Assembly: GCA_013239625.1 (NCBI GenBank)
Contig: MU056146.1
Span: 2,975,812-3,039,811, forward strand
Length of the DNA stretch: 64,000 nt
Origin: Lama guanicoe
Taxonomy: Eukaryota
Direction of reading: 5' to 3'
Of the stretch, positions 1 through 64,000 are shown one piece after another. Position numbers and translations under genes: made by a program. Position 1 is the stretch's first letter. Each line of letters starts with the position of its first letter. The notes under the pieces were generated by a model. It did no database searches and was not told the DNA's origin. It worked only from the letters and a program-made list of their open reading frames with translations.

Positions 1-1796
1 GGGATGATACATGGCGAGTCAAGGCAATCTCCATTCAAGAGATGAGATGAGAAGGGAACAGACCTCAAAATGATTGTAGTGCTAAGGAAAGGAGAGAGAA
101 TATCAATATAAATAAAATTAGGGACAAGAGTTGAACAAAGGTTTCTGAGAATATGGCAGCAGGGGCAGGGGTGTCCTGTGAGGCAAGACTGGGCATCAGA
201 ACACAACCAAAAAGGTGGGAAAATGCCTTTTTCCACAGATCATTAATTATGCTATAGTATAATCAATCTTTGGTTAAAATAGAGATTGTTTTCATACAGT
301 TTACCACTCTTGAGTTAATAAGGTGAATATAAACTCTAAACATTTATCACACACCAGATTTTACTAGCTCACAGTAAGCGGAAGATGGGGGAATGGAATT
401 CAGAATAACTTCATGCCTGGATTCTTCTTCTGCCCTTTTCCTCCTTTTTTAAAGGAGCCTTTCTTGGTTTAATTGTCTCTGGTTGATGATCAGTTAAGCA
501 AAGTGATTACAGTTGGGTTTCATGACAGAGCAGCCTTATGAAAAATACTGTGTTGGAATCCTAAACTGTGGGGGGGGGAGACACCAGACAATCCACACTG
601 TGTCATCCTCACTAGTAAGGAAGTCTGTTACTCTCAACCGCACACAAGTGTATAAAGCAATTAGTATTTGAGCCCAGCTGTTTCTGTGTCAACTCGAATA
701 AAACATCATCACTGATAAGAAAAATCAACTCAAGGAAAAATTTTGAATAGCATATAGTGAGTCTTGGAATTATTTTAACTGATTTGGAGAACAGAAGGAG
801 ACAGAACATTTTTTTAAATGTTTTTTAAAACAAATTCTCATAGGTCAACATCCCAAATATAGGATCTAGAAGCTTCAAAGCACCTTTCTTCATCAGAGGT
901 ACCGATGAAGTCGTTAAGTGTGAATTATGAATTCATTCTTTTGAAAGGACAATTTCCTGGGAAATTTTATCCCCAAATTAAGCAGTTAGTAAAGACTAAC
1001 TAAACTTAAGGGCTGCCTTGCCAGTTGTTTGGGAATTCTATACACTCTCTAGAAGCAAAATTCTAACCATTTTAAGGTATTCAAAGGAGAGCTTTTGGCT
1101 CTTAATCCTACTAAACTTTACCCTCAGAGGATCAGCAACTTCCTGTCTTTCAAGTCATTGGCGGGGAGGTGTTGTGTAAAGGAAGTTCCTGGGCCCCTGG
1201 ACCCAGTTTTCTTTAGGAAGTGATGCTCACATGCTTAAACTAAAAACAGCACTGAATGGAAGATGAGTCTGGAAGGCTGAGAGTTAAGCTGGGACTTAGA
1301 ATTGGCAGTAGGTGTTTGAGGGTCTCCATAGAAAGGGACAGACTAGGGCCAGCTGGTAGCCGGGAGAACTTGTTTTTTGTAAATTGCAGTAAGGTGGTCC
1401 CAACAGTTACATGAATTACAAAAAGACACCTCCCTTCTGCCACTCTGGAAGACACAGGGCTCAGCTGGCAGAGAACAGACTGGGCTTCTCCGCTACTCAC
1501 CCCCTTGCCTGACACCTTTGCAGAGTACAAAAATCGTGCAGGAGGAGTCTATAGCCCTGGCCTTGACTATGAGCTCCTTCGAGGAAAGAAGCATGCTGTG
1601 TCCCCAGAACTAAGTGCATAGTAGGTGCTCACTTTGTTAATCAAAAATGACACATTTTGAAATTTGACATCCTCCAGACTCACATTCATGACCAGATGCA
1701 GATTTTTACATCGGAGGACCCCGTTGTCTCCTTCAGGAGAAACTTAATGGCTTCAAGCTACAAAGCAGTAAGAGCCAAGAAAGGGCCATGGATTCT

Positions 1797-2250
1797 TTCA
1801 TTCATTCAAAAAAATAATGATTGAGCACTGTTTTTGCCAGATACTGTTCTGGAAGTTGAAGATGCAGAAGAAAAAAAAAAGTTCTTCACCGAGAGACAAA
1901 TTATAAATGCAAAAAAATAAAGAAAATATATAGTATGACAGATAGTGTTCAGTGCACTGGGTGGGAAAATAGAGCAGTGAACAGAGGTAGATATTCCTGG
2001 GATTGGGTGCTGCTATTTGAAACAAGGCAATGAAGCCAGTGTTGTTGATGCAAGAACGAGGAAAGGATAGTAGGAAGATGAGACTGGTGAGAGAGCAGGG
2101 AGATTGGGAGTGTGACTATATACGATCTTTTAGGCGCCTGCAGAGACGTGGTTTTTCCCCTGAGTGAGCTGAGGAGCCCTTGGAGGGTGTATCATAGAGA
2201 CAAAGCATATGATCTGATTGACATTGTCTTCTCACTCTTGAGCTGGAAAA
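1797..2250 (-). mobile_element. L2 LINE fragment (3' end)
   Basis: Begins ttcattcattcaaa...ttgagcac...gccag, the reverse complement of the L2 3' tail, followed by purine-rich L2-like body. Boundaries approximate. Confidence 0.7.
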
Positions 2251-4379
2251 TGGCTCAAGAAGGAGAGATGACAGTATGATCCTTGGACGCCAATTGTTGG
2301 CTCTTCTGGGTTCTGAGAACTCTCACAAGAGGGATGCATGGCTTTCTGTTATGCCTACTTGGTCTATAAGGGAGTCCGTGAGACTGGGAAACATTACGGG
2401 CCACCATGTGTGTCTTAACATTTGCAGTGTAGACAGGAAAATGTAATCCAGAAAAATGGTAATCACAGCTTTGTCTCAGTGCAGAGATGGCGACCCCTGT
2501 TATGTAGACAGCAGGTTCTGCATTATGTTGATGCCTGAAATTAACCACCAGCTAGAGCCAGAGACAGGTGGTCCCCAAAAGCCAAAACAGAAGAAGAAGG
2601 AGGATAAGTGTCCTGATTTCCACTCCATCTCTGTCAACTTCCAAAGAGTAAAAGAAGCATGGCAGAGTAACTTAAAGCAAATCCTTTCAGATCCCTTCTC
2701 AGCGTAAGACAGTTTTGGCTTTATCATCGTCCCTAAATGTGAATGAGTGACTTGAAACGTGGACTGCAAATTCTAGACAGCCCACCTGTAATTTCCTGAC
2801 CCCACAGCCTCTGCCTCCTGAATCTCAAGAAGAATTAGGACAATTCCTTTTCAGCAACTGTAATGTGATCCACACCGAACCTGACTCGAGTGATCAGGGA
2901 TCAGAGTGGGTTGGATTCCTTCACAAAGTAGGGATTAGTCCAGAGCAGAATTAGTGAAATCTGGAAGGAGTTAGTTGTGAGTGATCGTTTTATGAGGCTG
3001 TGATTTGTGTAACACAACTTCATTGGAACTGAGGGAAAGGAGCTCTGAAGGGGTAGTTGGAAGATTTAACAGCAATACTCTATACAGCTTGCTGGATCTG
3101 CAATATAGATTTCCAAGAAACTGCATAAAATCCAACTGGTTTGTGGCACATACCTTTTTTTAACTTTAGAAGGAATCATAATCCATGCAAACTAAATTTA
3201 GAAAAAAATATTGCATTCTGGAAAGCCCATGTGCAGTTCCAACACATGACATTTCATTGTCAGAGAATTATTTATTCGACGGAATTGATCTATACCGTTG
3301 ACAATCCCATGGCTATTAGTGATGGAATGATGTCTTTGGAAAGGCCTGCCTTCCTCTCTTCCAGGACCCCTTTATTTTATATTTCCATATCAGTTTATGT
3401 GGCTAGCACCTGTACGCTAAATTGAAAGCAAATCACATGTAAAATGAAATTAGAATGACTAATACTAATTTTTTCAGAAGTAACTGTTTCTCAGCTTCAA
3501 TATGCTCTACTTCTGCAATTCTGTCACAAAATTTTTAAAATTATGCATGTCCTCAGGGAAAGCTGAGGACTGGCAGCGAATTGGAACGACACCGAGATGA
3601 TGTATACTGTAACACTTCAAAATCATTGCTTCCAAAAAAAAATCACAGAGGCTTTTAATATTCATAAAGACTAGAAACAGGTGTTTGAACAGAACTTCAG
3701 CCACCTTTGACAGGAGCACAATGGATTTGTCTGAAAGGGTCTTCATTTTCCCTGTCACTCACTGGCAGGACTCAGAACATCACAACAGTTATACTCCTGA
3801 GCTTTCCCTACCTATTTCAAAGGATTACACTTGACATTTCTCATTTTTTTCCCCTTTTGTTAAACTCCGTCCTCTCTCTATTAAAATTGCATATTTCGTT
3901 AGCAAATCAAAGTGGGCAGAAGAATACATTAGTGCTCATTCCTTATGGACTCTGGGCTGACCTCATCGCTTTTTCTGTCTACCAGTAGACCACACAAACT
4001 ATTTTTGGTTCGTCATTTATCTATACAGTCAGAGATCAGCTCGACCGCCTCAGAAGAGCACTATTTAGCCAGATGGGAATAACTAACAAACTGTTACAAC
4101 GAAAAGCTATGCCACTTTGGCTGTACAGGACACTTCATCATTCTCTGCCTCAATTTCCCTCTCACTTTGCAGGGGGGAAAAAAATGGAAAGCTAGTGTAA
4201 TGTGTAGCACCAGGACAAAGACCAATAATACAAATAACAGCTCTGTGTTTGTAAGAGTGCCCTAAAAACAGCATTTGATCATTTAGGGGGTGGGGGTAGA
4301 ATTCAGTACATAGCTCCAAATGCTAAATTATGTTTACATTATTTAATAAGAAATGACTTAGGGGAGCAACTTGAAGACA

Positions 4380-4500
4380 TTGTCACTGATTGGCTACTGT
4401 GTGACCTCAGGCAAGGCATTTATATGTTTCAGACTCATTTTTCTCCTCATCTGTTAAATGAAGGAGTTGGACACTATCTCAGGGCTTCTATCCAGAACTA
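4380..4500 (+). mobile_element. MIR/MIR3 SINE fragment
   Basis: ctgtgtgacctcaggcaag...ctcatctgttaaatg MIR core. Confidence 0.65.
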
Positions 4501-6334
4501 GACATCAGTCACATGGTGTCTCTCTGTGAATTGTCCAGGGCCTTGGTGAGATGGAATAAAGAAGAAAATAATGAAAATACAATGTAAAGTTAGCTGTAAT
4601 TACCTGAATAGTTCCTTAAAGATTTCTTTTTTTTCTCTCTCCTTTTTGAAAGGGCAACCTAGTAAGTGGTATGACTTAAAAAAAAATAAGCATAAAGTTT
4701 AGTCATGGAAGTCACATCAATTTCTATGAGAAATGAGAATAAAGTGAGTAAGAAGTAAAACTTCTGGGTGTTGAAGTTGCTGAAAGGGTTTTAAGTGAGG
4801 ACAGAGGCACTGTGTGAATTTCTTTTTTTATATATAAAGTTTTACCCTTTTGCCAAAAGACAGAAAGGTGGAGTTTGAGGAGAAAAACTTGGACAGTACA
4901 GTTGGGTCATGGAATTATTAGGGTCATAATTATAAAAGGCTTACAAGTCAAACTTTTTCAAAAGACATTGGTAATGAAATTTGTGCTTTCTTTTAAAAAA
5001 GTTCCATTTGCTCCCTGTTCAGTTTGCCGGTGACACGGAGATTTCTCTGTCCCCACCTCCTGCTCTGACAGCCACGTCTGCATTTGGATGGATGGATGCT
5101 TTCAAATTTGGTTGGCTGGTTTAGAGAGATTGTCAAAGTACTTAAGGAGCTTACTGTGACTTGACATCTGAATCAGAGATGAAGTGACGTATAAATTCAA
5201 AGTAACCAGCATCATGGTACCTCGCGTTCCTATTTCACTAGATTTTTTCTTTCCTGTAAAACATGGTCAGTGGGAAGGAAAGAAAAAAAAAAACCTTCAT
5301 TCTCATCATCCTTATTACACATTTAAAATTCACTTTAAATATCACCCAAGAACCTGAATGCCAAAAATATATGTGAAACTTCTTCTCAAATATTACACAA
5401 AGTGACCTTCAGCTAGGACCCTCTCCTCCCCAGAATAATTTCCATATGGCTGCTGATATGCCCAGCAGCACATCAGGCTTTTTAAAAAAAAGAGAGAGAA
5501 AGAGATAGGTTTATAAATTATTTTGACTCAAAGCCCCCAAAGTAGAAACATGCTTGCACACATCGCCAGCCTGTTGCTGAGAAGCTAGCACCTCAGGACA
5601 GAGGGCTGTTGAAGGACTGCTGAGCCCGCTTCCCTCGGCTACCACCTGTGACTTATGGCTGGCAGCGCTGGCAGCAGGCGTTTTATGATACTGTCGTAGA
5701 AGTAATGTACCTCTTAAACGGCAATTTACTAAGTTGCTGATGAAATGCATTGCAAATATGTTAGTTTCAGGATGGCTAGGAAAATTAACCGCTGCGTATT
5801 TTCCATATTTTCATATATGCCAACGTACTGAGAGAATCAGGAGCAGCTTTCCTAGAAAGCTCTTTAAATGAAACATGCAGCCAGGTAGTCACCTGGTTAG
5901 AACAGAAGGTTGATGAGGCCAAATATTTAGGGAAATTCCCTGAGGCTATTGGGTTGTGTTTCCCCCCCACCCCCACCCCAGCAATCTCACCATCACTGTC
6001 CCAAAGCCACTAGACTTACGAAATATTCCCTTAGCCTCAGACTTTTCATTGTGCAGCCTATGTGATTTTCTGTCCTATCAATCTGATCCCACTAGCTTGT
6101 TCCCTAGCTTGGGCTTCTAACAATAGTGTGTAATGAAGCATCATCAGACCTCAGATTACACTTTGAAGAGATCCCCTGTAAATCCAGAGACACTCTGACC
6201 ATCACACAAAAGAGAGAACCAAAGGAATAGGTAGGTGAGTCAACAGAAGATTGGAAACCGGTGTTTCATTAAGTTTGTACTATCTTATCCTAGACAAAAA
6301 TCTGTGCTTATTTAAGTGACCTCTAAGAGCTCTC

Positions 6335-6560
6335 TTACATTGGCAGACGTTTTATAAAGCTTTAACAAGTTAAAAAGCCACTCAGATTCATGACTTCATT
6401 TGACCCCCAGAACAGCCCTCTAAAGAAGGGAGGAAGTTATGGTCCAAATTTAACACAAGGAAATAAAAGCTGATGGAGATCAGGAGATTTGCTTAGGTCA
6501 CCCGGCTAGTGAGTAATGGCATTCGAGTTTGAAACCATGTCTCCTCACTGCAAGCCCATC
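6335..6560 (-). mobile_element. MIR SINE
   Basis: tcatttgacccccagaacagccct...ttgcttaggtcacccggctagtgagt...tttgaaacc, reverse MIR core. Confidence 0.6.
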
Positions 6561-9500
6561 ACAGAAACTACACTTTGGCCAGAACACGTGTATACAGGAG
6601 CCCTGAACTGACCCAAAATGTAGTGAAAGTAACCTGCAGAATATTTAAAACACAACATTTAACAAGTTCACTGGTTGAATCAATGACTCATCTGTCTTCT
6701 GTAAATAATTGCAGAGCAAGGATAGCAAATGAATTGCATTTTGCATGCCAAGGACACTGAGGCTGCACCGCAAGTGAGGAAAGAATGCAGTGATCGATTA
6801 GCAGTGTCTGCCCTGGGCACAGAAAATGGCTGGTGGCAGCACACATGTTTACTGTTCTTGTGCTAAAGAAGCTATCATTTTATAAAACATTTTATAAAAC
6901 TTGAACATACTTGGGTTTTATGATGAGAAGCAACATAGAGCAATACATTGACAGGCCTTTTTTTAAGCATTAATAAACGCTAGGCACTGTATTAGGCACT
7001 GTGGATAAACACCAAGGAGTTTAAGAGAAAGTCTTTGCCTACATAACTTATATTCCAGTGTGGAAAATAAGCTAAAATAAGCACAGACAACACTTTAGAT
7101 TTTAATCTTTTGATACTGACTGCAAACACGGCACAGATCTGTAAAGGGACAAGTCACACAATAAAAGGAGTCCATCTTTGTGAAACCATGACATCTTTTA
7201 AAAGGAATATCAAGGGACCAAACATAGACGTGGAAAGAGCTTTAACGGAATTCCTATAGAGTTTCAGAGTGCTATATTTTCTTACATTATTTCATACCAT
7301 GGGAAATATTTCACAGGGGTCAATCAGAGTCCAGCATGGATTAAATATTTGACTCACTGCTCAACTTGCCAATATTAAAATATGTTTGCATGCATGTCTT
7401 TAGCAATTAACTCTACAGATGTTGTGATTTTAGCTATAATAAAAATAGACAAGAAGTAAATAGTAAGAATCTCCCAAATATCTTTTTCCTAATAGAAGTA
7501 GAAAAAATAAAGCTGCAAACCAGTCTACCAGTTTCCTCAAGATTTGATGACAAATTCCCTGTAAAAGAAATGATGGGAAAATTGGGATTTCTTTCAAAAT
7601 AATCTGGGGAGGAGGGAGGAGGCGGGGGATTGGAGGGTAGAGGTGGTAAATTAAACAAGATTGACCGTGATTTAATAAGTGATGAAACAGGTTGATAGGT
7701 GCATGAGGGCTCATTATACTATTCTCTCTTCTTTTATTTATATTAAAAAAAGACTTTTAAAAACCCCTCTTCAAGATAAGTTCACCATTTAAAGTTTCAG
7801 AAGTAGAGGCGTTTCTTGATGCTGCCATGGAAGGAAAAGGGAAAGACAGAATAAATGCTGGTGGGGGGAGTCATCTGGTCAAGAAGTGCAGGACTTGGGC
7901 AAATTAGGACAAAGAGAAAAATCAGAGGTAAAAGTTGCTGCTTTTTTTTTTTCCACCACCAGTTGTCTCATGGGTGTAAATTTATCATCGATCTGGTGTA
8001 GTAGGCTCTTTGAATGCTGTCATTTCTCATGTGGTTCCTGCTGCAAAAGCCCTCAGCTATGCCTGTATCCAGGTTTACATCACAGCTGTGAAACATTAAT
8101 CTCAGGAACACATTCTTCCATCGCTGGCCTGGCTGGTGCGTGCTGTCTAGTTAGTCCCCCAGCGGGCTCCTGGCTCCTCTCCTGATGCTCTCCTGGCACC
8201 ACTAACAACTGTGGGACTCCTGTCATTCTAGAGGTGGGACAGCTGTGGTGCTCCTTGGGTGGTCCTCAGTGTCCTGTGCTTGTTTCTGCTCACTCCCCTG
8301 AACCTGGGAAGGATTTGTCACCGAGGTGTCTCAGAATCAAAGCTCTCCAGTGACTTGGTTCTGTTAAACCTTAGATTTGAAGCAGGCTTGTCCATCATAT
8401 TATTTTTAGTGAATGTATCCTTCATATGTGCTTTGCAGAGCCCTGTGTGCTGGCTGCTAAGTGGTTTATTAAGTATGGTATTTCATAATAAGATTGTTCT
8501 GCAATTAGGCCACACATAAATGCCTAACGTCTTGGTTTCAGCTTGTCTGTTTTTTCTTAAGATAGTCTTCGTATTTATTTTATTGTGATTAACAGATAAA
8601 AGAGGATTTTTATCATGTGATGCCTGCTGGTTAAACCTCAGCTAAGTTAGCAGGAAACTACATACGTCAGATAACTGAGATTTCAATGCTGAAATTGAGG
8701 ATAAAATAAGATATGATGTGAATTGTCAAAAATTACTTCTCCCTGCTCCCCACAACCAAAAATAAAAGGAAAGAAAGAAAAAGTAAAATCTTGATTAATA
8801 CTCTTTGGGACTAATCATTAGGATCACTTCTGTGTTTATAAGATGAATGAGTGACTTTCAAAAGATCAGAAAGCGTGAAATTTCTTTTTCACCAGAACAG
8901 ATCACAGAGCGGAGTCTAAAAGCCATAAATGATAGGGCGGTGTAAATGGACAGTGACTAGAGGAGAAAAGCAATTAAACTTGATAGAAACGGGCTCGGGG
9001 ATGTGAGATGCTCTCTAGCAATCCAAAGACTGCACTCCAACGAAAGACACTCTTCAGGGAGACTGGCTGCGAAAAGGTACCCAGAATAAAAAACAAACAA
9101 ACAAAAACTCCTGAACTTTCCCAAGAGTCAACTTCGATCAAGTTGAGGCTGGTGTCAGGAATGACAAGAGGTCAACAAAAACCAAGGGAATTGGGCAAAT
9201 CTTCCTGCCGGAGCTGGAGAAACTCTCCTTTCTTCTGTGAATGGATAGACACTGGGACAGCATAGGTATGAAATAATGCACTATATCTGCACATGGCATA
9301 TACACAACATACAATCTCTTCAGCACTTACAGAACGTTACTTTATGACACTGGTAAATGAGAAGGATTACAAGAGGTAAGAGGGTGGCCTGTGTTCCCAA
9401 GGTAGCCGCTGGGAAAAGAGGAATGTTATTTAAAATGATTGCAACTGACTGTCTTCCTGAGTTGCACGCTGTGCTGTGTTCTCCAGCTGATGCTCTGCAT

Positions 9501-12056
9501 CTTAGAACAGGCATAGACAACTGCCCTGAAATGATACTGCATTTATCTCAATTTTATTTATTTAATAAGAAAGGAGTTTCATGAATAGAAATAAAACTAT
9601 TATGATGCCAAAATAATACTCTGTGCACCCATGTATTGGGAAGATAGCAGAATAACAAAGGCTTTTTGCTCTGTAAGCGTGTAGAAGTGTTTGGGGGCTT
9701 CCCTGTTCCTGAGATGAATCTGTACTCTTGGTAGGAACTGCTGAGTGGATGCATTTGAGAACGTAGAAAACTTCGCTTCTGTGTCTGGAGAGCCACGGGA
9801 GTCTTATTACATCCTGTTAGTCATTTTCTCCATCCAACCTTCACTACAAAAGAAACCCAAGACAATTTCTGGACCTGCAGTGATGGCAAAAGGGTATCTT
9901 CCTCTTTATGTACTGCATTTGATCAACATGTGTCATTAATCTCCCCTTCCTGCTTGGTGGCAGTAAATGACGGAACAGTTTATCTGTTCTTTTTCCAATT
10001 AGATTGATGTATGTGCGTTCCTTGAATTTTAAAGGTCATTAATTTTCACATTAGGCTCTTAGGTTGGTAGCACACAGATTGATATATTGATGATACAGCC
10101 TTTCATTGATTCTATATCATCTTTAGCACCAGGAGTCATGAGTGGTGTTTCCTTCTCAGCCATGACACAATAAGTGAAAATGTGTTAGTATTTACAGTGA
10201 AATAAGATACCTAGCTTTTGTCCCTTCCATAGCATTTTAATGTCCCTGGATGAAAATAATTATAAAATGCATTTAGTCATATACAAAGTGTCTTTGGCAT
10301 GTATCGATCTTTCTTCCTCAGCCGTAGGTAATATCTATAACATCTGACAATTTTAGCCTAGTGACCTTTCATTTTCATTGATGCCTCAAAGTAATTGAGG
10401 ACTTCCTGAAGTTATTTCAAAACACTTCATTGAAGAAATAAATTCCCTAGTCATCTAGATTGAGATTTATTGCCTCCGTGTTTGATGCATCGCCCCCTGT
10501 TGAATTATTCAGTGTGGGTCAAAGTAATGGTGAACCTCTTACAAATGTGATACTCCAAAGATAACCTGGCACTGTAGTTCATCTCTGCAGAATGGACCGC
10601 ACACACCTTGTCTGTGCCACAAACATACCTAATATAATGAAAATAATAAAATAAAATTTTAATCACTGGAATCAGCTGATTAATGCTATTAACCATTTTA
10701 GAATGATTGAAAATAAGTGAAACATACACAGAGAATTATGTTATCAAAGTTGTAAAATCATGTCATACTAAGTCAGTGAATATTTAACTGAGGAAAAAAC
10801 GCAATGTGAATTTTTTTTTTAATCTTTTTTGGTGACAAAGGCACAAAATCTTTAGCTCGAGCTTTAGGATGAAGTAGAATGTAGTCAAATGTGTCATACA
10901 ATAAACATGGATCCCAGACACAGCTCACCAATAATTTTCAGTGTAACATCAAGTCAGTCATGGTAAGCTCGCTGGCCCTCAGGCTTCTCAACTGCAAAAT
11001 GAAGTCACACCACATCATCTTAAAAATTCCTGATGCTCTGGATGCTCATATATAAATATTGTAAAACCATGCAGAACATTCAGAAAGCACTTGAAACCAA
11101 GAAGTGTTAACAAAAGAGTTACAAATTTTCATCCGTTTTTGAGGAACACAAGTGAAGAGTCACAGAGCATTAGAAAATCCAGAGCTGGACAGAGCAAGGT
11201 GCTAAATGTTACCAATCCGAGTAAGTAAGTATTTTATTAAGCAGTTGTTACAAGTCTCACCATGTCCAACCTGGGAAATAGGGAACCAATTGATCCATTT
11301 AGTGCAGAACTAAGACTCTCTGGGAGCTTACAACATAGCAGGGGGAAAGGACTTCTAATTAAAGAACGTTCATAACAGTCGAAGCTCGTTTCTGTGCTCA
11401 GAGCAGGACGTGCCGTTTGCTGGTTTGTTTTGTTTTCTTTCATTTTTTTAACTTTCGGTTCATTGAAATATTGGTCTCTTTTATCCTACACTTAAATTTG
11501 TGAGCCATCTCAAATCCCATTTGGAAGCAGAGTACAATTCCAAAAGGAATCAAATCCAGTAGACAGTCAGGTTCAAAATGCACTCCTCTAGAAATACGAA
11601 GGGCGAGATCACAGAGCAGGGCAGCGATGCGCGGAGGGGTTTGAGGGGCGTGTTGACAACCTGTGCCTCGTGAAATAGCCTCCGTGGCGTCAGCGACCCT
11701 GCTTTGGTCTCTCCTCCCTATGTCTTCCCCCCTCTCCTCTGCTCGTTTCCTGAGGGACTTCATCCTTGGCCCTGTGCTCCTTTCCTGATGCATTCACCTC
11801 CCCCGAGGGACTCATCAAGCCTCACACCTTCCACTGCCTCCGCCAGGTTGAGCAAGGCCGGTAGTGGGACAGAGAGGTCAGGAGGGTCAGGACAGAAGTC
11901 TCACTAACGAGAAAGGATCTGCGGACTCTACAGAGGCAAACAGAAAACGGATTGAGGGAGACCTGGGCATGAGTTTGCACTGAAACGATAAAGTGAATGT
12001 CCCAGGTCAGGGAGGCCAGGTGGTCAAGGCAGGGGAGGAACTTGTCTGACCCGAGA

Positions 12057-12208
12057 GCCTTGGCACTCAAAGTGTGGTCCCCGGACCAGCACACTCACGT
12101 TACTTGGGGGCTGATTGAAACGCAGAATCCCAGGCCCCTCCCCCGCGGCCACCTGGATCAGACCCTGCAGGTGACTGGTGTGTGTTCACGAAAGTTGGAG
12201 AAGCAACC
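12057..12208. mobile_element. MER5A-like hAT-Charlie DNA transposon MITE
   Basis: ctcaaagtgtggtccccggaccagca...gaaacgcagaatcccaggcccc...aaagttggagaagca resembles the MER5A consensus. Confidence 0.75.
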
Positions 12209-14485
12209 AAAGTGAAAAGAAAATAAAAAAGTCAGAAAAGATAGAGAGGGGTAGACCCCACGCTGCTCAGATTCCGCCTGGAATACTACATTTGACTCTT
12301 GCGTAGCACACGTGCAAGTTGCCTCCAAACCCTAATGGAAGTTAGCAAACGTAGCCGAGAAGGAGCGAATATGGTGGAGCGTGGGCCACCTCAGGGAAGA
12401 CCTGGCTCCCTTCGTAGGCCAGGGCAGTCCAGCTGGAGCAGAAGGTTTGTGTCTTGGTGCCGCCCACACTTGATTCTGAAAAGTGGACTGGGGCGGATTA
12501 TGGGGCATTCGTTGAATGCCAACGAAAGGGTTTCACTTTTTTTCCTAGATGCGTGGATTTATTAAGGAGGAATCTAGCAAAGGCGGTGATTTAGGATGAA
12601 ACGTCCTACCACAAGAGGCAGGAAAGAACCGACAGCAGGGAGAGCCGGCAGGGCAGGCGTGCATACGTTTCACCAGTTTTGTCGCTGTACTTGCGTCAAT
12701 GTTGTTCTCGATGCACAGAGCGCCCTCTCTGTCCCTTTCCTTCCACCTTCATCAGTGCGAGCCTTCAGAGTCCAGCTCAGGTGCCACCTTCTCCAGGACA
12801 TCTTTCCTACTGACATAAACCTTTATCAGCGTCATCTGAGGCCCTCTGGCCCTTAGAGTCCCTTCTGCATGTGTCCAAGGGTCTTAACATACAGACTCTG
12901 ATTGAGAGGGGCCCGGCAGGGCCCATCAATCCTAATTCCCCCTCCTCTTTTAACTCTTTCAGTGATGGGACCTTGATAATTCGCTAAGCCATCAATTACA
13001 GGTGGGTGGGAGCTGTAATTGTTTTTTCAAAAAAAGTTCTTCCTTATATCGCATTGAATTTCTTTCTTTCCTTTGTGTCAACCACATACTAAAATACAGC
13101 AGGATAGCACATCTATCTGCCTTTCATCTGCTTCTCGTTCGCAGGTTCTGTTGAGTCTGCAAGTTGAAAGTGTCTTAGGCTTTCTTTACTGGTCTGAAAG
13201 AACTCAAGCATTCTCTTCCCTAGCAAAGCTCATTTACACAGTGTTCCTTTTGACATCTGTCTGCTAAGAGAGTTCAGATAGACCCTTAACTGGCTGTGTT
13301 GTCCTTTTAGTTCAGACGTAGTTAGATTGGTTTATGATTTTACAGCTCTGGTATCTTCCTGGACTATGGAGAGTTTGGAGCAAGAGTGTCAGGGGTAAGC
13401 AGCCTGCATGAAGGAAAAAAAATCAACCCATGATATCAGAGATCAGATACCTGCAGAGGACACTCGAGAGACAAAGTGTTCTTGGACCAAAAGTGCAGAA
13501 ACCAAGGAGCTGACTGTGCCCTGATCGATGTTATTTACATTTGTAAAGAGCAGCGAATCTGTCAATCCAGAGTGCACTCGGGTAGCTTGGATTTGAGATG
13601 AAACAAGAGTCTCAGGGGCTCCTGTTCATTTAGCAGTGATTGTCCTTAACTGTCCAGGGACAAAGGCGCCTCGGTCAAAGACTCGCCCTGTCTGGTCAGC
13701 CCTCTTTAAGAAATAATTAGAGCCTGACTCCCAAAGGCATTCCCATCAGACAACCAGCCCTGCTGCTCAGATTCCCTCCACTGACAACCCTGGGGTGTGG
13801 ACCAAACTGGGTCTCCAGATCTGCAAGGCGAGGACCAGACCAACCTTCAGACACAGCCAAGACAAGGTCAGCTGCGAGGCCAGCCAGCTGGTTTCTCCCT
13901 GTGGACACCAGCCTCCCTCTACCTCCAACAGAGTTCTAACATTCCTCCTGCAGTTTCCAAATCATGAAAGTGCTCAGAACCTAAACTAATCAGATGTTGA
14001 GAGCTTAACAACGAGGCAGAAACAGTGCCACCTGCCACACATACGTTATTGCCTTCACGCCACAACAATCCTGATGAGAAACGATTATCCCCATTTTCCA
14101 CATTGAGAAACTAAGGCAAAGGCATGATAAGACAGCCTCACTGGAGACACCACGAAGAGTGGTGACTTACACCCATCCAGACACACAACCACTGCTCTAC
14201 CCTCCTTTCCTAAGCATTAAATCCAAATGTTACAGGAAAAATGATACTGCATAAGGCAGAGAATCCCCTCCAATGACAGCAAAGAGTGTAGAAGTCAGTA
14301 CTTTCAGAGGTGTAGGCACATGGTAGTCAAATGCTGAGAGATTAAAAGATTCACTCACCAAGATTAACATATCATATCTGAAATTGTGACTGTACTTAGA
14401 ATTTTTTTTGGCATTTAAGTGTGATCATTTATTTGATAAATACTTGTTTTCTAGCACATGTTTCTACCCACTGCAAGAAATGTTT

Positions 14486-14611
14486 TATGCACAGGGAATA
14501 TAGCCCATATTTTATAATAACCGTAAATGGGGTTTAACCTTTAAAAATCACGAATTGCTGTATTGTGTACGTGTATATAGTATGTACACCAACTATACTT
14601 GCATTAAAAAA
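14486..14611 (+). mobile_element. 5'-truncated L1 3' end
   Basis: gcacagggaatatagcccatattttataataaccgtaaatgg...aactatacttgcattaaaaaa. Confidence 0.75.
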
Positions 14612-15169
14612 GAGAGAGATGCAGATAAGGCCCTCCAGAAGACTGACTGTATTTATCCAATCACTGAACCACCCACAGGAGTAGACAACATGTGACTGGA
14701 AACAGAACTTATTTATTGGGTTTCATTAAAAATACGCTTCCTTGGCACAGCTCTCGTTTCACTTTTCATATGAAATGAAATGAAGTGGTAGATAAGAATT
14801 CAAAACTGAACTGCCCAGTGCTACTTGTAATAATATATTCCACACCAAAAACAGGCTTTATTAAGATTTCGGTCAATTAGGAAATATATCAGTAACAGTG
14901 GATTTGAATATGATGTCATCTTTTCTATCCAGTATCTAGCTAGCTAGCTACCTGCCTACCACTCTACCTATTTGTCAATCGATCATCTTCTGTTGTTCCT
15001 CCAAAGGTTTTGAGAGTATTCACTTTGCCTCTCCGTCTCTACTGCTAATTTTATTAGTATGGAAGTAGAGCATTAATGGACTGCCTGCCTTGTGACTATG
15101 CAAAGGACTGAGGACACAATGAGGAACCAGAATGCGCCATTCAGGGTGCTTTTCTTAGTGCAGTATTAA

Positions 15170-15565
15170 TTCCACCAGCATAAACAAGAAGACCGCGATA
15201 GGGAGATATCAAGGTTGATTATTTCAGGGACCCCAGGATGTCATAGAGTCCTCGGGTCCTTGCCACCTTTCTGCTCTGGTGTGCTCAGGCTACTGCTTCC
15301 TCTCCTGGTTGCAAAACGGCCATTGCTACTCTAGGCATCACATCCAGACTTGACAAGGGCAGACTGGAAACCCTTCCCAAAAACCCCTAGCAGACTTCGC
15401 TATCTCATTGGCCAGAACTGACTGTCTTTAAGCTGATAAGCAGCAACAGAAGTGGATTTCCCCAGTAGGCTTAATCAGAACTTATTGGAGCTGAGATGGA
15501 TTTGGTTACAGAAAAGGATTTTGTTAAGAAGAAAGCTGTGGGAGAATGGCTGTTGGGTTAGTGGG
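15170..15565 (-). mobile_element. Old MaLR LTR (MLT1J/K-like)
   Basis: ctaggcatcacatccagac...cagacttcgctatctcattggccagaactg...gagaatggctgttgg motifs typical of MLT1; subfamily uncertain. Confidence 0.6.
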
Positions 15566-15684
15566 TGGTCTTCAAGGTGGTGTGCGCGCACAGGATCTGC
15601 AGATGGAAAATTCTAGTTTGGGCTACCTAGCTACCAGCTCTGCTTTAGCATTTAAAAAAAGAAAAAAAGCTCTTTTAATGTACT

Positions 15685-15904
15685 TTTTTTAAAAAAAAAG
15701 TACCATTTTAAGTGTCCATTCAGAGCCATTAGGTACATGAACAATGTCATCAATGTTGTCATTATCACTTTCTATTGCCAAAACTTTTTCGCCATCTCAA
15801 ACAGATAATCTGCATCCATAGAGCAATAGCTCCCCTTTCTCTCTCCTCTCAGGCCCTGGTAAACTCTACTATACTTTCTATGCACTTGCCTGTGATAAAG
15901 ACCT
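15685..15904 (-). mobile_element. L1 (L1MB-like) 3' end running into an assembly gap
   Basis: taccattttaagtgtccattcag...aactttttcgccatctcaaacag...ggccctggtaaactctact. Confidence 0.75.
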
Positions 15905-16148
15905 NNNNNNNNNNNNNNNNNNNNNNNNNNNNNNNNNNNNNNNNNNNNNNNNNNNNNNNNNNNNNNNNNNNNNNNNNNNNNNNNNNNNNNNNNNNNNNNN
16001 NNNNNNNNNNNNNNNNNNNNNNNNNNNNNNNNNNNNNNNNNNNNNNNNNNNNNNNNNNNNNNNNNNNNNNNNNNNNNNNNNNNNNNNNNNNNNNNNNNNN
16101 NNNNNNNNNNNNNNNNNNNNNNNNNNNNNNNNNNNNNNNNNNNNNNNN
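15905..16148. other. Assembly gap (244 N)
   Basis: Run of N. Confidence 1.
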
Positions 16149-17994
16149 TTTGGGTGAGTTTCTGTTTTCTTAGCACTATTCAACATCACTGAACCTCAGT
16201 GACAGAGTAAACATTACCAACCTACTATATGTTGTATTAAATTATGTAACATCTGTAAAGGACCGACAGGTGCTCCAGAAGTGGCTTCTGCTGTTACCAT
16301 CTTTATTGTTGTTTTATTTGCTGTTGTTGGAACACAGGAGCAGCACTCAAAGGAAGGGTGCCTAACTCAGCCTGAGGATTCAGAAATATTTGAGGTGCAC
16401 TTTGAAGCTCAATTAGGGACAAGCATCATAGGACCTTCTAGAGGCAGTGCCAGCAGTCCGAATGCTTAACTAAACAGGAGGATCAGATCCAAGAGATCTG
16501 TTACCTGTCCTTCAGTCACGATCAGAGTGGAGGTTGGGTTGTAAAGAAGGAAAACTGAACACAGAGAAACCATGTGGAGGGTTATGACAATGGTTCAGAC
16601 ACCATATGACTTAGGCTGGAACTAAAATAATGGCTGAACAAGGCAAAAAGTTGGAAACCAACACCTTAATGACAGATTGAGTATGAAAATGGGGAATAGG
16701 AAAGAATATTAATTAGTTACTAGTTTACAATAGGATGTGGTATCATTCTTTGGAAAGAGGATGCCATTTGAGGAACAGGCAGGAAGAGCAAATGATAAAT
16801 TCTCCCTGGAACAGGGTCATGTGTAATGGATAGAAAATCTGGTAGGAACCATCCACTGGTTAGTTGTAAAGAGGGATTTGGACTTTACAGATGAGGTCAG
16901 CAGGTACAGAAATAAGAATCATCAGCCAAGAAGGAAGTGGAGTCAAGGATGCGGGTGAAGTTAACAGGAGGGTTTATGTAGAAGATTCTGACGTGCACCC
17001 TGGGGGAACTAATGCCTACGAGGTGAGCAAGTAACAACCGATAAGCAAGCAAAGGGAAGGAGGGAAGTAGCAAGACAGGTGGGAGGCAACAGAGAGGCAT
17101 GCTCTCAGGCGTGGAGTGTCCAGGAGTTTAAAGGACAAGACAAGAGCACCCAGTGTGGCAGAGAGGACAAGGATCTGACAATCAGAGCTCACTGGCACCT
17201 TCATGAGAGCTGTTTCTGGCCAACACCAGGTCAATGTGAACTCAGAATGATTGAGAGGGGATTAAGACATGAATTCAGGCTCTTCTTTTTTCAGGAGCTT
17301 GGCTGAAAATGAGCCATTCTTATGGCAGATGTTCAAGTTATTTTTAAATGGCAAATATTTGCACATGTTTAAATGCTGAAGGGAAGCAGTGTAACTGAAG
17401 GAACAAAGGTCCCCAGAAGAGGGGGAGGAAGTGGGGTCCCTAATTAGGGGAGACAAAAAACCCTTGGGAGGCCTTTTGGCGGCTTGTATTTTCTCTGCGA
17501 GATGGAGAGTAAATGCATCTGCTGGAATGTTTCCGCCCAGGCCTGGGCATATGGTATTTGCTCAACAGATATTTGTTTTATTTAATTATTGGCAAAAGTG
17601 TTTGGGATTTGGATTAGCAAAGAATGTGAGAGGCCAGGAGGCAGGAGTGAGTCTGGCTTACTCACAGGCATCACTGAGTAAGGCAGCGGGTCTCACCAAT
17701 GCCAGGGTCCCAACCTCAAGATCCTGACTTAACCAGCTCACCCTGGGCCTGGGGAGTTGTAGAAGTCTCCAGTGATTCTCACCGTAGTCAAGACTGGCAC
17801 TAGTGCAGAGGTCAATTTGGAAGATGCTCAGAGAAAGGAAAGGCTACTTTTTAATGGGCCAACAGAGCTGTCTTGCAAAGGAACGGTTGCCTATAATGAT
17901 GTAAAATACGATTTAGTAGCATTTCGTTTTTTTTTCTTTCTCCCAAATTAGTACATTCTGGGTGTGTAAGACAAGAAAAAGCAAAGATGAATAA

Positions 17995-18155
17995 GTATGA
18001 AATGAAAATCACTTTCATTGAGTGCCAGTTACTTGCCAAGCACTGGACTGGGCTCTTTCGTCCATTGTCTCGTGTAACTTTCTCTACGGCCTGTAACATA
18101 GTTAATATCATTGCCATTTTCCAGACTTCTAAACTGAGACTCAGAAAGTGGCCTC
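17995..18155 (-). mobile_element. MIR SINE
   Basis: ttcattgagtgccagttacttgccaagcactg...ccattttccagacttctaaactgagactcagaaagt. Confidence 0.7.
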
Positions 18156-19549
18156 ATTTGTGAATGAGAAGAAGGGCAGGTTTCAGAAGATTTGGGGAAG
18201 AGCTGGGAAGCCCAGGATTAGGGTGCCTGCTCTTCTCTCTCCTTCAGGAGATGAAGGCTGAGGAAGTAATCAGGGGATGGAAATACACCTCCCATTTGCT
18301 GATGTAAATATTTAAAATACCATAAATTTATGTGACACCTCCTGCACAATTCGTCCTCCGTTGCCTTTGACATTTTATTATTCTAAAATGACCTTTGCCC
18401 TCTAGCATAACACTAATCCATTAAAAGGAAAGAAATTAGAAACAAACTGAAAGAGTTTTTTGGAGCTTATGGAGAAGGATTTTTTATACCCCTGTGCTTC
18501 TGTTTGCCATCAATTTTTCTCTTCTGTCCCAATAACGTGCTTAGCCAAGCCAGACAGAAACAGAGAAATGGCTCTTCCCTCTGGTCTCTGCTACAATGTC
18601 AAAATAATAAATAGGTTAGTCGTATCAGCTGTATTGACTCAGGACATCTTAGACACGTTCTGCCCCTCAGGAGTGTAGACGCTCCCTTCCAGGATTTCTG
18701 TGGAAGGATTTAGGCTCTTGGCCTGAAAAGAAAACCTATTTCTTCCTTTTCCCTTTGTGTGAACACTGTGGTTTAGGAAGTATGGAACCTTGTCTGGGAA
18801 GAAACTGCAAGACAGCTCTGAAATCGACAGCCTGGCAGCAAGCTTTTAAAAATGCATCGGACAAGGTAGAGGAAGCTTTTGTATGAATGAAAGACACAGG
18901 TGGTAGGTGAAGAGCCATGGCCCTTGCTTTTGACACCACCTGAGAACTGTGTCATTGGTGGAGAGCGTTTGTGTCACTGTCATTTGATATTGGGTCATCG
19001 GCTACCACCACCACTGTTAACCATGACAACATGCCAGTGTCCCCAGGACCCACATCAGCAGTCACCGAGGTCTGGTGGGCAGAAGCCTAGACAGAAGTCA
19101 TTGATCTTCCACGTACCTTGCTTCCAGCATCTGCAAAAAAGGCACAGAGTTTTCTCCCTCTCTAGCCCTCACTGATGTGATGAAGGATCCAATGTGTTAG
19201 ACAAAGCCAGCCCATCTGATAGTTTTATAATGGGTTAAAATGAAACAGCTGAAAATAGTTAGATTTATGCTACTTACATTTTTATTTATTGAATCTCTTA
19301 TGTCTCTGCACCTTCCTGTGCTAAGGAACAAATGAATGAAGATATGACAGATTCATCTGTTTGTCCCTTACCGCTCATCAAGGTCCTGGAGCTGGAAGTA
19401 GCTCTTTACTTTTGCACTGAAACCATCTCTGCATTTATTCGCCTTACACACAAGCATCTGAAGTCCTCCCATCTTTTATTTCAGCATGTCAGGAGAATCT
19501 GCATCTGCTTTGCATCAGGTACAGTTCTGGGCACTAAGGAATAAAAGAT

Positions 19550-19750
19550 GATAAACAACAAGTTCATACTGTATAGCACAGAGGACTGTATTCAATATCT
19601 TGTAGTAACTTACGGTGAAAAAGAATATGATAATGAACATATGTACGTTCATGTATGACTGAAGCATTGTGCTGTACACCAGAAATTGACACAACATTGT
19701 AAACTGACTATACGTCTATATATATATATAAATTTTAAAAAAAGATAAAA
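19550..19750 (+). mobile_element. Young (camelid-type) L1 3' end, 5'-truncated
   Basis: ataaacaacaagttcatactgtatagcacag...gctgtacaccagaaattgacacaacattgtaaactgactatac plus A-rich tail; aaaagat on both flanks. Confidence 0.85.
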
Positions 19751-20349
19751 AAGATTCATAGTATCTACCCCCACAAAGCTCCAAGTCTAGCAAAAGAGAT
19801 ACACTGAAAAACACGTCGTTCTGCCACGTGTGTGAATGGCAGGGAGAGAGATAATCGAGGTGCTGTGGGAGCCCAAAGTGGGGAGGTCTTAGAGAGAAGG
19901 ACTCCAATATTAGTGCTAGAATTTTTGAAGTTGTTTCAGACTAATCGGGTACTTGGCAACACAATGTTCCCTGAGCTGGATCATAATGTGACACAGGTGC
20001 AAAAAGGAGGGCCCAGGAGTCAGATAACTCGTGTCTTGTAGGGAAAAGAGAGGAGGGTAACAGGGAAGGGAGAATCAGAAAGCGTGAGTGTGAAGGGTAA
20101 GAGGAAAGAATAAAACCCGCCGAGAAGGAAAACAGAGGGGTGGGAAGTGACTAAGCAAAGTCCTGTGGGGGCAGAGTACAAGGGAGAGGCTGCACTCCTG
20201 CCGGTCACGACTCTGCCAGTCAGATCTGTATGAGCTATGCCATCAATGCAAATGATGTTCATTATCAATTTTTTTTTGACATTATTCCCCCAAAAGCTGA
20301 AGAACGTGTTTGCTGAGTTGGAAGGAAAGTTTATAGGAAATAGTCACTC

Positions 20350-20586
20350 AGGTTTTTTTTTTTTGTCCTGTTTTTGGTTTGTTTGTTTAATTTTTTAGTG
20401 AAGTGTAGTTGATTTACAATATTAGTTTCAAGTGTACAGTAAAATGATTCAGTTATACGTATACATACAAATATATCTTTTCCGTTCAGATTCTTTTCCA
20501 CGATCGGTTATTACAAGAAATTGAATGTAGTTCCCTGTGCCCTACAGGAGATCATTGTTGTTTGCCTGTTTTATATATAGCAATGC
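20350..20586 (-). mobile_element. L1 3' end, 5'-truncated
   Basis: T-rich tail, then gaagtgtagttgatttacaatattagtttcaagtgtacag...gttccctgtgc; gtcactc duplicated at 20343-49 and 20587-93. Confidence 0.85.
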
Positions 20587-21068
20587 GTCACTCCCTTTTT
20601 ATCATAAATGCAGAGAAGCTCAACTTCTCTCCACGCCAGGGCCGGGACAGCCGACTGCTCGACTGCTCATGGGACATTTCCCCTGAGCGTCTGGCTCGTC
20701 ACCCTTTCCTTTGAAACGTGACCCCTCTTTCTCCCACAGTCCCTCTTTTGTCATCATGCTTTTCACTGTCTGCTTGTCTCCGGGCCCTTTTTTATTGCTG
20801 CTCCCTCTTATCTGATACTCCATCGTCTGCTCCACCCACACCTCCCCCTCTTCCTTCTCTGCTGGGCTGATTTCCTGGTAATCCTAGCAGGCTTCAAAAA
20901 CACAGCTCCAGAAAGCTCTCTGCTCCCCTCTCCCCTCCCCAGGCTGATTTAAATTCTCTTTCTTGGAGGTTCCATGGGTCTGGTGGCTAGTAGGGGACTG
21001 TATGCATCACAGGCACTCAGTGCACGGTGACATTAAATGAATGAGTAAAGAACATAATAGAGCATCTT

Positions 21069-21326
21069 TTTAAAAAAACAGAAGTGCAATGAATTACAGT
21101 GTGTCAATTTCTGGTATACAGCACAATGTCCCAGTCATGCATATACATTCATACATTTGTTTTCATATTTATATTTTTTCCATTAAAGGTTATTACAAGA
21201 TATTGAACATAGTAAACAATCTTATGGTTACCGAGGAAAGGGGGTGGGAAGGGATAAATTTGGGAGTTTGAGATTTACAAATGTTAGCCACTATATATAA
21301 AAATAGATTTTTAAAAGTTTCTTTTG
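21069..21326 (-). mobile_element. 5'-inverted (twin-primed) L1 insertion
   Basis: Minus-strand L1 3' terminus (21069-21213) joined to the adjacent L1 3'UTR segment in plus orientation (21214-21326); 16-bp TSD with 2 mismatches. Confidence 0.8.
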
Positions 21327-24300
21327 CATAATAATGCATCTTAACAGTCAACAGAGGTGTGAGTTGAGAATCTTCAGTTCTGTTGAGTCTTTCACAGATC
21401 ATCCATAGCTTAGTTGTTCAAAAGCTATCCTGACATAATGGGTTAAGTTTCTGATCTATTTTTAATCCTTAGAGAGCTTTTTTATGCATTCTATTCTTTT
21501 AATTTTTCCTCAAATTTTCAAAATTTTCCATAGTATGGTGCTACCATTAGTTAACCTTTAAAAATACATTCCTAATTATTAAAGCCCTTCTCTTCTCAAT
21601 AAAGAAAAACATATAAGGCCGGCAGACCTGGTCTTTTGTGACGTAGGTGTGGTGGGGAGAAGAATGGATAACTTAGGGGAAATGGGAAAGAGGTTGGTAG
21701 TTCAGAAAATACGTTGTGATCAAGTTTAGGAAGTAGTGACTTTGGAACACTGGATGTGGTTTATTAATATGGGAATCACTAGAAAGGTTAACTTGGATGT
21801 ATGTGGGATGATGTCGGTAACTGTACAGTCTAACGTGAGTTTTGAAAAACAAAGACTTTTTTGGGTTCAAATTTTTTAAAAATATACTTACACGACTTCT
21901 ACATCATCAATACATGTGAAGAAAAAGAGATCGATGTATACAATATAGATGCATGCAATAGACACATCTTTCTGCCAAAAGCCAGAAAGGGTTTATTCAA
22001 AAAATATCCAGTATTCCTTTCTTAGAATAGTCTACTGTCTGTATAGCTGTTAGTCTTAGAATTCTGACCCAATTTTGACTAAGTGACTTCCTCCTGCCTG
22101 CGTAAATTCCCCTACCGTTGCCGCTCGACACAGAATTCTTCTTCATTTCTTGTCCCTTCTGAAGTGTTACTCCATCCTGAAAAACAGCTTCATGTACCGC
22201 TCTAAAGGTGACTGCTTGGCCGTGATGAGTGAGGCAATTTTGTTATGTTAAGTGCTTTGGGGAAAAAGCACTTACAGTGCAACCGTAGAAATGCAAGCTA
22301 ATATTACCCAATGAACCTTCTTCTCAGCTCTTGTGCGATGTCGCATTTTCAAAACGAAGAGGCCTTCCCCCGCTGCAGTTTATTTATGTGATGTATTCAA
22401 AATGGGCCCATTTCCTGACGGCATCTGGGAATATGTGCGAAGAAATATGACAGAAACAAAAATTAAATACAGGTGAAGTTAAACAGCTAACAGTGGAGAG
22501 GCCAGGGGGGTTGTTAAATCGCAACTTCTAACGTAGATTGAAACTTGTCAACGGTCGGGAAGAACGGAACATAAGCACGTGAGGTATCGTCCATCTTGCT
22601 AAATTCTAAATGATTGTACTGAGAGGTTCTTGGCGGAGACCAGCGTGTCCCAGCCGCAGAATTCAGAGCTTTGTAGACTTTGGAACGAAATAGGTTTTGC
22701 AGACTTATTGAATATTATTACACGCAGCATTTAAAAGATAGCCACGTTCTTTGTAAAGCATAGCAGACAACACACTGAATATGCATAGATGTATCACCCA
22801 TTCGCTCCTAGAGCACATCACCTTGCTTTTTCTTTAAAATCAGTCCTGTTCATTGTCTTTTAGTTGCCTCAAAATTATTATGTTCTCTTTTGCTGGAAAA
22901 TCTTTCAGTCTATTTTCTAGATACATCTTTGCTTTTAAAAACAATGGTATTATTGATCTTTAAATACCCAAAGGTGACTTAAGGCTAATTCCGGTGTATT
23001 AGCAGAAATAACCTGACATGTGTGTCTGGAACCTAGGTAAGAGTACAAATGGGAAGGCCTTGTAAGTCCACTTTTGGACTGTTGATTTTATCATGAAATA
23101 GTACGTATTCTGATCTTTTCTTCTGTTTCTTTCATAAGCGAGTCAACATTTTCTGTCCTTTCATCTTAAAACCTTACATAGATACTTAAAGGAAATAAGA
23201 GGAAATTTTCCAGGAAAACATCTGGACCTTTGACAGTGGATGTTTTCTTTGATCGAGATAATAAAACTTACTTCACTGAGACACATCCCTGAAATTTTTT
23301 GACTCTTACTGTAATGTTTTGATTAATTCTGCAAGAGGGACTGGGCCTTTCACATTGCCTCATGAATATGGATATTTTGAAATCTTTTTTAATGTTTAGA
23401 AGCAGAGATGGTAATGGAAGCTTGGAAGTTGGAATTCATGGATCTGGGTCAGCATCCGGCTTCATTCTCGATGTGGAAACTTCGGCTTCACTAAGCTTGA
23501 TTTATTTTCTCTAAAATGATGCTAAGGACAGCATCTACCTCTGAGAGTCAGGAGGGGTATGTGAGATGCTGCATGCACAGCTTCCCTGCAGGGATGTAGG
23601 AGCTGAGTGCAAACTAGTGGTCCTTCTGCAACTGAACTACGTATTTACCTTCAATTCGGGGCAAATGGCCGTCCAATGATCTCTTATGTATCTATACCTA
23701 AATATTTCGAATGTCCTTGATCAGCTAACACAATAATTGCACAGCTTGATAATCCTGCCCCCATGTCTCAGAGTCCTGCTCCCTCGGCATAGACATTTCA
23801 GCATGGATTTGGGGCCTCTGACCCATTTTCCTGTGACCGGTTTTTCAAGACTCATTGATGTATTCCTATTGGTTCTTTGAAGCCTACCTTTTTGCATCCA
23901 CTTTTCTTTCCTTTAATGTTGTTTTGAAAGGGAATGATCTTGAGAATGGAGCTAATATTAAAAGCCAAGTATTTTGGTGCAGGCCCACATCTCTCCATTC
24001 CTTCCACTTTTTGAAGGTCCACCCCAATGCCCATCCTCCCAACATGCATGACTTGCATTTTGCGTCCGTGACAACATCTTACCTGCATCCTCCTAGCTTT
24101 TCTTCATCTGTGCCACCTATGTCCTTCACTCTGCCACTCACTGAACACCTCTGTTTGCTTTGGCCCCCTGCTTGAGTCTGACTGTGAGATCAGATGCCTC
24201 CACCCACTTTCTCTTGGGTTCATCCGCCAACTGCCCATGCACTTGTCCAGATTGATCCCAGATGCTTCAACACACTCCCTCCTAGACGGCCAAGAGCTAT

Positions 24301-24527
24301 AGATTTATACGGCTTTAGAGCTGGATCTCTCATGAGTCATCTACGAACCTAAACATTGAACTTTGCAGATGAGAATTAGGGAGCTTAGTGTCACACACTT
24401 AGGTTGTAGTGTAGGCAGTCCTAGAAACTGTCTGCTAGAAACTCAGTCTCCTTTTTATGCATTTAAAACCCTGTACAATCACCTGAGATAACTTTTAAAC
24501 TTAAAAATAAATGTCTGAAAAAAAAAA

Positions 24528-24600
24528 GCACGAGGTCCTGGGTTTGATCCCCAGTCCCTCCATTAAAAAAAAAAAAAAAACACCTAATTACTCCCCCTAA
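24528..24600 (+). mobile_element. 5'-truncated camelid tRNA-derived SINE (Vic-1-like)
   Basis: gcacgaggtcctgggtttgatccccagtccctccattaaaaa...cacctaattactccccc, the reverse complement of the copies at 39.3-39.56 kb; flanked by taaatgtct repeats. Confidence 0.8.
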
Positions 24601-24725
24601 AAATGTCTTAAATGTCTACTTTTTAAATATAGGCGATTTATCAGATGATGGAATCAGAGCTATATTCTCTCACCTTCATTTATCTCTCTGTATTAAGAGT
24701 ATTTCTCCCACCTCACTCTCATCAA

Positions 24726-24727
<2 letters not shown>

Positions 24728-24769
<42 letters not shown>
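24728..24769. repeat. (AC)21 microsatellite
   Basis: Direct reading. Confidence 0.97.
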
Positions 24770-24773
<4 letters not shown>

Positions 24774-25319
24774 TCAGGCCCACCTACCTGCGACTCAGGC
24801 AGGTCCCCTTGGCTAGATTGACAAGTTCAAGCGATTCACAGATGTTAGTTCTGGGCTCACTCAGCACAGGACCTACATTAACCATCACAAGCTATGAGAC
24901 CTCGGGCAAACTCTTCCATCTCTAGGGTCTTCGTCCACAGCCATTAAAGGAGATGATATTGCTTCCCTAGGCTGTAAAAATAAAATGAATCTCTAGGCCC
25001 TAATGTTGTTGGAGCAGGACCAGGCCCAGGCCCTTGAAACGCCACGTAAGAGCTCAGCCCCTCTGTAATGTAATATGTTCTCTTCTCTCTCCCTCCCTCC
25101 CTCTCTCTCTCCTTCTCCGCCTTCTCATCTCCTCCCTCCTTCATTCTCTCCCTCCTTAGTTAAAAAACGAGCTTTAGCTTCACCATGGAATTTATTTTGA
25201 AGATAACTTTTAACAAGATGTCATGACAAAGGAAATAGCAAAAGTCATCCTACCGTTTCACAGGATGTATCAGAGATAGAAAGGGATGAAGTCATCACCT
25301 CCTAAAATGAGGGTTTTTT

Positions 25320-25351
<32 letters not shown>

Positions 25352-25353
25352 TT
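25320..25353. repeat. (CTTT)n-type simple repeat
   Basis: Direct reading. Confidence 0.85.
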
Positions 25354-26011
25354 TAACAATCCAGCTTTTTTCTTTGGGTCTAGTGACCTATGGTACAGGA
25401 CACACTGCCCTTTTTTTCATTTTCCTTTCGGTTCACATGGCACTGAGGAACAAAATAATAAAAAAAATATATTTTTTAATAACACCAGTACACAGACGAG
25501 TAGGAGAAAAGGGCTCCCATTGCTTGCTGAATTGCCCACTAATCACTCTGTTTGGACCCAGCAGGGAATTCTGATAACACACCTGACTTTTCATTTATTT
25601 ATTTTTTATTGGTTCTGGGAGAGGTTTGTGATTCATTTCATGTAGGTTGCAAGCCCTGGTACTAAAGGAACAAATCGTCTCTGGGGTGATTTGCTTTATT
25701 AACTTTCAGGGCAAAGGAGGGAGAAACAGGAGAATCGCTTTAACTGCAATATACTGGCAAAAAGTTTAGTCTTTTCCAGTTTATTGATACCTGAAACGTT
25801 TTAAGTGGTTCTGTTTCTTAATGATAGATTGGCTGATTGTAAAGAAGGAGGCAGGATGAAGGAGTCGAAAGACCGCTGGTTGAAAGACAGAGAACAGGGC
25901 AGTGGTCACAGCCCTGCCATTTGCTCCCAGCCAAGTCGCTGGACCCCTCATATCCTGGGGACTTGGTGACCTTCTCTGTAAAATAAAGGAATCAGACGAG
26001 CTATTGTCTTC

Positions 26012-26613
26012 TTTTTTGATTTTATAAATTGAACTATAGTTGATTTACAGTGTTGTGCTTAATTTTAGGAGTACAGGAATGTAATTCAGATAAATATATA
26101 TATATATGTTCTTTTTCAGAGTCTTTTCCATAAGTTATTACAAGATAGTGAATATAGTTCTCTGTGCTATACAGTAGGTCCTTGTTGTTTATCTATTTTA
26201 TGTATAGTACTGTGTGCCTGTTAATCCCAAACTCCTAATTTATCCCTCCCCCTTATCCCCCTTTGGTAACCATAAATTCGTTTTCTATGTCTATGAGTCT
26301 GCGTCTGTTTTGTAAATAAGTTCATTTGTATTATCTATTTAAATTCCACATATAAATGATATCATATGATATCTGTCTTTCTGTCTGACTTATTTCATTT
26401 AATATGATAATCTCCAGGTCCATCCATGTTGCTGCAGATGGCACCATTTCATTCTTTTTANNNNNNNNNNNNNNNNNNNNNNNNNNNNNNNNNNNNNNNN
26501 NNNNNNNNNNNNNNNNNNNNNNNNNNNNNNNNNNNNNNNNNNNNNNNNNNNNNNNNNNNNNNNNNNNNNNNNNNNNNNNNNNNNNNNNNNNNNNNNNNNN
26601 NNNNNNNNNNAAG
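26012..26613 (-). mobile_element. L1 3' portion spanning an assembly gap
   Basis: attgaactatagttgatttacagtgttgtg...gtccatccatgttgctgcagatggc; TSD tattgtc(t/c)tcttt at 26002-14 and 26614-26. Confidence 0.85.
26461..26610. other. Assembly gap (150 N)
   Basis: Run of N. Confidence 1.
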
Positions 26614-28794
26614 TATTGTCCTCTTTCAGTAAAAGTTTACAACTTCATGGATGATGATGAACTCAGACCTTCAGTACTAACTTTGTTGGGAGGACAAAGG
26701 AAGCCTCCTCTTCTTGCAGATAGAATAATCATGATATAATAAGAAGCATTTGCTGTGCCACCTGCCTAGGGCTGCGTCTAATCCCCGCAGTGATGGAGGA
26801 AGAGCCCCTGTAGTAACAGAGGACACCGAGGATGACAGAGGTTAGCTCAGTCGCGCCAGGTCACAGAGCCTGCGACTCGTGTTACTGGGCTTCCAGGCAT
26901 GACACGCAACTCCTGACCAGACCTCACCTCCATACTCTCTCTTGGGGAGACGGCAAAGACCATCCAAGCTGGTGAGGGATTCAAAGTAACTCAGGTGTCA
27001 CGCTGAGGTTAATAAAGAGTGAGGAGGAATCTGCGTGCTTTTGTACGCTTGACAAGGACAATTCAGGATCGTGGCGTGTGCCCACTTTGAAAGAACAGGG
27101 TCTCTAAGGGAGGTTTAGAGAGAAGTGTAATTGCAGCAAAGAAGGAGTGAGAAGAATATTAGGTGGGACCAAAATGCTTTACCTTTATCATCTAGGTTTT
27201 CTCTTTTAATATAGTCTTTAAATGTGGTGAAGCACTTGGAAATTAATACATACATGAAATATTGGGTGAGCACATTGATACTATCTGAGTAATTTAGATG
27301 CTTCATGTAATGGTTGGAGTGAGAGAGGACAATGATTTTGGGTGCAGGGGCTGCTGTTTAGACTGAATGATTTGCTTTCCTTCTTTGGGTCTGGCTTCCT
27401 AAACTGTAAAGCCCACGGGTTGGTCCAAATCAGTCTACTAGATCCCAACACCCTGTAGGAGGCGCTAGGGATGGAATGATAAAGATGCATTTCCTCTCTC
27501 AGAAAGATCTTTAGGAGCCCTTTACCCCTTAAATTCTGTGATTCTTCATCAAGGCAAAGACTGATAGGTTGGTGTGAATTATTTGAACATGCCTAGCTAC
27601 GAATGACATAAAAAATTATTCATATGAAGAATCGGCAATAAAAATTTGAATAAAGGGTTATGGTTGGTAGTATACACGTGGATGTCCATCAAATTCATGA
27701 TTTACAAGGCCCACTCTTTCTGGCTTGTGATGTAACTAAACATCGCAAAGATATAATATAGCAGTGAGATGATGCTTACGTGAATATATTATATTTTTAT
27801 GAAATGTAATGCATCATTCTACTAAAGAGGAACCAACGTCTGAAAATGAGTCCTGTAGATTCTAATTTCTGTACTGTGCTAGGCCTTCTAGTGAATTATC
27901 TTCCCCCCACAATTTGCATTTCCTTTTACAGCGTGGAAGCAAAATAAGCTTCTTTGTTTGCACTGGTTTCAGAATTAAATTAGTTTGTATATTTGTTCTC
28001 TCCTCCTCTTCCTGGATTCGGTTTCTGAGTAAACAGTTATTTTCATTAAATTCTCTTTTATTTGGCTTTAGCTGTTTAGTTACTAGAATTATTCTGGGTG
28101 GCTGTCACTGTTATATTTTTCAATCAGATATCTGTCCACTGTTTTAAGTGGCACTGAACTGGTTCACTTCCATTTTCTATTGCTCACCTCGCTTTCTGGT
28201 ACTGTGATTTCTTTAGCTAGATCTCACCCCTGCCGTGGTCTGATCTTTTTAAAAATTATGTTTTAATGTATCTAAACACCATACAGGTTTGGTAAAATAC
28301 GAAAAAGATGATCACCAATTTGATGTTTAGTGAGTATGGACAGATTACAGGGAAGAAGAAAATAAATGACATTCATCACAGAGATTGTTTTGAAAGTTAA
28401 TGGCAAACTTGGAGTCTTGAGAAACAGCAAGAATTACCTTGTTTGTAAAACCCAGAATGTCAACCTTTCTTTTCGATTAACCTAGAAATGACCTCTGACA
28501 GAACGAAAACCAGCCATACTTTTCAATTTCAAGAGAAAAGATCTAAAAAGTTATTTCTACCTCATAAAAAAGTGCAATAAGATTCTAAATTCCCACAGAA
28601 ACTCTTCACCTACCTTACAGCCCATCAGAAACCATCAGCGCTCTGTAGGCCAGCATTCATAAAGTTTCGCGGGCGTCTTTGATGGAGTGTGTGGCGGGGG
28701 GATGGAGAGGGAGGGTTTTAGGGCAAGGAGGGAGGGAGCAAGGCAGTTTCTGTTAAGTTACTAAGAAAATATAGAAGATTTTAAAAATGTGCTT

Positions 28795-29770
28795 CAATAA
28801 TTCATTTCACAAATGCTCATTTTAGAACTCTTAGGATCCAATTATTGTTCTAGGGGTTGAGACACAAATGAACAACAAAAGGAAAGTCTCTGCCCTCTTG
28901 AGGATTACATAACAGTGGGGAAAAGAGAAATAATAGTGACACAGGAAAAGGGTAGAGCATGAGAGGATGGCCATGTCTCAGGTCCCAGGTGAGTCCCTGG
29001 GATGCGCCCCATCAAGTGAGGGTCCTTGGCTTCACGCAGAGAAGAATCCAAGAGTGAGCCATAGTTGAGTAAGAGTGGATCTATGCAGACAGATGCACAC
29101 TCCACAGACAGAGTAGGGGCCATCTCAGAAGGTGCGGGAGCAAGAGAGGCCGAGAGATGGGTTGTTGCTAGTTTTCAGAAGCTAACAAGTGAGAGGACTA
29201 TTCCAACTACTTTGAAGAAGGGGGAAGGTTCCTAGGATTTGGGCCACTGCCCTCTCCTTGACCTTTCATGATTAGTCTCAGGTCACTCACCATGCTAATA
29301 CCTTATAATGTGTATAATGAAGCTCAATGTCCACTGGAGGTCAAATCTCCCACCATCTTGGGCCTCGAGGTCTACTGGGAGTTGAGTCGTCCACCATCTT
29401 GGTGCTAATTGTTATGTCATTCCTTTAATGGCTGTGTCCTGTCCCCTTCCCTCCTGTCTCAACAGCAAATATACATAATAACATAATTCTGCAAATATTA
29501 AGTGCTATGAAGAACAAAGTAATTGGATAAGAGTGATAGAGTTTGTAGGGTACTTAGAGAAGGTTCTTCTGAGAAGTGGCATTTGGGTAGAGGCCTGAAG
29601 AAAGTAAGATACTGATATGTAGGTATCTAAGGGGAGAGTATTCAAGGGAGAAGGTACAAATAGTAAGTACAAAGGCCCTGAGGCAGGAGAGAGCCTGGCC
29701 TGTATTCAAGGAATGCAAGGAAGCTAGTGAGTGAGAATATGAGTGGTAATAGATTAAGCCATAGAGGTGA
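28795..29770 (-). mobile_element. L2 LINE interrupted by a solo LTR; an L2-like segment recurs at about 30720-30900
   Basis: aaagtctctgccctcttgagg...; aagtgctatgaagaacaaa...aaaggccctgaggcaggagagagcctggcctg. Confidence 0.7.
28937..29461 (-). mobile_element. Solo ERV (ERV1-like) LTR, 525 bp
   Basis: Minus strand reads TGAGACAGG...CTGTGTCA (TG...CA termini); 4-bp flanks atag/acag; cleanly interrupts an L2. Confidence 0.75.
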
Positions 29771-29774
29771 ACTT

Positions 29775-30420
29775 GGAAAGGAGAAAGCCTGTATAAACAT
29801 AATGCAAGATCAAAAACTGAATCAAACAATTGGTAAATTTGATTATAAAAAGCTTAAAATTTCTGCATAGCAAAAACTACTATAAACAAAATCAAAAGAT
29901 AAACAACAATTGGGGGGGGATAGTAATTCATGTCACCCAAGGGCTGGTATCTTTAATGTATTTTTTTAAGGAAATTCCTTTATATCAATATGGAATAAGT
30001 AATAATCCAGCAGAAAAATAAGTGAACAAAGAATACGAAGAGAAAAGTCAATTGAAACAGCTTTCAAACATATTGAAGGATGGTCAACCTTCCTTATACG
30101 AGGGAAATTCAGGATAGAACCACACTGAGATGCAATTTCTTATTCTATCAGATTGGCAAAGATCCAAGTGTTTGATCTTAACACATCTAAAGGCTTGAGC
30201 CTTAGAGAACCAGACACGGTCATGTATTGCTATTGGGAATGTAAACAGGTACAGCTTTACAGGGGAATCTTCAGTACTAACCATCCAAATTTTAAACACT
30301 CCTATCTCTGACCCAGCAGCTTGACTTCTAAGACTTTATCCAGCAGACTTATTTGCACACGTGTGACATGAATTATGTACAAGGATATTCACGGTGGCGT
30401 TATTTGTCATAGCAGGAGAC
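29775..30420 (+). mobile_element. Old L1 (L1M/ME-like) fragment, decayed ORF2 end/3'UTR
   Basis: aaaatttctgcatagcaaaaac...ccacactgagatgc...ctatcagattggcaaagat...gtacaaggatattcac. Confidence 0.7.
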
Positions 30421-32040
30421 CACAGGACATGTGGCGTAGTGAGAAGTGAATTCGAAGGGAGGGGTGGAGCCTGACTGTGACCCTCTTTTTAAACTTGAAC
30501 CCTGGCAAGTTCTCGAGCAGGTCAAATGAGAACAGGCTGTGTTTAGAACAACTTGTGTGCCACCAAGTTCGGGTTGGATTGGGTGTGTGTGGGACCTCGG
30601 TGAGAAGTTCAATGTCATTGAAAGAGTACTGGTGATGTTCAGAGCGGAGAGTCCTTGTGTAGGAAGGGAGGGGGCGGGGGCACAAGGGGTGACAATAAAC
30701 AGGGCAGCCCAGGGGACAGAGACCAGCTTATGAAGGGCCTTTCTTTTGCCAGGCTCAGAGCTTCAGACTTTATCCTGAAGGCAGTGGCAACCTTCCGAGC
30801 CAGGCAGTGACCTCATCAGATTTGCATTTTTAAAAGCTAGTTCCGCTGTCAGTGTCAAGGAGGAGATTACAGAGCAGCAAAGCCAGAAGTGGGAGAGGAA
30901 TTATTTTAAAAATAAGAAACATAGTCCAGAGAGGGGACTATCTTCCCCCTGTTTGGCAGTTCTTACGAATCAAAATCCAAGAAATGAAAATGTCTTAACT
31001 ATAGAATTACCTTGAAAAATTTTTTAACTATCATTTCGGTGGTTTCACAGAAGTAGACATTTGTTAAAATGTATTACATCGCACACTTTAATATGTGCAG
31101 TTTGTTTTCTATCAGTTATGTCCCTAGAGAGCTGTAAATTATTTTTTAATTAAAATTGTCTTTAATGAGGAAAAACAACCTACGAAAGAAACTCTAAAAA
31201 GGGCATAGGCCTTCTGACAAGAGAAGTTCAAATTCTCTACTCTCAGGTTTGTCCTTTTTTCCTGGTCACTCGGGTCGTGCCTGCCTCCTGCTTCTGCGTG
31301 CTCCCCAGTCCCCGCTGGCTGGGCTCTGCTTCCAAGCCGCTCCCGAAACGCGTCCGTCTAAGGTCTCGTGAGGGTTGTAATTAATCGATCTGGGTGAAAG
31401 CAAAGGCCGCGCATGCTCTTTGAGCCCATCACCAGCCACAGTGCAAAGCCGAGCCCCCTAATGTGTCCTTACCACAACGGGCTCATAAATGAGCCGATAC
31501 ATAAACATGTAGGCAGGTGTTTTATTATTATTACTGATGAGAAACTGGGTGCCTATGAATGAATTTACCAGGCTGCTCTTAAAATTGGTTGATTTTTTTT
31601 TTTAATTCTTTTGTCTGCTTCTTGGTGGGAAAAATACCTTGGTTAAGCGGAAACAATGCTGCAGATGTAAGAGGGGCGAGCGTTTCTTCTGAACGAAAAG
31701 CCAAAGTGGGCGCTATGGAATTCTGATAAAACAATGAAGTGGATTGTGCTCACAGATTTGATTTTTCAAAGAGTAGATTATTCCGACAAATTTAAAAGAT
31801 TTAATGAGGACTTCGAAAAGACATGTTATTATCTTAATTCTAATTTTCCTCAAAGAAAGAAAAATGTGTTTTTAATGTTCATGTGTTTCGTCTTTGTCAG
31901 TTCCAAAAGATTCTAAACCCCACGAAGTTGGCAACCGTGGACGGCTTCTGCGTCCATCAACTCAAAGTGACATAGTGACACTCCTTGGCGCATAGCAAAT
32001 ATTTCTTAAGTTAAGTTGAGCTTACTTCAGTTGAATTTTC

Positions 32041-32350
32041 TTTTTTTTTCTTAGCTTTATCAAGATATGATTGACATATGATAGAGTATAAGTTTAAGGT
32101 GAATAATTTGATATATATTGCAGAATAATTATCAAAATAAGGTTGGTTAACACATCTGTCAGTTCACACAGTTACCAATGGTGCGTGTGTATTTGTGGTG
32201 TGAACCTTTAAGATTTACTCTCTTAATAACTTTCAAGTATTCAATACAGTTTTGTTAAGAGTATTCACCGTGCTGTACCTCACATCCCCAGGACTTATTC
32301 ATATAACTGGAAGTTTGTACCTTTTGACCACCTCTATCCATTCCCCACAA
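32041..32350 (-). mobile_element. L1 (L1MA-like) 3' end
   Basis: gctttatcaagatatgattgaca...ggaagtttgtaccttttgacc; tgaattttc duplicated at 32032-40 and 32352-60. Confidence 0.85.
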
Positions 32351-33267
32351 CTGAATTTTCAAAGTTATTTCTACTCTATTGTTTCTTATGAAAAGATTAA
32401 TAACATGTCATATTAAAATAAATCTTTCTCTTCTTGCCTCCTCTAAAGCAGTTTAAAAATCATTTTCCTCCAGGTTCAAAGTGATTTCTGATTTTACATC
32501 TCCTTTTCTCAAAAAGTAAATTTAAAAGCTATGCCCAATCATATGACATCCTACTTAATATTTACATCCCAGAGCAACAAAACCTTTGGGAGTCCCTGCA
32601 GCAAGATGGTTTTAATCCAATACCATCTAGAGATCAGAGGTAGTGTCTGGCTCCTTGTGTCAGACCTCTCCTCTTCATGAAGTTAAGTACTTTGAGTAAA
32701 ATCCAGATCTTTACCTTCTTCCAAACCTGCTCTGTCTCCTCTCTCTCTCTCCCTCTTTCTCACGCTCATTCCAGGAGAACGTGTCTGAATCTGAGGCTAG
32801 CTGGTGTGCATTCAGTGTACTGCAGTGTTGTACAGAACACAGTGCAGGCTTGTACAGAACACAAGTTCTTTTTGTATGTTCCCTTCAGAGCAACGTTTTA
32901 TTTTTACTCGACTATTACAGTGGTTGGGAACAGGGGATACATCATGAATGTAAAATTTGTCAAAGATTAATTGACTAGAGTTCTGAATAATTTGAGTCCT
33001 GTCAAACAAATTACAGGGAAAATCTCTCTGAGTATTTTGTAAATATTGTAATTTGGCTGTCCTAGTTTTCTATGGCTACAAAATCAATTATCCCCAAGCA
33101 CAGCCACTTACAATAACAACAGTGTTATTCTAAACTACAATACAGTGGATCAGGGAAGGCTCAGCTGGCTGATTCTGTTCCACACGTGGTGTTGACTGGG
33201 GTCACTAGGTGGTACCCAGCTGGCAGGTGGGCTGGTCTAGATGGCCTCAGTCTGGCACCTTGGCAGG

Positions 33268-33410
33268 TGTCTTAGTCCACTGGGGCTACTGTAAGAAAAA
33301 TGTCATAAACCACATGGCTTAAACAGCAAACATTTATATCTCACAGTTCTGAACACTGGGAAGTCCTAATCAGGGCACTGGCAGGTTCAGTGTCTGGTGA
33401 AGCCTGCTCG
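33268..33410 (-). mobile_element. MLT1A/MST-like MaLR LTR nested in the older MLT1, running into a gap
   Basis: tgtcttagtcc...ggcttaaacagcaaacatttatatctcacagttctg...ggaagtcc...cagtgtctggtga. Confidence 0.8.
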
Positions 33411-33597
33411 NNNNNNNNNNNNNNNNNNNNNNNNNNNNNNNNNNNNNNNNNNNNNNNNNNNNNNNNNNNNNNNNNNNNNNNNNNNNNNNNNNNNNNNNNN
33501 NNNNNNNNNNNNNNNNNNNNNNNNNNNNNNNNNNNNNNNNNNNNNNNNNNNNNNNNNNNNNNNNNNNNNNNNNNNNNNNNNNNNNNNNNNNNNNNNN
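33411..33597. other. Assembly gap (187 N)
   Basis: Run of N. Confidence 1.
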
Positions 33598-33755
33598 TGA
33601 ATTATGGGAAAGTCACAAAAATTTTATCTATCACAGCAAGGGTGGCTGGAAATCTGGGCCTAGTGGGGACTGTCACCTGGAGCGCCTACTTTTGGTCAGT
33701 CCAGCATGGTGATCTCAGAGTAAAGTCCCACAAGGGACAGAGAGTAGGAGCTGAA

Positions 33756-33926
33756 CAAGGACCCACCGTACAGCACAGGGAACCGTATTCAATTTCTTGT
33801 AATGAGCTGTAATGAAAAAGAATCTGAAAAAAAAATATATATGTATAACTAAATAGCTTTGCTGTACACCTGAAACTAACAATGTAAATCAACTATATTT
33901 CAATTAAAAATAAGAATTAAAAAAAA
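33756..33926 (+). mobile_element. L1 3' end inserted in MLT1
   Basis: caaggacccaccgtacagcacagggaac...gctgtacacctgaaactaacaatgtaaatcaactata plus A tail; TSD aggagctgaa/aggaattgaa. Confidence 0.85.
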
Positions 33927-34349
33927 AGGAATTGAAGCTGCAGTCTCTTAAATACCTTCGCTAGAAACTGGCAGAGTCCCTTCCACTGTACGCTGTCGGT
34001 CGCAGCAGAGACACAGCCTAGCCAGATCCAGGGGGCGGTGACATAAAGCCCACTTCTCAGTGGGAAGTGAGTCAGACTCTGTGGTGATCTTGAATTGACA
34101 AAGGGGCACATTGTGAGAAAATAATGCACTTTTGCATCTCTCAGTAATGAGCTCATCCATCAAAGAGCAGCTATTATCAAAACATTAATTCAACACACAA
34201 AAGTGTACCAGCTATACATCTTAAAGCCATCCCTGTGCCTTTTACGCCCTTGCTCCTCACAACAATTGCTGTCACTACTTCCACCCAAGTATCCTGCCAG
34301 TGGGTCCTCTCCTTTCCTCTGCTGCTGCCCGGAGATAGTGCCTTCTTGT

Positions 34350-34560
34350 AGCTCACTTTTGCTGAGAGCTAATTGTGTGCCAGGCATTGTGCCAACAGCT
34401 TTACAGGCACGATCTCATTTGATTCCTCATGCTACCACTATTAGGTGGAGATTGTCATAATCTCCACTTCCTAGATGAAGAAAATGTTAATTAAGTGACG
34501 CATCTTATCTCTCAAGCACTTAATGGCGGAACCCAAATGGAAACCCAGGCGCCTCACTCC
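34350..34560 (-). mobile_element. MIR SINE
   Basis: tgtgtgccaggcattgtgcc...atctcatttgattcctca...agatgaagaaa...gaaacccaggc. Confidence 0.75.
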
Positions 34561-36265
34561 ATCTAATCAGTTTCAGGTTTCCTTGCTCCTAACCAGCAAG
34601 CGCATGCTCACGTGAGCAGGCTCAGCTGCCTAGACCCAGAGGTGCAGCTTTTCCTGCAGCCTGGCCCCTCCGCTTTGAGTGGCACCTTGTGCTCACAGGG
34701 TCATCACATCTCTCTATGCATCAGAACCTCATGCTGAGATACCAGTTACTTCTAATCCATCTAAATGTTATTCTCCAGTTAGGAACGAAAGTTATGTCTA
34801 CTGCTTGAGCCAGACAGTAGTCCTTTGTTTAAAGAGAAACAAAACCTGGACAACACGGGAGATGTGTGCAGAGAGAACCGGCTGGTCATTAGCTGACATA
34901 CTAGAACGGCCCTGGTTTAATTGGCAGTAGATAACAGCTCCAACAGCACAGTTAGAAACAACGTCCCAAATATTTCAAAATATTAATGGCAAGGAGGTAA
35001 TTAAGATAGCACAGGATGGCAGCCCCTGGAGGAAGTTATGGCCATGTTGTGATTTAATTGGTTCCAGAGAAACTTACCAACTAGGCCTTGGTGTCACAAA
35101 AGTATTCTGTGTTTTCTTTGCTTTGGGAGGAAACAGAGGCTTGGCTTCCCTCAGCCCCAAAGGAGCGAAGAGGTTCTCCTGACACCTAGGGAGCTTGACT
35201 GGTGACAGACTTGCCAGCAGGTGGGAGGCAAACCGGTCAAGCAGGGATGCACTTGGCTGCTCAGTGGACCACGGATGGACCACACGGATCCTCTTGCCAT
35301 CTGGGGCCACCTTCCCCTTGCAGCCTGTCCTGAGTCCCAGGGCTGACGGCTCTGGCTTTCCCACTGCCACGTTCTTGCCTTGTAATGTGTCTAAACTAGA
35401 CTCTTAAAGGAGTCTAGGTGCTGTAAGCATGACCCTTTATGGCTGAAATGCAAAATATCAGAGAAGTTTTCTGAAAAGCTGCCTTTCTTTCTGTGACCCT
35501 GGGGAACCCTGTCATGCATTCTTAGAGTGATGGGACAGGGGAATTGACTGGTGGAAGGGCTGATTTTACCATAAGGAGACGTGCATTTTTGTGTTTAAAT
35601 TTTTTGTGCTTATGGTCGTCTTATGTAGCAGTTATTTGTGTAGGTTTATCTGGCCTCCTAACAAGAAACTTATTTTCACAAACAACTTTTAGTAGAAAAA
35701 TAGAAGCCCAGAGAAGAAGACTTTTTATGCCCACCCTGCCAGCCTTCCTCTTATTCTAACCAAAACCCTAGGTATGGCTATAATCAGTGTGTGCATGTCA
35801 TTTTATCCAAATGTTTTGCATACAGTTTTCTCTGAGCTTTTCTGAGAATTAGAAGAACTCATGTGTTTCTTTAAAAAAGCAGCATAGTGTTTCAATATAT
35901 TGGTGTATTTGATAGTAGTTAATGATTTATCAACAGGTAGTTCAATTAGTAAGAACTTCTGTAGTTGATTGGCACAATAGTCATTTCTGTTCATTTTATG
36001 TATATGTGGTGAAAAAACGTAACATTGAAATCTACCCTCTTAACAAAGTGTACAGTATGGTCTTGTGAACTACATGTATGTTGCTAGTCTTAATGATGAC
36101 TCTGAGATTTTTGAGCCAATCTATACTGGCTTTTGAGTCTTCAAAGGAAAATCAAATTTTCCTAAATACAGTTATTTTATTTATACATAGTTTTAAAATG
36201 AGTAATAGCCTAAACCAGATAGCTTAAGGTAGAATATTCTGATTAGCTTCCAAATTAAAAGAAAA

Positions 36266-36475
36266 ATACGGGATTTCAAAATCGTAGAATAGATAAACAA
36301 GATTATACTGTATAGCACAGGGAAATACACACAAAATCTTATGGTAGCTCACAGAGAAAAAAATGTGACAATGAATATATATATGTTCATGTAGCACTGA
36401 AAAGTTGTGCTGAACACTGGAAATTGACACAACATTGTAAAATGATTATAAATCAATAAAAAATGTTTTAAAAAT
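36266..36475 (+). mobile_element. Young camelid-type L1 3' end
   Basis: ggatttcaaaatcgtagaatagataaacaagattatactgtatagcacagggaaa...tgacacaacattgtaaaatg...AATAAA (36455-60). Confidence 0.85.
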
Positions 36476-38399
36476 ATACACATGTAAATATACATATACC
36501 GACATCAAAAATGTGTCACCCAAAACTAGTTTGTATAGCAAGGCAAATGAGCTGAGATAAAGAATGGAAATTCAAAGTGAGGCAATTTGAGTAAAGGCGG
36601 CCATTTGGTTACATGCTTAATATACAGGATCATCAGTAGGATGGTTTTTCCAAGGGAAGCAGGCAACTTCTTGGGAAAGGGTCATTTTTATCACAGTTGG
36701 GGTCAAAAAAGAGGAGGTGAGTTCGCAGATCTAGGGAGCTAAAAGGTGAGTTCTGTGGTGGGGAAGGAAGAGGGAACGAAATGATTGAAATCACTGAAGA
36801 GAAATTTCTTGACTTCACGGTACAAATCCAAGAGCTTTCCACCTTACCTGTTGGGAGGAATGTCTGGTGGAGAAGGGAGTGTTTTAATTTAAACAAAAGA
36901 AACTTCTTGGAGGGATTTTAGATCCCATCATTGCAAACTGTGACAGGATGCTGAGTTCTTGTGATCCAGTCCAAGGTTGTCCTCTTTGCTGAGAGTACAA
37001 CTGTGTTCAGACTTCTGGTAGAGACATTATTACTGTCTCAGCTCAACCCATTCATGTTGGATAAATATGCTGTGATAGACCAGCACTCGTTGTATAATGA
37101 TCTATGCAAATACTTGTCTAAAACACACAGTTAAGTATTCCGTAGTTCTCAGTGCCTTTTTTTTTAAGTGAAGTACAGTTGATTTACAATGTTGTTTTAG
37201 ACCACAGTTATCAGTTCCTTTAACTGGACAACTCCATAGGGCCAACTCCCTTTCCTGTGCAAGGATTCCTTGGTTCTTCTAGCAGGATACACCTATCTAG
37301 ATAAACTTACTTATTCATCGTAATTAATCTCCATCAGAAAGCCTACTGGAAATTCTAATGGTAAACAGGGTAATTTTTTATAAACACACAAAATTGATAT
37401 GAAGACATAAAAGGAACAGAGCAGCTCTTGGGCAACAGTTAGCCACCTTTTAAAACCTTAAAGGAGAAAACATCTTTACTATTGAAATACACGGCAACCA
37501 AACTGTGCATCCTATGTCCATATTGCCAGATAATTAGATCCTTAAGATCCAGAGGAGTGACGACTTTTGTTATAAGATCCTGATGTGACATCCATACATA
37601 GGTCTGTGTTAGTTAAGGAAGATTTTATAAAATTCATTGTTAGAGTTTTTTATGAGTCCCTGTTCACATCTTAAGGTTTTCATGTCACTTGTGTCCATGA
37701 GAATAATGCAGGACAGAATACTGGGGACGGGCGTGGAATAGATGTCCCTGATACTCAGGTGCCCAGGATGCTCTTGGCCTCGCTGGTTCCACAGGGAGTG
37801 GATCAAGCACCCAGTTACGAAGTCTGGCTGAGAAAGCCTACTGATAGCATAAAATCTGATGCTGTTCACATCATCAAAGCCTCGTGCTCTGTAAAAATGT
37901 GACTACTTTCCAGACAGTAATTCGTTATAAAAATTCATCTATCTTAAAAGGTTTTTCACCTGCCTAATTCATAACTACTTGTAACCCTGAAAATTTTTTG
38001 ATGTTGGACTTTGCTTGAGCATGGTTGGATACGTAATAAAAATAAAATTTGTTTTCTTCACACTATTGCTATGAGGCAGCTACTATAAACAGCATGTCAC
38101 ATTAATAATATATTTAGAAAGCAGATTATATGATATATGTGCAGTATATTTTCAGTTGCATGCTTAAAATATTCATGCACAGAGGGGGAAAAAAATAGGG
38201 CATAGACCAAACTGTTTATAGTGTTATTCTGGGAAGTGGGACTGTGGGTGCATTTTTCTCCTTGTTTTTTCTGTATTTTCTAAGTGTCTAACAATAAATA
38301 TGTATTATTTTGAAAAAGGACAGTGTTTTAAGGTTGGCTCCCAAGGGTTTTAACAGTTGGAAAACATGAGAGTTATTGAGTCCATATGTTAAAAGTCTA

Positions 38400-38573
38400 G
38401 GCTATGCTTTCCAGTAGCCGCTAGTCCCAAGTGGGTATTTTTTTTTAAATTATATTTAAATTAGTTAAGGGCACATTAATGTATAAACAGTTTAATTCCT
38501 CAGTCACATTAGCCGCATTTCAAGTTTCAACAGCCACATTTTCATTATCACAGAAAGTTCCATTCGACCGTGC
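38400..38573. mobile_element. MER3/MER33-like hAT-Charlie MITE
   Basis: gtagccgctagtcccaagtgg...tttaattcctcagtcacattagccgcatttcaagt...cattatcacagaaagttccatt. Confidence 0.75.
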
Positions 38574-39306
38574 CGGTGGAGGCAAGTTACCAAACTGTGC
38601 CCTGGAAGCTAAGAACCAACGTGGGCCAGTTTTTAGCAGCACAGGAATGGACACAGGCCCCTTGTACCACGCTTCACAGACTCTGGGGGACTCCTCATCA
38701 CAGGTCCCTTCTACACACCTCACCAATCCGTGGCCCAGTAAGCGCAGAGATTTTTCGCGCAGCCTCCAGCTACTTAGTTGCAAGGTTGGACAGCTAACTC
38801 CTGATTCCGAGCTCTTTTCTCCATGTCACTGTGACCATCTTCTCCAGCAAATAAAAGACTCCCAAATAGTGCTTTAGTTCAGTTCAGTTCAATATAGTTT
38901 CATGGACATTTTCTGAAAGGCTACAGTGTGACAGGCACCCTAACGAGCCTTGAATATACAAAACCAGCAAGAGAAGTTTCCCTGTCCCCAAAGGCTGTCA
39001 AAGTGCAAAAATGCAAGGGCGTGCTGGGTAGGGTGACAGCACCGAGTAGGGACAGGTCTGTTCTGGGGAAATCCAGAAATGCTTCACCCGTGTAGATGTG
39101 CATAAGCTGGGCCTTGACATTAGAGCAGCCCCCTCAATTCTCAAATTAACACTTCTTCAGTATTCTCAGGTTTCTCCATAGTCCAGAAAAGAGGTTCAAC
39201 TCCATTTTTGAACCTGGGCTAGTATTTTTTGGTTTGGGGGTATTTTGTTTTGTTTTGTTTTAGATTCCATATAAGTGAGATCATAGAGTATTTGTCTTTG
39301 TCTGAA

Positions 39307-39441
39307 TTTTTTTTTTTTTTTGGTGGGGAGGTGGGTAATTAGATTTATTTGTTTATTTATTTTTAACAGAGGCACTGGAGATTGAACTCAGGACCTCGTG
39401 CATACTAAGCACACACTTTACCACTGAGCTATACCCTCCCC
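39307..39441 (-). mobile_element. Camelid tRNA-derived SINE (Vic-1-like), near full length
   Basis: ggtaattagatttattt...gagattgaactcaggacctcgtgcatactaagcacacactttaccactgagctataccctcccc (A and B boxes on the minus strand). Confidence 0.88.
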
Positions 39442-39450
39442 TCCCCTCCT

Positions 39451-39558
39451 ATTTTTTTAAAAATAATTTTTCCCCCTTAATGGAGGTACTAGGCATTGAA
39501 CTCAGAACCTCGTGCATGCCAAGCACATGCTCTACCACTGTGCTATACCCCCTACCCC
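39451..39558 (-). mobile_element. Second Vic-1-like SINE in tandem
   Basis: ttaatggaggtactaggcattgaactcagaacctcgtgcatgccaagcacatgctctaccactgtgctataccc. Confidence 0.85.
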
Positions 39559-39803
39559 TGAAATATTTTTTTTAACCTCACTTGTGATAGATATGTTCAA
39601 CTCTCTTAATCTGAACCAATTTTCTCATTTTCAGGCCTGGTCCTATACATGTAAAATAATTTGAAACCTTCAAATGAAATAAAATACTACTTTAAGATTG
39701 AGTCATCCATTCCGTTTTGAACTCTGTAAAAGCGAATAAAAAATTTGAACGAGCAATCATTTTTCAGCCAGTTGCATTGGAGGTATTTAGACACAGGTTA
39801 TAA

Positions 39804-40061
<258 letters not shown>

Positions 40062-42434
40062 TAGGGTTATAAATTCTAATACATTGTCAGTACACTTTCC
40101 CTGCCACACTAAAAATTTGCTACTTCATTAAAACTGTCTAGCAAAATGGCCTTGAGAAAGGGAGCAAGCTTTTAGTTCACAGCTACTCCATAGTGAAGAA
40201 ATTATTGGCTGCTAAAAATTTCAGAAAGCCCTAAGTATATTGACTAATCCCCCACATTTGTGAGCAATTTGAGGGGAATTCTCTTTGTAATATTTGAATT
40301 GTCCGCACACCCTCACCCTGTTCTCTCTCTCTAGGAACTTCTAATTATGTCTTCAGCTGCACAAACCAGGCAAATGATCTGTATGTTCAATTGTAAATTA
40401 TTCAACATTCCATCTGACTTCCTTTTTTAAGACTGTAATGTAACTCCCATTAATGAATCTTCAGAGGGAAATGCCCCTTTGTATGAAGTCAAACACACAT
40501 TTAAAAAAAAATAGTGGATTTTTGTAAATCAAATGAGACAGATTCTGGGTTTGCAATGGCAGAACACAAATACCAAGTGCACAATTTTTATTTGTCCCCA
40601 CCCAGCTGAAAATCAACAGGACCTGCCTTAAGCAAAACTGAGAAGTTTGCAATGAGACTCTAGCCTTTTCCTGCATCACCCCTTCATCCACACTGATGAC
40701 TGCACAGTGTCCTTCTGTTCTCTTTATCCGTCTCCCTGTCACCAAACACTAACCAAATCCACAGCGGTCCCGTAGACCTGGTGACGGAGTGACTGCATTT
40801 TAATTGAAAGTCATTTGCACAAAAATATGTCAGGCAAAGACTGGCATGTTTAGCATTCTCCAATTTTTAAAAGCCTTTGTGAAAAGGATTTCAAATGTAA
40901 TCAAGGAGAAGGAGGTGGGTGGTGGGGAGAAATTGTGGAGCAGAAAGAAATCCATGGAATCTGATTAGGGCTCCTTGGCTAAGTAGGAATCACAACAGAT
41001 TTGGGCATTTTAGGGTGAACTGGTAGAAAGTAGGGTAAGAAAGAATCTGGTTGGGGCACCTTTCTCTCTCTCCCTGGGAGATGGATGGGCTAAGAGTTTC
41101 ACAGGTCTTATGTTTTAGTGAGCTTGGGTTAGCCTGTGTAAAGAAGGGTGCTCCAAAGTGCCATCACGTGTTAGGGAAATGGCACATTTGGAGGTTCCGT
41201 GAAAAGTTATTTTTTTCCTTTCCCGTGAAAAAAAAAAGCAATTATCTATTCCTCTCAAATCTATTGCCTAGAAACCAATTAATGTTTTTAGAGGCCAAAT
41301 ATCCTAGCAGTGCTTGAAGTTCTATGATAATTGACATTCGAAACATCTCTAGAGAAGAGGGCGTGAAAACACAAAAGTATCTTTGGTTTGAGACCACCAC
41401 ACACTCCTTAGAAGGAGAGGTTTCCACTGGGTGTGTATACGGGGGTGTTCAAGCCAAGTTTTTCTATTAAAAATTCTCTAAGAGATCAGATGGACTGTCT
41501 TCAATTCCAGAATGTGGATGAGACATTTTTTTGGAAGTTGCCCAACTACATTATAATATGATTGCTGTTCTTAAGGCATGCACTTTGAAAAAGGCACATT
41601 TCTTTGTAGGAAATGTCTAAAAGTAAAAATAATATAGGGTATGCAAGAGAGCACTCGTAAGAGGATCCCATATGGAGGGCCCTAAAACAGTAGTACCCAA
41701 AAGGTCAAATGAGCTAGAAACAAACAAACGAAAAAGGTATCTGGTAGCCTTGACATAGAGAAACGGTGATGAGGTGAGTTAAGGAAGGAGGAGAGAGGAG
41801 GGCAGCTTGACTTTGCAGGAAAGAGGGATGGGCAGGTCGGACCAGAGGAGAGTATGGAGGAAAGACCCAAGCCAGCCTTAACATAGTGGACAGGTGGTTG
41901 ATTCGGTGGCTGAAATTTGGATAAATTTAGCAGGAAACACCAACAAGATTTGCTGATGGAATGGGTATGTTCTGAAAGAGGTCTTATTTCTTCAAGTGAG
42001 TGGAATTTGGAAACGCGTTGTTTCACTTTCCATATAAGCCACATCCATGAAAGTATGCATGAACTGAAGTCTAAAATCTACTTTCTAGCTAAGAAATAGA
42101 TGGCTGAATTTTTCCTTTTGCAAAGGAACTCAGTCATTGTTGATAAACGGTCTCATCAGATTTGAAATTCTGGATTTCCAGACTTTGGCTGCAGTATTTG
42201 CATCACCAGCACCTTCCTTAACTTCTGATAGGTGAGCTTCTGGTGAGGCTGGAAGCTATTTCCTAACTGGAGGGCCAGACATCCTGAGAGTTGTAAAGCT
42301 TACAAATTAAAATGACTTTTTTCTCCAGGATATGATTGGCAACTTCTCCTTGGAAAATCATTTACCTTATTATAGCAGTGACTGATGGAAGTCATTTCCA
42401 GAACCTCTTTCAGAAAAGCAATGGTGTTTATAGC

Positions 42435-42655
42435 TGCCAGCTCACATTTGTTGAACACTTACTGCCAGGACTGTACTGTGCTTTATGTGGTTTATATTGT
42501 GTAATATTTATAACAGTGCTTGTGATGAGATAGACCTTCCCCCTTATTTTCCAGATATGGAAACTAAAGCTTAGAAAAGTTCAGGAACTTACAGAAGGTC
42601 TCGTGGTGTGTGAAGGGTACCTAGAGGAGTGTCTGAGTCCAGAGCACATGTTGTT
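42435..42655 (-). mobile_element. MIR SINE
   Basis: catttgttgaacacttactgccagg...attttccagatatggaaactaaagcttagaaaagtt. Confidence 0.7.
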
Positions 42656-43086
42656 AGTCTCTGCATGTTAATAATTCAGGTCCCTACAAAGCCAATCCCA
42701 GACAAGGGCGCAATTCAGTGAATGTTCACTGAATAGATCAAGTAGTAAGAGGAAGTTCCATAGCCTTCACTAAAACCCACATGAGAAGGTAAGGAAACCC
42801 AGGTGGCAAAGCCAGGAGGATTCAAGTTGTCTGTCCTTCTGTCTGAGTCCCTTTACAACTATACCTAGTACTTTCCATCATGCTAACTGCTAACAGTTTC
42901 TCTTATTAGCCTCATCATTCATTCATTTCCAAACTTTCTTAGAGTTTTAAAAGTGCAAAACATGGAAGTCTACTTTTTTCTCCCCTCTCCTGTCTGAAGG
43001 CAAAGATGAAAACAGTTTCCGATACGAAAGTCCTCTCTAATGCAGTAGTCTGCATCACATCTATAGAAGAGAACAGCTCATTTTTT

Positions 43087-43135
43087 TTCACTGAGGTATA
43101 GTTGATGTACAGTATTATGTAAGATTCAGACATAG
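43087..43135 (-). mobile_element. Extremely truncated L1 3' end (about 50 bp)
   Basis: ctgaggtatagttgatgtacagtattatgtaag between 16-bp TSDs gaacag(c/a)tcatttttt (43071-86, 43136-51). Confidence 0.75.
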
Positions 43136-45229
43136 GAACAGATCATTTTTTGTGCCTGATCAGTGAGATTACAGACTAATGAAAAGATCTAGTCTCACTG
43201 TGTGTTTCATGCTCAGATCTTGTCTGGGATCTGTTTGTATATAGGTACTGTCACCCCCTTTTTCCCTCTGCCACTTAGCCCACAGACAAGCAGTTTAGGG
43301 GTAAGGCACTGTGATAGTCCTTTCAAAAAATACATCGGCTATTTCAAGCTATGTAGTCAAATTACAATACTTTGATTATAACATTGTGGAATTTATTTCA
43401 AATTCTTGATTTGTATATCCTTTGTATAATATTATATTATACATTACATAATTTATAACATAATTTATATTAACATTAATATTATAATAATATATTATTT
43501 TATATATATTTTAAGACTAGCGACAGTAGCATATTAAGGCTTTTCTTTGTTCCTTTTTGGACAAATAATCACTTAGTAACAATGACAATCATCATGGCTA
43601 CCATTGGTTGAGCACCTACTGTATTTCATTCAACAAATACCCTTCGTGTGCGAGGCACGAGGAATAGAATAGAGGACAAAACAGATTCTCTCCCCCAGCA
43701 TCACTCTCTTTCTAGATGCCTTACATATTTATTTCAAATCCTCCTGCAATCTTGTAAAGCATTGACTTCCTCATTTTCTTAAGTAAAGAAATGTTAAATT
43801 TAGAGCGATTAAGTTACTTGTCTGAGGCCAGGCAACTAAGAAGTAGCAGAGCTGGGATTATAGCCCAGAACCGTCTAATTCAACGGAAAAGATTCTCCCA
43901 GCATGCCCCTGTTTCCTCAGTATGTATCTCCCCACCAGGACCAGATACACTGCAGCCTTGGAGGAACAGCCATTTCAGGGAAGGCTGTTGCCTGGAACCT
44001 GTTACTGATGATGAGGACTAAGGATGACTGTTTCTGATCAGTGAGGAAACCTACTGAGGAGAAACAGAAGTTGTTCGTTCTTCAAGCCCCAACTAAGTTT
44101 ATTACGTTCACCAACTTTACAATCTTTATCAAAGACAGAAGTGGGTCCTCATTATTCTACCACTCCCATTACCCACGCAAAGCCAGGGAGTTCTGAACTT
44201 TGCAGGGTTCAGGAAATTCTCTAAAGGAAGGGAGAACAAAACTCGCTCGATCTCTGCCTATGAATTTCAGATGTGTTGATAACCTCCTTCCTGTCCTATC
44301 AGGGAAGATGGAACTGATGTCACTATCTATAATTTAACTGTATTAGGAATAATTTCAAACCCAATCCAGGAAAAGATTGGTTTGTCAGATATAATCTAAA
44401 TTAAGAAGGGAGACTTATTAAATTCCAATTGAAACCATCCATTCAATTAATACTTATTACAGACGAGGGTAGAACCCATTACAGAAGAGCAGCATGGACT
44501 TCAGTGACTTTATCTTCTCCAGACAATTCTTTCTAAATCTACAGCTCAAATGAAGATGAAAAAAACCTAAAAGAACAGAAAGAAGAATGTAATAATTTCT
44601 GCCTTCAGGTAGCGGGTCTTAGTTTCCTCATCTGTAAAAAAAAAAAAGGGGGTTAATCTAAATGTCCCCTTTCCAGCTTTCTGATCATTATCTCTTCAAT
44701 CACGATTAGGTTTCTTTTTCTAGCATCCAGGTATTTTTCTTTTCTCTAGATCTTTTTCCTTTCAAAGCATTCAGGTGTAATGTCTTGGGAATTCACTTGG
44801 AAAAAAAATATCTTGCTTCAGATAAAAGGACATTGATTAGATTCAGTTCAAATAAGCATATTTTTATCCCTATAGTATTTACCCTTCCTTTCTCTGAGCC
44901 CGTGCGTGACGTGTGCCCTTAAGTCAATGAGACCATTATTCCTTGTGTTATGGTTACTTGTGGGCTTATCTTCTCCTTCCCAGGATTATAAGTTATTTGA
45001 GGACAGGAGCAACATCTTACTCATTCTTACATTCTGCAGACAGCCCTTCTAACATGCCGTTTCACACATGGAAGCAACAGTACATTTTGCTGTGTTGAAT
45101 TCAGAACATGAAAGTCTAATGCCAGAAAGATTTCAACAATAAGGAATAGAAAACACCTTAAAATATACTTGAAGCGAGTCTTGTATTCTTTAAAATAGTG
45201 TCAGCATGACAAGATCAGATTTTGACATC

Positions 45230-45440
45230 AGATTTTGACGTCAGACAGCCCTGGCATCTGGTTTTTTCTAGTTATGTGTGACTTGGGGCAAATTATTTAT
45301 CTGTCTAAACTCAATCAACTCACATTAAAAATGAGGATGCTGGTAGGACCTACTTATAAAGTTGTTTGAGAGTGAAATGATGTAATCCGTGTAAAATGCT
45401 TAGCATGGAATATGTCAAATCAAAACCACTCGTCAAAGTT
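45230..45440 (+). mobile_element. MIR SINE
   Basis: ctagttatgtgtgacttggggcaaattattt...aaaatgaggatg...gtgtaaaatgcttagca. Confidence 0.7.
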
Positions 45441-47169
45441 TAGTATTTTCCTTGTTATTGAAAATGTCTATGATATGTTAATTTTAACGACCATGGACTC
45501 TGTGGTTCTGCCTCACCCATGATGGGCTGTGAGCTTCCCCCCAGCATCTCAGATCAGAAGAGCAGATTTGATGGTCACACACCTGCATTTAAATACACTC
45601 ACACATGGTGTTATTTTTGATGGTAGAGACTCATCTAGAAAGGGACATTGATTTCTGCATGGCCTGTGATGATGTGTCTCGGCCCTGAATAAATATCTAA
45701 TGAGCAAGGCCTTCGGGGAAAGCAGGCTTGAGAGCAGAGCGGAGTGGGTGGAAGTAGACTTGGTAGCATCCCAGCCCGAGTCCAGGCCTGCTGGCTGCAC
45801 CAAGGCCAGCAGAGCAAAGGTGTTTAGGGGGATTTCAGTGGCCTCAGCTTAACATCACGTAATTCTTACATAAAGGGACTTACTGGCCTATTCCATTGAC
45901 AAGTGGTTCTTCCGCCTGCTCTCTGAGAAAAAAGCCAATGGCCATACTCTTTATAAAGCTTTCAGTCCTATTTCTATTTCCTCTTTAGTTTTGTTTCCAA
46001 AAGAAAAGAGCAAGTTCTCACTGATTTCTAGATTCAGAGTATTTTCTCCGTTCATTCAAATTTCAAAGCTCATATTCTGCCCACCATGTCTCACTTATAA
46101 TATTCCACCAAGAAACAGTGACCTTGACACATCTTTGATTCTTTGATTTCTTCATTTCTCTACAGAAGGCCAGAACCTGTTCCTTTCCTGTTTGTAACAT
46201 CACTGGATAACAGAGCCAAATTTTTCAGATGCTACACACAGGGTGGGGAAAAAAGACACCTTTCTTTATAAAGTAAATGAAGGTTTGAGAAAAATATCTA
46301 TGATGCATTTATAGGAAATGCATCCAAAGCAAACTAGTTTTAACTTTCTTTCCATGTAAAAGGTTTATATATATATAAATATATATCTTTTTTTTTCCCC
46401 TTTACATGATAAGGGGAAACTCCTGATTATCTCTAACCTTTGGAGATTTATCTTAAGATTTTCTTTCACTTTAACTTGAGGGCAGAAGATAAGAAGATTA
46501 CATTTAATGAAGTCTACTCAAGAGTAGGTGATTGAAACCTAGCTCGGTATTTAATACTCAGTGCGTTCTTAGAAACAGAACAAGATACCCTCTTGCTCTC
46601 AGGAAGGAAAGTTCTTCCAACCTCCTCCTGCCTTTAAAGAGGAGAAACTGTTTCCTTAGAACCATGCTTCTCATAGGCAGCCGATTATTGCTTTAGGGGA
46701 ATTTCAGTGGCCTCTGCCCAGTTTCACAAATACACAAGCATCCCCAGCGTTTAGCATTTCCTTTCTACTCTGGTATATGCAGTCTGGTTTGATCCTGGTA
46801 GAGTCATGCCCAAGCCAGCCCATATTTAAACATGTGAAGGAGCTACGTCTGCATTTGTAGCAACTTGTTCAGCCAGAAATTTTGGAATTATATATGGCTT
46901 TCTGTAGGTCTTTTTCTGCTAACGCATTTAGCATGTCTCTTTTTCTCACCTCATCATTTTCCCAGAATATATCTTTAATATCAAACAAATAGCTGAGGTG
47001 CCTTACAAAGTGAAAGTCAACACTTCTTGATTAATACATGTAATCTGTTAACTAGAATAAGTGTTTTTAAAACATGAGGTTTGCAAGAATGGCTGACAAA
47101 AAGCATTCTTATGCGGAAAATGTGAAACATCTCAGACACGATGTTCTGGGTTTGTTACAGTGACGGTAA

Positions 47170-48650
47170 GAGTTTTCATCCCAAATCTCGCTCTAGCCCA
47201 GATTACTCTCGTGATTGCACCTGTTTATCCACTTGTCTGGGGCACACCTCCACCCGCCACCTCAAATACACCTGTTCAATACTGAGCTCATCATCCTCCC
47301 ACAAACCCTTCCCTCCCCGGGTTCTCCATCCCAGGGAACGTCTCTTCTACTGCTCTTTTGTCCGAGCCAGAAGCCTGAACTCCTCCTCCCCCTCCGCCCT
47401 CACAGTCAATCCCTAATGAAACCCGTTAAACAGTCATTTCTAAACATCTTCTGAATCCATCCACAGCGTCTCCCCTAATTTAATCACCTCACACCTGGAT
47501 TATAGCCTCCTAATTAATTCCCTGCCTCTGGTTTCGCCGCACTCCAGTCCCTCTCCACATTGTCGCCAGAGGGATTGCTGACAATGCAAATGTGTCCACA
47601 TTACTTCCTTGCATGATATCTTTCTGTGGTTCCCTGTTGCCATTTAAATAAAGCCCAGGTGTGTTCCTGCACGATGCAGTCCTTAACCTGCCCCTCTGGG
47701 TCCACCACTTAGCTCTCTCCCCACCTTAAATCATTAAAGTAACTATTAAGCACCGGTTATCTGCCAAGCGCAGCACTAGACGCTGTGGACATAGCAGTGA
47801 ATAAGACTGACCGACTGACAGAGCCTGAGTCCTAACAGAAGTGTTAATCTAGGAGGAGAGAGAACCTCTGTGCGCAGCAGACGTACAAAATGGCCTTGGC
47901 TCTGCTACTCGGAAGAAGTGTCCTCTCTCATCTCCATAGTTTTGCACATGCCGTTCCTTATCCTGAAATGTTCTTTCTATCCTTTCTATTCCCCTCTCCC
48001 CAAATACACGCCATTCACCAGGCATACTGCAACTATTTCTCCAACTTCCCTGGCAAGATTCAGTGGTATAATAGTCAATGTTTGCACAACCAGTACTCTA
48101 TGCAAAAAAAAACCCAACATGCTAGTTTATAGTGTTTGCCAGTTTCTGGGGTGTAAATTTCAAGCTACCAACATGATGTCCACTGAGCACAGAGTAGCCC
48201 CCTGACAATGTACTATTTCCGCCTTACAGACACACTTGGCATAAATAACCATTAATGGTAAAATAATTAGGAGGTAATGAGTTTTTAGTATAATTACCTT
48301 TGTTTTTAATAAAATTTAGATCATCTTAAGTGTATACAATTTAACTTTCAATAATCACTCTGTTTAATGACTGGCTTACAAATTTCCTGAAAATTTAACA
48401 AGTGGTCATGTGCTCCAGTAAGAGCCCATCCCAGCACATTGCTGCTCTCCTAGGAAGCTTCTCTGACTCCCCAGTCCAGGTTATTTGCCCCTGATGGGTG
48501 TTCCCATAGCATTTATTACATTGTACTGTAATTGCCTGATTTCTTGTCAGAACCCTCACGAGATCAGGGACATGGCCAGTGGGCATATCCCTAGCGTCTA
48601 AGTCTGGCCACAGTGACACTCTACAAATACTTGTTAAATGGTCATTTGAA
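47170..48650 (+). mobile_element. L2 LINE 3' region, interrupted by an opposite-strand L2 tail (about 47730-47860) and MER63
   Basis: cacctcaaatacacctgttcaatactgagctcatcatc...ctcacacctggattatagcctcctaa...ggaagcttctctgactcccc...aaatacttgttaaatg. Confidence 0.7.
48061..48444. mobile_element. MER63-like hAT-Blackjack DNA transposon
   Basis: Degenerate termini cagtggtata.../...ccagcacattgctg and internal ttcaagctaccaacatgatgtc and ttcctgaaaatttaaca. Confidence 0.65.
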
Positions 48651-51600
48651 TATATGATACAGAGCCAGGCTGCTGAAATTCAACATTTATGTAAATTCTG
48701 CAAAGTGATCTTAAAGCATTGCTTTAAACCTTGCAAACAAAGAGCATATGAAATTATCATTTAGCGAGGCCAGTAGAGTTCAGTTTTGTTTTGTTTTGTT
48801 TTCTTCACACTCAAGATAATGCTTTGTTCAGTTCCTTGTCACTCCTCCCTGCTTGCCATTTGGGAGGAAATATCAAGGTGTTCTGCTGAGGAAGGAATGC
48901 AAAACCTTCAAGGGAAAAAAAATCATCTTCTTAAGCAAATGGAAGGAATTTGCTTTTATTGAAGAAACGATTTTAAAAAGTATGCAACCCATCTGACAAG
49001 ACATTCTGGAAGCAAGCTGCATAAGCATTGGGAGTGAATGTTTAAAACCTTGAAGCTGACACGGTCGCTGGCTTTTGAAAATTGAAGCCAATGAATGAAA
49101 AGCAGCCAAAACTGAAACTGATGACTTGACTTGATTCAGTCCAACCCCGAAGTCTCTACACAGAATCCTGGACCCATCCAGGGACTTCAAGTTTGCCAGA
49201 GAACTTGGCCAAGAAACCATTATAATCAATCTTTAAGGAAAGAAAAGGAGGCATAAAGATGCATCTTGAATCAGGGAGCAAAGAAAAAAGAGAAAGAGAG
49301 TGAGAGAAGAAGTAGGGGAAGAGGGAAGAGAAGACGAAGGAAAAGAGAGAAGAGGAGAGATTGTTCGGAGTCATAGGATGAAAGCCTGTTACCTTGAAAG
49401 GCAAAATCCATCCCAAAAATTGGCGCTGTAATAAAAGTCAAAAAATAAAAATAAAAAATACTCATTTTTAACTGTGTGAGGAGTATAATGATTTCATATT
49501 TAAAGAAAAAAGTTATCATTTTAAGGTTTTAAGTTTATGTTCAGGAAAACGCTTCTTAGGATATTAGCAGGTTACTGGGAACCAGAAACAAATGTGCGAA
49601 AATGAGGCCCTAAGGTGTCAGTTGCATCTTGCATTGTGGTCATCATGGAGCTGTCCTTGCAACTACTTCTCATGAAATGGGTTTCTTAATATCTTACCTT
49701 ACTCACATCTAATGGCTGATGGTATGTGGACGTCCCCTTAACACCCACTTCAGTCTTCACTCTTCACTTCCGCTTTGAGGCGGGGCCCCAGCTCTGCGCT
49801 GAACCCGTACAATGAGCGACAGGGATGTGATACAGCAGAGGCCGCGTGCAGGCGCTGCTGCTCACCGTTTTGACAGGATGAGGAAGTGCGGAAACAGCCA
49901 CTGCCAGAGACGTGAACCCAGGTATCTCTAGAAGACTGGCTCTCAGCTCGCACCCACCAACAGTCAGAGAGCCAGGCCTGTCCTATACACAGACTTCTGC
50001 TCTCTGAGTGTCCTATCAAACACAGCGAGTATCTATTATCACGTGGCCAAGAAACAGGACTTCTGGGTTCTAGTCATCAGTTTAAACAAAGTTGTTGATA
50101 TGGTTTTGCTTTAAGCTGGCATGGTATATAGAGTAAGGGAAATGCTTTTTTTTTTTAATGTGGATGCATGATTCATTGTATTTTCTAGAGCCTAAGGAAG
50201 AAGGGTTCAACTATAATTTTGAAGAGATGATTGACTGAGATAAGTGTATGAAACACAGAGCATAGTGAGTCTGGTCCATCGTAGACACTCAATAAGTGTT
50301 AGCTTTCTTTCGTCTCCTGCCTTTTCTGTCTCATTACAGAAATCTACTTCCTCATTGCCTTCCATACATGTTTGCAAAGTGGGGGGATTACAACTAAAAA
50401 TTTTATTTTTTCATAATCTTTCATTTCCAATTTTTTTTTAAACCCATACAATGTGCTAGGAACTCTTACAGATTCTGGGATACAATGATGAACAAAAAGT
50501 ATAAGCTCCTATTTTTCATAAAACTTGAATTATTCATGCATCACTCTGCATAATCTCTAGGTTTGATTTGTTACCTTTTATTGTCCTACTTAATTATAGA
50601 TTACTTCAGTAAAATAATAATGCATCTTTATGCCTCCTTGTTTCAGTGTCTTTTCTAAGCATCATCTCATTTTATCTTCACAACAGCCTTGAGATTTGGG
50701 GAAAAATTACTTCCAGGTCACACAGGTGGAAGGAGAAAGACTGAAACCAGGACACCAAGCTTTTAGACTCTTATTCATGACCTTCTTGTTACACGGGTCT
50801 CTCACGAAAATAATGGCCAAACTTGGACAAAATATATGTAGAGCCAATGCAGATATGATAGCTTCTGTTTCCTTGGGAACAAACAGGATAGATTTGAATT
50901 CCCCAAGCGGTCATCTAACAAATAGTTCATTCATTAACATTCTAATATGAATGAGAATCTAGTAAGTAAATAAAACATCACTTACTCTTAAAACATCAAG
51001 CCCAATTAAATCTAAGTAGCATTAACTGTCACCTATACGGATAAAAAAAGATCAGAATTCCGTTTGCAAATTTCAAAATGATTTATGGGAACAGCAACAT
51101 CTTTCCCACTAGAATGAAAACCCACCGTGTGGAAACTGAGAAGATACATTAAAACACACCCACACATATGAGCTAAGACAGGATGGGTCGGCCACCGTTG
51201 CTTCTCAGATTGCCAGTAATGACTTTTGTGAATGTACGATCAACCTGCAGAAGATAAAGGAGACAAAGAGATACAGGTATAAAATCATGGGTGCCTCTGA
51301 AAAAGTGCACACCGTGTTATTTTATTTTAAGGAAATATGTTAGGATGCTGCAGTGTTCTTAAAGGAAAAATGCTTTTACTGAGAAACCGAAGGCAGCCGT
51401 CAAACCTGTTATCACCATGTACATACGCCCCTCTCCTGTTTCTCTGAAACAACAAAATTTCTCTTCTTTCGGCACTTTCCATCTTTGTCAGCTTCTTTAA
51501 TCTCAAAATGCCAGCATACTTCTGAGACATTATTTTAGTAATCTTCTTAAGAGAGAGGATTCATGAGCCAGATATCTTCCTGAAATCCGCAGGTTTTGCG

Positions 51601-54600
51601 AGTCCGCTTGGTGGGAAGGATAATTCCTTTGTACATCTGTGGCATCTGTCTACATTGGGACTTCCAAACACTTTTCTAAATTATCTAATTATCCCTTTCA
51701 ACATCCCTTGGAGGGAGCCAGACAGGAGGTAATACTGATTCTATTTCTTTAAGGAGCACAGCTAGTGATATGTCCCACAATGGGGTGGCTCAGCCCGCAG
51801 CTATAGTCTCTGGAAACTTCTGTCGTAAAGAGAAGATTTTTTAGTGTCTGGAAATAGTATTTCCTCCCTCGAATGAAAGGTGGTGGGGAGAGAAATGGCT
51901 TCACGAATACCTCTAAGTAAATGCAGTGACATCTGAACCACTTCTCCTCTTGGCTAATTAGAGCAGGCGTCACAGTGTGTCACGGTATGTTCCCTGGAAC
52001 ATGTTGTGAGAACTTCCTGGAGAAGCCATGGCCAGAGAGTTTTGGAAAACGCTACAAATGAGCTGCTCCCTTTTGACGAGGCAGAACACATGTCAGCTCG
52101 ATGAAGCCCTGCTAGGATACCTCATCTAACTTTGACGCATCGAATCTATTGCTTATGTAACAGCTGTTAACAGCCCCAGAAATAATATTTTGTGGAAGAC
52201 ATTTAAGAAGCATCAGCCCAGACATTCTTCCTCCTCAAATCTCCTTACTGAGAAAATAAAACTAGAAAGAACCAACCACAGAATGACATAATTAGCTAAT
52301 TATTATCAAGCACTTACTTTTCCAGACATTGGCTTCTGTCTTCCTGCCTTATAGACTACATTTTATCATCACAGCCTCTCTGTGCAGTAAATAATATTAT
52401 TATTGCAACTTGGTAGAGGAGGAAACTAAGGTTCAGAGAGATCCTCTGAATGTCGGCACGGCGCTGGGCTATCCTCAGCCCCTTCTGCCGCCTGTCTACG
52501 TACCAGCCCTTGCTAAGTGCCACCCGTTTCAGGGTTTGAAATACCATCTTTAGGCTAATGGTCCAAATCCATAACTCCAGTCCTGACCACTCCTTGAGGG
52601 AAAACCTTGATCTACAGACTCATTTAACTTAAGACCCTTCCCCCCACATTATTCCTCATCTGTTTCTACCCTTATTCAAAATATAAAATATTGGGGTACC
52701 CAGGCCACCAGGAAAAAGGCTCTTTGGTCCTTTATAGCGATACAGCCCTAGACTTCAGGAGCCACAGAACTTCGTCTGACTATCCTGATGCTTAGAGCAG
52801 GCTCAGAAAATTGTCTGAGATAGTCCAAATGTTCTGCACAGGAATTCCTTTTGTCAACCACTCCACGAAACCCATGTTTTACAAATATTTTGTCCAGCTA
52901 ACAGATTGCATGTATTAAAAAGGAAACAATTCACTTTGACTTTGTGCGATATCTTAGTTATTCAATGGGTATATGTAGTATAAGTGACATTCTCTGCGTG
53001 AGAATCATAGAGGTGTTTTAATTCACTCCCAGACAAAGACAGGGTGAGTTGATGCTCTGGTCTTCTTTGCAAGTTGTTTTTTTTATTTTGGTTTGGTTTG
53101 GTTTGGTTGCTTGATTGTTTAGGTTTTGTAAATTTCTGAAAAACTGCTCTTGATCCATAAGCTTGGCACTTCCACATGTAAGGATCTCTCTTGTGACAAG
53201 TCCCTTTTTCCAAGGGTATAATAGAATCTGTGTTGAAAACCTTTCACGAATCTTGACACATTGTGACAAGTTTCTATGTAGGTCTCCACCTGATTATGGG
53301 GTTAAGTGCTGTTTCCATAATAATTAGAAGTCTGTGTTTTCTTCAACTTGAATCATAGACCCAGCAATTTCTGCACCGAAGCCATCTTCAAAATCCAAAC
53401 CTGATATAAATAACAGAAAGCTATATTGACTTACCTATGATCTACTATTACAATTAACAGCCTCCAAAAAAAAGAAAAAAGAAATCAAACAAGTGGTAAG
53501 GTTTTCTGTTACAATGAAATATCTTCCCTGGGGCACGAATATTCTTTCAGGGCATTTCTTGTTCCTTTGATTTAACTTAACCAGGTGAACCAGGTTTTTC
53601 CCACTCTCCAAGGGCGAATTAAAAAGCTCAGTTAACTCTTTCAGTGGCCGACTTAAAGAAATCTCAGCATGACCATTAGCATTGTTTTGCTTTAGGCTTC
53701 ATACTTTTTAAAAGTCAGCTGTCATTTTGGAAGCAATCCAAAACAGCACACTCAACAGAACCCTGGCGCTTTGGAAATGTTAATGTCCCCATCAGCAATG
53801 ACCTTGCCGCAGGGAAGTGATTTAGGCACTAGGGAGAAAGGGGGCCACTATCTTTATCACACTGGTTTACACCATCAGCTTCAGAAATTGTGTGAGAGAA
53901 GAATAATCAATAGTGTGTTAAGACCAATCTCGAGGAATGCCAAGACAAAGTGCTCCCGCGCTGCAGAACGCTGAGTTGAAGGAGAACTGTTGAATACAAC
54001 AAAGGAGGGATCAGCTGTAGTGGTAAAAGCAGATGAATTGTGTCTCAGGATGGAATTTGTCATTGGGAACGGCACTCAGGAGCCCTCTGCATACTTCAGG
54101 GAAACGCCGTAATATGCCTGATGAAAACTGCTTTTTTTAGAGTTAAGCAAGGCAGAATCAAATAACAAAACGGGAAGGAATGAGTTCTAAACATACATGT
54201 TTTCGTTCAGAATTGGATGACATAAATCGTCCTGAAAAGTTTAGTGAAAAAAGTATCCAATTGTAGAATCATCTCCTGTGTAGAAATGGAAGCAATGTCA
54301 AGTTAAACTTCATCAAAACTTCCTGCAAATGTTAGTAGATGTCCTGTAATTCTGGTAAAAGTATTATCTCTTGATAACCAGCACAGAGGACAAAGTTTCT
54401 AAAAGCGGCAAAGGAGGTATCTCCCACACCGCCGAGTGAAGCCACCGTGGGAAGCAACTGGCAGCTCAGTCCCGAAGATCATTATCATCGAATGTTTGAT
54501 TTCCCACAGCAACTCTAATTGTGACACGAACAGCTGTCAACAACAAAATTAGAGGAAACTGTCATTATAGGGGTTGTATCCACATTTGCTTGCCCTATTT

Positions 54601-54751
54601 CCACACCGTTGCTCAGGAGAGGGTCTTCAAAGAATTCTTCCAGTACAGACTTTCATTATTCAAAGGGGGAGACAGTCAAGTTACTTGCCCTTATATGCGA
54701 TACGTGAAATACATTTGTCATAAAAACAAGGATCCCAAACGAATGTTTCTT

Positions 54752-54891
54752 TTTTTTTTTTCACTTTTCTTGTTTGTTTTGGGGGAAGGTAATTAGGTTT
54801 ATATTTGTTTTATTTTTAATGGATATCCTGGGGATTGTTTGCACATGCATGCTAAGCACGTACTCTACCACTGAGCTGTATACCCTCCCCC
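54752..54891 (-). mobile_element. Vic-1-like SINE with damaged B-box
   Basis: ggtaattaggttt...catgctaagcacgtactctaccactgagctgtataccctcccc; perfect 12-bp TSD cgaatgtttctt at 54740-51 and 54894-905. Confidence 0.88.
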
Positions 54892-55004
54892 AGCGAATGT
54901 TTCTTGAATGCCAAATTCAAGTACATAAAAATGTCTGGGACACAGTTTCTTTTATCCTGGAATCATCTTATGGAGAGTAACTATTAAAATTCCTGTTTTT
55001 AATA

Positions 55005-55746
55005 CCATCGATTCTCATTATGTGCATAGTAATGTTCTTTAAAGTCACAGCAAACACTGAATTAGCAAATACTGAACCATTGCTCCTACGGGAAATACAG
55101 GGTTAGGCTCCTGCAAGCTTTTCATCACATTGTCATCAGTTAGTTCATAACCTTCTTTTATGTGTGTCTCTCCTTAAAGACACCTAACTTGATTGTTGAT
55201 TCATTAACATTGAACTCGTGGCCAAGTACACTATAACTCATGTCGAATGAAGTTTATCTAGCACACATATTTTCTCCATGAGGCACATCACAACCTTCTT
55301 GTGCTTAGGAGCACCACATAGCACTTCAGCCCTACAGCTGGAGGCCATTTTAAACAGGGAAACTGCCAAGCAAAAGCACAAAGTGAGGGGAAAATTTGGC
55401 ACTAAATAGACCACATGTTTGCAGCGTGAACACTGAAACAAGAAGGCAGAGCTTCACCTGTTAGACCTCAGCTGGGAACATGCACTTTGCCACTCAGCCA
55501 TGTCTGCAGAAGGGCTTAAGTTTCCTTTAATTAATTAAATTAATTTGGGGGCTACAAATTAATTTTAGCAAGTACAGTCTCCCCTTCGTATCCGCAGGGA
55601 GTTAATTCCAGGAGCCCTTGCAGATAACAAAATCGAAGTTGATCCTAGTTTGGTTGGATTCGCAGATGCAAAACCTGTGGGTATGGAAAAGGTTGCCTGT
55701 AAGCAAAGTCACAAAAACAGAATCCATAAATAATGAGGATTGATTG
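55005..55746. mobile_element. MER82-like TcMar-Tigger DNA transposon, near full length
   Basis: TA flanks at 55003-04 and 55747-48; inverted termini tcgattctcattat.../...ataatgaggattga; internal gaattagcaaatactgaaccattgctcc and gacctcagctgggaac. Confidence 0.85.
55575..55699. mobile_element. Internally deleted MER2-like Tigger MITE nested in MER82
   Basis: TA|cagtctccccttcgtatccgcaggg...ttggttggattcgcagatgcaaaacctgtgggtatgg...ctg|TA; host sequence rejoins across it. Confidence 0.8.
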
Positions 55747-55926
55747 TATACGTTGAAAATAAGTCAGGCCGTATAAGTCAGTCACTCTGTACCTGACTGG
55801 GTAATTCTTTCTGTTTTCTTAGTCGTTGTATTTGTTTAAGTTTCAGGATCAGAGTTCGCTGAAGGTAAGAGTTCCATGAAAAATATGGAAGCCATTGCGT
55901 TGCACACTACAACGTCACGATCTTAG

Positions 55927-56169
<243 letters not shown>

Positions 56170-57627
56170 TAATCTTCAGAAGACAAGATGGGATTCTGAA
56201 ACAGTTGGTTATAAAAGTCATCTCATTCTTATGTCTGCTTCTGGTCTTAATTGGAATATTGAAAAGTAATGAGATCTTCCTTTTAGGTCAAGAATTAGGT
56301 TATTTAAGAAACCTTATCACTATTAATCCACTCATGCAATGCCCAAATTTTCAACTCCATATTTCTTCTGAAATATTCATTTGATGACTAAGTTACTATT
56401 TCTTCCAGAGATCTAATTACAATAGCGCATTTCTTATTCATCTGCTTCAGTTATTTATTCGATTATGATATAGTGTAACTTTATTATGAATTTGCTTTAT
56501 ATCTAAAGTTTTCTGCTTGAAAGACCTTGCCAAGAGACCCCAAATCAATGTAACTACCTTTTTTTTTTTTCTTTCTGTGTGTCTTTTAAGAGATGGAATC
56601 CTTAGAAATAGTCACTCTCTGATCCATTTAAATGTGTGTCAGGGGACTGAATACATATCTTTGAAGCAATTTGCTTGGAGAATACAACCATAAATGTAAT
56701 AAACACGATTTTTCAAATGTGTTTTAAAGATCAAATTTTGCTATAAAAAATGAGAAGCTCATAATTTCAAAGAAATACGGCCTGATTGTTTTCAGTGCAA
56801 TTTATAGCACTCTAAACAATTTATATACCTGGGATTGTTGGTGCTCTTTTGTTGCTGTGCCAATTATCTTGATGTAAAATTAACAGATAAAAGCCTTAAG
56901 GTCATAAAACACTTGAACCACATTGGATTATGTCATATAAACTCAGATCTCAAGGGTTTCTGGTTATGAAAATACTTTTATTAGTCACTGTTATAAATCA
57001 CTGTATCATTTTAGTTAATATCCTTCTACAGCACAGAACTCATAAGATTAAATTGGTAGCATTTGGCCTCAAAGTAAGTACATTAAGTATTTCTCTCTGT
57101 AAAAATGAAATGTACTTATAACACAAAGGCGTCTCCACAAAGTGCCAAAGTGCAGGGGTAAGTGGTGTCATTAACCACTGAATTATGTTATAAATTTATT
57201 ACTGTTTACTAGCAAATAAAATCCCCTCTTCAGTCTAGGTTTTGAAAAAGGAATCATCTGGGTAACTGCTTCGACTTTGTACTTTACCTTAGTTATATCT
57301 CTTCTCTATTCGGTTTCAGGAGAATTTTAAAAATTAGTCACCTTTTTTCTTTTAAACGATCAATTAGATTCCACCAAATGACTAGCCAGTTGTAAAGAAA
57401 TGATGGTTTCATTAGATTCCATTGTTTGGATTTCTACTGTTCAAATTCCTTTGTATGTCAAGATCCTATTAACCAGAGTACAAATTGTGAGTGTGGGTCT
57501 GACCCCTCTCTCTCTCCTTCTTCTTCTTCTTCTCTTTTTTTTCTATTTTAATTGGCTCTAACTTAGTTATTGAAACAATTCAGAATGTTCATAAACTCTG
57601 ATTTAAGAACTGGGCACAATGCAAGAT

Positions 57628-57750
57628 AAATAAGTTCTAGACAGCAGCTGTACAACATTGATCACAATACTGTATTGTGTGCTTAAAAACTGGTTAAGAG
57701 GATAGATCTCAGGTTAAATATTCTTACCATTGGAAAATAAAATTTAAAAA
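57628..57750 (+). mobile_element. L1M 3'UTR fragment
   Basis: aataagttctag...ctgtacaacat...aatactgtattgtgtgcttaaaa...taagaggatagatctcaggttaa. Confidence 0.7.
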
Positions 57751-57874
57751 CCAATGAGATACATTATGCATTTAGTTAAAACTGCATTGATTTTAAATAA
57801 TATAATGACATCTCTGACTGCTAATTAATTTTTTCCCCTTTGAAACAGAAGCAGTTTTCTCTCCCAGGAGAGAG

Positions 57875-57876
<2 letters not shown>

Positions 57877-57906
<30 letters not shown>
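57877..57906. repeat. (AC)15 microsatellite
   Basis: Direct reading. Confidence 0.95.
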
Positions 57907-57912
<6 letters not shown>

Positions 57913-60288
57913 ACTCAAACAGGGGAAACAGAGCAGGAAAAATAGTTTTCTCAAGGCAACGGTGTTTATACAACGTAGTATAGCTTAAATAAAACATCAG
58001 CACTGAGACTTTCACATGATATTTAAAATCTAGGAGATGTGAAAATTGGAATTTGAACTTTTTTTTATAAAGGGGCTTCATTGGTCATCCTCAAAATGCC
58101 CCCAATATAAGGGTCTTGAAGAATCTTGACAAATAGCAAACTGATTTAGGATCTTCTATTTTATGTACCCCCCCAATATATTTAATCACTTTTTTCTGAA
58201 AAGAATAGGTAATGGTTAATCATATGATCATGAGGAAAAATAAAAAAAGGACCAAACTCAAGGTGTATAAGGACCAGAGTCAGTGCACAGAAATTTAAAT
58301 CAGTAAGCCACTTTTATTCTAAAATGTTCTCTCACTGCACATAGTACTTACTTCCTCATAGGTGTGGCTTCAGGCTCCATAAAGGAGAATGACAGTTTTA
58401 TTAATTTTTTATTCGAGTAAATTCTGATTCTTTCCCAAATTGTAAGAATTAGCAATTTGTAATTCACAGCCAGCCATAAACCCACCTGGGGCTACTTGCC
58501 CAGCCCCTAACACTAAGGGACTCTTTCCACTTCCAAAAGAGCTGCATAATCTTATTCTTGAGAAACATAAGCCAGCCTTGAAGCTAACATCAGAATCTCC
58601 ATTTGCAGCCTTTGGGCCCCCCAAAGCTTTCTTCCCTTTGAAGGTTCAACATAGTTCTGGATGGTGGAAAGGCTGGAGCGGTTACCTTGGCCAGATTACG
58701 CTGTGCAACAGTCAGACAAAATCATCTTCACGATCCATGCAGTCCGTGCAATCCATGCATTGGTGAACGGTCCTGATGAGCCTGACATAGATTTCAGCCT
58801 ATTTGGAATGTTTATAAACAAGTCTTATGTTACCTACTCCTGCTTTAATTTTCCCCTGAAAAGATGTTTCCTGAATATTTATAAGAAGCATGTGTCCCAG
58901 AAAAGAAGGATAATTGGAAAAGACTTCCTTGAATTTCTCTGTTTCAGCAGAGAGAAGGCTTCAAAGGAAAGCATCAAAAGACAATCCCAGTCACCACGCC
59001 CCTTTTGCCAAAGTGAAAATAACTTAACTATAGGGCTGTCGGAGAGTTGCTTTTGGCTACCATTTAAAATGAGTACCTGTGGCATTAATTTTGGGGTCTG
59101 TTGGTAAACGTTCCTGTATCAGTTACTATAAAGCTATTTTTTATGTGAAATGGTAATTATGGGGTTTGTTTTAGAAATAAAGCTCCTAATCCCAATCTAG
59201 GTAAACTACTGAAAATAACTGAAAACAAAGCAAAACTCTCTCTTAAATGTGGATCAGTCCCATCCTTTAACCTCTTGCTGCGTTTATAAAGAAGTTGTCA
59301 ATTCTTCCATCATGAGGAAACATTCCATGTGTTCCTCCAAAGTTACATGGGCATAAAAAACGGTTTAGGTGCAGCTTTCAGACATACTACCATTAAGTTC
59401 TTTTTATTAGCCGGTCGTGAATGAATGCACCTGTATAAATTCCACTGCTGACTCCTCAGAGGGTAGCGCAGTCCTTCCTGCCAGCAGCCATGATCTGTTC
59501 AAGATGCAAATGCCATCAACTCATTCGGTTAACAAACTGCTAACAAAGACCCATCCTTGTGCAGTCTTTTCCCTGTTCCCAACCCTCACCCTGGCAACCC
59601 TCTCTCTCAGCCACTCTTACTGATTTTCAGTTAAACAGACTAGAGGTGATTATTTGATTATTTGCCCTTGGGAAGAGATTGGTTCTCTTCCTTTTTATTT
59701 AAATTTATAAACTGTGAATTCTCTTAAATAACTTCATGTAGAACAATGATTTCTTTAAAGAAAATTCCAGTGGACCGTCACTCAAAGTATAGGGTGTAAA
59801 AATAAATCAACAGAAAATAGCTCGACTTTTAAGATCTGAGCCTACCAAGGTGTTTCAGAGCATCGTCAGTAACGGACAATTCGTTGTATATCTCAGGATG
59901 TTACAACACAACATGCTGTACAGCTCCTGGACACACTTGTGCAGGGGGTGTCATTCATTTTACTCTAGCTGATTTCTTAGAGCAAAAAATGTACTGTAAA
60001 CTGCGTATCTTAGAGGAGCACACTTTATTAAAGGCAATTTTTTAAAAAATAGAAGGTAATTCATCCAGTTGGCGATGAGTTAGACCATTGAATCTCCAGT
60101 AAGTATCCGACATTGTACGGTGTGTGCAGACTCTCAAACAGCCTACTGGTCATTCGGAGGGAGTTTGGGGCGGGGGTGGGGGGAATGCCGCGCTGCAAAG
60201 CTGAACGTTATACCTGTGTTGTGCTATTATGTATAGAATAATCTCTCTTTCTTTTTCCTTTGAATTTGTTTTTCCTCTTGCTTCCCAG

Positions 60289-60318
60289 AGGATTGTGTGG
60301 AGGACAATGCAACATAGT
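60289..60318 (+). CDS. GPC6: Candidate alternative 30-nt GPC6 cassette exon encoding RIVWRTMQHS
   Basis: About 45-nt pyrimidine-rich tract ending cttcccAG (60287-88), 10 open codons in phase 0, donor AGT|GTAAGC at 60319. Phase matches the end of exon 6. Confidence 0.65.
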
Positions 60319-62208
60319 GTAAGCTTCGGTCTTCTTACCTTCCTCTCATGCTCATTTGTCTTTGTACGGTCATTCTGGAGAGTTTCTGAGAAATTCCACC
60401 TCCACTTTCTCTTTCCTAATTGTCTAGAGAGCGAATTGAACAGTACCTGACCAGCGGGTTTAGTCACTTTCTCTCGGCTTGGTGTTTGTGGCTAACAACC
60501 CTTTTTGGTATTCTTTCCCAATGGTAAGGTTTTCAGTCTAAGCTTTGTGTTAAGACTAGCTCATTTGGTGGCTGATTTAAATTCTATCCCAATGTTCAGA
60601 CTATGTGTAGTCTGCCTGAAAAACTAGCTCTTCCCTGATAAAATATATTGGCTTTTTTCTTCTTGTGCAGAGCGAATAATTACCTCCCTAATAATAACAA
60701 GAAACCAACATCAGCTCTCATGCATATGGAGCTAATTTTTCCATTAGCTGGGGCATAGAGAATTTAGGAGGATAAAAAAACTTTTCAGTATAGGTTGTTT
60801 ATTCTTTTTTTTTTTTCCTACTGGAATTTACTGATGTCTTTTGAGCATTTAGGGAGGGAGCATTGGATTTTTTTTTACTATAAAGTGATTTGTATTGGGG
60901 ATGTGGACAAGCACACCCAGGTTACCTTACTTGACTTCATGTATTAACTGTAATAATCAGATAGTTAAGTTATCCAGTTGGTTTTCAAAATAACCACTCC
61001 ATGCTGGCATTACCACTTGATAAAGACCTGAACCCTACATGGCATCAGGGACCCAGGAGAGAAGACGCCTTCCACCTGATGAGTTCATTTATTCACGCAG
61101 CCCACCTAAGACATAGTGGTGCGACAGGTCTGCCTGGCCTTAAGCTCAGGCAGCGGCAACACTATGTCTCAAATTCCTCCGTTAAAATTCATTTGTTTTC
61201 AAAGGAAATTATCCTCTGAGTAGTTGCCCTATTTAGCATTCCAGCTCTCTGAGTCCAGCAGTTTGGTTAACGGTAGAAAGTTAAGAGGTGAATCTGAAAC
61301 AGGATCACTCTGAAAGGGAAGCTCTCGAGGAAGGAACAGGGGAGACGGATAGCTGAAGGTCTCGGTGCTCAGTGGGAAGTGGGGGAAGGAAACATCACGG
61401 CTGAGATAAGTCAGGCTTCCATGAGTTTGGTCCAGTTGGTACAACCAGACCAGCCCCAGGTGACAGAGGATGTGCCTTCCTCTCCAGCACATTGTCTCAG
61501 TGTCTCCCGATGTTCCAGCAGCTGAGCTAGTCCAGTCTCCTAATCTAATGGTTATTATGACCCTTGTAGTTTCCCGCAAGAAGAACGAGGTCCTTGAACA
61601 TCCTGGCAAGAATGCCAATCCTAATATGATACCCACCCACTCCCCAGGGATGCTGGCCTTCCCTGCTTGCCTCCTGTAATCTTCTTTAACCAGGCCAAAA
61701 AAATCAGATGTCTGTTGTTAGATAACACAATGCGATTTCTGAAATGTACTGGTATGCCACTGGTGTCAAATACATTGTCAACATTACAATGTAGAGATTT
61801 AAGCATTTGCAAAATACCATCGAGCTGTGCGCGTTTATTGTTCACAAACAAAATGCACAGAGCAACTCACACTCTGACGTCGTTTCCTGCCTGATGGTTA
61901 GTCCCAGTTTCAGAGTAAAATGCTGGTCATAAAAATGTTCTTCCATGCTTCTTTGGGACCATTCTGGGGTGATTTAGGAAGTCTTGGTTGTAAGGATGCG
62001 GGAAAAGTGTCTGTTATTCATTTTAAATTGCCATGGCATTTTCATTGTCACCTCAAAGGATTCTGCATCCTGCTAAATCCACTATTTTGCATCTCAAAAG
62101 GATGTCAGGCTGTGTTTAAGGAAGTGCTTTATTATCTAGAGCCTCAGCCACTGTCTTTAGGTGAAACTGATAGTTCTCATGTTCCACCTCGACAGAGACA
62201 CACAGACA

Positions 62209-62211
<3 letters not shown>

Positions 62212-62243
<32 letters not shown>
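62212..62243. repeat. (AC)16 microsatellite with degenerate 5' extension
   Basis: Direct reading. Confidence 0.95.
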
Positions 62244-62246
<3 letters not shown>

Positions 62247-64000
62247 CAGCCTTTGCTCGGCCTGGAACCTCAGTAGCAACAACAAACCAGATTCTCCACT
62301 TTAATTAGTTTTCTGAGGATAAATGGGTCAAGGCCAGATTGGCTTTCAGCCTCGGCAGCCCCTGAATAAATTATGCCCGGTTCATCCCAGCACACAAACA
62401 GCTACTGCTCAATCCACTTCAGACCGTGAACTGCCCAGTGCTGCCTGAACTTGCCTTACCTATTTGCTGCAAAATCCCACTGAGATACCCCAGTTTCATT
62501 TTCCACGAACCCTTGGTAAGAGCAGACGTGAAATCCGGCGAGCTTTCAAGCAGGGAGAAAATACAAAACTTTAAAACCAAACCACCCAACTCACTGGGTC
62601 CCGGTTCCTGCCCTTCTCAGGGCAGCATCAGCCTCCTGTGTTGGCCGAGGGGAGCCCCCTGACACAGCCTTCCTTCCGCGTAGGGGGCTTGTGGTTGACG
62701 AGGCCCAAGTGGAGACTGTCATAAGACACACATACAAAATGATGGCTTATCTCCAAGACATGCTGCTTATTCCACAGGCTTGGAGGAAGCACAAATCTAA
62801 TTCAATGATCTGCACAGTTGGAAACCTGGATGGAATGCCTGCTCCTTATGTGGAATTTTCAGCTCACACCCAGTGGACAGTGGACTATTTTTTACATCCT
62901 TAGGGAGCTATTCTTTCAGGCTTGTGGAAGAGCAGTGAGACTAGAAGAAGCACAGACCTTTCTTTCCGCTCAGGCAAGGCTGTGTTTAATTGCACTGGGC
63001 TGTGTACCATGGGGAGAAATGTACCCCACTGGCTGCGTAACTCCCCGGGAGACGCTGGAGCCCGTTCCGCACCGCTGCTTCACGTCACGTCCAGGGCATC
63101 ATACGGATGCCAGCAATGAACAAAGGTCAGGCCACACATTTTAAAGAGGGAAAACTTTTGCACAGCTTGATTTTGGTGCACAGAGGTCCGAAATCATTTT
63201 GGGGGTAATTTTACCAACAAAACCATTTCAACTCTGTGTTAAACTCTCCTTTGTCCTCCAAAACATTTAAGCAAGAGCTTTGCTGACCTCTATGTCATAA
63301 AAATGATATGTTACACTTTCAGACCCCAAATAGGGCTACACAGATTTTCTATCTATTTTATGATATGTTGATAGGCTTATTTTCCCCTTCAAACATGAAA
63401 ATTTCTTTCAAATTCCTGACCTCAGCTAAACTCAAAACGATGTATTCTGTGGGTATCAATCACCCAATTATGTGTTTATTGAGTTCTTCTCTGTTGCGTA
63501 GCACTTAGTAAAACTTAACTACCATGTACAGCTTACATCATCGTAAGTGGTTGGTGCTAACATCATCAAAAAACCAGAGTTACTATTTGGGGAGTAGGGG
63601 GACCAACATTGCTTTCAAACCAGTTAGACACACCATGTCTCCTCCTGGGAATACTTACCTAGCATAGAGCCCCATAAAATATTAGCATACAGGACATAAG
63701 AATTTGGTTTGGTAACCCAAGGTAGCCTCCACCAATAAGGACTATGTGGAAGGTATTAACAAATGAATCATCGTTGACCAGAGAGGCACATTGAAAACTT
63801 TAGACATCTGTAGCAGCTTTGATCTAGACCATATCTGAAAGCTGGTTTTCCCTTCTTAAGCCAGAAGTCTTTGACCACATCTTAAACAGAGTAAATGAAG
63901 ATGTCGTCGTCAATTCTGAACTGATCAGATGAAAAGGTTCATCTGCTCACTCATTCCTGGTACTTATCCTTTATTCAGCTATCACAGTTGTTTTTGGTGA

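What the first reader, a model, noticed from the sequence alone, without database searches (positions are those of the whole stretch)
60237..60405. Hidden 30-nt GPC6 exon (RIVWRTMQHS) with neural-microexon regulatory motifs
Seen: a 50-nt AG-free pyrimidine-rich zone (60237-86), TGC at -10 to -8 (60279-81), acceptor CAG, exactly 10 sense codons (60289-60318) and donor GTAAGC. Five YCAY motifs lie within 90 nt downstream (60346, 60352, 60370, 60396, 60402), and CTAAC at 60492. It sits about 4.2 kb after exon 6, in a stretch where I recognise no repeats, and matches exon 6's phase 0. Known: UGC near the 3' splice site is the SRRM4/SRRM3 microexon signature; downstream YCAY clusters mark NOVA-enhanced exons; GPC4/6 act in synapse formation and Hedgehog/Wnt signalling. 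Inference: a tissue-regulated isoform reading ...GTSLDRL-RIVWRTMQHS-(next exon), adding a basic/aromatic patch to the core protein that could change ligand binding. From unverified memory, mouse Gpc6 has an isoform 10 aa longer than the canonical one; if this is that exon, it is annotated but its regulation may be unexplored.
Basis: partly seen in the sequence, partly recalled or inferred. Interest (0 to 1): 0.8.

Follow-up and report, generated by a model that had tools for sequence, protein, structure and literature searches.

The report
Known conserved 30-nt GPC6 alternative exon
The 30-base stretch is a genuine alternative exon of the glypican-6 gene, conserved from fish to mammals, but it is already annotated in many species and already listed in published tables as an exon switched on by the neuronal splicing factor SRRM4, so it is not a discovery.

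Summary
Every letter-level claim checks out. The exon is 60289-60318 (RIVWRTMQHS), with a CAG acceptor, a GTAAGC donor, a 50-nt AG-free pyrimidine zone, TGC at -10..-8 and five YCAY within 90 nt downstream. It lies 4,170 nt after GPC6 exon 6 (phase 0).

The exon is real. 65 protein-cluster representatives carry exactly 10 residues at this exon 6/7 junction, with consensus R-[ITV]-[VI]-W-[RKNS]-[TA]-M-Q-H-S. They cover teleosts (gpc6a and gpc6b), gar, bowfin, a salamander, squamates, a bird and mammals. Pig and a transcript-derived ORF have the window's exact peptide. RefSeq pairs a 565-aa "isoform X1" with a 555-aa form in several mammals.

It is not hidden. Head et al. 2021 list human GPC6 event HsaEX0028152 (30 nt) rising from PSI 1 to 58 on SRRM4 expression. 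Torres-Méndez et al. 2022 class a mouse Gpc6 exon at the matching place as Srrm3/4-sensitive.

So the SRRM4 idea is supported for the orthologues. The NOVA idea and the ligand-binding idea are untested.

AlphaFold models put the insert inside an amphipathic helix, just after the disordered loop that carries a furin-like motif.

Verdict: already known, low interest.

The parts
55975..56118 (+). GPC6 exon 6 (48 codons, phase 0-0), ending ...GTSLDRL, donor GTGAGT at 56119
   Evidence: phmmer with its translation gave GPC6 proteins, 100% identical over the exon in Camelus ferus and Scotinomys teguina models.
56119..60288 (+). 4,170-nt intron between exon 6 and the alternative exon
   Evidence: Coordinates. 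The mouse table gives 3.68 kb for the equivalent distance.
60237..60286 (+). AG-free, 82% pyrimidine zone (polypyrimidine tract / AG exclusion zone). It holds TCTCTCT at 60242-60248 and TGC at 60279-60281.
   Evidence: Acceptor ranks 6th of 4,554 by a rough PWM.
60286..60288 (+). CAG acceptor, followed by a second AG at 60289-60290 (tandem CAG|AG)
60289..60318 (+). 30-nt alternative cassette exon encoding RIVWRTMQHS
   Evidence: The peptide is identical in the pig GPC6 model P0187, the Logan transcript ORF P0247 and many cyprinid gpc6a models. 65 cluster representatives carry a 10-aa homologue at the same junction.
60319..60324 (+). Donor GTAAGC, with a second GT two bases upstream at 60317-60318
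60346..60405 (+). Five YCAY motifs within 90 nt downstream of the donor
   Evidence: This count falls in the top 2.4% of 90-nt windows. Function untested.

Best explanation
60289-60318 is the orthologue of a deeply conserved, in-frame 30-nt alternative cassette exon of glypican-6, lying between constitutive exons 6 and 7. Skipping gives the 555-aa protein. Inclusion gives the 565-aa form (RefSeq 'isoform X1'), with R-I-V-W-R-T-M-Q-H-S inserted after Leu384.

Inclusion is most likely low by default and raised by the eMIC-domain splicing factors SRRM4/SRRM3. These act on the pyrimidine-rich, UGC-containing region just upstream of the acceptor, in neurons and possibly neuroendocrine cells.

At the protein level the insert is predicted to lengthen, at its N-terminal end, the amphipathic helix that follows the disordered loop carrying an RSARS (furin-like R-x-x-R) motif. 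The conserved V3, W4 and M7 fall on the helix's hydrophobic face.

Shown here: the letters, the conservation, the annotation in other species and the published SRRM4 response of the human orthologue. A mouse exon at the matching place is also listed as Srrm3/4-sensitive, but at 28 nt. Inferred: the same regulation in this species, the role of the UGC, the helical geometry and any functional consequence.
For: Letters and splice sites. Rarity of such a site pair in the window.

Conservation: the phmmer search with exon 6 already turned up fish models with a homologous insert. Targeted searches found 65 representatives with exactly 10 aa at the junction. R1, W4, M7 and Q8 are invariant. The set includes Sus scrofa (identical), Microcebus, Cebus, Saimiri, Callithrix, Ctenodactylus, Cuculus, Anolis, Crotalus, Phrynocephalus, Pleurodeles, Lepisosteus, Atractosteus, Amia and both teleost paralogues.

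Transcript-level support: the Logan 3.4-kb contig ORF P0247 carries RIVWRTMQHS spliced to VTDIKEKL.

Regulation: Head et al. 2021 (PMC7935315) S6 Data lists GPC6 HsaEX0028152, 30 nt, at PSI 1.04 with inactive SRRM4 and 58.12 with wild-type SRRM4 in MCF7, and 0.78 versus 48.5 in a second sheet. Torres-Méndez et al. 2022 (PMC8797185) Table S2 lists mouse Gpc6 MmuEX0021564, 3.68 kb after the upstream exon, in the class 'eMICsens'. That class is defined from Srrm3/4 knock-down in N2A cells or Srrm4 knockout brain.

Structure: in the AF2 model with the insert, helix 370-397 runs through the insert (378-387), with 10-residue block-mean pLDDT of 69 (371-380) and 84 (381-390). Without the insert the helix is 381-400, and the preceding loop has pLDDT below 50. 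Amphipathic register.
Against: So junction use, tissue pattern and intron-flank conservation were not tested.

The equation of HsaEX0028152 and MmuEX0021564 with this exon rests on gene name, length or position, not on sequence. The mouse table gives 28 nt, not 30.

At 30 nt the exon exceeds the strict 3-27 nt microexon definition. The UGC alone is expected at about 25% of similar acceptors. SRRM4 overexpression at very high levels can include exons that are little used in vivo. Gpc6 does not appear in the supplements of the zebrafish microexon study. Both AF2 models are of middling confidence (mean pLDDT 67-68).
Confidence: 0.85

Rival explanations
1. Chance pseudo-exon: a good acceptor and a fair donor happen to lie 30 nt apart in an intron and are never spliced in.
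For: The donor is only moderate (rank 218 of 3,327). No reads from this species could be examined.
Against: The same 10 codons sit at the same junction in annotated GPC6 proteins from fish to mammals, with four invariant residues, and in a transcript-derived ORF. The peptide is identical in pig.
Confidence: 0.02
2. NOVA1/2 binding to the downstream YCAY cluster is a main enhancer of inclusion, alone or together with SRRM3/4.
For: There are five YCAY within 90 nt after the donor and only one in the 139 nt before the exon. This count falls in the top 2.4% of windows. From general knowledge, downstream YCAY clusters enhance inclusion. [quoted passage not shown]
Against: The excess is modest and was chosen after the fact. 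The motifs are spread over 60 nt rather than packed tightly. No Gpc6 entry was found in the two held supplement files of the NOVA2 paper I could search, nor in full-text searches. Conservation of the motifs could not be checked.
Confidence: 0.25
3. Inclusion is not neuron-restricted. The exon is used at appreciable levels in other tissues, such as endocrine, reproductive or mesenchymal tissue, under other regulators, and SRRM4 responsiveness is only one input.
For: Gene-prediction pipelines call the long form 'isoform X1' in many species. The RNA runs that hold much of this intron are from reproductive tissue, so GPC6 is transcribed there. From general knowledge, GPC6 is expressed widely outside neurons.
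Against: PSI is about 1% in MCF7 and one other cancer line without active SRRM4. The mouse exon falls in an Srrm3/4-sensitive class.
Confidence: 0.2
4. A 28-nt frame-shifting version, made by the tandem acceptor CAG|AG or the tandem donor A|GT|GTAAGC, is a significant product and acts as a poison exon.
For: The mouse table gives 28 nt. Both tandem sites exist in the window.
Against: All 65 annotated inserts are exactly 10 aa and in frame. The human event is 30 nt. The alternative sites (GAG acceptor, GTGTAA donor) depart from consensus.
Confidence: 0.07

Closest known systems
GPC6 565-aa isoform (RefSeq 'glypican-6 isoform X1', e.g. XP_012625206.1 Microcebus murinus; pig UniRef A0A8D1NS50)
   Same: Same gene, same exon 6/7 junction and same 10-aa length. 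The peptide is identical to pig and differs at one residue (I2T) from the primate and gundi forms.
   Different: Nothing of substance. This window simply holds that exon in another mammal. Whether this species' own annotation lists it is unknown to me.
VastDB events HsaEX0028152 (human GPC6, 30 nt) and MmuEX0021564 (mouse Gpc6)
   Same: Same gene. The human event has the same length. The mouse event sits 3.68 kb after the upstream exon, against 4.17 kb here. Both respond to SRRM4 or SRRM3/4.
   Different: Identity is inferred from gene, length and position, because I could not compare sequences. The mouse entry is listed as 28 nt.
SRRM3/SRRM4 (eMIC)-dependent neuronal microexons
   Same: It is short, in frame and deeply conserved. 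It has a long pyrimidine-rich AG-free zone with UCUC and UGC close to the acceptor. The orthologues respond to SRRM4 or Srrm3/4.
   Different: At 30 nt it is just above the strict 3-27 nt limit. Neural enrichment was not shown here. The mouse exon is in the weaker 'sensitive' class, not the 'dependent' class.
NOVA-enhanced exons with downstream YCAY clusters
   Same: There are five YCAY within 90 nt downstream of the donor.
   Different: There is no binding or knockout evidence, and the cluster is loose and only modestly above background.

Membership tests
GPC6 alternative exon of the 565-aa isoform | Lies between the exon ending ...GTSLDRL and the exon starting VTDIKEKL, phase 0-0 | tested here: met
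   The upstream exon is in the window and ends in phase 0, and the candidate is 30 nt and open. The downstream exon is not in the window. Orthologues show the insert at exactly this junction.
GPC6 alternative exon of the 565-aa isoform | Encodes the conserved 10-aa peptide R-x-[VI]-W-x-[TA]-M-Q-H-S | tested here: met
   RIVWRTMQHS is the commonest variant (25 of 65 representatives) and is identical to the pig model.
GPC6 alternative exon of the 565-aa isoform | Spliced into mRNA in this species | not testable with these tools
SRRM3/4 (eMIC)-dependent microexons | Length 3-27 nt (strict) or up to 51 nt (broad) | tested here: inconclusive
   30 nt fails the strict limit and meets the broad one.
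SRRM3/4 (eMIC)-dependent microexons | UGC-containing, pyrimidine-rich enhancer close upstream of the 3' splice site | tested here: met
   TGC lies at -10..-8 and TCTCTCT at -47..-41 in a 50-nt AG-free zone. About 25% of pyrimidine-rich acceptors have such a TGC by chance.
SRRM3/4 (eMIC)-dependent microexons | Inclusion rises with SRRM4 and falls on Srrm3/4 loss | not tested
   Not tested for this species. Published for the human orthologue (PSI 1 to 58) and for the mouse exon at the matching place ('eMICsens').
SRRM3/4 (eMIC)-dependent microexons | Neural-enriched inclusion | not tested
   No tissue data could be laid.
NOVA-enhanced exons | YCAY cluster within about 200 nt downstream of the exon | tested here: met
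   5 in 90 nt, top 2.4% of windows. The cluster is loose.
NOVA-enhanced exons | NOVA binding (CLIP) and a PSI change in Nova knockouts | not tested
   No data found.
Glypican family (Pfam PF01153) | Host protein matches the glypican domain | tested here: met
   All orthologues carry precomputed PF01153. P0247 matches glypican-1 chain 4ad7_A at E = 1.5e-165.

The most novel reading that the evidence does not exclude
The 10-residue helical insert, kept for over 400 million years next to the cleaved linker of GPC6, may define a neuron-type GPC6. Its processing or partner binding (for instance to synaptic organisers, or to Hedgehog/Wnt components) would differ from the astrocyte or mesenchymal 555-aa form. 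I found no dedicated functional study of this isoform difference in the searchable literature.
Probability: 0.25. Interest if true: 0.55.

Novelty: already known. Interest (0 to 1): 0.2.

Why it matters
As a sequence feature it adds nothing new. The exon is annotated in many vertebrates, and its SRRM4 response is in published tables.

Its residual value is as a pointer. The exon is very old, and four of its ten residues are invariant among the forms compared here, from fish to mammals. It alters a helix beside the processing loop of a proteoglycan implicated in synapse formation and skeletal growth. I found no paper that studies what the two isoforms do differently.

Tried and rejected
After that I sent no window letters of 55951-55994 to any search tool.

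So conservation of the UGC, the YCAY motifs and the intron flanks could not be tested.

First homologue search: I used P0028, which turned out to be glypican-4. It showed no insert among about 60 GPC4 and 40 GPC6 representatives. This reflects clustering at 90% identity and is not evidence that the insert is absent.

Literature: full-text searches for Gpc6 with microexon, Srrm4, Nova2, cassette exon or splice variant gave nothing relevant in main texts. Irimia 2014 is not held. No supplements are held for PMC9303857 and PMC12868881. There is no Gpc6 entry in the zebrafish microexon supplements or the NOVA2 supplements.

Rejected: CTAAC at 60492 as a relevant branch point, because it lies downstream of the exon.

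Full report
**Observation**

- GPC6 exon 6 is 55975-56118. It has 48 codons, is phase 0-0, ends ...GTSLDRL and has the donor GTGAGT.
- After an intron of 4,170 nt comes a 50-nt zone (60237-60286) with no AG and 82% pyrimidines. It holds TCTCTCT (60242-48) and TGC (60279-81).
- A CAG acceptor follows, then ten sense codons AGG ATT GTG TGG AGG ACA ATG CAA CAT AGT (60289-60318, RIVWRTMQHS), then the donor GTAAGC.
- Five YCAY lie within 90 nt downstream, and CTAAC is at 60492.

**Is it more than chance?**

These criteria were fitted after the fact.
- A rough PWM ranks the acceptor 6th of 4,554 and the donor 218th of 3,327.
- The YCAY count is in the top 2.4% of 90-nt windows.
- A TGC at that distance occurs at about a quarter of pyrimidine-rich acceptors, so it carries no weight alone.

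**What it is**

A phmmer search with the exon 6 translation against 1.84 billion representatives returned GPC6 fragments and full proteins. Five fish models already showed a homologous 10-residue block directly after ...SLDRL.

Two targeted searches then found 65 cluster representatives with exactly ten residues between ...SLDRL and V-x-D-I-K-E-K-L.
- The consensus is R-[ITV]-[VI]-W-[RKNS]-[TA]-M-Q-H-S, with R1, W4, M7 and Q8 invariant.
- The representatives come from teleost gpc6a and gpc6b, gars, bowfin, a salamander, lizards, a snake, a cuckoo and mammals.
- The pig model (UniRef A0A8D1NS50) and an ORF from a 3.4-kb Logan contig (P0247, a spliced transcript) carry the window's exact peptide joined to the mammalian exon 7 sequence.
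- Cluster listings show 565-aa 'isoform X1' beside 555-aa forms in Microcebus, Cebus, Saimiri, Callithrix and Ctenodactylus.
- They also show the label 'isoform X2' on the 555-aa form in cattle, cats, rabbit, hamster, rat and others.
- The insert follows Leu384.

The exon is therefore real and at least as old as bony vertebrates. It predates the teleost duplication and is widely annotated. The window itself is mammalian, since exon 6 is 100% identical in protein to camel and rodent models.

**Regulation**

Main-text literature searches were empty, but two supplements were informative.
- Head et al. 2021 (PMC7935315), S6 Data, lists exons that rise on SRRM4 induction. It lists GPC6, event HsaEX0028152, length 30. 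PSI is 1.04 with an inactive SRRM4 mutant and 58.12 with wild-type SRRM4 in MCF7 after 24 h. A second sheet gives 0.78 versus 48.5.
- Torres-Méndez et al. 2022 (PMC8797185), Table S2, lists mouse Gpc6 MmuEX0021564. It sits 3.68 kb after the upstream exon and 58.8 kb before the next, and is classed 'eMICsens'. That class is defined by loss of inclusion on Srrm3/4 knock-down in N2A cells or in Srrm4-knockout cortex and hippocampus.

Equating these events with the window's exon rests on gene, length and position, because I could not compare sequences.

One detail is unexplained. The mouse entry is 28 nt. The window does have a tandem acceptor (CAG|AG) and a tandem donor (A|GT|GTAAGC) that could give 28-nt, frame-shifting versions. 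However, every annotated insert is ten residues and the alternative sites are weak.

The NOVA part remains an untested possibility.

**Protein consequence**

These points are inferred.
- AlphaFold2 models built on alignments A1 and A2 have middling confidence (mean pLDDT 67 and 68).
- With the insert, one helix runs from residue 370 to 397 of P0247, straight through the insert at 378-387. The block-mean pLDDT is 69 for residues 371-380 and 84 for 381-390.
- Without the insert, the helix is 381-400 of the 555-aa protein.
- The stretch before it, which contains an RSARS furin-like motif about 33 residues upstream, has pLDDT below 50 in both models.
- On a helical wheel the conserved V3, W4 and M7 fall on the same face as L374, L377, V388, I391 and L395.

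So the exon seems to add nearly three turns to an amphipathic helix while keeping its hydrophobic stripe. Whether this changes processing or binding is unknown.

**Limits**

- As a result there is no junction, tissue or intron-conservation evidence for this species.
Exon 7 lies outside the window.
- The scan's earlier notes held nothing on this exon beyond the finding itself.

**Verdict**

The core interpretation is right, but the feature is already annotated and its SRRM4 response is already tabulated. Novelty: already known. Interest is low. The only open question is what the two isoforms do differently.

Noticed in passing
60286-60290 and 60317-60324: A tandem acceptor CAG|AG and a tandem donor A|GT|GTAAGC could each give a 28-nt frame-shifting version of the exon. 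A published mouse table lists the Gpc6 event as 28 nt, while the human one is 30 nt.
   Followed up: partly
P0190 (dog GPC6 model, UniRef A0A8I3RTW0): This model carries an unrelated 25-residue insert (YTHWWMESHLQHLTYEGPAQLQQSQ) at the same exon 6/7 junction. That points to another cryptic or species-specific exon in this intron in dog.
   Followed up: no
P0015, P0019, P0021, P0053, P0196 (fish GPC6 models): These gene models include the 10-aa exon but then read through its donor into the intron (the translation continues VS..., VR...). These look like annotation errors that truncate the protein.
   Followed up: partly
window 15905-16148, 26461-26610, 33411-33597: Three runs of N (gaps or masked stretches). 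They were left as they are.
   Followed up: no
window about 26334-26636, - strand: An open stretch beside an N run translates to a LINE-1 ORF2-like tail (...EISQTERQISYDIIYMWNLN...). It is an interspersed repeat fragment typical of a mammalian intron.
   Followed up: no
window about 62161-62301: A (CA/TG)n microsatellite, seen as THTHTHTH / VCVCVCV in translation.
   Followed up: no
(runs X1, X3, X7, X8): Reproductive-tissue RNA-seq runs hold 8-26% of the sampled words of this mostly intronic stretch. This suggests abundant GPC6 pre-mRNA in that tissue.
   Followed up: no
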